A stretch of DNA of 64,000 bases, from positions 6,324,001 to 6,388,000 of the forward strand of contig NC_091992.1 of NCBI RefSeq assembly GCF_044704955.1, in the 5' to 3' direction. This DNA comes from Pristiophorus japonicus (lineage: Eukaryota). This document shows, piece by piece, positions 1-64,000 of this stretch (position 1 is its first letter; each line of letters opens with the position of its first letter). The position numbers and the translations under genes are program-made. Below the pieces are notes generated by a model, which worked only from the letters and a program-made list of their open reading frames with translations, searched no databases and was not told where the DNA came from.

Positions 1-306
1 TGGCAGATCCTCCCTATCCTGCCTTTTTAAAATGTGGCCACTGGTGCAGAGGTTTCACTCATCACAGTCCATCACACTGGAATTCCCTTCCTAAACCACT
101 TCACCTTATTACCTCAATCCCACCTTCAAAAGTCTCCCCAGTACCTACTTTCTCAATCAGACCTTTGGTCAACTGCGCTCCTAACTCCTTGCCGAATCCC
201 CCCGACCTGCTTCTCTCTGTGTTCAAGCCGCAGTATATGCGAAGTTGCGGGTTGTTTTCCTGTGCAAGTATTGGAGATATATGTCATGCAAAACCTCTTG
301 TGGTGG

Positions 307-558
307 TAGGGTTGCCAACCTTCCAGGATTGTCTTGGAGTCTCCAGGAATTAATGATTAATCTTCAGGACACTACTGCGAGCAAGACCCGGGAGAAAAAT
401 CATAGGGGGATTAATACAAAATTGTGTCTTTTCATTTTCTTTGGATCCTTTTGTTAAAAATTTGGATGTGGGGAAAAAGGCTGTTTGACTGGAAGTGGAG
501 GCTGGGGGTCATGTGATGAAACCTCCAGGAATATGTCCAACCAGAGCTGGCAACCCTA
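307..558 (+). mobile_element. Non-autonomous hAT-like (Blackjack-type TIR) MITE, copy 1
   Basis: TIRs TAGGGTTGCCA...TGGCAACCCTA; body shared with copies at 15.7, 21.4 and 29.2 kb; no TSD recognisable. Confidence 0.7.
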
Positions 559-944
559 ACTTGAGATGAATTTTTAACAGTTAATGGGCGGTGATTGAAT
601 GGGGCCATAGAGTGGAGCTGGGAGAGTGTGTGTGTACATGTTTCTGTGTAATGTCATTTGGGATCAGTCCACTCCACAGGTTAATCAATACTCTCAAGGA
701 TAAGTCTGACCACATTCCTCCTTGGAATTGCACCTTTAGATGTAGATGAGGAGATACTCGGGCTTCTTTGAACAGATTATTTTACGTATCGCTGTGACCG
801 ACGGCGATGGCTGGCGTATAACTGTCCTGTAATGGTCTAGTTCACCCAGCTGGCATAGCATGGTATGGCAGTGTCTTCCCGTTCCAGCACCCTGCTAGTA
901 CAGCGCTGGTATTCACAAAGGGTCTTGGTGTCTCCACTTCATTA

Positions 945-1392
945 AAAGAAAAAACTGTAGCTCCTTTCACGTCCACAGGACGTCCTAAAGCGCTTTACAG
1001 CCAATGAAATACTTTTAAGGTGTAGTCACTGTTGTAATGTAGGAAATGCAACAGCTAATTTGCGCACAAGCAAGCTCCCACAAACAGCAATGAAGTCATG
1101 TCCAGGTGATCTGTTTTATTGATGTTGGTTGAGAGATAAATATTGACTGGGACACCGGGGAGAACTCCCCGTTCTTCTTCAAAATAGTGCCGTGGGATCA
1201 TTTGCGTCTATCGGAGAGGGCAGAGGGGGCCTCCGTTTCATGTCTCACCTGAAAGACGGCACTTCCGACAGTGCAGCGCTCCCTCAGTACTGTGCTGAAC
1301 TGTCAGCCGAGAGTTTGTGCTCAAGTCTCTGGAATGGGGCTTCGAACCCACGACCCACTGACGCAAAGGCGAGAGTGCTGCCCTCTGAGCCA
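945..1392 (-). mobile_element. DeuSINE (SacSINE1-like tRNA-derived SINE)
   Basis: Reverse complement has the tRNA-like head, the Deu-domain core (ggagtgccgtctttcaggtgagac...gatcccacggcactatttt) and an L2-like tail. Confidence 0.8.
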
Positions 1393-2204
1393 GGAGAGCT
1401 GGTAAATGTATTCCTGAAAAAAGAGAGGAGACTCATTGGGGTTGTTTAAAAGTGGAGACACTTTAATAATGTCAATGCACTAGTGCTGAACCCACTGCAC
1501 GCCCCCCCCCCCTCTCCCGATTCCCCCCCCCCCCCACCCACCGACTGACTGGATGGAAGAGTGTCAAGTGTAAATGTGTCATTGCAAAGTAACTGAAGCT
1601 GGAGCTGGAGGGGGAAGCTGTTTTGGGTAGCACAATAATGGGGCAGATGTCGGGCACTAACCAGGGTCGAGTGACACTGCAGCACTGGCTGTTTGTTTAC
1701 CAGTACTTGCAGCCGTAAAGTTCCATTGCAGCTGGCACAGCCACCTCACACGACATGGGTAACGCTCTTAGCCAGATAATCCCCCGGCTTCTCTAGAAGA
1801 TTTATGTCGCCAGAAAGGGTCAGTGGTGTTAGACGCCACAGCTTGAGGTGCGAAGTTTAGTGCTGACCTTGCTGTGAGTGTGCGAATCCCCCCAGCCACT
1901 GGCTTATCCAGGGAGCTGTAAAGAAAGCTGCCCTGCACACTTCCCCCCCCCCCCCCCCCAGCTCCCGTGTTTGACATGGACGTTCCTTTGTCTGCCACTG
2001 ATAGTCCTTTAAGCAGCGTGTCTGTAAAATGTAGTTTATTGTTAGTTAATCTGTTGACAGAGCAGGCAGCATTTTTCAGTGAATTCCAACCTGAGGACCA
2101 TGGCTAATTGAACAAATTAGCACAGCGGGTGGGGGGGGGGGGAGTGAGATTGGCCGAGTCTGCAGTAGTATTAGTGCCTGCTCTGCCTCCATAGATCACT
2201 GGAG

Positions 2205-2890
2205 CTTTTCACTGTTTTCTCCAGCTCTGGAATTCTCTCCCTCTATCTCTCCTCCTTTAAGACACTCCTTAAAACTGACTTCTTTGGTCACCTATGAGGG
2301 GATCTCACAGAAACATATAAAATTCTGACAGGATAGAAACAGAGACATAGAAAGTAGGTGCAGGAGTAGGCCATTTGGCCCTTCGAGCACACCATTCAAT
2401 ATGATCATGGCTGAGAGAAAGCAGGATTGGACAGGTTAGATGCAGGAAGAATGTTCCCAATGTTGGGGAAGTCCAGAACCAGGGGTCACAGTCTAAGGAT
2501 AAGGGGTAAGCCATTTAGGACCGAGATGAGGAAAAACTTCTTCACTCAGAGAATTGTGAACCTGTGGAATTCTCTACCACAGAAAGTTGTTGAGGCCAGT
2601 TCGTTAGATATATTCAAAAGGGAGTTAGATGTGGCCCTTATGGCTAAAGGGATCAAGGGGTATGCAGAGAAAGCAGGAATGGAGTACTGAAGTTGCATGA
2701 TCAGCCATGATCATATTGAATGGTAGTGCAGGCTCGAAGAGCCGAATGGCCTACTCCTGCACCTATTTTCTATGTTTCTAATATCTCCTTATGTGGCTCA
2801 GTGTCAAATTTTGTCAGATTACACTCCTGGGAAGCTCCTTGGGATGTTTTACTATGTTAAAGGCGCTATATAAATGCAAATTATTGTGTT
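2205..2890 (+). mobile_element. L2 LINE 3' fragment split by a CR1 3' fragment (~2295-2780)
   Basis: L2 3' end (ctctggaattc...ttggtcacct / aatatctccttatgtggctc...ggcgctatataaatgcaa) is interrupted by CR1 C-terminus RTRGHSLRIRGKPFRTEMRKNFFTQRIVNLWNSLP and a ttctatgtttcta tail. Confidence 0.85.
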
Positions 2891-3044
2891 TCTTTCCATC
2901 CTCTCCTGGAAGTGCTTATTCCCAGATGGAATGTGATTTTGTGAGTGCTGTCAGCTCTCTAGTCCCACGCTCAAAGTGGTCAGTCTTCATGTAGGGATTT
3001 AGACCAAGGGAGTCCAAACTATTGTCCGCAGGCCAAATGAGCCC

Positions 3045-3500
3045 CGGCCCAGTGGGTAGCGCTCTCCCCTCTGAGTCAGAAGGTCGTATGTTCCAGTGCC
3101 ACTCCAGGGACTTGAGCCCATAATCCAGGCTGATACTCCCTGCGCAGTGCTGAGGGAGCGCTGCACTGTCGGAGGTGCCGTCTTTTGGATGAGACGTTAA
3201 ACTGAGGTGTGCCCTCTCAAAGTGGATGTAAAAGATCCCAGGGCACTATTTTGAAGCAGCAAAGTTCTCCTGGTGTCCTGGCCAATATTTATCCCTCAAC
3301 CAAATTCAATTAAAATCAGATGATCTGGCCATTATCTCATTGATGTGTGTGGGAGCTTGCTGTGCGCAAATTGCCGGTTGCGTTTCCCACATTACAACAG
3401 TGACTACACTTAAACAAGAAAGTACTTCATTGGCTGAAAAGCACTTTGGGACGTCCTGAGGTTGTGAAAGGGGCTGCTGAAATACAAGTTTCGCTTTCTT
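3045..3500 (+). mobile_element. DeuSINE (SacSINE1-like), near full length
   Basis: Head cagtgggtagcgctctcccctctgagtcagaagg; Deu core ggaggtgccgtcttttggatgagacgttaaa; tail gggacgtcctgaggttgtgaaagg. Confidence 0.85.
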
Positions 3501-4070
3501 TGTCGTCAGTCCAGACAAGCCGAGAGCTCCAGAAGTATGTACATCCCCCCAGCATTTATAATCTGCCTCAAAAGGTGCAGCGGTATCCCGGGCACTTGAT
3601 GCCAGTCTGATGCCCAGCGGGAGGGATTGGCATGCAGTGAGGCTACTGCCTGCTTGCTCCACTGCCCAGTCCCCTCTTTCACCCACGCCACATGTCCAGT
3701 ATCTTTCAGATCGTTCTTTCTTATCTCTGACAGACTCTGAGAAACTGCTTTTACACTGCACCTTGTGTCTGGAGAGACTCAGGGGACTGCGTTACTGTCC
3801 TGCTCTACTCCAACTCAAGCCCATCTTCCTGTAAACAGGCTACACAGAGAAGGCCCATCATTCCCAGCGCACAGGTCATCACGGTCAAGCCAAAGTTTTA
3901 GAATGTTGGAGATGTGGCATTTGTAATTGCGCAAGTACATTGTACCATGCAGAGCACCCAGGTCCAGGGTCGTTCTGTAACCAGCTCCTGGAGGAGTAGG
4001 TGGGGGGAGGGGGATGGGGGGTTGCGGGTGGATAAGGTTTTCCAGTGATGGAACCTTTCCTAGTTGGTCC

Positions 4071-4828
4071 CCAGTGTGTCAGTATTTACAGGGGGTCCCC
4101 GGAGTGTGTCCGTATTTACAGAGGGTCGCTGGGAATGTGTCAGTATTTACAGGGGGTCTCCGGGTGTGTGTCAGTATTTACAGGGGGTCCCTGGAGTGTG
4201 TCAGTATTTACAGGGGGTCCCTGGGAATGTGTCAGTATTTACAGGGGGTCCCCGGAGTGTGTCAGTATTTACAGGGGGTCCCTGGGAATGTGTCAGTATT
4301 TACAGGGGTTCCCCAGAAGTGTGTTAGTACTTACAGGGGTTCCCCAGGAGTGTGTCAGTATTTACAGGGGTTTCCCAGGAGTGTGTCAGTATTTACAGAG
4401 GTCCCCGGGAGCGTGTCAGTATTTATAGGGGCTCCCCGGGAATGTTGTCAGTATTTACAGGGGTTCCCCAGGAGTGTGTCAGTATTTACAGAGGTCCCCG
4501 GGAGCGTGTCAGTATTTATAGGGGCTCCCCGGGAATGTTGTCAGTATTTACAGGGGTTCCCCGGGAGTGTGTCAGTATTTACAGGGGCTCCCCGGGAATG
4601 TTGTCAGTATTTACAGGGGTTCCAAGGAGAGTATGTCAGTATTTACAGGGGCTCCCCGGGAGTGTTGTCAGTATTTACAGGGGTTCTCCGGGAGTGTGTC
4701 AGTATTTACAGGGGTTCCCCGGGAGTGTGTCAGTATTTACAGGGGCTGCCTGGGAGTGTGTCAGTATTTGCAAAGGGTCTCTGGGTGTGTGTCAATATTT
4801 ACAGGGGTTCCACAGGAGTGGGTCAGTA
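4071..4828. repeat. Minisatellite, ~29-30 bp unit, about 25 copies
   Basis: Unit approx gtgtgtcagtatttacagggggtccccggga; explains the repetitive ORFs at 4014-4945. Confidence 0.95.
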
Positions 4829-5599
4829 AAGCACCTCGGTTTAGTGTCTCATCTGAAAGTTGGCACCTCTGACAGTGCAGCACTGACTCAGTACTGCACT
4901 GAAATCTTCGCACCTCGAGTGGTGCCTCAGCTTAAAACCAACTAACTCAGTACAGACCAGAGACTGAAAATGAGACTTGAAGTATTTTTCTTGGCACTGT
5001 TTAGGAAACCTCTGTAATCACGGTCACTTTCCAATTAAAGAACTACTCGGGCGCGGAAAAGGGCTCACACTCTGAATACCCTTTTTATATTTGCTCATTG
5101 TTTTTGGGAAGGAGTAAATGCTCCTGAGCAAAAGCGATAAATTTGTGGATAGTCCCTTACTCAGGGTAATTTTTTTTTGTGAATGGAAATCTCTGTAAAT
5201 TGTGAATGAGTATGTTTACAATAGACTGATACTTTGTATACATTATCTGGAGCTCCGATGTCACGTTAGAAAATGCAGTGATGTGTTTAAGTAAAATTAG
5301 CCTGCTGAGATTTTTTTGTTCCACGTTTTATATATTTTACATCACCGCTTGTGGGAACTTTGCCTTGGCGCCAATGCACGACAGACCGCTGGCTGAGAGC
5401 GGGCACCTGTGCCTAGGAACTGGTCAGTGCCACTCTATACCCAGTTCTGCCACAACACCTTGACTGTCCCAAATGGAACTCGCTGTGTCACTGAAGCCGC
5501 AAGATCAGAAACTCGCCGTCTGCAGTATATACATCGTGCCCCAGGTTGGGGCACGCTCGTTGACACCCTACAGCCTGGGATTCAAACTGTTCCTCCATT

Positions 5600-5980
5600 T
5601 GTCTCCATTTTAAAATTCTCATCCTTGTTTTCAATCCCTCCACGGCCTTGCCCCTCCCTATCTCTGTAACGTCCTCCAGCCCTACAACCCTCCGAGATCT
5701 CCTCCAATTCTGGCCTCTTGCTCATCCCCCCATTTTCATCGCCCCCTCCATTGGCGGCTGTGCCATCAGCTAAGCTCTGGAATTCCCACACTAAACTTCT
5801 CTGCCCATCTACCTCTCTCCCCTCCTTTAAGACGGTCCTTAAAACCTACCTCTTTGACCCAGCCTGTCCGAATATCCCTTTACGTGGCTCGGTGTCAAAT
5901 TTTGTTCGATAACACACCTGTGAAGCGTCTTCGGACATTTTACTACGTTAAAGGCGCTATATAAAGGCAAGTTGTTGTAG
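5600..5980 (+). mobile_element. L2 LINE 3' fragment
   Basis: Degenerate ORF2 C-terminus (FKILILVF..LHGLAPPYL, KLWNS, SFKTVLKTYLF) and tail aaaggcgctatataaaggcaagttgttg. Confidence 0.85.
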
Positions 5981-6214
5981 CAGCACAATAAAAGTCTCCA
6001 CCTCAGCAATGGGAAGGTTTACTTAAAGCAAGAATTAGAATAGAATTGAAGTTTCTCTGTGCATTAAAGGTTCCTCATTCTTTAACACTATTATTTCAGT
6101 ACAATAATAGATGAAAAATCCTAAGGGCACAGTTCCCTATTACCCAAACCCTGTCCTGAGACTACTAACTCGTAGAGTTGAATCTGTGAGTTCGGAGTCC
6201 CCTAACAACCCATT

Positions 6215-7025
6215 TCTAAAGTCTTTCAGATGAGACGTCAAACCGAGGCCCCGTCTGCTCCCTCAGATGAAGGTAAAAGAAACATAGACATAGAAACATA
6301 GAAAATAGGTGCAGGAGTAGGCCATTCGGCCCTTCGAGCCTGCACCACCATTCGATAAGATCATGGCTGATCATTCCCTCAGTACCCCTTTCCTGCTTTC
6401 TCTCCATACCCCTCGATCCCCTGAGCCATAAGGACCATATCTAACTCCCTCTTGAATATATCCAATGAACTGGCATCAACAACTCTCTGCGGCAGGGAAT
6501 TCCACAGGTTGACAACTCTCTGAGTGAAGAAATTTCTCCTCATCTCAGTCCTAAATGGCCTACCCCTTATCCTAAGACTGTGTCCCCTGGTTCTGGACTT
6601 CCCCAACATTGGGAACAATCTACCCGCATCTAACCTATCCAGTCCCATCAGAATCTTGTATGTTTCTATGAGATCCCCTCTCATCCTTCTAAACTCCAAT
6701 GTATAAAGGCCCAGTTGATCCAGTCTCTCCTCATATGTCAGTCCGGCCATCCCGGGAATCAGTCTGGTGAACCTTCGCTGCACTCCCTCAATAGGTCCCA
6801 TGGCACTATTTCGAAGAGTTATCCCCAGTGTCCTGGCCAATATTGATCCCTCAATCAACATAACAAAAAACAGATTAACGGGTCATCATCACATTGCTGT
6901 TTGTGGGAGCTTGCTGTGCGCAAATTAGCTGCCGCATTTCCCACATTACAACAGTGACTACACTCCAAAAGTACGTAATTGGCTGTAAAGCACTTTGAGA
7001 CGTCCAGTGGCCGTGACAGGCGCAG
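6215..7025. mobile_element. DeuSINE (+) interrupted by a CR1 3' fragment (-, ~6278-6795)
   Basis: SINE ...aggtaaaaga resumes as tcccatggcactatttcgaagag after the insert; minus ORF 6379-6861 [24 protein letters not shown]...LWNSLP. Confidence 0.88.
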
Positions 7026-7029
7026 TTTG

Positions 7030-7345
7030 GGTGTGGGCCATGCACACCGGGAAAGTGTTAGGTTCGGTCCCTGGACTATGCTGACTTAGCTGATCTCAGT
7101 CAAAGCAACAGTTGAGCTTGGAATTACCTCATCACTTTGGTTTAGGGAAATTCTACTGGGTGCCCACTCCTAACCAACTTCTAATAACCTCTGCTGAAAA
7201 TGTGCCTACGTGGATACTAAGGGTAGGATTGGACTTGATTGTGGTGCCCACCATGGTTGAATATCATGTTCACTGTCGAGGCTCATACATTAGGAATGAC
7301 CACTTGGGTAAGACACTGGGGACTGCTTGGCACCTACAGAACCAG
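7030..7345 (+). mobile_element. Old tRNA-derived SINE-like repeat, unassigned family (related pieces near 25040-25270, 29670-29801, 57440-57690)
   Basis: B-box-like ggttcggtccc then gctgacttagctgatctcag...aggctcatacattaggaatgaccacttgggt, seen in degenerate form at other positions. Confidence 0.5.
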
Positions 7346-7369
7346 TAGGTCAACGAAAGTCGGCCCCTG

Positions 7370-7665
7370 TTGAACCCCTACCCCAATGAGACTCAGCACC
7401 CATGGAATTCATAAACCAGTGAGAGTCAGCATCCGTGATACCTGTTCCCCAGTGAGAGTCAGTGTGTGGAACCCGTACCCCAGTGAGAGTCAGTGTCTGT
7501 GCAACCCGTACCCCAGTGAGAATCAGTGTGTGTGGGACTCATACCCCAGTGAGAGTCAGTGTGTGTGGGATCCATACCCCAGTGAGAGTCAGTGTGTGTG
7601 GGACCCGTACCCCAGTAAGTGTCACCGCCTGTGGAACCCATACCCCAAAGATTCAATGTCTGTGG
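7370..7665. repeat. Minisatellite, ~33 bp unit, about 8 copies; degenerate units resume at ~11545-11620
   Basis: Unit ccccagtgagagtcagtgtgtgtgggacccgta. Confidence 0.9.
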
Positions 7666-7666
7666 A

Positions 7667-10600
7667 ACATAAGAACATAAGAAATACGAACAGGAGTAGG
7701 CCATACGGCCCCTCGAGCCTGCTCCGCCATTCAATAAGATCATGGCTGATCTGATCATGGACACAGCTCCACTTCCCCGCCCGCTCCCTATAACCCCTTA
7801 TCCCCTTATCGTTTAAGAAACTGTCTATTTCTGTCTTAACTTTATTCAATGTCCCAGCTTCCACAGCTCTCTGAGGCAGCGAATTCCACAGATTTACAAC
7901 CCTCTGAGAGAAGAAATTTCTCCTCATCCCTTTTAAATGGGCGGCCCCTTATTCTAAGATCATGCCCTCTAGTTCTAGTCTCCTCCATCAGTGGAAACTT
8001 CCTCTCTGCATCCACCTTGTCAAGCCCCCTCATAATCTTATACGTTTCGATAAGATCACCTCTCATTCTTCTGAATTCCAATGAGTAGAGGCCCAACCTA
8101 CTCAACCTTTCCTCTTAAGTCAACCCCCTCATCCCTGGAATCAACCTAGTGAACCTGCTCTGAACTGTCTCCAAAGCAAGTATATCCTTTTGTAAATATG
8201 GAAACCAAAACTGCACGCAGTATTTCAAGTGTGACCTCACCAATACCTTATATAGCTGTAGCAAGACTTCCCTGCTTTTGTACTCCGTCCCCTTTGCAAT
8301 AAAGGCTAAGATTCCATTGGCCTTCCTGATCACTTGCTGTACCTGCATGCTATCCTTTTGCTTTTCATGCACAAGTACTCCCAGGTACCGCTGTACTGCG
8401 GCACTTTGCAATCTTTCTCCATTTAAATAATAACTTGCTCTTGAATTTTTTCTGCCAAAGTGCATGACCTCACACTTTCCAACATTATACTCCATCTGCC
8501 AAATTTTTGCCCACTCACTTAGCCTGCCTGTGTCCTTTTGCAGGTTTTTTGTGTCCTCCTCACACATTGCTTTTCCTCCCATCTTTGTATCGTCAGCCAT
8601 CTTGGCTACATTACACTCAGTCCCTTCTTCCAAGTCGTTAATATAGATTGTAAATAGTTGGGATCCCAGCACTGATCCCTGCGGCACCCCACTAGTTACT
8701 GGTTACCAACCAGAGACTGGACCATTTATCGCGACTCTCTGTTTTTTGTTAATCAGCCAATCCTCTATCCATGCTAATATATTACCCCCAACCCCGTGAA
8801 CTTTTATCTTGTGCAGTAACCTTTAATGTGGCACCTTGTCAAATGCCTTCTGGAAGTCCAAATACACCACATCCACTGGTTCCCCTTTATCCACCCTGTT
8901 CGTTACATCCTCGAAGAACTCCAGCAAATTTGTCAAAATAACTTTCTCTTCATAAATCCATGCTGACTCTGCCTGACCGAATTTTGCTTTTCCAAATGTC
9001 CTGCTACTGCTTCTTTAATAATGGACTCCAACTGGTCTAGAGTTTCCTGCTTTTTGTCTGCCTCCTTTTTTGAATAGGGGCGTTACATTTACAGTTTTCC
9101 AATCTGCCGGGACCTCCCCAGAATCCAGGGAATTTTGGTAAATTACAACCAATGCATCCAAAATCTGCCGCTACTTCTCTTAAGACCCGAGGATGCAAGC
9201 CATCAGGTCCAGGAGATCTATAAGAACATAAGAAATAGGAACAGGAGTAGGCCATACGGCCTCCTCGAGCCGCTCCGCCATTCAATAAGATCATGGCTGA
9301 TCTGATCATGGACTCAGCTCCACTTCTCTGCTCGCTCCCCATAACCCCTTATCCCCTTATCGTTTAAGAAACTCTCTATTTCTGTCTTAAATTTATTCAA
9401 TGTCCCAGCTTCCACAGCTCCCCAGGACAGCGAATTCCACAGATTTACAACCCTTTGAGAGATGAAATTTCTCCTCATCTCTGTTTTAAATGGGCGGCCC
9501 CTTATTCTAAGATCTTGCCCTCTAGTTCTAGTCTCCCCCATCAGTGGAAACATCCTCTCTGCATCCACCTTGTCAAGCCCCCTCATAATCTTATACATTT
9601 CGATAAGATCACCTCTCATTCTTCTGAATTCCAATGAGTAGAGGCCCAACCTACTCAACCTTTCTTCATAAGTCAACCCCCTCATCCCCGGAATTAACCA
9701 AGTGAACCTTCTCTAAACTGCCTCCAAAGCAAGTACCGTATATACTCGCGTATCATGCGACTTTTGAAGACCTAAATTGTAACCTAAATTTGGGGGGTCG
9801 CATGATACGCGAGATACAAAATTTGCGGATGTGAAGTGCTGGCCAAGATTAGGCTGTTAGGCTGTTAAGCAGACCGTATCCACGCTGAATCTCAGCAGGT
9901 ATCTCCTGTGCTGGATTGCAGCCTCTATTGTCACTTGTACTGTATCTTTGCTGTGGTCTAGAGATCGCCACCCACAACTCCCTCTGAAGTTTGCTGCATT
10001 ATTAGAGGCTCCATCTATCTCAGCCCATGCTTCTTTTACCCGCAAACACAGTAGAGGCTGTGGCTGAACGACGCTCGTCAAGTCAGCTGGAATGATTGCT
10101 GTATCGGTGTTCGATTCGCGAACAGCTTTCACAACAGAATCCACTCGATGTTTCATGATTCGGTTGTTAAGGTCTGTATTCGATCGTTGTTATGTGTTAG
10201 GGTACTTGTTACGTGTTGGGTACTTGTTAAACTTGTTTGAAAGCCTAGCCTAGTGGCATCTGGTATCTCAAAAAAGTGACTCGCATGATACATGAGATAT
10301 ATGATAAAATTATGTTTTGGGGACGAAAATTTAGGGGTCGCATGATACGTGAGATCGTAGGATACGCGAGTATATACGGTATATCCTTTCGTAAATATGG
10401 AAACTAAAACTGCACGCAGTATTCCAGGTGTGGCCTCACCAATACCTTATATAGCTGTAGTAAGACTTCCCTTCAGAGTTTCTGCCATCTCCATGTTCCT
10501 CATTACTAATTCCCCGGTCTCGTCCTCTAAGGGACAAACATTTACTTTAGCCATTCTTTTCCTTTTTATATACCTATAGAAACTCTTGCTTTCTTTTTTT

Positions 10601-11545
10601 CTATTTTGTGCTCGTTTATTTTCATAGTGTATCTTCCCTTTCTTAATCATTTTTTATAGTGCTGGCTTTTAAAAGCTTCCCAGTCTTCTGTCCTCCCACT
10701 TTGGGCCACTTTGTATGCCCTTGTTTTTAATTGGATACCGTCCTTAATTTCCTTAGTTAGCCACGGATGGCTACCTTTTCTCTTACACCCTTTCCTCTTC
10801 ACTGGAATATATTTTTCTTGAGAGTTGTGAAATATCTCCTTAAATGTACACCACTATTCATCAACCATCCCACACTTTAATCTATTTTCCCAGTCCACTT
10901 TACCCAACTCTGCTCTCATACCTTCATAGTGTCCTTTATTTAAGCTTAGTACGCTGGTTAGAGATCCAACTTTCTCACCCATCTTGATTTGAAATTCAAT
11001 CATGCTATGATCACTCATTCCTTTAGATCCTTTACTAGGAGATTGTTTATTAATCCTGTCTCATTACACAGGACCAGATCTAGGATAGCCTGCCCCCTGG
11101 TTGGTTCCGTTACATACTGCTCAAGGAACCTGTCCCTTATGCACTCTATGAACTCCTCCTCAAGGCTACCCTGACCAATTTGATTTGTCCAATCAATATG
11201 GAGGTTAAAATCACCCATGATTATTGCTGTTCCCTTTTTACAAGCCACCACTATTTCCTGGTTTATGCTCCGATCAACAGAGTTGCTACTGTTAGGGGGC
11301 CTATAGACTACACCCACCAGTGATTTTTTCCCCTTATTGTTCCTTATCTTCACCCAAACTGTTTCAACACCCTTATCATTTGAGCCAATATCGTTTCTCA
11401 CTATTGCAGTGATTCAATTCTTTATCAATAGAGCTACCCCACCTCCTTTCTGTCTGTCCTTCCGGATTGTCAAGTACCCCTGAATATTTAATTCCCAGTC
11501 CTGATCACCTTGCAACTAAGTCTCTGTAATGGCTATCAGATCATA
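7667..11545 (-). mobile_element. Nested CR1 LINE cluster: long decayed ORF2 (endonuclease + RT) containing a second CR1 3' end (~9219-10470), which itself carries a pogo element
   Basis: RT motifs PQGSVLG, MADDTK (8115-8687); endonuclease motifs VVYRPPNS, IMGDFN, ILDLVL (11015-11401) and DLIAITET (~11520); two aacataagaa tails at 7667 and 9219. Confidence 0.92.
9736..10379 (-). mobile_element. Internally deleted pogo-like (Tc1/mariner) DNA transposon with TA target-site duplication
   Basis: TIR CCGTATATACTCGCGTATC / GATACGCGAGTATATACGG; TA at 9734-35 and 10380-81; transposase remnant TAIIPADLTSVVQP and VKEAWAEI (DDE_1-like). Confidence 0.9.
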
Positions 11546-12894
11546 CCCACACCCAGAACCTGTACCCCCAACAGGAATCAGTGCCGATGTAACCCATATC
11601 CCAGTGAGAATCGGCACTTTCAGAAGAGATGGGGAGACAACTGGGCTAAAATAGTACTTTTTTTGACTGTCATGTTCACTGGCCACCTTGGTACTCGCAT
11701 GTTCTGTCATCGAGAGTGCTGGCATCTTTAGTGCCTGGTTTCATGGGCACATTGTAGGCTGTGTGATAGATTTATGCCGGGGCTGGGGGCTGAAGCTCAC
11801 TGCGATTGCTTTCCTGGAAGCTTGCCCCCTCTCAACTCCCCAATCACAGGTTTGTAAAGCAAACTTCAGACTTTGACTGTTTGCTTTGGCAGACCCTGAG
11901 CTGCTGCGATGATCTGTAAAGTGGATTTGATATTTTTCTGTTTTAGTTGGCAGTGGTTGAAAGCCAAGCCGCTGATTACAGACACAGATGTCACTGCACA
12001 CTTCACTGTTCAGTGTTAACCTAACGGTAAAGTTTTAATTTTAATCCACAAATAGCATAATCCCTCCCCTCTCTCTCTCTATCTTCCTCCATCCCTTTAA
12101 CTGGACCGATCACAACCTTCGAACTGGCACTCTCCTTGTGTGTCTCGGTGACTTTAATGAGAACGTTGCTTCACCAAGAGGTTTATTTTTTGAAGGAAGT
12201 ATATAATTCAGGGTTGCCTTGGCTGCTGATACCAAATTCTTCACTTCCCATAATAAGTAGGCCGTGTAGATGAAGTGGATATTGGCCAAGCAAGTGGTTT
12301 GAGATCCTGTACACGGCACTAGCATCCTATCTCACCGGCCTCCCAACTGCCTGCCTGCAGATTCCTCTTAATACTTCATGAGTTTTGAGAAATGAAATAT
12401 CGCCGAGGAAACAAATGAAACATATTCCCGTTTCTCTCGGACCCCCGTCAGGAACCTCTCTCTTTAGGGCAGGTGGTACTGGAACCATTAATCCCCCTTT
12501 CCTCACCCTGTACCGTTCCACCCTTCCTCCCACCAAACTCTACGATAGCGCTAGGAGTGTCTATTTTAGAAGATATGCTGAATGGACAGAGTGGAACATC
12601 ACAGACGGCAGTGATGTTCTCCCGCAGTTCCTCGCTGTGCTGTGGCCTCCAGTAATGAGATTGTCCCAAGGGTCAAATGCTGGAGCCTTGAATTCCCCGG
12701 ATTGGGGGTGAATATGATTCCCGCTCAACAACTTTCGTTCACGCAGTGCCTTTTAAATAGTAAACATGACTTGGTGTTTCACAACGGAGCAACAAAGGTC
12801 GAGAAGGTCGGCTTGCTACTCCGCTTGGATTTCGGGAGTTCTAGAGTAGGACCAACATGTTTAAAATTCACACTGGCTGCACTTGAAGAGTAAA

Positions 12895-13355
12895 ACAAAG
12901 AAATAACTTGCATTTATATAGTGCCTTTCACAACTCAGGACATCCCAAAGCGCTTTAGAGCCAATGAAATATTTCTGAAATGCAGTCACTGTTGTAATGT
13001 ACGAAATGCAGCAGCTAATTTGCACACAGCAAGCTCCCACAAACAGCAATGTGATAATGACCTGATCATCTGCTTTCGTGATGTGGATTGAGCCATAAAT
13101 ATTGGCCCCGGGACACCGGGGGAGAACTCCCCAGGCTCTTCTTCGAATCGTGGCACGGGATCTTTTACGTTCACCCGAGAAGGCAGACGGGGCCTCGGTT
13201 TAACATCTCATTCGAAAGACAGCATTTTCAGAGCAGCATTCTCTCAGTACTGCACGAGCGGCGGACTAGATTATGTGCTCAAGTCTTCGGAGTGAGTCTT
13301 GAATCCACAAACTTGACTCAGAGGCGGAAGTACTACCCACTGAGCCACGGCTGAC
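12895..13355 (-). mobile_element. DeuSINE (SacSINE1-like), near full length
   Basis: Tail cttgcatttatatagtgcctttcac at the left; head cccactgagccacggctga at the right. Confidence 0.88.
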
Positions 13356-13538
13356 GCGCAATTCCTTATCCTCGTCTAACAGGATGGAAAACTGAGTGGG
13401 GTAGGAGAGGGCATTCCTGGTGGCAGGTCTCCTAGTGGAATGACCAAGAGGTAGGACAACAATAGCACTGGGGTAGAGTTTTAAAAGACGTGTAACTAGG
13501 AAGCAGATTTCACAAGTCCCCATGCTGTGCGAAGTAGT

Positions 13539-13676
13539 GGGACAGTACCTGCCAATCAGCTTCTAGTTCCCAACTAGGAGGTTGTGAGTACAAGACCCAC
13601 TCCCATCGGGACAGTACCTGCCAATCAGCTTCTAGTTCCCAACTAGGAGGTTGTGAGTACAAGACCCACTCCCATC
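13539..13676. repeat. Perfect 69-bp tandem duplication
   Basis: gggacagtacc...cactcccatc at 13539-13607 and 13608-13676. Confidence 0.95.
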
Positions 13677-14254
13677 TAACACAAGTACAAGAATGACAAG
13701 CCCTGATGTTCCAATACCCTGTAATGGCAAAACCGTGCAGATTTTCTGAAAATCAGGGCCTACAAGTTAAAAAGGAAAATGAGAGGGGAGGAAAAGCGAA
13801 TTATGCTTTAATCTCTCAGGGTCCCAAAAGCAGCCATTGGTTTTATCAGCCCTTTCACCTTGTTATAGAGTCGGGATCACTCAACACGTGGCTCCACTTA
13901 AAGTGAACTTACTGGCTGGCCTCTGTTCAGCAGCTGCCAGCAGAGGCTCGCTGGGGATCGGGATCTGCCACCACCCCACAATCCCACGGTGCCTTGTAAA
14001 TGTGGTGAGGGAGTTCAGTACATCAGGCTGCTTAAAGTTGTGATGGAGCCTCCAACTTACACCGGACCAAGTCAGAGTCAGTACAGAGTCTGGCGACCCT
14101 GGCTTTTATTAACTATTGAAGAATTTCTTTTTAAGATTGAAGGTGGCAGCGTTGTACTGTGCCTGTCTCATGCAGGGTCTAATGGAGGCCGGTTTGAGAA
14201 CTAGAGGCACCGCCTCCTGCATGTGCAGAGAGCAGGGGCACAAGTTAGTGTCAA

Positions 14255-14670
14255 CCGTGGCTCAGTGGGTAGCACTCTCGCCTCTGAGTCGGAATGTCGT
14301 GGGTTCAAGTCTCACTCCAGAGACTTGAGCACATAATCTAGGCTGACACCCCCAGCGCAGTACTGAGGGAGAGCTGCACTGTCGGAGGTACTGTCTTTCA
14401 CATGAGACATTAAACCGAGGCCCCATCAGTCCTGTCAGGTGTATGTAAAGATCCTATGGCACTATTGAAAGAAGAGCAGGGGAGTTCTCCCCTCATTTAT
14501 CCTGCAACCACCATCACATCACATTGCTGTATTTAGGACCTTGCTGTGTGCAAATTGGCTGCCACGTTTCCTACCTTGCAACAGTGACTACACTCCAAAA
14601 GTGCTTCATTGGCTGTGAAGCACTTTGGGACGTCCTGAGGTTGTGAAAGGTGCGATAGGAATGCAAGTTT
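14255..14670 (+). mobile_element. DeuSINE (SacSINE1-like), near full length
   Basis: A-box gtggctcagtgg, B-box ggttcaagtc, Deu core, L2-like tail. Confidence 0.88.
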
Positions 14671-15689
14671 AGTGTAAATGTGACACAGCGATGCAGAGGT
14701 AGGTTTGGGTCTGTGCCACCAAACGGGCAAAAGTGCTTCGGACTGTGGCAAGATTCTCAACAATTTTGAATATTTAAAAGTTAAAAATTGAAAAGAATTA
14801 CTATCACTCAATTTGGGAGTGAAATCCACGCAGTAGTTTATTAAAATGTCTGCAGAGAATTAAATGACCTTCTTGCAGTTACGGCAAACCTCTGCATTGA
14901 CGCTTTTTCTGCAGGTAGAGATTGAGAAGAAGAAAAAATCAGTTTAGAAACAGAAAGAGACATGTTGAAAGGTCTGAAGCCTTGGGCAGGGCCATGTCAG
15001 GTATAATAATTTCTTCACTCAATCATCCCACCTACAAACACTGCCTGCCCCCATTTAGACACCAATTGTCTGCCACATAATACAACTGACAAGGGCAGGA
15101 CCTTGCCCCTGCGTTGAGGGGATACCTTTAGGCAGCCAGGCCAGCCTTGCAGGGGATGGTGTTCGGCCACAGGCCTTTGTCCAGGAGGATCCATTCTGTT
15201 AAAAAGAAAACAGAGACAGGATTAGCTTTCTCTGAGAAAACACAGACCTTTAGTGAAGGCAGAGAGAGAGTGGGGAGGGGGGGGGGGTGGGGGGTGTGGT
15301 AAAAAGGCCGAGGTTAAAGCGAGAAGGTTGAGTTACAATCCATCCTAGAGGACCAGTATCCGAGGCTGAGCGATATAGGGTTTCAGCTGTGGATTCTTGT
15401 TGTGATAAATTTGTCGGCTGTGGAGGGATAAATGAGAACAGGAGTGTTCGCACACAGATTCAACCAAAGGCATTCAAAGCAAAATCTGCAAAGTTAACAA
15501 AGAGAGGCGAGGAACGAACCTAGAGGACTGAGACCCAGAGTTCACCGACACGGGTCGTGGCCTTGACTGCGGAGCTGTGTGTGTTCAGTCCCAGGTGCTG
15601 GAGACGAAGGGCAGACATTTTTTTTTTACCCTCTCACTGACACCAATAAGTGGCATCACCTCACAATTCCAGACTCGAGAACGCTTTGC

Positions 15690-16054
15690 ACTCGGGTTCC
15701 TCTGTTTGGTCGAATTCCTGGAGCTTTCATCACACAATGCCTGCCAACGGCCCCGTAACCATACCCCCGCCATTGATTGCCCGACCCGCCCATCCTCACA
15801 CCGCACCGCCTCCCACAGCCAATTGGAAAGCAAACAGACTCTAAATCATCCGAGTGGACGTTTCACTGTCAGTCGAACAATCTTTTTATCCCCTCTCCAA
15901 TATTTTTATAAATAATAAAAAGAAAACAAAAAAAAACCCTTTCTTTTCGAGCCCCCGATGATTTTTCTCTGGGGTGTTGCTCACAGCAGAGTCCGGGAGA
16001 TTAATCTTTAATTCCTGGAGACTCCAGGACAATCCTGGAGAGTTGGCAACCCTA
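15690..16054 (-). mobile_element. hAT-like MITE, copy 2
   Basis: Ends gttggcaacccta; body ttcctggagactccaggacaatcc shared with other copies. Confidence 0.7.
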
Positions 16055-16261
16055 CTTTGCACTCTGGCAGAGCTCGGTTCAAATTCCCTGTAAACCCCAA
16101 GTAAGGACCCGAGACTACTCGCAGATTCTGATGCTATAACCGTCAGAACTCCCAACAGGAGCCTGCACGAACGTCGGGAAAAGGCGGAGACCCAGTTCAG
16201 GGCGGCGCAAGAACGGTGCAATTGCACAAGGAACCGAACGCATCCTGTGAGAGGTCACCTA

Positions 16262-16895
16262 AAAAAGGAAAGGAAGAACTTGCATTTCTATAGCACCCTT
16301 CACAACCTCGGGACTTCCCAAAACGTTTTACAGCCAATGAAATACTTTTTAACTGAAAATTTTAGGAAAGTAAGCTGAAAACAATGTCTAATGGACTGTA
16401 AGGAGAGTCCAACCCAATTCAATCACATCTCAGAAGGAATGCATCCGTACCTTGCAATAATAGAATGGTTCATAAATATGGAATTATGGTACTTTCTAGT
16501 AAGGCACAAGACAGCATAAAAACTATGACAGTAATGATTTGCCCTCTTTTCTCTGCATCCGACCAATCTGCGCTGTTTCAGGTGGGAAGTACTGTAATGT
16601 AGGAAACATGGCAACCAATTTGCACACAGCAAGCTCCCACAAACAGCAATGTGATCATGACCAGATCATCTGTTTTTAATGATGTTGGATAAGGGATAAA
16701 TATTGGTCAGGACACTGAGGGGAAGGCCCTGCTCTTCTTACAATAGTGCCGTGGGATGTTTTACGTCCAACTGAGGGGGCTGACGGGGCCTCGATTTAAT
16801 GTCTCATCTAAAAGATGGTACCTCTGACACTGCTTCAGTACTGCAGTGAGAGTGTCAGTGTGGATTTAATGTTATAGCCTCGAGTGGGACTTGAA
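16262..16895 (-). mobile_element. DeuSINE, interrupted by about 240 bp of unrelated sequence (~16350-16590)
   Basis: Tail at 16262-16350; body resumes ctgtaatgtaggaaac at ~16592. Confidence 0.75.
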
Positions 16896-16912
16896 TGTAA
16901 AAATCACCTCTT

Positions 16913-19430
16913 CATAGAAACATAAAAAATAGGTGCAGGAGTAGGCCATTCGGCCCTTCGAACCTGTACCACCATTCAATAATATCATGGCTGATCATTC
17001 ACCTCAGTACCCCTTTCCTGCTTTCTCTCCATACCCCTTGATCTCTTTAGCCGTAAGGGCCATATCTAACTCCCTCTTGAATATATCTAATGAACTGGCA
17101 TCAACAACTCTCTGCGGTAGAGAATTCCACAGGTTCACAATTCTCAGAGTGAAGAAGTTTCTCCTCATCTCGGTCCTAAATGGCTTACCCCTTATCCTTA
17201 GACTGTGACCCCTGGTTCTGGACTTCCCCAACATCGGGAACATTCTTCCTGCATCTAACCTGTCCAGCCCGCCAGAATTTTATATGTTTCTATGAGATCC
17301 CCTCTCATTCTTCTAAACTCCAGTGTATACAAGCCCAGTTGATCCAGTCTTTCCTCATATGTCAGTCCTGACATCCCGGGAATCAGTCTGGTGAACCTTC
17401 GCTGTACTCCCTCAATAGCAAGAATGTCCTTCCTCAGATTAGGAGATCAAAACTGAACACAATATTCCAGGTGAGGCCTCACCAAGGCTCTGTACAACTG
17501 CAGTAAGATCTCCCTGCTCCTATAATCAAATCCTCCAGCTATGAAGGCCAACATGCTATTTGCCTTCTTCACCGCCTGCTGTACCTGCATGCCAACTTTC
17601 AATGACTGATGTACCATGACACCCAAGTCTTGTTGCACCTCCCCTTTTCCTAATCTGCTGCCATTCAGATAATATTCTGCCTTAATGTTTTTGCCCCCAA
17701 AGTGGATAACCTCACATTTATCCACATTATACTGCATCTGCCACGCATTTGCCCACTCACCTAACCTGTCCAAGTCACACTGCAGCCTCTTAGCATCCTC
17801 CTCACAGCTCACACTGCCACCCAGTTTAGTGTCATCTGCAAACTTGGAGATATTACACTCAATTCCTTCATCTAGATCATTGATGTATATTGTAAATAGC
17901 TGGGGTCCCAGCACTGAACCCTGCGGCACCCCACTAGTCACTGCCTGCCATTCTGAAAAGGACCCCTTTATCCCGACCCTCTGCTTCTTGTCTGCCAACC
18001 AGTTCTCTATCCATGTCAATACATTACCCCCAATACCATGTACTTTAATTTTGCACACCAATCTCTTGTGTGGGACCTTGTCAAAAGCCTTTTGAAAGTC
18101 CAAATACACCACATCCACTGGTTCTCCCTTGTCCACTCTACTCGTTACATCCTCAAAAATTCTAGAAGATTTGGCAAGCATGATTTCCCTTTCATAAATC
18201 CATGCTGACTTGGACCGATCCTGTCACTGCTTTCCAAATGCGCTGCTATTTCATCTTTAATAATTGATTCCAACATTTTCTCCACTACCGATGTCAGGCT
18301 AACCGGTCTATAATTCCCCATTTTCTCTCTCCCTCATTTTTAAAAAAGTGGTGCTACACTAGCTACCCTCCAGTCCATAGGAACTGATCCAGAGTCGATA
18401 GACTGTTAGAAAATGATCACCAATGCATCCATTAATTCTAGGGCCACTTCCTTCAGTATTCTGGGTTGCAGACTATCAGGCCCTGGGGATTTATCGGCCT
18501 TCAATCCCATCAATTTCCCTAACACAATTTCCTGACTAATAAAGATATCCTTCAGTTCCTCCTTCTCGCGAGATCCTCGGTCCCCTAGTATTTCCGGAAG
18601 GTTATTTGTGTCTTCTTTCGTGAAGACAGAACCAAAGTATTTGTTCAGTTGGTCTGCCATTTCTTTGTTCCCCATTATAAATTCACCCGATTCTCACTGC
18701 AAGGGAACTACGTTTGTCTTCATTAATCTTTTTCTCTTCACATATCTATAAAAACGTTTGCAGTCAGTTTTTATGTTCCCAGCAAGCTTCCACTCATACT
18801 CTATTTTCCCCCTCCTAATTAAACCCTTTGTCCTCCTCTGCTGAATTCTAAATTTCTCTCAGTCCTCAGGTTTGCTGCTTTTTCTGGCCAATTTATATGC
18901 CTCTTCTTTGGATTTAACACTATCCCTACTTTCCCTTGTTAGCCACGGTTGAGCCACCTTCCCCGATTTATTTTTACTCCAGACAGGGATGTACAAATGT
19001 TTGAAGTTCATCCATGTGATCTTTAAATGTCTGCCATTGCCTATCAACCGTCAACCCTTTAAGTATCATTCGCCAGTCTATTCTAGCCAATTCACGTCTC
19101 ATACCATCGAAGTTACCTTTCCTTAAGTTCAGGACCCTAGTCTCTGAATTAACTGTGTCACTCTCCATCTTAATAAAGAATTCTACCATATTATGGTCAC
19201 TCTTCCCCAAGGGGCCTCGCACACCAAGATTGTTAATTAGTCCTTTCTCATTACACATCACCCAGTCTAGGATGGCCAGCCCTCTAGTTGGCTCCTCTGC
19301 ATATTGGTCTAGAAAACCATCTCTAATACACTCCAGGAAATTCTTCTCCCACCGTATAGCTACCAATTTGGTTAGCCCAATCTCTATGTAGATTAAAGTC
19401 GCCCATGATAACTGCTGTACCTTTATTGCA
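16913..19430 (-). mobile_element. CR1 LINE, ~2.5 kb, 5'-truncated decayed ORF2 (RT + part of endonuclease)
   Basis: ORF 17447-18181 [29 protein letters not shown]; SPGPD; ILDWVM...SDHN; catagaaacat tail; stops and frameshifts. Confidence 0.95.
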
Positions 19431-19802
19431 TGAATTCCTAGCGCTCTCACAGTCAGTCTGAAAAACCAGCACTGTATTGACGCCAGGGAGTAGGGTGTAA
19501 GAATTGGGCCACTTGCAGGTGCCAATGGATTTAAGAGCTGGGTTTCTGTGTCACAAATAAATTTGTAAGTTAGGACATGAGACAGACACAAGAACAGGAG
19601 GCCTCATGTTTGGTCATCTACATCTTATAGGCTAGTTTAGGAGATTAATAGGAATTAGCCTCTTGACAGACACAAAATTCACACCAAATTTTTAATTTCA
19701 AGCAGTTTAAGGTCCTTGATCTCCCAACAAAACATTGGAATGATTGGATCTCTTGAGTTTTTTTGTTTAAATGCTCATCTGTGCCCCCTGGTGTGATGGG
19801 AT

Positions 19803-20725
19803 GACAGTAAGTTGGGTGGCAGTGTGAGCTGCGAGGAGGATGCTATGAGGCTGCAGAGTGACTTGGATAGGTTAGGTGAGTGGGCAAATGCATGGCAGAT
19901 GAAGTATAATGTGGATAAATGTGAGGTTATCCACTTTGGTGGTAAAAACAGAGAGACAGACTATTATCTGAATGGTGACAGATTAGGAAAAGGGGAGGTG
20001 CAACGAGACCTGGGTGTCATGGTACATCAGTCATTGAAGGTTGGCATGCAGGTACAGCAGGCGGTTAAGAAAGAAAATGGCATGTTGGCCTTCATAGCGA
20101 GGGGATTTGAGTACAGGGGCAGGGAAGTGTTGCTACAGTTGTACAGGGCCTTGGTGAGGCCACACCTGGAGTATTATGTACAGTTTTAGTCTCCTAACTT
20201 GAGGAAGGACATTCTTGCTATTGAGGGAGTGCAGCGAAGGTTCACCAGACTGATTCCCGGGATGGCGGGACTGACCTATCAAGAAAGACTGGATCAACTG
20301 GGCTTGTATTCACTGGAGTTCAGAAGAATGAGAGGGGACCTCATAGAAACGTTTAAAATTCTGATGGGTTCAGACAGGTTAGATGTAGGAAGAATGTTCC
20401 CAATGTTGGGGGAAGTCCAGAACCAGGGGTCACAGTCTAAGGATAAGGGGTAAGCCATTTAGGACCGAGATGAGGAGAAACTTCTTCACCCAGAGAGTGG
20501 TGAACCTGTGGAATTCTCTACCACAGAAAGTTGTTGAGGCCAATTCACTAAATATATTCAAAAAGGAGTTAGATGTAGTCCTTACTACTCGGGGGATCAA
20601 GGGATATGGCGAGAAAGCAGGAATGGGGTACTGAGGTTGCATGTTCAGCCATGAACTCATTGAATGGCGGTGCAGGCTAGAAGGGCCGAATGGCCTACTC
20701 CTGCACCTAGTTTCTATGTTTCTAT
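19803..20725 (+). mobile_element. CR1 LINE 3' portion
   Basis: ORFs 19812-20189 and 20199-20453; tail ttctatgtttctatg. Confidence 0.93.
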
Positions 20726-20837
20726 GGGCATTACCCTTGGGCACTTTGATTGCCTCTCGCCAGTGGGGCATGGCAGCTGGTCCTTTTTTTTGATGATCCC
20801 ACGCATTTAGTTGGCAGGAACAAAAATGCTGCAATTA

Positions 20838-21155
20838 TACAACAAAAATTGCATTTATGTTGCCCATTTGCCATAGTAAGACATCCCAAGGAGCTTCACG
20901 GGAACGTTATAAAAAAAAATTATCCACATAAGGAGATATTGGAGAGATGTCCAAAGGCTTCGTCAAAGAGGTAGGTTTTAAGCAGCGTCTTAAAGGAGGA
21001 GAGGGAGGGGGAGAGGTTTAGGGAGGCAATTCCAGAACTTCGATGAAGGCATGGCCGCCAATGGTGGAACGATGAAAATCAGGGATGTGCAAGAGGCTAG
21101 AATCGGAGGGGCACAGAGATCTCGGAGGGTTGTAGGACTGGAGGAGGTTACAGCA
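20838..21155 (-). mobile_element. L2 LINE 3' fragment
   Basis: NLLQSYNPPRSL...RSTIGGHAF on the minus strand; L2 tail. Confidence 0.8.
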
Positions 21156-21405
21156 ATAGATTGGTTTATGTAACTCTCCCTCAGAATCAGCCGCACTCAG
21201 TTCAGTCACGGCTGTGTCTTTGGGGCATCGGCCCAGCACCAAAAACGTGAACACCATCAGAAGACGAGCTGTGTCTATGTTGGCCAACGGTCAGCGCCAC
21301 AGGCAAGAATGTAAGGCGCAATGGACACCTGTATGTTTCACAGCTTGTTTCAAGAGCAAGAGAGCTTTTTTTTTGATGGGCTTTTCGCTCCCTCCTGTTA
21401 CACAA

Positions 21406-22194
21406 AGGGGTTGTCAACTGTGGCTGGGTGTATTCCTGGAGGTTTCATCACATGACCGCGCGCTTCGAACAGCCCCACCCCCACACTCCCACCATTGGTC
21501 CATCCTCCAGATGCACTATCTTCCCACAACCAATTGGAAAGGGAAACAGACTCTTTGTTACCCAATTGGATTAATCTTGACTCTCAGTCAAGCAGCCTTT
21601 TTTGCCCCATCTCCAATATTTTTATAATTAATAAATGTAAGTGTTCAAAGAAATGGAAAAACACAATTTTGCTCAATGCCCCGATGATTTTTCTCCTGGG
21701 TGTTACTCGCAGCACTGTCTTGGAGATGAATCTTCAATTCCTGGAGACTCCAGGACAGTCATAGAAACATAGAAAATAGGTGCAGGAGTAGGCCATTTAG
21801 CCCTTCTAGCCTGCACCGCCATTCAATGAGTTCATGGCTGAACATGAAACTTCAGTACCCCCTTCCTGCTTTCTCGCCATACCCCTTGATCCCCCGAGTA
21901 GTAAGGACTACATCTAACTGCCTTTTGAATATATTTAATGAATTGGCCCCAACCACTTTCTGTGGCAGAGAATTCCACAGGTTCACCACTCTCTGGGTGA
22001 AGAAGTCTCTCCTCATCTCGGTCCTAAATGGCTTACCCCTTATCCTTGGACTGTAACCCCTGGTTCTGGACTTCCCCAACATTGGGAACATTCTTCCTGC
22101 ATCTAACCTGTCTAAACCTGTCAGAATTTTAAACGTTTCTATGAGGTCCCCTCTCATTCTTCTGAACTCCAGTCTTGGCGGGTTGGCAATCCTA
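21406..22194 (-). mobile_element. hAT-like MITE copy 3, interrupted by a CR1 3' fragment (-, ~21761-22170)
   Basis: MITE ...ctccaggacagtc resumes cagtcttggcgggttggcaatccta; cagtc on both sides of the CR1. Confidence 0.8.
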
Positions 22195-22664
22195 AGAATT
22201 GTGCCCAGTGAAGCCTCTTATTTGACGGGTAGACAACGTTGTGGAGACTCTCGACTTTGGGCAGAAACCCAAATACAATTATTATTAGCGGCACAAACCG
22301 GGGGGAATTGTTTGAAGCCTCTAGTTTGTATATTTAGAGGAGGATTGCAGTGACTCACTCTCTTCCCTGTCTGTTGTGTTAAGCGGAGGGGGGGTTGGGA
22401 ATGGTGTTCCCATAGTTTTGTTCTTTTCTGCTTTTCCTCTCAACTCTACAGGGAGCCCCTGTTCCTCAGTGGGATGGTGAAAGAAAAGCACGACCTGTCT
22501 ATATCCTCATTAGGATATAGACAGGTCACGTCGAGGTTGGAGCCCGAACCTGCAGTGACTGCTGCAGGTGGAGAGAGTAAAAATAACACATGGGAATCAG
22601 TGCATAGTTTCCCATTGGTTTAGTGGGTAAATGCACGTGTGTTCCTGTGGGTGTGATTAAGTTA

Positions 22665-22910
22665 AGGTGAATGTGTGCGTTTGTGTTATGTGTGTGTGTG
22701 TTTGTTTTGGTCTCTGTGTGTGTGTGTATGCATGTCTGTGCCTTTTTGTGTTTTTTGTCTGTGTGTATATATATGCGTGTTTATATTTTGTGTTTTTGTA
22801 TGTTTATATGTGTGTCTGTGTTTTTGCCTGTGTATATGTGTCTGTGTATATGTGTGTCTGTTTGTATATATGTGCGTGCGTATATGTGTGTGTTTTTGTG
22901 TTTACGTATT
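22665..22910. repeat. Degenerate (TG)n/TA low-complexity tract
   Basis: Direct inspection. Confidence 0.9.
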
Positions 22911-23122
22911 TTACAATAGGTAATATGCTATCAAAATAACAAGTGAGGTATTTTGGAACATCACACCTAGGGCAGCGGTGATGGTGTTAGAAAGGACAGC
23001 TTCCCTTTTGAAACTGGTAGTGCAGTGATTAAGTGCAGTGGCATTATGGCACAGAGCTATACAGACCAAAAGGATCCCAGGTTCGATTTCTTAGGGCCCC
23101 CACTCCCCTCCCCCGGACAAAT

Positions 23123-23325
23123 ATCATCATCATAGGCAGTCCCTCGGAATCGAGGAAGACTTGCTTCCACTCTTAGCATGAGTTTTTAGGTGGCTGTACA
23201 GTACAATACGAGAACCACAATCTGTGTCACAGTGGTTGGAGGAAAGGGTGGGTGGGGAGTCTGATTTGCCACACGCTCCTTCCGCTGCCTGCAGTTGATT
23301 TCTGCATGCTCTCAGCAACGAGATA
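23123..23325 (-). mobile_element. RTE-clade LINE 3' end
   Basis: Reverse complement ends ggaagcaagtcttcctcgattccgagggactgcctatgatgatgat; remnant of C-terminal zinc finger (CGSRIVLYSHLKTH). Confidence 0.8.
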
Positions 23326-23684
23326 TGGCACAGAGGGGACAGGGGTCTCATAAAGGGAACGGAGTTCTGATACCAATAGGGGGAGCTAGACGAAACTGTC
23401 TGCAGCCATGCGCACCCTCTCCTTCCCACACAATCCCCATGTCCAATAGATGCTGACCGACTCTTAGCTGTGAGGCTGTCGTAAGGAGGTTTGTGACAGT
23501 GGCCTGGGGGGAAATCTGCTCCACCCCCCCCCCCCACATTCCTATGGTGCTCCCCCATATTTCACTGCAGCTGAGACCAACGTTATCCCCGCGCCCCCTC
23601 CACCCGGGCTGTGGTACCATACATCAGTGTTCCAGGGCATTGTGCGCTGGTTTAAAAAAAGTTTGTAACCTAAAATATGTGTAC

Positions 23685-24010
23685 GTCTTTCGGATGAGAC
23701 GTTAAACCGAGGCCCCGTCTGCTCTCTCAGGTGGACGTAAAAGATCCCATGGCACTATTTTGAAGAACAGCAGTGGTTGTTATCCCCGGTGTCCTGGCCA
23801 ATATTTATCCCTCAACCAACATAACAAAAAAACAGGTTAATTGCTTATTACCACATTGCTGCTTGCTGTGCGCAAATTGGCTGTCGCGTTTCCTACAATT
23901 CAACAGTGACTACACTTCAAAAGGATGTACTTAATTGGCTGTAAAGCGCTTTGAGACGACTGGTGGTTGTGAAAGCGACTATAAAAATGCAAGTCTTCCT
24001 TTTTCTTTTC
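23685..24010 (+). mobile_element. DeuSINE, 5'-truncated
   Basis: gtctttcggatgagacgttaaaccgaggccccgtctgc...ataaaaatgcaagtcttcc. Confidence 0.85.
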
Positions 24011-24544
24011 TTTCTAATGGATGCACTGAAGAACATGATAGGAGAACCTCACTGTCTCCACAGGGGTATCTCAATTACTTGTTCCCCAGAGCCTCACAGT
24101 GCAGACATTTACTCTGAGTCACTGCGATATCTGTAGGTGCCTGCAGAGGCCAGATCCTGGTCACCCCCTCTTAACGCTGTCATTATAGCGGCACGCCGTA
24201 TCTGAGCCACTTTGCAAACAGGTCGCGGAGCCAGCTCCCTGAGCGTTTACCAGCAGAGCCGGCACAGTGCTCTCGTGGGTCAGAGTGCTCAACCCTCCTC
24301 CCGCCTCCCCTGGCCGCCCAGTCTCCCAGCACCTGTCAGCGGCCATCGGTGTGTGGTGAGGCTGCACAGCCCCACTCGATGGCCGCAACTGACCAGCAAT
24401 CTATCCTTAGAACACTGAGCACTTAATCACTTCCCTGCTTTATCACAGGGCCAGCACACTTCCTGCACAGGGTGGCCAGTGTGTGCCTAACAGCAGCAAG
24501 GAAAAATGGTGAAATGCAACACAAAATAATTTCAGAAGACTAGC

Positions 24545-24960
24545 AGGTTATGGCATTGTTCTCCTTAGAGCAGAGAAGGATATGGGGCGACTTAATAGAG
24601 GTGTTCAAAATCACGAAGGATTTTGATAGAGTAAATAAGGAGAAACTGTCTCCAATGGCAGGAGGGTCGGTAACCAGAGGGACACAGATTTAAGGTAATT
24701 GGGAAAAGAACCAGAGGGGGAGATGAGGAGAGTTTTTTTATGCAACGAGTTGTTATAATCTGGAATGCACTGCCTGAAAAGATGGTGGAAACAGATTCAG
24801 TAGTAACTTTCAAAATGGAATTTAATATATGCTTGAAAAGGAAACATTTTCAGGACTTTGGGGAAAGACAGGGGAGTGGAACTAATTGCTCTTTCAAAGA
24901 GGTGGCGCAGGCACGATGGGCCAAATGGCCTCCTGTGCTCGACTATTCCACTATATTGTA
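24545..24960 (+). mobile_element. Older CR1 subfamily 3' fragment
   Basis: GDLIEVFKI...QRVVIIWNALP. Confidence 0.8.
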
Positions 24961-25817
24961 ATTATATTAAATGTAATTAGATCAAAAAACTGGGTAACAC
25001 AGCGGGTTTAAACCCTCTCCTTCCAACTCTGAGAGCAGGAGCCCTCTGGCTCAGTGGCTGAAAGCACTGCCCACTGGGTGGTCATCGAACTGATCAGAGC
25101 ACTGCAGTTTGCTTTAGTGCCCTCGGGCAATGGAGGCAAATCTCATCCAGGTTCCTATGACCCATGTGGCAAAATGTGAATAATCTGCCAAGCCTCACTG
25201 TCTGAGCTCAAACATGAGGAATGGTCGCTAGGATGAGGTACTGGAGGGTGGGTGCTATGAGCAGAACTGTTCCCATCAAAAATTGTTGGGGGGGAAGGGG
25301 GAGAGAACCATATGGTACTAGAGTTTGACCAGATTGGAAGCACAAATCTCCTTGATATCTGACAGTTCATAAGTTAAGACATTCAGGTCCAGTAGCAAGC
25401 TGCTTCCTAGTGAGTATGTGCTGATAACATAAACTCTCTCTTAACTTGGAACAAATCAAGTATGAGACAAGGAACATAGGACTTGCTGGACAGAAACAGA
25501 CCAAGGTTCATCTAGTTCGCCTTCTACCATCCTGGTGGTCACATGATCCAACAATAATGGAGTTGTTGACCAATCACAGCGATCAATCTCTATCAATGTG
25601 TCGACAACAGACACAGACGTGAGGCGAGGAAAACCCCCAATGGGGGAGAGCTTTGGGAACCAGAGGCCCAAAGTCACCTGTTCCTCCTGAGCCATGCTCC
25701 GCTCCCCACACATCATGTCTCAAATGAGTCATGTACTAAACTCCCTCAATGAGCCACTGTGTATATAAAAACACGAGGCAGGGCCACCAGTGTTGCTGAA
25801 ACTGTGGCGAACTCTGA

Positions 25818-26141
<324 letters not shown>

Positions 26142-26985
26142 TAGACCTTGCAATGAGGCTGAAATAATAACCTGGGGATCCTCTTACCCTGGGTAACTAT
26201 TATCTTCACCTCGCAACAAAAGCCAAATTATATGAGCATCGACAGATTTAGGCACAAATCGTAAATGTATCCGTCAATATTTTAAAATAGCCAATGAATT
26301 TCCATTTCCTTTATTAGTTTTTACAGCATTGTGCGGTAATCTTCCCTCTAGGTTTGCATGGCACTGTGAGAAAGTCTATCCTCATTACATTTGGAGGGCA
26401 CTGTGCAGGTGCTAAATTATCTGCGATGTGAGTTTTATTGGGGGGAACCTAACCCCCCCCCACCCCGCCCTGGATAGAAAGTGACCATCCGTTTTACACC
26501 CCGCCCCATTGGCCAACGTGTAAAACAGGCAGCCAATCCGTTCGTGTGACTTGAATTCAGGGACCGTCAGGATCTCCGCCATCAGGTCACGTTCAGTGGA
26601 GTCTCGCTTATACTGGCGCTGATTCAAACCCCGCCCACATCGACTGGTCTGGCAGCGTTCATCGTAACAGGTCAGGTCACATGAAACTTCCAACACTCCC
26701 AGGTTGCAGCATGATCACTCAAAGTTGATCTAATTTGAACAAATCCAATGCAAACACTCGAGTGCGTGGTCTGACTCACAATGTTGCATCAGATTCCCCC
26801 CTCCATCTCCCTCCTTGCCTATTCACATTGTGCCTCCACACTCAGTACCTTTGATCTCCATGCCCAGAATCAATGCAAGGCCAGGCAATACAAAAGCAAG
26901 ATACTGCGGATGCTGGAATCTGGAATCAAAACAGAAAATGCTGGCAATCTCAGCGGGTCAGGCAGCGTCTGTGGAGAGGAAGCAG

Positions 26986-27022
26986 AGTTAACGTTTCCGG
27001 TCGACGACCCTTCGTCAGAACT
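26986..27022 (-). ncRNA. Second minimal hammerhead motif copy, with one stem II mismatch
   Basis: Reverse complement AGTTCTGACGAAGGGTCGTCGACCGGAAACGTTAACT. Confidence 0.55.
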
Positions 27023-27400
27023 GGAGAGTGTTCGGAAAGAACACATTTTTAACAAGCACCGAAAGGGAGAGGGGAAGGAAGAACAAAAGGGAAGGTCTCT
27101 GATAGGGTGGAAGGCAGGAGAGATTAGAGAGTCAAAAGAGATGATGGGCCAAATAGAAATGGTAATGGCAGGAGTTAGAAAAACATTAGTCAGGATCGGG
27201 TGTGAATGGCGGAGTAATGACCAGCTGCCATTAGAGACGAGGAGAAAAAAAGAAACGTGCTCGGGGGCAGGGGTGGGTGGGTGGGGAGGGAAGGGAGCCA
27301 AAGATTGGCAGCGGTTACGCTCTGAAATTGTTGAACCTGATATTGAGTCCAGAAGGCTGTAACGCGCTTGTTAAGAATGTGTTCTTTCCGAACACTCTCC

Positions 27401-27437
27401 AGTTCTGACGAAGGGTCGTCGACCCGAAACGTTAACT
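27401..27437 (+). ncRNA. Minimal type I hammerhead ribozyme motif (Penelope-associated), sense to BCAS3
   Basis: AGTT-CTGACGA-A-GGGTC-gtc-GACCC-GAAA-CGTT-AACT: catalytic core, 5-bp stem II, 4-bp stem I, palindromic AACGTT in place of stem III. Confidence 0.65.
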
Positions 27438-28367
27438 CTGCTTCCTCTCCACAGACGCTGCCTGACCCGCTGAGATTTCCTGAAGGTAAGTTAATTACTG
27501 GATTGGGAGATTTTGGCCAATCAGAGGTCGATGGGATTGCCAGCTGTCTGCTTATGGGTTGGACCATCCGTTTTTTCAAGTAAACTTTCTAGAAAATGGT
27601 TCAATACAAACCAGTTACCAGAAGCCTTTTGATCTATTCCCCTTACCTCTGTGCCTCGTGACGTGGAGGTTGTCATGTTACTGGGGTTATTAAGGTTTTA
27701 TTAACAGCAAAGCAACCATCAGAACGCGCCCCTTGACCCCACCGTCTGCCTGGTCCTGATCCCGACCCCCTGTCTGGAATTGGAATTGGAATTGGCAAAT
27801 CCTACAGCCGATTGCTGCTAACTTGACAATCTTAACATTCTGTCTTATCTTCCAAAGCAATCCAGCAGCCTCGTTACGTAATTGGAATTCCTCTCAATAA
27901 CTTGAGCTAGTTGCTGAGTCTGGTATGTTTTGATCCGTTAACTTATTGGTGGTAATTATAAATTGGGATGGGGGGTATGGGTGGAATGAGGATGGAAATG
28001 TGTGTTGACAGAGACTGCACTGGCTCAAATGCTCTTTACTACTCTCATGGAGAAGGTACTCAGGCCAGTAGATTGTTGCTAAATAATGCCTTCATGAAAA
28101 ACATTCAAGAATGTGCTGACAGGCTTCCAGTCTGACATCCATTAATCCATTTTTAGTGTAAGAACTGCAGAAATGCTGGGAGATAGGCCGGGCAGCCTCG
28201 CTGTATCTTATCATGTGACTCTCCAACTCCGAGGACCCCACATAATACCCCCTCCCCCACAAGCAGCATTGTCAATGTACAACCACCTTATTTGGCATAT
28301 TTAGAACAGAAAGCCTGAGGCCTGCAGATGACCAGGAGCTGATCTGTTGCTGGGGGGAGGGGGATTC

Positions 28368-28820
28368 TTCTCAGGCAGTCTCTCGGAGTTGAGGATGACT
28401 TGCTTCCACACTAACATGAGTTCTAAGGTGGCTGATGAGTCGGGATCTACAGACTCTGTCGCAGGTGGTGGTTGAAGGGATGGGTGGGTGGGGTGCTTGG
28501 TTTGTCGTACGCTCCTTCCGCTGTTTGTACTTCCGCGTGCTCCCGACGAAGAGACTCGAAGTGTTGCCGAATGCTTCCTTCTCCACTTTGAGCGGTCATG
28601 GGCCAGGGATTCCCAAGAGTCGGTGGGGATGTTACATTTCTTCAGTGAGGCTTTGAGGATGTCCTTGAAGCGTTTTCTCTGCCCTCCTGGGGTTCACTTG
28701 CCGTGACGGAGCTCAGAGCAGAGTGCCTGTTTCGGGAGTCTTGTATCAGGCATGCGGACTACGTGGCCCGCCGATCGGAGCTGATTGAGCGTGGTCAATG
28801 CTTCGATGCTGGGGATGTAT
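28368..28820 (-). mobile_element. RTE-clade LINE 3' fragment
   Basis: Minus strand ...RWAGHVVRMPDTRLPKQ...RKRFKD...CDRVCRSRLISHLRTH. Confidence 0.85.
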
Positions 28821-29200
28821 TGGCGCATGTGGAGGTTCGGAGGGAAAGTTCGTGCCTGAGGTAGGCTGAATTTGTGGGATTAGGGTTTATTAAGGCTAGA
28901 GGAAGTTTAGACATTGGGAGGGGGGAGGTTGGGGATGAAAAATTGTTGGATGGTGGAAGATGACAAGGATAAAGTTGTTTTGGCAGGGGAGCTCCCTAGG
29001 GAGCTGCCACCCCGGCGGCCATCTTGTAGTGCACACTTCCTGCACTGTCCATGTACTTGCCTGTTCTAGCTCTGTATTTATTCAAGGTCAGGTTTACCTC
29101 TTTGCCTCTTGTTGTTCTGCACCCTCGGCTGTCCTCCCTTTGAGGAAGTAACTGGCTTTGAACCCCTGACAGAGCGAGTGCCTGATATTGGGGTCATGCC

Positions 29201-29550
29201 CAGGGTCGCCAACTCTGGTTGGACTTATTACTGGAGATTTCATCACATGACCTCTTGCCTCCAACCACCCTGCCTCATGCCATTGGTCGCCCGACACACC
29301 CATTCTCACAGGGCTCCGCCCTATGCCAATTGGAAAACAAACACACATCGTTAGCCAGTTGGATGATTATTGACTTTAAGTCAAAGAACCATTTTTTCCA
29401 TCTCCTATAGTTTTACAACTAATAAGAGAAAGTGGTCAAATAAAATTCCCCGATAATTATTCTCCCGGGTGGTGCTCGCAGCAATGTCCTGGAGATGAAT
29501 CTTCAATTCCTGGAGACTCCAGCACAATCTTTGGAGGGTTGGCAACACTA
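29201..29550 (-). mobile_element. hAT-like MITE, copy 4
   Basis: Degenerate TIRs cagggtcgccaac...gttggcaacacta. Confidence 0.7.
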
Positions 29551-29829
29551 ACCGTTCCGTGTGGAGGTGAGGGAGGAGCAGGCCCATTGTCCCACTATCC
29601 CATTTGCCCACCTGTTGATAACTTCAAGGACTCCCCCAAATTCTGTCCTCTTCTCCTGAAGCCGGTGATCACGGGGAGATATAATTCCACCCACACCGAA
29701 CCTCTGACACCTGCACACACGCATTGTGCAGCCAGGCTCACCTGCTATCGTTCAGGAGCAGGAACCCTGACCGATTTCTTTCCCACTGCCTAGCCCAGGC
29801 CACAAATGCTGCCTGGCCTAGAGAAAGTA

Positions 29830-30775
29830 GAGCAGCCCTGGACAACGTGGACCACTTTCCATACCTCGGGAGCCTATTATCAACAAGGGCAGACATCGAC
29901 TGCGAGGTTCAACACCGCCTCCAGTGCACCAGCGCAGCCTTCGACTGCCTGAGGAAAAGCGTGTTCGAAGATCAGGCTCTCAAATCTGCCACCAAACTTA
30001 TGGTGTACAGGCCTGGGCTAGGCAGTGGGAAAGAAATCGGTCAGGGTTCCTGCTCCTGAACGATAGCAGGTGAGCCTGGCTGCACAATGCGTGTGTGCAG
30101 GTGTCAGAGGTTCGGTGTGGCTGGAATTATATCTCCCCGTGTATGTATCCTCCTATGTATCTCAGAGATGTGGACCATATACAGTAGACACCTCAAATCG
30201 CTGGAGAAATACCACCAACGATGTCTCCACAAAATCCTACAAATCTCCTGGGAGGACAGATGCACCAATGTTAGCGTCCTCGACCAGGCCAACATCCCCA
30301 GCATCAAAGCACTGACCACACTCGACCAGCTCCGTTGGGCGGGCCACATTGTTCGCATGCCTGACACAAGACCCCCAAAGCAACACTCTACTTGGAACTC
30401 TTACACGGCAAACGAGCCCAACGTGGGCAGAGGAAACGTTTCAAGGACACCCTCAAAGACTCCTTGATAAAATGCAACACCCCACCTACATCTGGGAATC
30501 CCTGGCCAAAGATTGACCTCGATGGAGGAGGTGCATCCGGGAGGGCGCTGAGCATCTCGAGTCTCGTCACCGAGAGCATGCAGAACCCCAGCGCAGGCAG
30601 CGGAAGGAGCGTGCGACAAATCAGACTCCCCACCCACCCTTTCCTTCAACCACCGTCTGTCCTACCTGTGACAGAGACTGTAATTCCCATATTGGACTGT
30701 TCAGTCACCTAAGAACTCACTTTTAGAGTGGAAGCAAGTCTTCTTCGATTTCGAGGGACTGCCTATGATGATGAG
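29830..30775 (+). mobile_element. RTE-clade (BovB-like) LINE 3' ~0.8 kb, interrupted at 30010-30141
   Basis: LDNVDHFPYLGS...LRWAGHIVRMPDTR...GQRKRFKDTLK...SHLRTH; tail gactgcctatgatgatga. Confidence 0.9.
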
Positions 30776-30859
30776 GGAAAGTAGAGGTGGCCGATTATAG
30801 GACTGGAGGGGGTGGAATAGGAGGAAATGTTCTAATAATTTTTTTAACATTCGAAAGCA

Positions 30860-31165
30860 GCAATAACTTGCAGTTATAAAGTACCATTATTGTAGTAAAA
30901 TGTCCCACAGCGCTTCACATGAGCGTAATTAAACAAAATTTGAGACTGAGCCACATATTGGGACAGATGGCCAACAGCTTGGTCAAAGAGGTAGGTTTCA
31001 AGAGCGTCTTAAAGGAGGAGAGAGAGGGGAGAGGTTTAGGGAGGGAATTCCAGAGCTGAGAGCCCAGGCAGCTGAAGGCACGGCCGCCACTGGTGGAGGG
31101 ATGAAAATTGGGGATGCTGAAGAGGCCAGAATTGGAGGAGCGCAGAGATCTCGGAGGATTTGTCG
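30860..31165 (-). mobile_element. L2 LINE 3' fragment
   Basis: PPRSLRSSNSGL...GGRAFSCLGSQLWNSLP...SFKTLLK. Confidence 0.85.
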
Positions 31166-32023
31166 GACCGGAGGAGAACAAGGTAACAGAAAGTGGATGC
31201 CGTTTACTGTCGCTCGTGTGCGGGCATTTCAAATGGAAAGGCTGAGCTGGGAATCGAGACAGTGTCACATAAATAAAGGGAAACGAGCACTTTGACAGCA
31301 GAGTGTTTAACTCATTTAGGGACACTGCCTTGGTCCACCGCTTTCCCTTAACAACAGGCTCTTTCATATTTCAGAGGGATGCAAGTCTGAGTCTGGACCG
31401 TGCAGCTCAGAGCAGAAAGGTCACAAGGCTGTAATGCAGTTAGCATTGACTGCCCCCTCTTGTAGTGCGTCTATTAGCCTGTAATTTGATTTGTAGCTAT
31501 TCATTGGGAGTCCCTGCAGCAGTGTGGTACGGGCTGCTATATAATTGGTACTGTCTCTATTTTTACATCATTAGATTAGCCCCTAATGCCTGGCCACTTG
31601 TTGTCTGCGCTGGGCCGACCATTTATATGGCTTTAATGTAACATAAAATTCATTACTGACCACATCGAGCAATCGCGCAACCCCCCCTCCGCACTGGAGC
31701 TTTGTACAAAACGTAGCTTTAAACCTTTGTGGTGCGAGGTAGTCAGGATAACATAATCAGGGTAGGGATTAATACACAGAAGCATCTATGGGGTGAGGTT
31801 TACCATGTTGTGATCCCGAGGCAGGGTTTCACACGATGAGAATGCAAATTAGAAACTTGTGGGCAGGGGTCACCACACCAGATTTGTAGCCCATGTGATT
31901 TTCTGTCCATTGGATGAGTCCATCATGTGGCCACAATCTGGGCACTGACCATCGCCCCCCAAATGTGTCCTATCAGGTGAAGCTCTGTAACCGATGGTAT
32001 TGCACTGTAGACGTCGCCATCCA

Positions 32024-32417
32024 TACAAGCACTTATACCTTATACCAGATCCCTCTGCGCTATTTGTTAAACCACTGTACACCCAACATGCGCACAGGGG
32101 AAGGTAGCACGATGGGTAAGATGTTAAAATTAGATTTTCAAATTCTCATCCTTGTATTCAAATCCCTCCATGACTTGGCCCCTCCCTATCTCTGTAACCT
32201 CCTCCAGCCCTACAACCCTCCGAGATCTCTGCGCACCTCCAATTCTGGCCTCCTAAGGGTGGTGGCGAGGCCACGGAGGAATTGGAACACAAAGATGAGA
32301 ATTTTAACATCGACTTTGAGCATCTTATCATGCTACCTTCCCCTGACAGCATGTTGGGTTAACAACGATTTAACAAACGGAGGGATCTAGTACAGTACGA
32401 GGTATAATGTGTTTGTA
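32024..32417. repeat. Diverged ~395-bp foldback (inverted repeat) with an L2-derived centre
   Basis: Left arm tacaagcacttatacc...acccaacatgc...caggggaaggtagca...taagatg matches the reverse complement of catctta...tgctaccttcccctg...gcatgttgggt...ggtataatgtgtttgta. Confidence 0.8.
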
Positions 32418-32923
32418 CCTGAGCTCAGTTAATTGGAATATACAACTCTGTCCGCTGGATAACTTTAACAAGGGAGGAATTTCCACCTAATACGGTCCAG
32501 GCACAGTGCAACTCCTGCACTGAGTCTTGAGACTCCAGGAGTTGGTGAAGAAACTGTTTTCTAAGGGCGACATTTCGAAAGTCGATGACACCGACATGTA
32601 TGTTACTGACACCGACTTGCATGTCCGTTAGCACAAAAGCTGCAAGCAGTGGATTACCAAAGATCGTGTCCGGAAGTGAGAATATTCGCAATATTATCCT
32701 CTCCCCCACTCCGAATCAGTCAGTCTGGGATTGCAATCCTGAGGGTTCGATCAAAATAACAGTGAATTTATTGGAAGAGATCGAGTGTGGCACTTGGGGT
32801 ACTGGTTGGTCATCTTATGTACCCAATTTACAAACGCAAACTCTCCGGTCCTCTCCTGTAGCTTCCCCAGCTCATCAGTGTCAGCCCCAGACCCTGATAT
32901 AGACGGCACCAGGTTCACTCGGT

Positions 32924-33298
32924 CAGTGTCGTCCAATAGGAATTGCTGACTAGCCACATACGAGGCTGCAGCAACATCTTTTTAGCCACATGCACTGATT
33001 TGAGGAGAAACCGTTACTTTACATGTATATTTACTTAACAAACATCTACCACCATTCACTAACCAAGGGCAATCAAAAAAACACTTGCAGGCTCTGCTTT
33101 TCTTCTCACCGTTTTACCAACAAACACGCAAAAAGGTTAAAGTTCACACGTACACACTGCGATGTGAGTATGGGATCACATGGCCAGCGACGGTGCGTCT
33201 ATTACTCTTTTTTATTCACGAATCAGAAATGCAATTAGCCACATCTGGATTCCCAATTAGCCACATGTGGCTAGTGGCTAACGTACGGGACAACAGTG
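32924..33298. mobile_element. Non-autonomous hAT-Charlie-like element (MER3/MER33-like ends)
   Basis: Starts cagtgtcgtccaatagg; ends tagccacatgtggctagtggctaacgtacgggacaacagtg; repeated tagccacat motifs. Confidence 0.6.
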
Positions 33299-34176
33299 TG
33301 CTGAGTGTGTGCTGAGTGATCCCTTCGCCCTGCTCCGCCGGGAGAGCAGCTTCCTTCCTCTGGGGCTGGCTCCGGGAGGATGGGGAGAGGCCGCTGTCAG
33401 TCCTCGAACCTGTTCACTCCAGACTGTTTCTCCATCGACGGCCCTGCGAATGCACAGGCATGGTTGCCGTGGGTTACAGCCCGCACCATTCCAAGCCGCT
33501 GCAGTAATAACTCGATTAGTCCCGAGGAGAAGCTGTGTAGCCCTGGGCCGGAGAGAGGTCTCGGGGCAGGAGTTCTTCATATCAAAATGAGAGTCTGAGC
33601 TCGAGTTTGAACAAGATTTATAGAATTTCTATGCAGTACATATAGTTGTCAATACCTTACAACGTGGTGCATAATATGTATAATGTTTGAAATGATAGTG
33701 TGTATAGTGCAATGTAAAAGCGTTGAGTCTGTACATACATGCACAGGCCTTCCAGTTGCTTAACCAAGTGGCCATTCAGCGTGTGTGTGATCCTGAACAG
33801 CGATATCCGACGATGGAAGGCATCACAGCTGAATCCAGCTCTGGCACTTTAAAGAGAGGTCAGTCACTGCATCACGATCAACTGTGGGAGACCTCACTAG
33901 GCCAGGGGCACTGAGCAGGGTGGTTAACTCTTGCTGAAGGAATTCCTGGAAGTTTGATCACGTGACAATCTGATCACGTGATGTCTGATCACATGACATA
34001 TGACCACATGACATCTGCAAATTTAGTGCATACTTTATAAAGGTTGGGTTCGCTGCAGTTGAGTATTTTTGCTCGTGGTTTCACGCCAGCAGCTGATGTG
34101 TGAGAAGTTCCGAGAGCCAAGAGGCCGCCCGTGAATGGGTTCAGAGGGGAAACCGAGGGAGTAGAGTAAGAGAAAC

Positions 34177-34290
34177 CGAGGGCGGGGAAGAGGGGAGCCA
34201 GAGGGCGGGGAAGAGGGGAGCCAGAGGGCAGGGAAGAGGGGAGCCAGAGGGCGGGGAAGAGGGGAGCCAGAGGGCGGGGAAGAGGGGAGA
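34177..34290. repeat. 23-bp purine-rich tandem repeat, about 5 copies
   Basis: gagggcggggaagaggggagcca. Confidence 0.9.
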
Positions 34291-35199
34291 CAGATGGTTA
34301 ACCTGGGAGACTCAGTCAGAGGCGATCTGTACTTGGAACGTGACACGTCAAAAATGGCCGCCACATACCACTAATATCCTTTGCTTGATTGGGTGATCAG
34401 AATGGCACACTGTATTTGAGATGATATCTGACCCCCCAGTAAATACTGACACATTAAAGGTAACTCCTAGTAAATGCTAAAACACTAAAGGGAACCCCTT
34501 GTCAATATTGTGGCACTAAAGGGACTCTTTTGTAAATATTGATATGGTTCTCAGATCCCCTTATAAATATTGTCACACTCCTACAGACCCCCTGCGAATA
34601 ATGGCAATCTTTTAAGTTACACTGTTCTTGGGCTAGTTTCGTGCATGAAGAGTGGCCACTTGGATGAGGTACCCATGGGCTGTCAGCATTCATGTGACCA
34701 GACCCCAGCCACTCAGGAGAGGACGGGGAAAAGCTGGCCTAGAAAATCATCATTTTGAAGCGATTAACCCTCATGAAAGGGACGATTTATTGCGGTATCG
34801 AACGCCTGAGGTGGTGATGCCACTCCGATTCCTGAGCATTACCAGGATGATTTAACCCTGAAATAACGGACAGATAAGAGACCAGTAATGTCATGAACTG
34901 GGGCGATTTATTAATATCTGTCCGGTTCCTGTGGCTAATACTCTGCACTCACCAGCTGTGAGCTCATTGTTTCTGATGGGAAATTTCAGAAACGAGGGTC
35001 AAAGATGTTTTATACTTTGACCCCTTGATGACTTGGCAGTGACTTTATTTCTGGATCAAAGTTTTTTTTTTAAATCGAAAAATCTGTTTCCAAAATGCTG
35101 CAAATAGGGAAGCCAGTGGGAATATCTAAGGACTAGATCATATGGCATGGTGTCGGAGACCCACTGGTGAGTGTGTTACACTGGTCTTGTACGCAGACG

Positions 35200-35498
35200 T
35201 GAGCCCATAATCTAGGCTGACACTCCAGTACTGAGGGAGTGCTGCACCGTGTGCCCACTCAGGTGGATGTCAAAGATTCCATGCCACTATTTTGAAGACG
35301 AGCAGGGGAGTTCTCTCTGGTGTCCTGGCCAATATTTATCCCTCAACCAACATCACGAAGAAACAAATGATCTGGCCATTATCACATTGTTGTATGTGGG
35401 AGCTTGCTGTGCACAAATTGACTGTTACGTTTCCTACAAAGCGCCTTGGGACATCCTGTAGTTGTGAAAGCACTATATAAATGCAAATTCTTTTTTCT
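35200..35498 (+). mobile_element. DeuSINE, internally deleted
   Basis: ctaggctgacactccagtactgagggag...ataaatgcaa. Confidence 0.8.
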
Positions 35499-35739
35499 TT
35501 ATGTGGGTAATGTAACCCCGGGGAAAATAGTGAGAACCATATTGTATCGTTAACCCCGTCGGTACAGCCGCACACCCTGCCCTTTCAGTATTTACAGACA
35601 GCTGAGTCCAGCAACCATGGGGGCTGCGTAGGCCAAAATACGTTCACCAGACAAATACAGATGCTGATGAGGGATGATCGTTTTCAGAAGGGAATACTGA
35701 AGGGTTCTTCCCCTCTCCATGTTGCTTTAAAGGATTTAG

Positions 35740-35743
<4 letters not shown>

Positions 35744-35775
<32 letters not shown>

Positions 35776-35783
35776 CCCTCTCT
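35744..35783. repeat. (CT)n microsatellite
   Basis: Direct inspection. Confidence 0.9.
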
Positions 35784-36499
35784 CAAAATGAGCAGGCAGA
35801 TGCAGAATATCTATAAGGGCTTTAGGTCGGTGTGTTCATGGAGGCGGATGCTTTAGCGCAGCGGGTTTTTTGGATTCATTTTTCAGACATGAGTTCTGTG
35901 CAGCCCCAGTGACCAGAACCTGGGCTTAGAGCCACTATTTCCATTCCTGGGTTTGAAAGAGTTGCTGCGGGGAAGGGCGAATTAGAGGAGGGAAGGTTAC
36001 TATTTCTGTACATTTGGTCTTTACTTGTGGTGCAGCACTGATCAGATAATACGATCCTGACAAGAGCCTGATACGAACAGCACGCACAGTCAGATCCCGT
36101 GAGCCACGGGCTATCCAGGCATGTCTGAAATCGCTTACAGATGGTCTGGGCTTCTTGTGGAAGGGGAAAGTGAAATGAGCATTAACATATTCAACACACC
36201 TTAATGGCTCAGTGCCACAGCAAATTACCTATTGTGCTTTATAATGTGTTGCTCCCCCCCCCCCCATCTATTTCCACCCCCACCCCGGTAGGACTGGGAT
36301 ATTCCTGGCACAGGGTTTGGGCATTTGCAGCAACACAGCAGATTGAGGGAACTTCAGCTGTGTCCTTTCTGCCCAACTCGGCAAGCTCCCTGTGGCCTGT
36401 GCCCACCCTCTGAGAAGATAAAATTGCATTCTCAACACTGTCGAGCCTGGTGGATGGATGTAAAAGGTGTTCTGGATCTATGGGTATCACTTGATGGAA

Positions 36500-36830
36500 A
36501 ACGACAACAACTTTAATTTATATAACGCCTTTGGCGTAGTAAAACATCCCAAGCCACTTGCCTGCAGCATTATCAAAACAAAATTTGACACCGAGCCACC
36601 GAGATACTAGGACAGCTGACCAAAACATTGGTCAAAGTGGTAGATTTTAAGGAGCAACTTAAAGGAGGTGAGAGAGGTTCATGGAGGGAATTCTATAGCT
36701 TAGGGTCTAGGCAGCGGAAGGTATGGCCGCCAATGGTGAAGCAATTGAAATTGGGGATACACAAGATGCAAGAATTGGAGGAGTGCAGAGTTCTCGGAGG
36801 GCTGTAGGGTTGGGGGAGCTTACAGAGATT
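36500..36830 (-). mobile_element. L2 LINE 3' fragment
   Basis: Reverse complement of the L2 3' end and tail. Confidence 0.8.
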
Positions 36831-37204
36831 TTCCTCATTTCCTACCTTAAAAATTCTTTAAACTTGTTGTTGAAAAGGTTACAGTTGGCTGTTAATTAGA
36901 AAAAGAGTATAATTAAAATAAAAACACAAGAGGCAGAGAAAGATTTGGGAAGAGGAGAGAACAAGGAGGAAAAAGCAGGACTGGTTTAACATTTTATTGT
37001 GTGAAATGTGTTTTAGGTGTTTAGAATTTAAGAGTTAATTTACATCAAAGGAGCCATTGCTGATTTTTGACAAGTTTTATTACTGTATTTAAGAAATATC
37101 TTGTATTTATATAACGCTTTTCACAAGAGTCAAGTTTCATAATGTCCCAGCCAGTGAAGTACTTTTGAAATGTAGTCACTGTTGTAATGTAGGAAATACT
37201 ACCG

Positions 37205-37720
37205 TCATCCAAAACTCGGCAGCCTGTGTCCTAACTCGCACCAAGTCCCGTTCACTCATCACCCCCTGTGCTTGCTGAACTACATTGGCTCTCTCGCAAC
37301 GCCTCGATTTCAAAATTCTCATCCTTGTTTACAAATCCCTCCATGGCCTCACCCCTCCCTATCTCTGTAATCTCCTCCAGCCCCACAACCCCCTGAGATG
37401 TCTGCGTTCCTCAAATACTGCCCTTTTGAGCATCTCTGATTATAATCGCTCAACCATTGGTGGCCGTGCCTTCAGCTGCCTGGGCCCTAAGCTCTGGAAC
37501 TCCCTCCCTAAACCTCTCCACCTCTCTGCCTCTCTCTCCTCCTTTAACACGCTCCTTAAAACCTACCTCTTTGACCAAGCTTTTGGTCACCTGTCGTAAT
37601 TTCTTCTTTTGTGGCTCAGTGTCAAATTTATTTGTTTGTTTTTTTTCACACCCCTGTGAAGTGGCTTGGAATGTTTTACTGCATTAAAAGTGCTATATAA
37701 ATATAAGTTGTTGTTGTTAT
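37205..37720 (+). mobile_element. L2 LINE 3' fragment
   Basis: ORF 37285-37599 RLDFKILILVYKSLHGLTPPYL...GGRAFSCLGPKLWNSLP...LKTYLFDQAF; (gtt)n tail. Confidence 0.92.
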
Positions 37721-38351
37721 ACTAATTTGTTTAATCATTTTGGTGCATGAGCTAAAATCCTATGGAAACGGTCGGTACAGGGAGACTGGAGTTTACCTGA
37801 ACCTACAGGCAGTCCGAGGGTTAATGTTGGTCATAGGACAGCAAATACACTGTCAACCTGCACAAAAAAAATAACCTGTACAGGAAAGGGTTAAAGCAAC
37901 ACGAATGGTAAATTTGGTAAATGAGATGCGGGGGAAACTTTGGGTAAAACTAGAATAAACAATCTCTAATGGTTTAACAGTTCATTTTCAAAATGGTCTC
38001 TTTTTTAAGCTGTTGTGGATGACCCAGTGTTGGTCTTGTTACAAAGAGATTCATTTATTGAAATCAGTGACAGCTTCCAGGCATCCGGTCAGAAGGACAC
38101 ACATCCTGTGCTGATCCGATGAACCATTTTTCATGCAGCAAGTGTTTATAATCTACCATTCCGGTTGTGGCTTTAACCCCCTCACGTACAGGACTGCTCA
38201 CCGGCAGTAATCAGCGCTGAAATGACCGTCTGCTTTGACCATCTGGCCACCTGGCAGGCACAGGATGGGTAAGGGACCCCTTCAAACTCTTGCCCAGAGC
38301 GGGGTCGGCGCTTTCAGTTCCTGGGGCTGCCAGTTGCTCCTATCCACCTCA

Positions 38352-38835
38352 CTACAACAACGTGCATTTATATAGCGCCTTTAACAGTAAAACTGTCCCA
38401 AGTCGCTTCACAGCAGCGTTATTGGACAAAGTTTGACACCCACCCACATAAAGAGATAATACGACAGGTGACCAACAGCTCAGTAAAAAGAGGTAGGTTT
38501 TAAGGAGCGACTTAAAGGGGGGGAGAGAGAGGCGCTGAGGTTTAGGGAGGGAGTTCCAGAGTTGAGGATCTTGGCGGCTGAAGGCACGGTCGCCATTGCC
38601 TCGTGCGAATGAATTCAGGGATGCGCAAGAAACCAGATTTGGATATGCAGAGATCTCGGAGGGCTGGAGGTGGTCACAGAGATTGGAAGGGGCGAGGCCT
38701 TGGAGGGGTTTGAGCACATGGATGAGAATTTTACAATTGAGGCATTGCCAGACCGGGAGCCAATGTGGGTCAGTGAGCTCGGGTGATGGGTGAACGGGAC
38801 TTGGCACGAGTTAGGATACGGCCAGCAGAGTTTTG
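38352..38835 (-). mobile_element. L2 LINE 3' fragment
   Basis: ORF 38352-38807 HWLPV...RAFS...LWNSLP...LKTYLF. Confidence 0.88.
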
Positions 38836-40290
38836 GATGGGGTGCAGTTCACTGAGGGTGGTCGGTAGGAGGCTGGCCAGGAGAGCATTTGTATAATCTT
38901 ACCCCCCTGGGAGTTCCTAGCCTGGATCTCCAGAGAGACGGTTAGGCCAAAACAGAAAGCAGTTAACCACATGGAGAGGTTGCTGGAAGAAATCTGGAAA
39001 TGGAGGCTGGTGCGGGGGCAATGTGGCAACCAATAGGGTCGAATGCAAGGAGAATATTTGAGACTTTCTCCAAGCTGCCTTGATGCCTTAGGCCACGTTG
39101 TAAACCCAAGCTCCCACACCAAATCCGTACTGTCCTGAGCTAGGCTCCGTGTCACCTCTATTCCTGTTTATTATCCAGTAACCCCCACCAGGCAGCGAGA
39201 GTGTGGGTGGGCATCATCCAAAGGCATCACTAGGCTCCACCCATCACGGTCACATAGCCAGCCAGGTGTCACCGGGCTCTTTCATGAGGACTAACTCACC
39301 CTAGGGTGAGCTGCAGTGGAATTGATCCTGAACCAATCAGCACCTTCAAGGAAGAAGGGGAAAACCAATTGGTGAGGAGACGACGGCCATCCCGAGCTGA
39401 CTCAGGAATTAATCTGGGCCACAGCACCAGTCTGTTCTGGGTAGCTCGCTCTTTCTCTCTCTCCACATGCATTTTTGTTACAAATTACAATTTTCCTGAT
39501 CAAAACATTAGCTCCTTCTCTGTCCCCGGCCCTCACGCAACTATCTAAACATCCCAAAGGTTACAAAAAGGTTAAATGGGATTTCTGGGGCCAGCGAATG
39601 CAGGTTTTTTTTTAAAAGGCATGAAAGAAACCGATCCAGTTTTCATTCCCTGCCTCACTCCTCATTTCAGAGACTTGCTGCTCGAACTTTGTCCTGCCTT
39701 TGTGGTGAGCAGATGTTCGAGGTGCATGTACGTGGCTCTTTTCATTGAGGCCAGCCCAAACTGGGGGCAAAAGCTAGGTGCACTTTGTATCGCAAAAGGT
39801 CTAGAGGTTCAGAATTGGACTGAACAACAACAACAAACAGACGCTCTGAAATCAATTCACTGTGTGCTGCACTTGGAGAATTTCTTTGACTGAGCAAGTG
39901 TCCACATCTTTCTTCCTCACTGCTCTTGGTGGAGATGCTGGGAACCTCTGCAATTTTCTGGCTGATAATTAACAAATACCTGCTTATACTCGGGGTTGGG
40001 TGAGCTGTACCTCAGGCCAAGGATGTTAAAGGTCAGAGTCCATAATGCAGTACACGCCAAGGTCCAAAAGAGCAAAAGTGAAGGTGAGTCAAATCATGAA
40101 GAAGTGATTGGGTGACGCCAAGATTAGATTTTCAAAGCTTGTTGGAGGCAGCGAAGACTGAGTAAAGAATTCCACAGTTTTGAGTTCCGAGGAATGATTG
40201 TTAGATAGAGTAGGAGATGAGTCTTCGCTTCACAACACATTGAGGATGTAAGAGGATGAATATTGTGTCAGTTGCTGTAATTAAGGCCCT

Positions 40291-40880
40291 AGTCTCTGCC
40301 CACCCCCAGTCCCTGCCCAGCCCCACTCCCAGTCTCTGCCCTCCCCCAGTGCCTGCCCAGCCCCACCCCCAGTCTCTGCCCACCCCCAGTCCCTGCCCAG
40401 CCCCACCCCCAGTCTCTGCCCACCCCCAGTCCCTGCCCAGCCCCAACCCCAGTCTCTGCCCACCCCCAGTCCCTGCCCAGCCCCTGCCCAGTCCCTGCCC
40501 GCCCCATGCTCTGCCCAGCCCCACCCCCAATCTCTGCCCACCCCCAGTCCCTGCCCAGCCCCACCCCCAGTCTCTGCCCACCCCCAGCCCCTGCCCAGCC
40601 CCAGTCCCTGCCCGCCCCATGCTCTGCCCAACCCCACCCCCAGTCCCTGCCCAATCCCCGGTCCCTGCCCAGCCCAAGACCCTGCCCACCCCCCCCCACC
40701 CCGCAGTTCCTGCCCAGCCCACCCACCCCCAGTCCCTACCCAACCCCGGTCCCTGCCCCCCCGCCCCCCCCAGTCCCTGTCCACCCCTGGTTCCTGCCCA
40801 TCCCCCCCCCCAGTCACTGCCCACCCCTGGTCCCTGCCCACTCCCACCCCCAGTCCCTGCCTACCCCCAGTCTCTGCCCA
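40291..40880. repeat. C-rich/G-rich minisatellite (~40-bp higher-order unit)
   Basis: cccagtctctgcccacccccagtccctgcccagccccacc; decays towards the right. Confidence 0.93.
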
Positions 40881-41362
40881 AGAGAATATTATGTGATACA
40901 AGAGAATGGTGAAATTTAGGAAAGATTACAAACCAGCCAAAACTTGGTGATTTAAGTGGTGCTTTTATGTGTTCACATGTGCCAGAAACTTGATGAAATT
41001 TTCCATTTCCAAAATTAACCCATTTATTGAGCTGTTTCATGTGACAAGAGAACTGAAGCAGCCTAATCTTTACGTGCCCTCCTTGTCATGTCCTCTGCTC
41101 TCCATGCTGGGCCATAATTGCAGCTGCTATCCAGCACCTTATCAGAGTGGCTGTTTCTCCAGAGGGAATCTCTGGGACAGCGAGTGTCAGCAAGCTATTC
41201 AAATAGGAGGTGATCAGTGTGGCATCCACCCAATCCTCAACTGATAACGACACGTGCGGGGGGAGGGTTCATTGGATTTAATCATGGACAAAGACTCGTC
41301 CTAATACCTGCCACCCCCCGCCCCCGGACCAGACCGATTCTTGACTGGGACAGAGATATAAT

Positions 41363-42635
41363 CATACCATAGAATCATAAGTTTACAGCACGGAAGGAGG
41401 CCATTTCGGCCCATCGTATCCATGCCGACCAACAAGAAGCTATCCAGTCTAATCCCACTTTCCAGCTCTAGGTCCGTAGCCCTGCAGGTTACAGCACTTC
41501 AGGTACATATCCAAGTACTTTCTCAATGTGGTGAGGGTTTCTGTCTCTACCACTCTTTCAGACATTGAGTTCCAGACCCCCACAACCGTCTGTGTGAAGA
41601 AATTTCCCCTCAAATCCCTTCCCCCGCTACCAATTACTTTAAATTTATACCCCCTGGTTGTTGACCCTCTGCTAAAGGAAATAGGCCCTTTCTATCCACT
41701 ATATCCAGGCCCCTCATAATTTTATACACCTCAATGAGGTCTCCCCTCAGCCTCCTCTGTTCCAATTAAAACAAATCCAAATCTAATCTGTCCTCGTAGC
41801 TTAGAATCTCCACTCCCGGCAACATCCTCGTAAATGTCCTCTGTACCCTCTCCAGTGCAATCATGTCCTTCCTGTAATGCGGTGACCAGAACTGCACGCA
41901 GTACTCTAGCTGTGGCCTAACTAGTGCTTTATACAGTTCAAGCATAACCACCCTGCTCTTGTATTCTATGCCTCAGCTAATAAAGCAAGCATTCCATATG
42001 CCTTCTTAACCACCTTATCTACCTGACCTACTACTTTCAGGGATCTGTGGACATGCACTCCAAGGTCCCTTTGTTCCTCTACACTTCTCAGTATCCCACC
42101 ATTTAATGTGTATTACCTATCCTTGCTAGCCCTCCCCAAATACATTACCTCACACTTCTCTGGATTAAATTCCATTTGCCACTGTTCTGCCCACCTGACC
42201 AGTTGATTGATATCTTCCTGCAGTCCGCAGCTTTCTTCTTCATTATCAACCACACAGTCGATTTTATCATCCGCAAACTTCTTAATCTTACCCCTATATT
42301 CAAGTCTAGATCATTGATGTATATCGCAAAAAGCAAGGGATCTAGTTCTGAGTCCTGCAGAACCCCACTGGAAACATCCTTCCAGTCGCAAAAATACCCA
42401 TCAACCATTACACTTTGCTTCCTGCCTCTGAGCCAACTTTGGATCCAACTTGCCACTTTGCCCTGGATCCCATGGGCTTTTACTTTTGTGACCAGTCTGC
42501 CATGTGGGACCTTATCAAAACTTTCCTAAAATCCATAGACACTACATCATACGCTTTGCCTTCATCGACCCTCCTGGTTATCTCCTTGAAAAATTCCATC
42601 GGGTTAGTCAGAGACGACCTTCCCTTAACAAATGA
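41363..42635 (-). mobile_element. CR1 LINE 3' ~1.3 kb, decayed
   Basis: [19 protein letters not shown]; SGVLQDSELDPLLFAIYINDLD; catagaatcat tail. Confidence 0.9.
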
Positions 42636-42920
42636 AGGCAAGTGTCTTGATAGGTAACACTTGGTCCATGTAATTTCCTGGACTCGTTTTGATTGGCTGT
42701 AGGGGTCGGAGAGGAATTTTCCCGAGTATTTCCCTTATTGATCCTGGGTTTTTTCTCTAGTTTTTTTCCTCTCCCAGGAGGAGATTACATGGCGGAGTGA
42801 GGGGGTGGGGTGGGGGTAGCGAGGAAGTGTTCAGTCATGATGCTCTGGACATCATGATGAGGGGTGGCTTGATGGACCAGCTGGTCTTTTCCTGCCCGTC
42901 AGTTTTGTATGTTTGTACAT
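42636..42920 (+). mobile_element. CR1-type 3' UTR fragment of a different family
   Basis: ggggtcggagaggaattttccc...gatggaccagctggtctttt...gtatgtttgta tail. Confidence 0.5.
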
Positions 42921-44071
42921 AACCCAAGCTCAGTTGTTGTCTGGTGATCGGACCTTCGTGGGGCTGTAGTATTAAACTGGGCAGTACACTTAGTGGTTTG
43001 AAACCATTGCGTCTGGGGCGGGGTGTGAGAGCAGTCTTTTCTAACACTGCCACTCCTGCCCTAGGTGTGATTTCTAAAACGTCTAGTTTCTAATTCTGAT
43101 GATACATTCCACATCAGAGAGGCTCAGCGATGAACAGCTAATCTGAGATCCTCCTGTTCTTTTATTAAAAATAATTGTCCCAGTTCTCCGTGTGTGGAGC
43201 CTGGGGCCAGCTGTCTGCTCTTAGATGCTGCACTCACTACTTAAGAGACACTAAAGATAGAAAAGGGAAGGAGCAAACATTAAGGTTGGATCTGAAAAGG
43301 CCGGCACTTTGCAAGAAAGGCCAGTGTGTGAAAAGAGTGGCCAGCATTTTCCTCCACTCCAAGGAGAGAATTGTGTCGCACTGATTCGAGAATGCTGCAT
43401 TCATTGCCCGCGAGCCTGACTGTAATTCACAGTGACAGTATGAGATGATGAGGAAGAATCTCTTCTATTCAGAGCTGCCCCAGCTTCCCCTTCACTGACA
43501 CATCAGGACTTGATGTCATTGTATCGTTTATGCAGCCTGCCGCTCTGTCACTTGTGGGTAGAATGAGTTCTGCCCTCTCGGCAAATGGTTCTTTAGACCA
43601 ATTTGCAGGAGAGCGGGTTGAGGGGGCGGGGGGCGGCGGGGGGGAGAGAGGAGAGTTACTTTACAAAGCAGGGCGGTCTCTGCTTAATCATTGGACGAGA
43701 GCAGGGGCAAAGTGTGATGGGCCGGTTCATTGACCCAGTGAGAGAGATGGTGTCGCTGACCTATCGGCACCGCCTATAGGAAGCGCGGTAAGCTGCCGAA
43801 CTGTGCACTGTTCCACCACCTGAATTACAGGCCAGTTTATCACACCGTTAGTATTGATACAAAGCAGTTTGGGCTTCACATCGACACAAGTTCAGCATGG
43901 TATAGTCTTAATTCAAATTATCTGATCATTCCATTTGTTAGCCCTAAATTCCCTCCTTGCTGTAAAGTTTACATTGCTTGATTCAAATTATTGAATAATT
44001 CAAAAAAAATTTAGTTCAAAACTTGGATCGCTAAGCCTCCTGGCACTCTTAACAGGTACCAGTATCAAACT

Positions 44072-44705
44072 GGTGAAATCAAACTCTGCTGCTCATAACC
44101 TAATCCGTATCAATTCGCGTTCACCCACCACGCCTGTACTCCTGGTTCGGCAACGTCACGATTTTAAATTTCTCATCCTTGTTTACCAATCCCACCACGG
44201 CCTTGCCGCTCCCTTTCTCTGTAACCTCCACCAGTGCCTACAACCCTTCGCGATCTCTTGTACTTGGATATGCACTTGAAGTGCCAGAGCCTACAAGGCT
44301 AAGGACCAAGAGTTGGAAAGTGGGATTGGGCTGGATAGCTCTTTCTCGGCCAGCACAGACACGATGGGCCGAATGGCCTCCTTCTGTGCCGTAAATTTCT
44401 ATGATTCTGCGCTCCTCCAATTCTGTCCTCTTGGGCATGCCCGATTTTCATCGCATCCCCATTGGCGGTCATGCGTTCTGCTGCCGAGGCCCAAAGGTCT
44501 GGAATTTCCTCCCTAAACCTCTACCTCTCTCCTCTCCTTTAAGATGCTCCTTAAAACCTACCTCTTTGACCGAGCTTTTGAGCACCTGTCCTAATAATCT
44601 CCTTATGTGGCTCAGTGTCAAATATTGTCTGATAACGCTCCTGTGAAGTGCCTTGGGACATTTTACTATGTTAAAGTCGGTATATAAATGCATGTTGTTG
44701 TTACT
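44072..44705 (+). mobile_element. L2 3' fragment with a short CR1 tail insertion (~44259-44407)
   Basis: L2 cgatctct|...|gcgctcctccaattc is split by gtacttggatatgc...gggccgaatggcctcc...ttctatgattct. Confidence 0.85.
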
Positions 44706-45231
44706 CTTGTAACTCTCCTTTTTGGAGGGAGGCGCTGTTGTAATAATGCTCGTGTACATCTGCTTGTGTTCTTTGTTTTGGTATAAAGTATGTTCTGACA
44801 ACACTCCCAGCTGAGCTGCCCTTGCCTGTATCACTCTGTCTTTAATCATTCAAGTAACTTGCCAATCTAGTTAAGAATTGACCTGCGAACCAGCCTTGGG
44901 GTAGAGATTGCAAAATTTGATATGGCGATTGATTCTGATGGCTTTTTCTCATTTTTGTTTGGATTTTGAGGATTTTCGGCTGATGAAAGGAACATTTTAT
45001 CCACCCCAGTCATGCTCTGTGGAAAAATGCCCCTTACATTTCCATTTCTTACATCAACCATCTCTTTGTGGTAACCTTCGGCGAGATTGCCAACAGCTCC
45101 ACATTACTGGTGTGTTTGTTTTATGTTGTGTGCCTACATCCACTGAGAGCGGGTTTGAAACAACCCAAACTCGTTTTATTTTTGATTTTTTACTGTCAAC
45201 TCGCCCTGTCAGTCTAGGATGGATTCAGGTC

Positions 45232-45608
45232 CTGGCACATCCATGGTAAATGAGCCAAAGGAGGACAGCGGAAACGTTATAAGGACACCCTCAAAGCCTC
45301 CCTGGTTAAGTGCGACATCGCCACTGACACCTGGGAGACCCTGGCCGCAGACCATCCGAGGTGGAGAAAGTCCATCCGGGAGGGCGTTGTGCTCTTCAAG
45401 TCTCGACGCAAAGAGCATGAAGAGGCCAGGTGCAGGCAGCAGAAGGAGCGCGCGGCAAACCAGCCCCACCGACCACTTCCCTCGACGAATGTCTGTCCCA
45501 CCTGTAACAGGGTCTATGGCTCTCGTATCAAACTGTTCAACCATCAAGGAACTCATTTTGGGAGTGGAGGCAAGTCCTCCTTGATTCTGAGGGACTGCCT
45601 ATGATGAC
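45232..45608 (+). mobile_element. RTE-clade LINE 3' fragment
   Basis: CPTCNRVYGSRIKLFNHQGTH; tail gagggactgcctatgatga. Confidence 0.85.
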
Positions 45609-45759
45609 CAGGGATGGAGAGCATTGATCAGACTGCCCTGGTAATAAATGTGAGGCCTACCTCAGACATCCTTTGGGGTTCAGTGGTGCTGCTCACTCCC
45701 ATGAGTGGTTTTGGGTGACTTATGTTCTGGTGTATGCCTGTACTTTAAACAAAATAATT

Positions 45760-46230
45760 CTCAGGATGTGGGCGCCGCTGGTAAGACAGGCATTTATTGC
45801 CCATCCCGACTTCCTCTTACAAGGTTGTGGTTGGCCTTCTTCGAGAACCCCTGATAGAAGTTGAATGGCTTGCTAGGCAACCCCATTGGTGTGGGACTAG
45901 AGCCACATATAAAGCCAGACCCCATCGGATGCTTGCCTAAAGGAGATTAGTGAACCAGTTAGTTACGACAATCCCACAGCTCCATGGTCACTTCTACCGA
46001 TGGGAGCTTTATTTTGCGATTTATTTTTAAACTGAATGGTGCCACAGTGGGATTTGAACTCACGTTCTACTTGATTATTAGTTCAGGACTCTGGATTACT
46101 AGTCCACTAACATAACTAGTGTACTAGCCAGTATCTAATTTTTTTTAATTTGTTCCTGGAATGTGGGCATCGCTGGCAAGGCCAGCATTTATTGCCGGTT
46201 CCTAATCACCCTTGAGAAGGTGATGGTTCA
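45760..46230. mobile_element. Decayed SINE/LINE-tail fragments, unassigned
   Basis: Two copies of gatgtgggc..cgctgg.aag..cagcatttattgcc; reverse-strand tRNA-like head (gtgggatttgaactc...ggattactagtcc). Confidence 0.5.
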
Positions 46231-46742
46231 ATATAAATGCAAGTTGTTGTTGATTGATGAGTTTGGGATGAGACAGTTGACCCTCATGGTATCAAATTGA
46301 AATAGACGGTGAGCTGTGACATTCCACAAACTGGCCCGCCTGGCTTTAATCCGTACCTTCAATGCCTGCAGCCTGTGGCCTTCTTTTTAAAAACCTGTGT
46401 GAATGCACTTTCTTTTAAAATACAAAACAACTCGATCCCCAAATCCTTTCCATCAATAATAATTTACTCAAAAAATCTGAAATGTGACAGTCTTTCTAAT
46501 ATAACAAAAAGGCTAAATTAAAAATCTGTGGGAAATGTCACGATAGTATTGATGGGGGCAGCAGTTGTAAGTGGCTGGTGAGTTAATTTAGCTGGCCCAA
46601 TGCAGATTGTGGGAACAGGAGAGAGTGTGTAAATAGGTACATGTCTCATTATGGATTGGTATTCGTCCAGCTTTTTTTCCTCCCCTTCAAACATCCCATG
46701 ACCCTGGAGGCTGCAAGTAGTCAACTGCCGTGGCTGTCAGTT

Positions 46743-47305
46743 ACATAAGAACATAAGAAATAGGAGCAGGAGTTGGCCATTTGGCCCCTCGAGCCTGCTC
46801 CGCCATTTAATAAGATCAATGCTGATCTGATCATGGACTCAGTTCCACTTCCCTGCCCGCTCCCTGTAACCCTTTACTCCCTTATCGCTCAGAAATCTGT
46901 CTATATCCGCCTTAAATATATTCAATGACCCAGCTTCCACAGCTCTCTGGGGCAAAGAATTCCACAGATTTACAATCCTCTGAGAGAAAATTTCTCCTCA
47001 TCTCAGTTTTAAATGGGCGGCCACTTATTCTTAGACTATGTCTCCTAGTTTTAGTTTCCCCTATGAGTGAAAATATCCTCTCTGCATCCATCTTGTCAAG
47101 CCCCCTCATTATCTTATAAGTTTCAATAAGATCACCTCTCATTCTTCTGAACTCCAATGTGTATAGGCCCAACCCACTCAATCTATCTTCTTAAGTCAAC
47201 CCCCTCATCTCCGGAATCAACCTAGTGAACCTTCTCTGAACAGCCTCCAATGCAAGTACATCCTTCCTTAAATACGGAGACCAAAACTGTACGCAGTACT
47301 CCAGT
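46743..47305 (-). mobile_element. CR1 3' fragment
   Basis: ORF 46912-47181; cataagaacataagaa tail. Confidence 0.9.
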
Positions 47306-47654
47306 TCTGTGACCCTCACCTGTACCGCTTCTTGTGCTCAGCTGATAGACAGTGTGTTCTGGCCTATATATCTCTTGCCTCCTATTGAGTCGGTCCCCTC
47401 AAGTCCACTCAGAATTGCACATGGCAGAGATCCGCAAAGTGCCATTTGGAGACTAGATCGGTCAGCTGAAGCTGGGAGTTGAGCCAAGGTCTCCAATCTG
47501 CGGTTTAGGGTGCTGGCATGCTGTGCCATCTGGCTGCCCGCTGACAGGTGTTCTCCAGTATAAACATCATTCATGATGTGGGTATGAATTCAGCCCAGAT
47601 TGATGGATGAAAATTCTCCACACTCTACTGGCCGTAAGGTATTTACATAAGGGC

Positions 47655-48105
47655 TTAAAGGATGAAATTATGGGGACGTGTTGCATAAACTTGCCTTCTA
47701 TTCCCTTGAGTTTAGAAGGTTGGGTGGGGATCTAATTGAGGTATTTAACATGTTTCAAGGATTCAATAGTATGGATACAGAAAACCAATTTCCTCTGGTG
47801 GGGGAGTCCACGCCAAGGGGAGATAATCTTCAATTTAGAGCTGGACCATTCAGGGGTGATTTCAGGAAGCACTTTTTCTACACAAAAGGTAATGGAAATC
47901 TGGAGCTCACTCCTCCAAAAGGCTGTGGGTGCTGGGGGTCAATTGAAATTTTCAAGACAGAGATCGAAAGATTTTTGTTAAGTAAGGGTATCAATGGATG
48001 TGGAACAAAGGCGGGAAAATGGAGTTGGGATACAGATCAGGCATGATCTGATTGAATGGTGGAACAAGCTCGAGGGGCTGAATGGCCAACTCCTGTTCCG
48101 AGGTT
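47655..48105 (+). mobile_element. Older CR1 3' fragment
   Basis: YSLEFRRLGGDLIEVF. Confidence 0.8.
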
Positions 48106-48271
48106 CCAATTAAAATTAATTTGCACAGTCACAATGCAGTTCCGAATGGGCATGGGCCCACAGTAAACAACTGTAAACCCCTATTTCACCCCTAATAGCC
48201 AATCTCACTTAGGCCATAGGACGGCTGGTATATGAAATAGAAAGTCACACTTGTGTGATAGGGAGCTTCTG

Positions 48272-48780
48272 AATTGGAGACAGTTCAGAGAAGGTTCACC
48301 AGGTTGATTCCTGGGATTAAGGGGTTGTCTTATGAGGAAAGATTGAGCAGGTTGGACCTGTACTCATTGGAGTATAGAAAAATGAGAGGTGATCTTATTG
48401 AAACTTTTAAGATTCTGAGGGGGCTTGACAGGTGGATGCCGAGAGGATGTTTTCCCTCGTGGGGGAATCTAGAACTAGAGGGCATAGTTTCAGAATAAGG
48501 GGTCGCCCATTTAAGACGGAGATGAGGAGGAAGTTCTTCTCTCAGAGGGTCGTGAATCTTTGCAATTCTCTACCACAGAGAGCTGTGGAGGCTGGGTCAT
48601 TGAATATATTTAAGGCTGAGTTAGACAGATTCTTGAACTATAGGGGAGTCAAGGGTTATGGGGAACAGGCAGGAAAAATGGAGTTGTGGCCAAGATCAGA
48701 TCAGCCATGATCTTATTTGAATGGCGGAGCAGGCTCGAGGAGCCATATGCCCTCCTCCTGCTCCTATTTCTTATGTTCTT
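48272..48780 (+). mobile_element. CR1 3' fragment
   Basis: [11 protein letters not shown]...RTRGHSFRIRG; ttcttatgttctt tail. Confidence 0.9.
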
Positions 48781-48884
48781 CTGAAGTTGGAGCAGAATAG
48801 AAGATTATGGGACCAAAACAGGCTATTCGAGCCATCAAAGTCTGCACTGGTGTTTTACTCCATATTAGTTACTCAGTATAATTC

Positions 48885-49285
48885 CACTCTCCCAGTTAAG
48901 CAACACCTCAATTTTAAAATTCTCATCCTCGTTTTCAAATCCCTTTCTGGCCTCGGCCCCTCCCTATCTCTCTTAACTCCTCCAACCCTGTAACCCTTCG
49001 AGATCTCCGCTCCTCCAATTCTGGCCGCTTGAGCAACCCGGTTTTAATCGTTCAACCATTAGTGGCCGTGCTTTCAGCTTCTAAAGCCCTAAGCTCTGGA
49101 ATTCCCTTGACCTCTCTTAAAATGCTCCTTAAAACCTACCGCTTTAACCAAGCTTTTGGTCATCTGCCCTAATATCTCCTTATGTGGCTCAGTTTCATAT
49201 TGGTTTATAACGTTCCTGTGAAGTGCCTTGGGACATTTTACTATGTTAAAGGTGCTATAGAAATACACGTTGTTGTTATTGTTCC
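48885..49285 (+). mobile_element. L2 3' fragment
   Basis: LPVKQHLNFKILILVFKSL...; L2 tail. Confidence 0.85.
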
Positions 49286-49438
49286 TCATACCCTTTAATG
49301 GTCTTTATCAAGCAATTCCTTTTTAAAAGATCTTATAACAACATAAGAAATAGGAGCAGGAGTAGGCCATTGGCTCCTCGAGCCTGCTCCGCCCTTCAAA
49401 AGAACAATTGAGATAAGGAGAGAGGCATACATTAAGTA

Positions 49439-51349
49439 CAGGCAACTCTCGATTATCCGTACACGGATCCAACGGAAAACCGTTGTAACAGGATTTTAAA
49501 TTCTGTTGCTAATAAGTGAAAAGACAGCCCCAAATAATTTGGAAAAATCTCCTTCCAAACACTGCGCTCATTTGTATTTGCCCATTCTCTCTCTCATACA
49601 CACTCTCTCTCTCTCTCTCTCACTCACACTCGNNNNNNNNNNNNNNNNNNNNNNNNNNNNNNNNNNNNNNNNNNNNNNNNNNNNNNNNNNNNNNNNNNNN
49701 NNNNNNNNNNNNNNNNNNNNNNNNNNNNNNNNNNNNNNNNNNNNNNNNNNNNNNNNNNNNNNNNNNNNNNNNNNNNNNNNNNNNNNNNNNNNNNNNNNNN
49801 NNNNNNNNNNNNNNNNNNNNNNNNNNNNNNNNNNNNNNNNNNNNNNNNNNNNNNNNNNNNNNNNNNNNNNNNNNNNNNNNNNNNNNNNNNNNNNNNNNNN
49901 NNNNNNNNNNNNNNNNNNNNNNNNNNNNNNNNNNNNNNNNNNNNNNNNNNNNNNNNNNNNNNNNNNNNNNNNNNNNNNNNNNNNNNNNNNNNNNNNNNNN
50001 NNNNNNNNNNNNNNNNNNNNNNNNNNNNNNNNNNNNNNNNNNNNNNNNNNNNNNNNNNNNNNNNNNNNNNNNNNNNNNNNNNNNNNNNNNNNNNNNNNNN
50101 NNNNNNNNNNCACTCACATATTCTCTCTCTCACACACACACTCTCTCACACTCACTCTCTCNNNNNNNNNNNNNNNNNNNNNNNNNNNNNNNNNNNNNNN
50201 NNNNNNNNNNNNNNNNNNNNNNNNNNNNNNNNNNNNNNNNNNNNNNNNNNNNNNNNNNNNNNNNNNNNNNNNNNNNNNNNNNNNNNNNNNNNNNNNNNNN
50301 NNNNNNNNNNNNNNNNNNNNNNNNNNNNNNNNNNNNNNNNNNNNNNNNNNNNNNNNCTCACAAACACACTCTCTCNNNNNNNNNNNNNNNNNNNNNNNNN
50401 NNNNNNNNNNNNNNNNNNNNNNNNNNNNNNNNNNNNNNNNNNNNNNNNNNNNNNNNNNNNNNNNNNNNNNNNNNNNNNNNNNNNNNNNNNNNNNNNNNNN
50501 NNNNNNNNNNNNNNNNNNNNNNNNNNNNNNNNNNNNNNNNNNNNNNNNNNNNNNNNNNNNNNNNNNNNNNNNNNNNNNNNNNNNNNNNNNNNNNNATTCT
50601 CTCTCTCACTCACACTCTCNNNNNNNNNNNNNNNNNNNNNNNNNNNNNNNNNNNNNNNNNNNNNNNNNNNNNNNNNNNNNNNNNNNNNNNNNNNNNNNNN
50701 NNNNNNNNNNNNNNNNNNNNNNNNNNNNNNNNNNNNNNNNNNNNNNNNNNNNNNNNNNNNNNNNNNNNNNNNNNNNNNNNNNNNNNNNNNNNNNNNNNNN
50801 NNNNNNNNNNNNNNNNNNNNNNNNNNNNNNNNNNNNNNNNNNNNNNNNNNNNNNNNNNNNNNNNNNNNNNNNNNNNNNNNNNNNNNNNNNNNNNNNNNNN
50901 NNNNNNNNNNNNNNNNNNNNNNNNNNNNNNNNNNNNNNNNNNNNNNNNNNNNNNNNNNNNNNNNNNNNNNNNNNNTCATACACTCTCTCTCTCTCACTCA
51001 CTGTAAAACTCACCCTCCTCTGCCCTTGCTTTGCTGCTGTGTGTGTGAGTGTGCATTGCTGCAGCCACTGTTTCTCGCGGCTGCCGCTGATGTTGGGACC
51101 GGGGGCAGTGCCGGCACCGGGTTCCAGGCACAGAATCTGTACATGTATGCTGGTAATGTCCATCTTTTGTTACTGTTTGTAGCTGATTGTATTGATTCAT
51201 TAAAGTTTTAACATAAATGTAAACTCGCCCTAACGATTGTATTTATTCATTAAAGTTTTAACTTTAAAATGTAGACTCACCATAACGGAAAAATCGTTTA
51301 CCCAGAATAGCCCAATCCCCGAGAGACTCGGATAATCGAGAGTTGCCTG
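49439..51349. mobile_element. Tigger/pogo-type non-autonomous DNA element with TA TSD, spanning assembly gaps and a (CT/CA)n tract
   Basis: TIR CAGGCAACTCTCGATTATCCG / CGGATAATCGAGAGTTGCCTG; TA at 49437-38 and 51350-51; flanks appear to rejoin as CR1 ORF2. Confidence 0.85.
49633..50975. other. Assembly gaps or masked N runs within a CT/CA microsatellite
   Basis: N runs 49633-50110, 50162-50356, 50376-50595, 50620-50975. Confidence 0.98.
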
Positions 51350-51351
51350 TA

Positions 51352-53278
51352 CATCGACAGCAGCGGAGTGCATGAAAAGAGAGAATACGAAAAGATTAGG
51401 AGAGAAGTCAAAAAAACAATTAGGAAGGCAAAGAGGAACTATGAAATTAAATTATCAAGGAACATAAAACAAAATAGTAAAATATTTTATGGGCACATCA
51501 ATAAAAAGGGAGGGTTGGGATAGGAATAGCGCCATTGAGGGATAGACAGGATAATACCACAGGTAACGATACGAGGGCTGGCAGAAATATTAAATCATTA
51601 TTTTCCTTCAGTATTTACCAGGGAGATAGAATATTGGATGATGAGATAAGTACATTTAAAATAAAAAGAGGAGATATATTAAATAAACTAATCAAACTCA
51701 AAGAGGGTAAAATCCCTGGTCCTGATGGATTGCATCCGCGCATTTTTAAAGAATCAATGGAAGAGATAACAAAGGCATTACCACACATATTTAATAATTC
51801 ATTTGAAAAAGCTGTAGTGCCAGAGGACTGGCAGATAGCCAACGTAATACCTATATTTAAGAAGGGGGATAGGACATGTCCAGGGAATTATAGACCAGTC
51901 AGCTTAACATCGGTGGTCAGAAAAATAATGGAATCCCTACCAAAGGAGAAAATAGAAGACCATCTAGAAACCAAAAATATAATAATGATTAGTCAGCATG
52001 GATTTCAAAAGAGAAAGTCTTGCTTGACCAACTTCATTGAATTCCTTGAAGGGATAATAGAGAGAGTAGATAATGGTAATGCAGTCGATGTAATTTATCT
52101 AGATTTTCAAAAGGCCTTCGATAAGGTACCCCATAATAGACTGATGAGCAAGGTCAGAGAGTGCGGAGTCAGAGGTCAAGTAGCAAAATGGATAGCTAGC
52201 TGGCTTCAAGACAGAAAACAGACAATAGGGGTAAAAGGTAGCTATTCACAGTGGCAGAAGGTGGATAGTGGTGTTCCATACGGATCAGTGCTGGGGCCAC
52301 TGTTGGTCACAATTTATATTAACAATTTAGACTTTGGAATCAAAAACACAATTTCTAAATTTGCGGATGATACCAAATTGGGAGTGATAGTCAATACTGA
52401 GGAGAACTACAACAAATTACAGGAGGACATTAATAAACTTGCAGAATGGGCATAGAATTGGCAAATGAAGTTCAACACAGATAAATGTGAGGCATTACAT
52501 TTTGGTAGGAATAATAGGGAGGTCACTTATTACTTGGAGAGTGTGAGTCTAGGTGGGGTAGAGGAACAAAGGGATCTTGGAGTACAACTACACAAATCAC
52601 TAAATGTTGCGACATAGATCAGCAAGGCCATAAAAAAGCAAACCAAGCACAAGGGTTTATTTCTCGAGGTATAGAATTGAAAAGTAGGGAAGTTCTGCTA
52701 AACCTGTATCGAACCTTGGTTAGACCACACTTTGAGTACTGCGTACAGTTCTGGTCGCCATATTATAAAAAGGATGGAGGCACTGGAGAGGGTGCAGAGA
52801 AGATTTACAAGGATGATGCCAGAAATGTGAGAGTATACATATCAGGAAAGGATGAACAGGCTGGGTCTCTTTTCTCTTGAAAAAAGAAGGCTGAAGGATG
52901 ACCTAATAGAGGTCTTTAAAATTATGAGAGGGATTTGCTAGAGTGGATACAGAGAGAATGTTTCCACTTGTGGGGAAGAGCATAACTAGAGGTCATCAAT
53001 ATAAGATAGTCACCAAGAAATCCAATAGGGAATTCAGAAGAAACTTCTTTACCCAAAAAGTGGTGAGAATGTGGAACTCGCTACCACAGGGAGTGGCTGA
53101 AACGAATAGTATAGATGCATTTAAGGGTAAGCTAGACAAGTATATGAGGGAGAAGGGAGTAGAGGGTTATGGTGATAGATTTAGATGAGGAAAGACTGGA
53201 GGAGGCTCGAGTGGAGCATAAATGCTGGCATGGACTGGTTGGGCCGAATGGCCTGTTTCGGTGTTATATATCCTATGT
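51352..53278 (+). mobile_element. CR1 LINE ~1.9 kb, decayed RT
   Basis: ORF 51535-52455 [47 protein letters not shown]; premature stop at 52453. Confidence 0.95.
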
Positions 53279-53494
53279 AAGCTCCCGGTCTGGCAATTCC
53301 TCGATATTAAACTTCTCATCTTTGTGTTCAAATCCTTCTATGGCTTCACCCCTCCCCAACTCTGTAACCTCCTTCAGCCCTACAACCCTCCGAGATCTTT
53401 GCACTCCTCCAATGCAGACCATTTGTGCATCCCCCACTTCCTTCACCCCACCATTGGTGACTATGCCTTCAGCTTTCTAGGCCCCATGCTCTAA

Positions 53495-56373
53495 GGGCTA
53501 GAACCTCCACTTTCTTTGCCTGCTTAACGCCCATTTTACCACTGAAATGACGTATAACCCCCATATATCGCCCATTTTAGCACAAAATGGAAACTGGCGG
53601 GCATTTTTCGGAAACTTATCGCCGAGCATTACTTTCTCCTTGTGCTTAACGGCGAGAAAAAATATTACCGCCGGCCCACTTTTTGGGGGCGGAATCAGCA
53701 GAATGGGCAAATTCAACGCCCATAATATCGCCCGGCATTACTTTCTACACAGAATTAACACCGAGATCCAATATTAACGCCCGCCCACTGTTTTTTGTCG
53801 TAAAGAGCATATTTACCCAAACTAGCGGGCATGGAGATCGCCCATCGTCAATTTCACCACCTTGCACACATATCGCCCACAATAAGTGGAACTAACCAGA
53901 ACGAATCACAGTGGTTTGGACGCCATGTTCTAGATCACACGTCGTGTCCTTTAAAAGGCTGCTATGCTTCAACCTTAGCGGAGTTCGGATGTACTCTGCA
54001 GGTCGTTGGAGTTGATGTGAACATCTCTAAAAACATCTTGACCATACTGTGACCGATTGGAATTGAAGAGGTGTGTTTGTCGGGACATTCCTTATTTGTA
54101 AGCAATGGATGGAAAACATAGAGCTATTGCAATGTGGCCTGTCCTTTCTCACCCTCTCTTGGTGACCAAATATATGCAGCAGACTCGACATCGCCGAAGG
54201 AACGCTCCACTGCATTATGTGCCCAATGTAAGAAGTGACAGACAGATGAGGAGGACCAGACATTACACTCCCTGCAAGTACAAGGAGAAGCATTCTTACC
54301 TCGACTTGCCTGACACCATCTGCCTTTGGAGACTGCACTTGCACAAAGAGGTTATCATTGAGGTATGCCAGCTGATAAGGACAGATCTGCAGCCTGCCAG
54401 CACCATCAGTACTGCACTGTCCGTCGAGGTCAAAGTCACCGCGGCACTGTCGTTCTACGCCTCGGGTTCTTTTCAGACCACGGCTGGCGACATTTGCGGA
54501 CTTTCTCAGCATGCCACACATCGCTGCATTAGACAGGTCACTGAAGCCCTGTACGCACACAGGAGGGACTTGATCAGCTTCCCTATGACCAGGGAGGCAC
54601 AGAGTGAGAGGGCTCTAGGAGTCTCCAGAATTGCAAACTTCCCCAAGGTGCAGGGACCAATAGACTGTATGCACATCATGATGCTGAGGTTTTCAGGAAC
54701 CGCAAGGGATTCCGCTCCCTGAATGTCCAGCTGATTGTCGACCACCAGCAAATTATACTGACAGTGAATGCTCAATTTCCGGGCAGCATCCATGATGCTC
54801 ACATCCTGCATGAGAGCACTGTATCTGACTTGTTTAACAATGAACCACAAGGTCAATGCTGGATGCTTGGGGCAAAGGATATGGCCTCGCCACCTGGCTG
54901 ATGACCCCCCCTGAGTGACTCCCACACCGAGGCCGAGAGGTGATACAACGAGAGCCACAGAGCAACTCGCAATATCGTGGAGAAAACCATTGGAGTGCAG
55001 AAGCAGCACTTTAGATGCCTGGACCACTCAGGAGGTGAGCTCCAATACCACCTTGAGCAGGTAGCTCAGGTCATGGTAGTGTGCTCCATGCTACACCAGT
55101 TGGCTGTCAGGAGGGGACAAAAATTGCTTGATGAGTCTGACAGTCCACCTCACCAGAGAGAGGAAGAGAAAGACGAGGAGGCAGATGCTGACATCATCCC
55201 AGACAATCAGGCTGATGCTGAAGCCATGCCCCTGCCCTCCTATAGACTGCATGAAAGGCCCCATGGTGGCATGATAGCTGCAAGAGCCTTACATCAGGAG
55301 CTCATCAATGATCGCTTTGCCTGAAAGAACGTTGGTGTTATTTACAAGGCTGACACACTGCTGGGTGTGCAGGTCAATGGTGAGCATCACCTTGGTGACA
55401 GTTAAAGTTTAAGTTGATTGAAGTCAAGTGTGATTATACCCTTTGATGTTAAGGAATCACCAGCATGTAATGGTGCAGCTATCTGAGCCAATGTGCTACA
55501 AGGTTTTATTAAATAATAAACATTTAAACCGAACAGTAGTCTGAAATCGTCAGTTTTTCTGTACAAACCAACCCTCCCCCTCCACCCCCTCACCCCCCCT
55601 ACCCCCCGCTTCTCCTCCCCACCTCTACCCCTTCCCCTCCTGACTCCAAGCCGCCTGGCTGAGGAGGTCCTCAGGCGATGCTTCATTGGGCGGGGGGAGG
55701 GGAGGCGGGGGTGACGGCCGAAGTGCTGCTTGGGACGGGAGAGGACGGTCCCGAGGTGGGAACATGTTCCGAGCCATAAACAAGATGTTGCTGCTGGCTC
55801 TCGTGTGGTTGGCAATGGGGGTGCGTCACCTTGGGGTGCAGTGCGGGGCTCCGGGACCACTGGGAGACCTCTGCCACCAGTGTTCCTAGCTACCTGCTCC
55901 AGGGCCTCCTCCATCCCTTTCATGTTATATCTTATTTGTTGGACAAAAACTAGGTGCCAACTATGTTCTTGGTTCTTAGTAGGCTTTTTGCTGCTGGTGA
56001 ATCTCCATCGTTCCTCCCACAACAGCCAGGCAAGCACACACCACAGCCACACACACTTTCAGTGCCTCTGAGCTCCCTCCATCTCTGTCTCCTCTTCTGC
56101 ACAAGTCATGATGACCCTTGACCTCCTGAATCGCGGGAATCGAACGTTGCCATGCCGTTGCTAAGGACGGCCACATTTTATGGCAGAACGTCAAAAAAAT
56201 TTTACGCTAACGCCCATATGATATCGCTCACGGTAACGGCCATTTTCAAAAATGGAAACTAGGTGTTTTGAGAATGGGCGAGAAGCCGACGATCTGAAAA
56301 CCCCTTTTTAACTCCCACGCTGGAAATAACGCCCATTTTTGGGCGATAAGTACAAAAGTGTAGATTCTAGCCC
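53495..56373 (+). mobile_element. PIF/Harbinger DNA transposon (~2.9 kb, defective), inserted in an L2 fragment (53282-53492 / 56375-56570)
   Basis: TIRs GGGCTAGAACCTCCACTTT / AAAGTGTAGATTCTAGCCC; TAA on the left; subterminal (A/T)CGCCCAT repeats; transposase homology. Confidence 0.92.
54105..55324 (+). pseudogene. Harbinger (HARBI1-like DDE_Tnp_4) transposase, frameshifted
   Basis: ALSFYASGSFQ, QGPIDCMHI, FRNRKGFRSLNVQ, FPGSIHDAHIL, YNESHRATRNIVEKTIG..KQHFRCLD; frameshifts near 54680 and 54872; in-frame TGA near 54941. Confidence 0.9.
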
Positions 56374-58404
56374 TGTATCTCCACCTCTCCTTTAAGATGC
56401 TCCTCAAAACCTAGCTCTTTAACCAAGCTTTTGGTCACCCCTTAACTGTCCTAATGTCTCCTCCTTTGGCTCGGTGTTACATTTTTATCTGATTAGGCTC
56501 CTGTGAAGTGCCTTGGGACGTTTTATTATGCTAAAGCCGCTATATAAATGCAAGCGGTTGTTGTTGTAATCAGCTGAAAACTGACATTTCTTCGAGTGGG
56601 TGCTGTGGGGGGTTCTGTTGATCTCCCACCAAGTTATGGCAGGAGATCGGGAAAACCCTCGTGGAATTTGCGGTGCTCAGTGAAATTGGGGTGGACTGTA
56701 AAACAATTTATCTGAAAACCAGAGTCCATAAAGCAGAGATACATCAGTGAGCAGGGATCGAGCCGGTAGTTAATCATCGTTGGCCCTGCTTTAACGCTGA
56801 GCTTGTTGGATTCAGTTGTTGCTGGGCTCCAGTTGTCAGCTCCTCTCACCCAGCTACGACCCACACACCTCTCCCAGCTATCAAAACAAAGCACTGGGAA
56901 CAAAAATCACATTTCCCATAAAAGAGCAGATTATTTTTAAACGTGAGAAAAAAAAACTGAAAGTTGAATAACTGCTAAATTATTTTCCATAGCCCTTATG
57001 GGAAGTGTTAAGATGGCAGTAATTAAAGGTCGTGACCCCCTGTTGCAACCAAGCGACTTCAAAACCTCCTATGCCGACAAGCATTTCTGACACTCGCAAA
57101 CGCCATAGTTCAGTGCACTCCAATGCCATGCCCACGTAAACTACCATATAAAATAATTGTGGAATTCGCACCCACACAATTCTGCTGAGAAGGGGAACCA
57201 TGGTCAGGAGAAATTACAAGGAGACGATGACCTGGCCTAGTGAGTGGGCATCATAGAAACATAGAAATTTGCAGTGCAGAAGGAGGCCATTGCGGCCCAT
57301 CGTGTCTGCGCAGGCTGGGCTTGGCTCAGTGTGGCGCTATGTACTTGCATTCCTGGGACGGATGAGTAGGCTACAAGAGGTCAACGTTACTGCACTGTAT
57401 GTTGAAATGTTCACGTGCTGTCGGGCAGGCTGAGGGCTGCAAGTGCAGTGCGCGGCCTGGTGTGTTACTGAGCTGTGCAGTCAGGCACATTCTAAGTTCA
57501 ATCCTCGGTCTCTGTTGATTTAACTGTCCCTCTTCAGGGGGCGGTATCTGTAAGGTACAATTGTCCTCGTCCCCTGTGGGTTAGCGACTGGGAAAGTCAG
57601 CCGGACGTCTGCTGTCGTGCCCCCTACAGTCAAATAGCCTGTCGACGCTCCCACACACGTCACTCCCTTAAGTTCACACACGAAGGATCAGCATCTTCAG
57701 GAGAGGAGGGAGTGGAATGGAAGGAAGCACGCTCGACACTGAGCTGTTGAAGTGGGAATAACATGGGTTATTTTGAGTAAAAGAGCAAAGTAAGAATGAT
57801 TAATGGGAGCACAGGGAGAAGTATGGAGAGAAATTGAAGGCAGTGTGACTGGCCATTCAGAGATGATTGAACTGGGGAAAGATCCTGAAATGAAGGATTG
57901 AATGGAGATGAAGGGTGTGCACTGGAAGAAATGATGGGCAGTTAAAATGACCATGTATTTTCAAAATAAGGTTTTAAAACAATGCAAACTTTAAGTACAA
58001 TACCTGTCGAGGGCAATGTCCACTCCCAGGCTTATCCAATTGCTCTTGTCTCCCTTACTGTGGGGATCTGTGCCATGACTGCCTGCAGTGTGCCTGTCAA
58101 TCCCTGGAATCCTCTATGCCACTCTACAGCGAGTACCCTCAGAGAGCATTACCTTAGGGATATAGGAGGATAAATTTTGCAAGGATCTCACCTGAGGGGA
58201 GCGGAGATAAGAGAACTGGGCACAGATGTCAGCAGATCTGATTCATGGTGCTCCTGATTATCCAGTCATTAAAATTGATTGGGCTGCTGACATGCAAAGA
58301 CCAATTCTCCAAACCCATGCTCCCATTGATTGAGACTCTGCACCGGGGGTAGAGTTTGGCACAGTTAATCCTATGACGTATGTTAGGCTCCAGTATACAG
58401 GAAC

Positions 58405-59160
58405 TTCCATTTCTATAGCGCCTTTCGCGACCTCGGGACGTCCCAAGGCGCTTTACAACCAATGAAGAGTAGTCACTGTTGTAATGTAGGAAACACGGCA
58501 GCCAACTTGTGCACAGCAAGCTCCCACAAACAGCAATGGGATAATGACCAGATAATTTGGGTTGTTTAGAAGTGTTGGTTGAGGGATAAATATTGGTCGG
58601 GCACCGTGGGGCACTTCCCTGCTCTTCTTTGAAATAGTGTCATGTGTTTAACTTCTCATCCGAAAGACGGCACCGCTGACAGTGTGGCACTCCCTCAGTA
58701 CTGCCCCTCCGACAGTGCAGCGCTCCCTCAGTACTGCCCCGCCGACAGTGCAGCGCTCCCTCAGTACTGCCCCTCTGACAGTGCGGCGCTCCCTCAGTAC
58801 TGCCCCGCCGACAGTGCAGCGCTCCCTCAGTATTGCCCCTCCGACAATGCAGCGTTCCCTCAGTACTGCCCCTCTACAGTGCGGCGCTCCCTCAGTACTG
58901 CCCCGCCGACAGTGCAGCGCTCCCTCAGTATTGCCCCTCCGACAGTGCAGCGCTCCCTCAGTACTGCCCCGCCGACAGTACAGTGCTCCCTCAGTACTGC
59001 CCCGCCGACAGTGCAGCGCTCCCTCAGTACAGCCCCTCCGACAGTGCAGCGCTCCCTCAGTACTGCCCCGCCGACAGTGCAGCACTCCCTCAGCACTGCA
59101 CTGGGAGTGTCAGCCTGGATTCAGTGCTCAAGTCTCTGGAGTGGGACCTGAATCCACAAC
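58405..59160 (-). mobile_element. DeuSINE with an internally expanded 33-bp tandem array (58670-59100)
   Basis: SINE tail at the left and head remnant at the right; about 13 copies of ccgacagtgcagcgctccctcagtactgcccc(t/g). Confidence 0.9.
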
Positions 59161-59474
59161 AAACAAAAGTATATGAGCACTTACCAGTGAAAGACTCCAC
59201 CTATATCAGGTTAAAAAGCTATTTAAGATTTTCAGTTTTTCTAACTTCATTCTTCTGAAGATGCTGCCTTATCCTGGGTTATGGTTACACAGGCACTTCA
59301 CCCAAGAGTCCATACTTGATGTGTGAGCTTAGACAGTGAATATCAGTAGGCTGGTTGACCATGGGGGCATCTAAAGTCAAGCATGATCCTGTTTTGTCAC
59401 TGGGTTGGGTGAGGGAACAGTGCCCCAGCAAGAAGTCTTAATGGGGGGGGGGGGGGGGGGGGGGGGTTGAATTA

Positions 59475-60045
59475 AGAAAGATTTGCATTTATATAGTGAT
59501 TTTTCACATCTCTCACAAACATCCCAATGCACTTCGCATGCAATGAATTGCTGTAAGTCAGTGTTATTATTGTAGGTAATCATTAATCAACAACAACTTA
59601 CCTTTATATTGCGCCTTTAACATAGTAAAACGTTCCCAAAACATTTCACAGGAGCGTCATCAAATAAAATTTGACAACGAGCTACATAAGGAGACATTAG
59701 GACAGGTGACTAAAAGTTTGGTCAGAGGTTGGTTTTAAGGAATGTCTTAAAGGAGGAAAGAGAGGCGGAGATGTTTCAGGAGGGTATTCCAAAGCTGAGG
59801 ACCTAGGTTAAAGAGATAAACACAGAAGTGATCATGTGCACAGCAAGGCCCAGCAATCAATAATGAGATGTCTGACCAGTTAATCTATTTTTGGTTGTGT
59901 TGATTGAGGGAGGGATGTTGGGGCAAGGCGCCATGAGAACTCCCTGCTCTTCTTCGGCATAACAGACCTCAGTTTTAATGTATCATCTGAAGGATGACAC
60001 CTCCAACAGTACAACACTCCCTTGGTACTGCACTGGAGTGTCAAC
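59475..60045 (-). mobile_element. Old DeuSINE interrupted by an L2 3' end (~59588-59810)
   Basis: SINE tail 59475-59580, L2 tail caacaacaacttacc..., SINE body resumes ~59830. Confidence 0.7.
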
Positions 60046-60159
60046 CGGTAGTAGGTGGGGCATCAGAGCCGAATCCAATCCTGTTCTCATCTGATACCCA
60101 GACATGCTTCTTCCAGTAGGAATCATTGATAGAATTGACTACTACTGGAGATACCAGGG

Positions 60160-60590
60160 ATGAGGAAGTTCTGTTATGTGGAGAGACTGGAGAAGCTGAG
60201 GTTGTTCTCCTTAGGGCAGAGAAGTTTATGGTTAGATTTAATAGAGGTCTTCAAAATTATGAGGGTCTTGAAAGAGTAAATAAGGGGAAACTGTTTCCAT
60301 TGGTAGGAGGGTCGGTAACCAGATTTTAAATAATTGGCAGAAGAACCAGAGGAGAGATGGGGAGAAATATTTTTATGCAGCGAGTTGTTATGATCTGAAT
60401 GCACTGCTTGAAGAGCGGTGGAAGCAGATTCAATAGTAACTTTCAAAAGGAAATTAGGTAAATACTTGAAATGGAAGAATTTGTAGGGCTGTGGGGAAAG
60501 AGCATGGGGGGAGTGGGACTAATTGGATCGCTCTTTCAAAGAGTCGGCACAGGCACGATGGGCCGAATGACCTCCTCCTGTGCTGTAAGA
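60160..60590 (+). mobile_element. Older CR1 3' fragment
   Basis: gatttaatagaggtcttcaaaattatg...gggccgaatgacctcctcctgtgctg. Confidence 0.8.
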
Positions 60591-61904
60591 TTGTAAGTGG
60601 CAGATTAATTTTTTCCTTAGCCTGGCGGAGTTTCCCTCAATTGTAAAGCACCAGTTGTTTCTGCTGAGACCAGCTAACCCAGCACAGAGCAGCAAGCGAA
60701 TGCAGGATCTCCTGTTCTGTGTGGCTCACTACCACAGCGGGCAGTGCCAGCAGCGGAACCGAGGGACATTTCTGTTTAGCTAATAATGCCAAGCAGCTAA
60801 AGAGTGACCTCATAAGCATCAAATGTGGTCAATCCATTTTCTGCTCTTCTGAATACAAGGCCAGCTTTGTTGCAACAACATCCTATTTTCCCCAGAAGTC
60901 ACGTAGCTTCAATGCACTGCAAGGCTCCCTCTACACTCCACCAACAATGAGCCCTAACCCGCACCTCGGAAGGATGCCCACTATGACACCACGATGACAT
61001 TCCCATTCTCACCACACCAGCCATCCTTTGTGGAGACTCAGGAGTGAGATTCTCAATTTAGTGCCTAATGATTGTAGTGTGCATTTCTAAGACACTTCCC
61101 AAACCTCATTCCATGCTGAATTCTCACAGCTGGAAGATCCCGCCAGTCTATGCCAGATTCAGTGTGGCTTCCCAGAGGTGCCAGGGATAGTGTAATAGCC
61201 AACTGCTCCGCCCAGTCCCCAGTGGTAAATACATTCCTCCCACTCCTTGTCTGGGAAACTGGCCATCTCATTGTGTTGTCAGCTGAACACAGAATGGGCC
61301 ACTCACCTTCTCTCCCACACCAAAGAGAGCAAATGGACAGGGGACCCCCCCCCCCCCCCGCCGGAGGGGAAGAGTAGGAAGAGGGAGTGGGTAATGGAAA
61401 CAAGAAATCGCACAAAGCATGGATTCTAAATTCAGGAGCAGGCTGCAGTAGGAAAAAGGCACCAAGTCTGATTGCAGCTTTGGCCTGTGTTTATTTTTCA
61501 ATGTGCAGCCAATGCCCAGACAGGAGACATCTAACCAGAGACAGCTGCTTCCAGCGCCAGATGAAGATGAAAAATCAGACGGGATAAGTCGAGTATTAGT
61601 GTGGGATAGTTCATTAGTGTCATCACAGAATCAAATCAGGGCCTTAACTTCCTGAATTCAGCACGGAGACAGAGAGGGAATCACTGAACTAAGATGCGTG
61701 TTTCTGATAGAAAACCTAGAGGTCCACAGAGAGAAACAAGGCTGTGTTTGTAGTTTTATTTTCTCGCAGTTTTCACCCCTCCTCTCCCCAAAGACATTAG
61801 CTCTGGCTGGCGTACAGTCCCACAACACTACCCGTGCTCAGGTCCCTTACCCAAGCGGCCTTTCTTTGTGGTTAGATTTAGGATCAAGCTCTCATTATTC
61901 TGTC

Positions 61905-62105
61905 CCATGAATGCGCTGCCTGGAAAGGGTGGTGGAAGCAGAATCAATAGAAACTTTCAACGGGGAATTGGATATATACTTGAAAAGGAAAAAAAAATTG
62001 CAGGGCTGTGGGTAAAGAGCTGGGACATGGGACTAATTGGAGAGCTCTTTCAAAGAGCCGACACGGTTCAATGGACCGAATGACCTTCTGTGCTGTGTTA
62101 TTCTA
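61905..62105 (+). mobile_element. Short old CR1 3' fragment
   Basis: gaatgcgctgcctggaaagggtggtggaagcag...gtgttattctatg. Confidence 0.7.
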
Positions 62106-62889
62106 TGTGTCACAATCCCAGGCTCTGAAGAGCAGCCCAACTTCTCCATTCCAATCTCCCATGTAGACGTACCCTGAATGTCATCTCTGGATGAAGTTGC
62201 CAGTTTAGTGTCAACCTATGAGCAGCTTTAAGCTATGGATCAGAATTGACAGGAATTAGGATGTGACTGCTCAAAGGCACCTCATGTCAGACCCTTTACA
62301 GCTGGTGGACAGAGAACTTTGGGTCCCAGCTCGTAGTAGAAGAGACGCCCCAGAATTTGTCTCTCATTCCCATATCTGACCTCAGAATAGGCCCACCTTA
62401 GCAGACCAGGCTTGGATCTCTCGAAGAAAGGTCATTCATTTTTTATTAGTGGTATCATCAGCCTACTTATAAAGGGGGTCAAGAGACAGGTTCATTCTTC
62501 TTAATGGGGGAGTGGACCTGACCCTCTCTCACCCTCCACCCTTCTCTCCCCCACAGATGACATTAGACCCCAGGCCTTCTGGCCTGTGTTGGGTGGGATG
62601 TGCCTGCCATGTTCCTCCCTCTGACCTCATTTCCTCTTAGGGTCAGCGCTGGAGATCAATGGCAGGTGCGATCCTGGCATATGTACCGGAATCGTAGCAT
62701 TTCAAAATCCCTCTCCCTGACTGTTCAGGACATGCTTTGGGATCCCAGGCCCACTAACAATGGTGCAACATTCAGCGATCAAGGGCATGTGCACGATTAC
62801 TTGTTTGTACTCCAAATGGATAATTTTCCATTTCTGCACTACTGGCCTGGGGCGTCGCCCATTGGAAGCCCGTATCATAAACCTTTAAC

Positions 62890-63120
62890 ATTACATAGTA
62901 TTTACAGCACAGAAACAGGCCATTCAGCCCAACTGGTCTGTGCCGATGTTTATGCTCCACTCGAGCCTCCTCCACCCTTCTTCATCTCACCCCATCAGCA
63001 TAACCCTCTATTCCTTTCTCCCTCGTGTACTTATCTAGCTTCCCTTAAATATATCTATTCTATTTGCCTCAACCACTCCCTGCAGTAGCGAGTTCCGCAT
63101 TCCAACCGCTCTCTGGATAA
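62890..63120 (-). mobile_element. Short CR1 3' fragment
   Basis: Complementary to the tail of the 51352-53278 subfamily (gaggctcgagtggagcataaa). Confidence 0.75.
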
Positions 63121-63579
63121 GTATTGGATTTATCAGTGACGATCTTATTTGAGTGCCTAAATCTGAGGATTCTATCGGCCTACCAGTGGATGATGCATCT
63201 CGCTGCCAGCAGGCAGTCTGAAAATGACCCCTTTAGTGCCGAGGGTGGGGGGCTGAGAGCTGATATGAAGGGCAAAAAATTGAAGGCACAGTTTAAGGAG
63301 TATAGAAATAGCCTCAAAATAAAAAGTGTTTTCTGGCACAGAGGCAGTGGTTGGCTGTGCTGGATACCATGTGCTGTGGAGTGTCAGTTCCTGTGACCCC
63401 ACCAATGCTGAGTTACTGACCTCAACCCAACATTTCTTGGCACTTGTGCCTTCTCCATCTTCTGCCTGCAGCATCAATCGGGCCAAGGTTGTGGTTTTGC
63501 TGGTCTGAGTGCTTTGTAAGTCTGAATGAGCTATGGATAGATTTGTGTCTGGCACTCCTTGATCAGCTCCCAGTCTTGG

Positions 63580-63692
63580 AATATTAAGGGAATCAAGGGA
63601 TATGGGGACAGTGCAGGAAAGTGGAGTTGAGGTAGAACAGCCACGCTCACATTGAATGGCGGAGCAGGCTCGAGGGGCCGAATGGCCGACTC
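63580..63692 (+). mobile_element. CR1 tail fragment
   Basis: gggaatcaagggatatgggg...aggctcgaggggccgaatggcc. Confidence 0.75.
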
Positions 63693-64000
63693 TAACTGTT
63701 GGAGGATGGCAGAACAGCATTAACGTGGGCCCAGAAACACAGCACTTGCCCCCTCCCCTTTTCCCTGGATCACGAAATAGTAGCTGCAGTGTGTGGAAGC
63801 GCGAAATAGATTAAACACTCAGTTCAATAATCAAAAGCAAACTACAAGCATAGATTCTAGATGTTGCCTCTTGCTGAGAGCTTTTTAGCCGAGGCAGTGA
63901 ACCAGTAAGTGGAGAGTAATGCACTCTTCGACGTATTTTTTACGTTGGTTCAATCCCTGGCCTGTGCCCAGTTCACTGATTCAGCTCTGGTGACGCACCC

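What the first reader, a model, noticed from the sequence alone, without database searches (positions are those of the whole stretch)
26890..27480. Penelope remnant puts a hammerhead ribozyme motif and its own antisense copy into the BCAS3 intron
Seen: a 115-bp inverted repeat (26943-27057 vs 27366-27480, about 3 mismatches); each arm contains AGTT-CTGACGA-A-stem II-GAAA-CGTT-AACT; between the arms the minus strand ends an ORF in ALQPSGLNIRFNNFRA*. Established: Penelope-like elements carry minimal type I hammerheads in their pseudo-LTRs, often have an inverted partial pLTR at the truncated 5' end, and motifs lacking stem III are thought to work as dimers through a palindrome. Inference: the copy with the perfect stem II (GGGTC/GACCC) is sense in the BCAS3 pre-mRNA, about 1.3 kb after the exon, and the upstream arm could sequester it in dsRNA, giving a self-silenced intronic ribozyme. 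A single sense monomer with a GUU site may simply be inactive.
Basis: partly seen in the sequence, partly recalled or inferred. Interest (0 to 1): 0.7.

Follow-up and report, generated by a model that had tools for sequence, protein, structure and literature searches.

The report
Penelope retroelement stub in BCAS3 intron
This is a short leftover of a common jumping gene that landed in the last intron of a shark-type BCAS3 gene and is missing at the same spot in two related species; its tiny self-cutting RNA motif is real but is predicted to be locked in a long hairpin and is likely an idle passenger.

Summary
The 115-bp inverted repeat (3 mismatches), both hammerhead motifs and the ORF end are as described. 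The element is a 606-bp, 5'-truncated copy of an RT + GIY-YIG Penelope-like family (Neptune/Nematis-type linker motif) with a head-to-head inverted pseudo-LTR arm, a described insertion shape. It is ordinary: 931 exact copies of the intact motif genome-wide; 7 of 31 family loci inside BCAS3 are head-to-head pairs; contigs of two related species bridge the empty site; the motif decays at the flank rate in other copies; no second intact sense motif exists in the 925-kb gene to dimerise with. Folding predicts full masking by the upstream arm, so 'self-silenced' is physically plausible, but likely a by-product. The GUU site is the family norm. New here: the sense arm also brings a branch-point-like motif and splice acceptor 31 nt before a host GTAAGT donor (cryptic exon; not seen in contigs), and solo motif-spanning copies lean antisense in introns (3:12 in BCAS3, 2:7 in four other genes; replication not significant). 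This scan noted similar stubs before (151 findings, at least 22 genomes).

The parts
25936..26103 (+). BCAS3 penultimate coding exon (host context)
   Evidence: contigs X5-X7 stop at 26103 and X7 continues into the last exon
26876..27481 (.). whole insertion, 606 bp, as bounded by the empty site in relatives
   Evidence: X8 record 23 and X20 record 16 join 26875 directly to 27482
26876..26886 (.). 11 unexplained bases at the left end; no clean target-site duplication
   Evidence: family match starts at 26887; longest shared word between flanks is 4 nt
26887..27362 (-). main body: end of the ORF, 3' pseudo-LTR and tail of the Penelope-like element
   Evidence: same sequence follows the RT/GIY-YIG frame in L163, L164
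26887..26923 (-). approximate 30-40-nt 'tail', present on this arm only
   Evidence: many of the 40 sampled copies end near body position 425-445 or 470-476; tail described in PMC8557442; boundary approximate
27315..27362 (-). last 15 codons and stop of the element ORF (after the GIY-YIG domain)
26943..27057 (-). left arm: pLTR part with the hammerhead, antisense to BCAS3; carries all 3 arm differences
26986..27022 (-). antisense hammerhead motif with broken G10.1-C11.1 pair (26998)
27366..27480 (+). right arm: inverted partial pLTR, sense to BCAS3
27401..27437 (+). intact minimal type I hammerhead motif, predicted cut after 27433 (GUU)
   Evidence: features as in PMC4209133
27432..27454 (+). 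branch-point-like TTAAC, pyrimidine tract and CAG brought by the element; inside the 115-bp stem
   Evidence: sequence
27455..27491 (+). candidate 31-nt cryptic exon (27455-27485, would read D-A-A-stop) ending at a host AAG|GTAAGT donor (27486-27491); use not seen
   Evidence: 1 of 2 such acceptor-donor pairs in the intron under my rule; one search lists no joint to 27455

Best explanation
This is one 5'-truncated insertion of an abundant endonuclease-bearing Penelope-like retrotransposon, absent at this site in two related species, whose inverted pLTR arm likely arose during insertion and whose hammerhead motif is likely an inactive passenger in the BCAS3 pre-mRNA. Shown: family identity, copy number, empty site, common shape. 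Inferred: both arms were copied from one template in one event (they share 3 non-majority bases); in the pre-mRNA the arm transcribed first would pair with the sense arm into a 115-bp stem that hides the ribozyme core, cut site and the neighbouring splice acceptor; even unmasked, a motif without stem III would need a second ribozyme or the element protein, and none is on hand in cis; the intron is spliced out and degraded as usual. The stem is a likely A-to-I editing substrate, untested.
For: Family: 10,313 DNA candidates, 40 scored; 12,989 candidates for the RT piece, 150 scored; natural 541- and 538-residue stop-free frames in L163 and L164 hold RT motifs, a CX4CxxC linker and the GIY-YIG end, end in the same C-terminal word and are followed by this pLTR; 44% identity to an RT + GIY-YIG protein P0142. 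Motif is common: 931 exact matches, 450/481 by strand, control 0. Shape is common: 7 head-to-head pairs of 31 loci in BCAS3 and 2 of 14 in four other genes; described in PMC8557442 and PMC3846280. Empty site in 2 of 4 related runs laid, flanks about 9% different. Neutral decay: in 22 copies the core differs from the majority as often as the flank (CpG 25/176 vs 13/88; non-CpG 24/638 vs 62/1618); at the arms' divergence an unhit 37-nt motif has about 0.6 chance. No partner: a strict descriptor finds 1 sense (this one) and 1 antisense motif in 934 kb. Masking: arm duplex -229.5 kcal/mol vs -7.8 for the hammerhead-like monomer; mean arm pairing 0.96; stem II probability 0 in the whole element. 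Alone, stem I has probability 0.03-0.14 and the predicted homodimer pairs through stem II, not the ACGU palindrome. Literature: single minimal motifs showed no cleavage and dimers low cleavage (PMC4209133); the Anolis motif needed the element protein (PMC11167929). A contig of X7 joins 26103 to the last exon.
Against: All 3 arm differences fall in the antisense arm and the sense arm keeps the majority base (chance 1 in 8, not significant). This is the only intact sense motif in the gene and it is fully masked (n=1). A motif on both strands is less common among intact copies than pairs in general: 0 of 40 by BLAST, 1 of 40 by profile search (L065, weak piece); 3 of 40 have any inverted piece. 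Solo motif-spanning copies lean antisense in introns, which hints that sense copies are not wholly neutral. Pfam matches of the genome's own frames are below the curated cut-offs (GIY-YIG E 0.0016-0.032; RVT_1 E 0.011; none for L013 and one L015 frame). X12 skips the region with 607 letters between (483 expected for a plain empty site) and X13 shows no bridging record in the part printed. No cleavage, editing or structure was measured.
Confidence: 0.85

Rival explanations
1. Survival filter: sense-oriented pLTRs harm host transcripts (by cutting, or by the acceptor that sits next to the ribozyme), are purged from introns, and copies like this one persist because their own antisense arm hides those signals. 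The element has no function, but the masking matters.
For: Solo copies that span the motif: 3 sense vs 12 antisense in BCAS3 (p=0.035, subset chosen after looking), 2 vs 7 in 600 kb of four other genes under a rule fixed beforehand (note; p=0.18), pooled 5 vs 19 (p=0.007, includes the discovery set). Other retroelement pieces in BCAS3 show no clear skew: CR1 RT 48/51, RTE 18/16, L2 10/10, CR1 C-end 70/92. A preprint reports fewer hammerhead-bearing retrozyme copies in Xenopus introns than between genes (10.64898/2026.07.22.740005, parts 1-2).
Against: All solo copies: 8 vs 15 (p=0.21) and 5 vs 7 (p=0.77). The replication alone is not significant and one of four genes had no copy. Ribozyme, acceptor and any promoter or insertion preference cannot be separated. 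At least 2 BCAS3 pairs have a sense arm whose motif region is not overlapped by the partner (6120991, 6138304). No intergenic baseline for the pair rate was made.
Confidence: 0.2
2. One reading: a regulated, self-silenced intronic ribozyme that can be unmasked (for example by editing or a helicase) and then cuts the BCAS3 pre-mRNA as a dimer or with the element protein.
For: Intact core in sense orientation 1.3 kb from the donor; family sequence is present in many contigs of the spliced-looking runs X5-X7, so partners in trans could exist; protein-assisted cleavage was shown for an Anolis element (PMC11167929).
Against: Site empty in two relatives; no cis partner; only 4+4 bp would hold a trans dimer; predicted folds are inactive even without the arm; core decays neutrally in copies; spliced product across the intron is present.
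Confidence: 0.05
3. The relevant signal is splicing, not cutting: the sense arm creates a 31-nt cryptic exon (27455-27485) that would end BCAS3 in D-A-A-stop, 49 residues short, and the antisense arm represses it.
For: TTAAC, a 15-nt pyrimidine tract, CAG and a host AAG|GTAAGT donor 31 nt on; 1 of only 2 such pairs in 46.9 kb; acceptor unpaired 0.66 without the arm, 0.00 with it; alternative C-termini at this junction occur among the BCAS3 hits.
Against: About 0.8 such pairs are expected by chance from 23 acceptor-like and 7 donor-like sites (my arithmetic); the rule was set after seeing the site; 31 nt is short for an exon (own knowledge); no joint to 27455 among the 9 listed, and X7 skips it; no BCAS3 hit ends this way.
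Confidence: 0.07

Closest known systems
EN+ Penelope-like insertions with inverted 5' pLTR and tail (PMC8557442 Fig. 2; Adineta Pen2a and Pen2 subfamily, PMC3846280)
   Same: 5' truncation, inverted partial pLTR at the 5' junction, one-sided tail, RT + C-terminal GIY-YIG in longer copies
   Different: no clean target-site duplication found; only 15 codons of the ORF remain; clade assigned by motif, not by tree
Minimal type I hammerheads of metazoan PLEs (Cervera and De la Pena 2014, PMC4209133)
   Same: CUGANGA, extra base between 9 and 10.1, G10.1-C11.1, GAAA, palindromic 15.2-16.2, no stem III, short stem I, in the pLTR; that paper also notes motifs 100-700 bp apart on opposite strands
   Different: stem II 5 bp with a 3-nt loop; U at position 17; no tandem partner; activity untested
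Conserved intronic ribozymes: amniote hammerheads (RECK and C10orf118 names recalled) and CPEB3 HDV-like ribozyme (review PMC6765202)
   Same: ribozyme motif in sense orientation in a vertebrate intron
   Different: those are conserved across species; this one is a recent multi-copy insertion, absent in two relatives, lacking stem III
Inverted Alu pairs in primate introns (search listing)
   Same: two opposite repeat copies forming intronic dsRNA that can be edited or hide splice signals
   Different: here both arms likely come from one insertion event; no effect shown

Membership tests
EN+ Penelope-like element | single ORF with RT and C-terminal GIY-YIG endonuclease | tested here: met
   In longer copies of the same family (L163, L164), aligned over residues 358-890 of RT + GIY-YIG proteins P0137/P0142 at 45-47%; P0142 passes both Pfam cut-offs, the genome's own frames match below them. 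The window copy keeps only the last 15 codons.
EN+ Penelope-like element | pLTR after the stop, 5' truncation, inverted partial copy, tail | tested here: met
EN+ Penelope-like element | target-site duplication | tested here: not met
   longest shared word of the flanks 4 nt; insertions without one are also described (PMC3846280)
Neptune/Nematis clades | CX2-5CxxC motif in the RT-EN linker, plus two Cys between GIY and YIG | tested here: met
   C-x4-C-x2-C and two Cys before YIG in L163; criterion from PMC8557442
Neptune clade specifically | RT phylogeny with named references | not tested
PLE minimal hammerhead | core boxes, bulged base, G10.1-C11.1, palindromic 15.2-16.2, NUH site, stem I | tested here: met
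   sense arm meets all; antisense arm fails G10.1-C11.1
PLE minimal hammerhead | second motif in cis for the dimer | tested here: not met
   1 intact sense motif in 934 kb spanning BCAS3
PLE minimal hammerhead | self-cleavage | not testable with these tools
   needs in vitro assay or raw reads; only contigs were offered
Rfam hammerhead families | covariance-model match | tested here: not met
   none among 6 matches at E<=5
Conserved (exapted) intronic ribozyme | orthologous conservation across species | tested here: not met
   empty site in X8 and X20
Non-LTR retrozyme | tandem direct repeats each with a hammerhead | tested here: not met
   copies are inverted, not tandem; definition from 10.64898/2026.07.22.740005

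The most novel reading that the evidence does not exclude
Penelope pLTRs are harmful in the sense orientation of shark introns because they carry a hammerhead and a splice acceptor back to back; solo sense copies are purged, and head-to-head insertions like this one slip through because the element's own mirror arm hides both signals in dsRNA. The inverted insertion shape would then be a built-in stealth device, and the strand skew a genome-wide readout of whether these minimal ribozymes act in vivo.
Probability: 0.18. Interest if true: 0.55.

Novelty: new member of a known kind. Interest (0 to 1): 0.17.

Why it matters
As a single locus it matters little: one of thousands of stubs of a known class. 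Its use is as a test case. Whether minimal PLE hammerheads cut in living cells is open (PMC4209133, PMC11167929), and a genome with at least 931 intact motifs allows a strand-skew test in introns. If sense copies are purged unless masked, that would be indirect evidence of in vivo activity (or of cryptic splicing) and would explain why inverted stubs accumulate in genes.

Tried and rejected
Rfam scan: no hammerhead; a SOX2OT_exon3 match at 27645-27916 (25.7 bits, cut-off 70) taken as chance. Pfam on the BCAS3 exon frame and on the L013 frame: nothing. Sequencing runs: no RNA holder listed; X5-X7 are not on record as RNA, their contigs merely behave as spliced; lack of intron cover and lack of listed letter changes in them say nothing on editing or expression (tables were cut, 45 loose ends and 1,687 pieces not shown). 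No raw reads were offered, so RNA ends at 27433 and editing could not be tested. Idea of an ancestral host cassette exon (26846-26875 plus 27482-27485) interrupted by the insertion: no BCAS3 hit of 120 listed shows that peptide after the junction (only those matching my anchor pattern were read), dropped. Target-site duplication: not found. GUU as a sign of decay: rejected. A first BLAST-based strand count suggested a strong skew; the profile search weakened it; both are reported. Lunse et al. 2017 (PMC5785218) is not held; I saw only its title in a reference list and the review's summary. A search for GUU cleavage rates gave 1 listing, not read; that GUU is a slower site than GUC is recalled. 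Searches for a printed strand skew of Penelope copies ('Penelope','orientation bias','introns'; 'shark','Penelope','intron') showed no such study in the listings; this is two searches of an open-access library, not proof. No supplements were read; those of PMC4209133 (motif alignments) may list shark motifs. Search of earlier findings by sequence: nothing.

Full report
1. Observation. The repeat finder gives arms 26943-27057 and 27366-27480, 115 nt, 97% complementary; there are 3 mismatches. The sense arm holds a 37-nt motif at 27401-27437 with 4-bp stem I, CTGACGA, an extra A, 5-bp stem II, GAAA, C-G and GTT, cut predicted after 27433. The antisense arm has G for C11.1. The minus strand ends a frame as stated. 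The exon at 25936-26103 is BCAS3; the protein maps to C16:5,472,566-6,397,178 on the + strand, and the element sits in the last coding intron of about 46.9 kb. Rfam has no hammerhead match here (0 of 6 matches).

2. What it is. A DNA search of the own genome (5.9 Gb; cartilaginous fish by the BCAS3 hits) gave 10,313 candidates, 40 scored, mostly 87-89% identical over the main body. In other copies the sequence continues upstream into a GIY-YIG-type C-terminus and RT (12,989 candidates, 150 scored). Of 8 long loci fetched, L163 and L164 have natural 541- and 538-residue frames that end in the same word and are followed by this pLTR; they align to RT + GIY-YIG proteins P0137 and P0142 at 45-47% and L163 shows a C-x4-C-x2-C linker. 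P0142 passes Pfam's RVT_1 and GIY-YIG cut-offs; the genome's own frames match below the cut-offs. By the criterion in PMC8557442 the linker points to Neptune or Nematis; no tree was made. So the window holds the last 15 codons, the 3' pLTR and tail on the minus strand (26887-27362) and an inverted partial pLTR at the truncated 5' end. The two arms share 3 bases that differ from the majority of 48 copies, one of them seen in 1 of 48, so they likely come from one template (or later conversion).

3. How special is it. The intact motif occurs 931 times exactly (450 forward, 481 reverse, control 0), and its GUU site is the family norm. In BCAS3, 31 family loci were found: 7 head-to-head pairs including this one, 1 weak tail-to-tail pair and 23 solo; four other long genes gave 2 pairs of 14 loci. 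Among 40 loci on C1, taken from the first 41 of the 100 places listed (one skipped because already held as L009), 3 had an opposite-strand piece within the 3 kb; a motif-spanning piece on both strands was seen in 0 by BLAST and 1 by profile. Laying contigs of four related species' runs, X8 (record 23) and X20 (record 16) join 26875 straight to 27482 with more than 250 letters each side, about 9% different from the window; X12 skips the region with 607 letters between; X13 shows no bridging record in the printed part; all four hold the family in thousands of contigs. The insertion is therefore younger than those splits (precise loss in both relatives is the unlikely alternative). In X3 both junctions are present and no empty-site joint is listed; it may be the assembly's own sample. 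In 22 copies chosen by overall likeness the core has decayed at the flank's rate, and an intact motif at this age has about 0.6 chance.

4. How it likely behaves. Predicted, not measured: arm duplex -229.5 kcal/mol against -7.8 for the hammerhead-like monomer; in the whole element stem II probability is 0 and mean arm pairing 0.96; core, site, branch-like motif and acceptor are all paired with the arm and partly free without it. The antisense arm is transcribed first. Without the arm the motif prefers a misfold (stem I 0.03-0.14) and its predicted homodimer pairs through stem II. A strict descriptor finds only this sense motif and one antisense motif in 934 kb, so there is no cis partner. In PMC4209133 (parts 1-2 of 4 read) a single minimal motif did not cleave and dimers cleaved weakly; in PMC11167929 (parts 1-2 of 4 read) the Anolis motif needed the element protein, and no RNA-seq reads began or ended at the site. 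Contigs of X5-X7, not on record as RNA, stop at the exon ends, and X7's continues with the first 30 bases of the last exon: the normally spliced product exists. Best reading: idle passenger (0.85).

5. (a) The sense arm brings TTAAC, a pyrimidine tract and CAG, and the host gives AAG|GTAAGT 31 nt later; inclusion would end BCAS3 in D-A-A-stop, 20 nt before the last junction. It is 1 of 2 such pairs in the intron under a rule set afterwards, about 0.8 expected, and no joint to 27455 is listed. All solo copies: 8 vs 15 and 5 vs 7, not significant. Loci touching only the 5' part of the profile or shorter than 30 positions were left out by rule. Control retroelement pieces were near even except CR1 C-ends (70 vs 92, p=0.10). 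This is suggestive only, and cannot tell ribozyme from acceptor or insertion preference.

6. Comparison. The shape is textbook: passages of PMC8557442 and PMC3846280 describe 5' truncation, adjacent inverted copy and tail; PMC4209133 mentions motifs 100-700 bp apart on opposite strands and thousands of minimal motifs in coelacanth and Xenopus. The review PMC6765202 (passages) notes that functions of conserved intronic ribozymes are unproven; this locus fails their defining conservation. The preprint 10.64898/2026.07.22.740005 (parts 1-2 of 5) reports retrozyme depletion in Xenopus introns; I saw no strand analysis in those parts. Papers otherwise seen as listings only. Earlier notes of this scan hold 151 findings with these words in at least 22 genomes (unchecked AI notes).

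7. Verdict. Real feature, known kind, likely neutral. Interest 0.17. Most novel reading left open: masking as a survival filter for sense-oriented pLTRs (probability 0.18, interest 0.55).

Noticed in passing
window 29670-29801 / 30010-30141: A second, younger-looking inverted repeat in the same intron: 132-nt arms, 99% complementary, around 208 nt of a LINE-like repeat, nested between two opposite LINE-like fragments (28366-28818 and 30292-30771, 71-85%). The arms have only one other weak match (80% over 64 nt) in the genome search, so likely a local inverted duplication; another strong dsRNA candidate.
   Followed up: partly
window 27432-27491: Element-derived branch-like motif, pyrimidine tract and CAG placed 31 nt before a host GTAAGT donor; candidate cryptic exon with an early stop.
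   Followed up: partly
L107 / G000:C16:5986902-5987366 (also L004): A second copy with an intact hammerhead motif in BCAS3, antisense, about 0.7 kb after an exon.
   Followed up: no
window 26968 joined to 27421 in runs X5 and X6: A contig at depth about 180-210 shows a fold-back junction of this family with 7 extra letters; it comes from another locus, which may be a well-transcribed inverted stub.
   Followed up: no
window 26876-26886 and 27363-27365: 11 bases at the left end and 3 at the inversion junction match neither the family nor the empty site cleanly; the junction may derive from a 4-nt microhomology, not resolved.
   Followed up: partly
window 27645-27916 (-): Weak Rfam match to SOX2OT_exon3 (25.7 bits, cut-off 70, E 0.0018), in flank that aligns to relatives; taken as chance.
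   Followed up: no
G000:C8:217508286-217511549: Two matches to BCAS3 residues 208-241 on another contig, on opposite strands about 3 kb apart, 70-79% identical.
   Followed up: no
window 54027-55027: Frames resembling a Harbinger-type transposase by eye (recalled resemblance, not tested).
   Followed up: no
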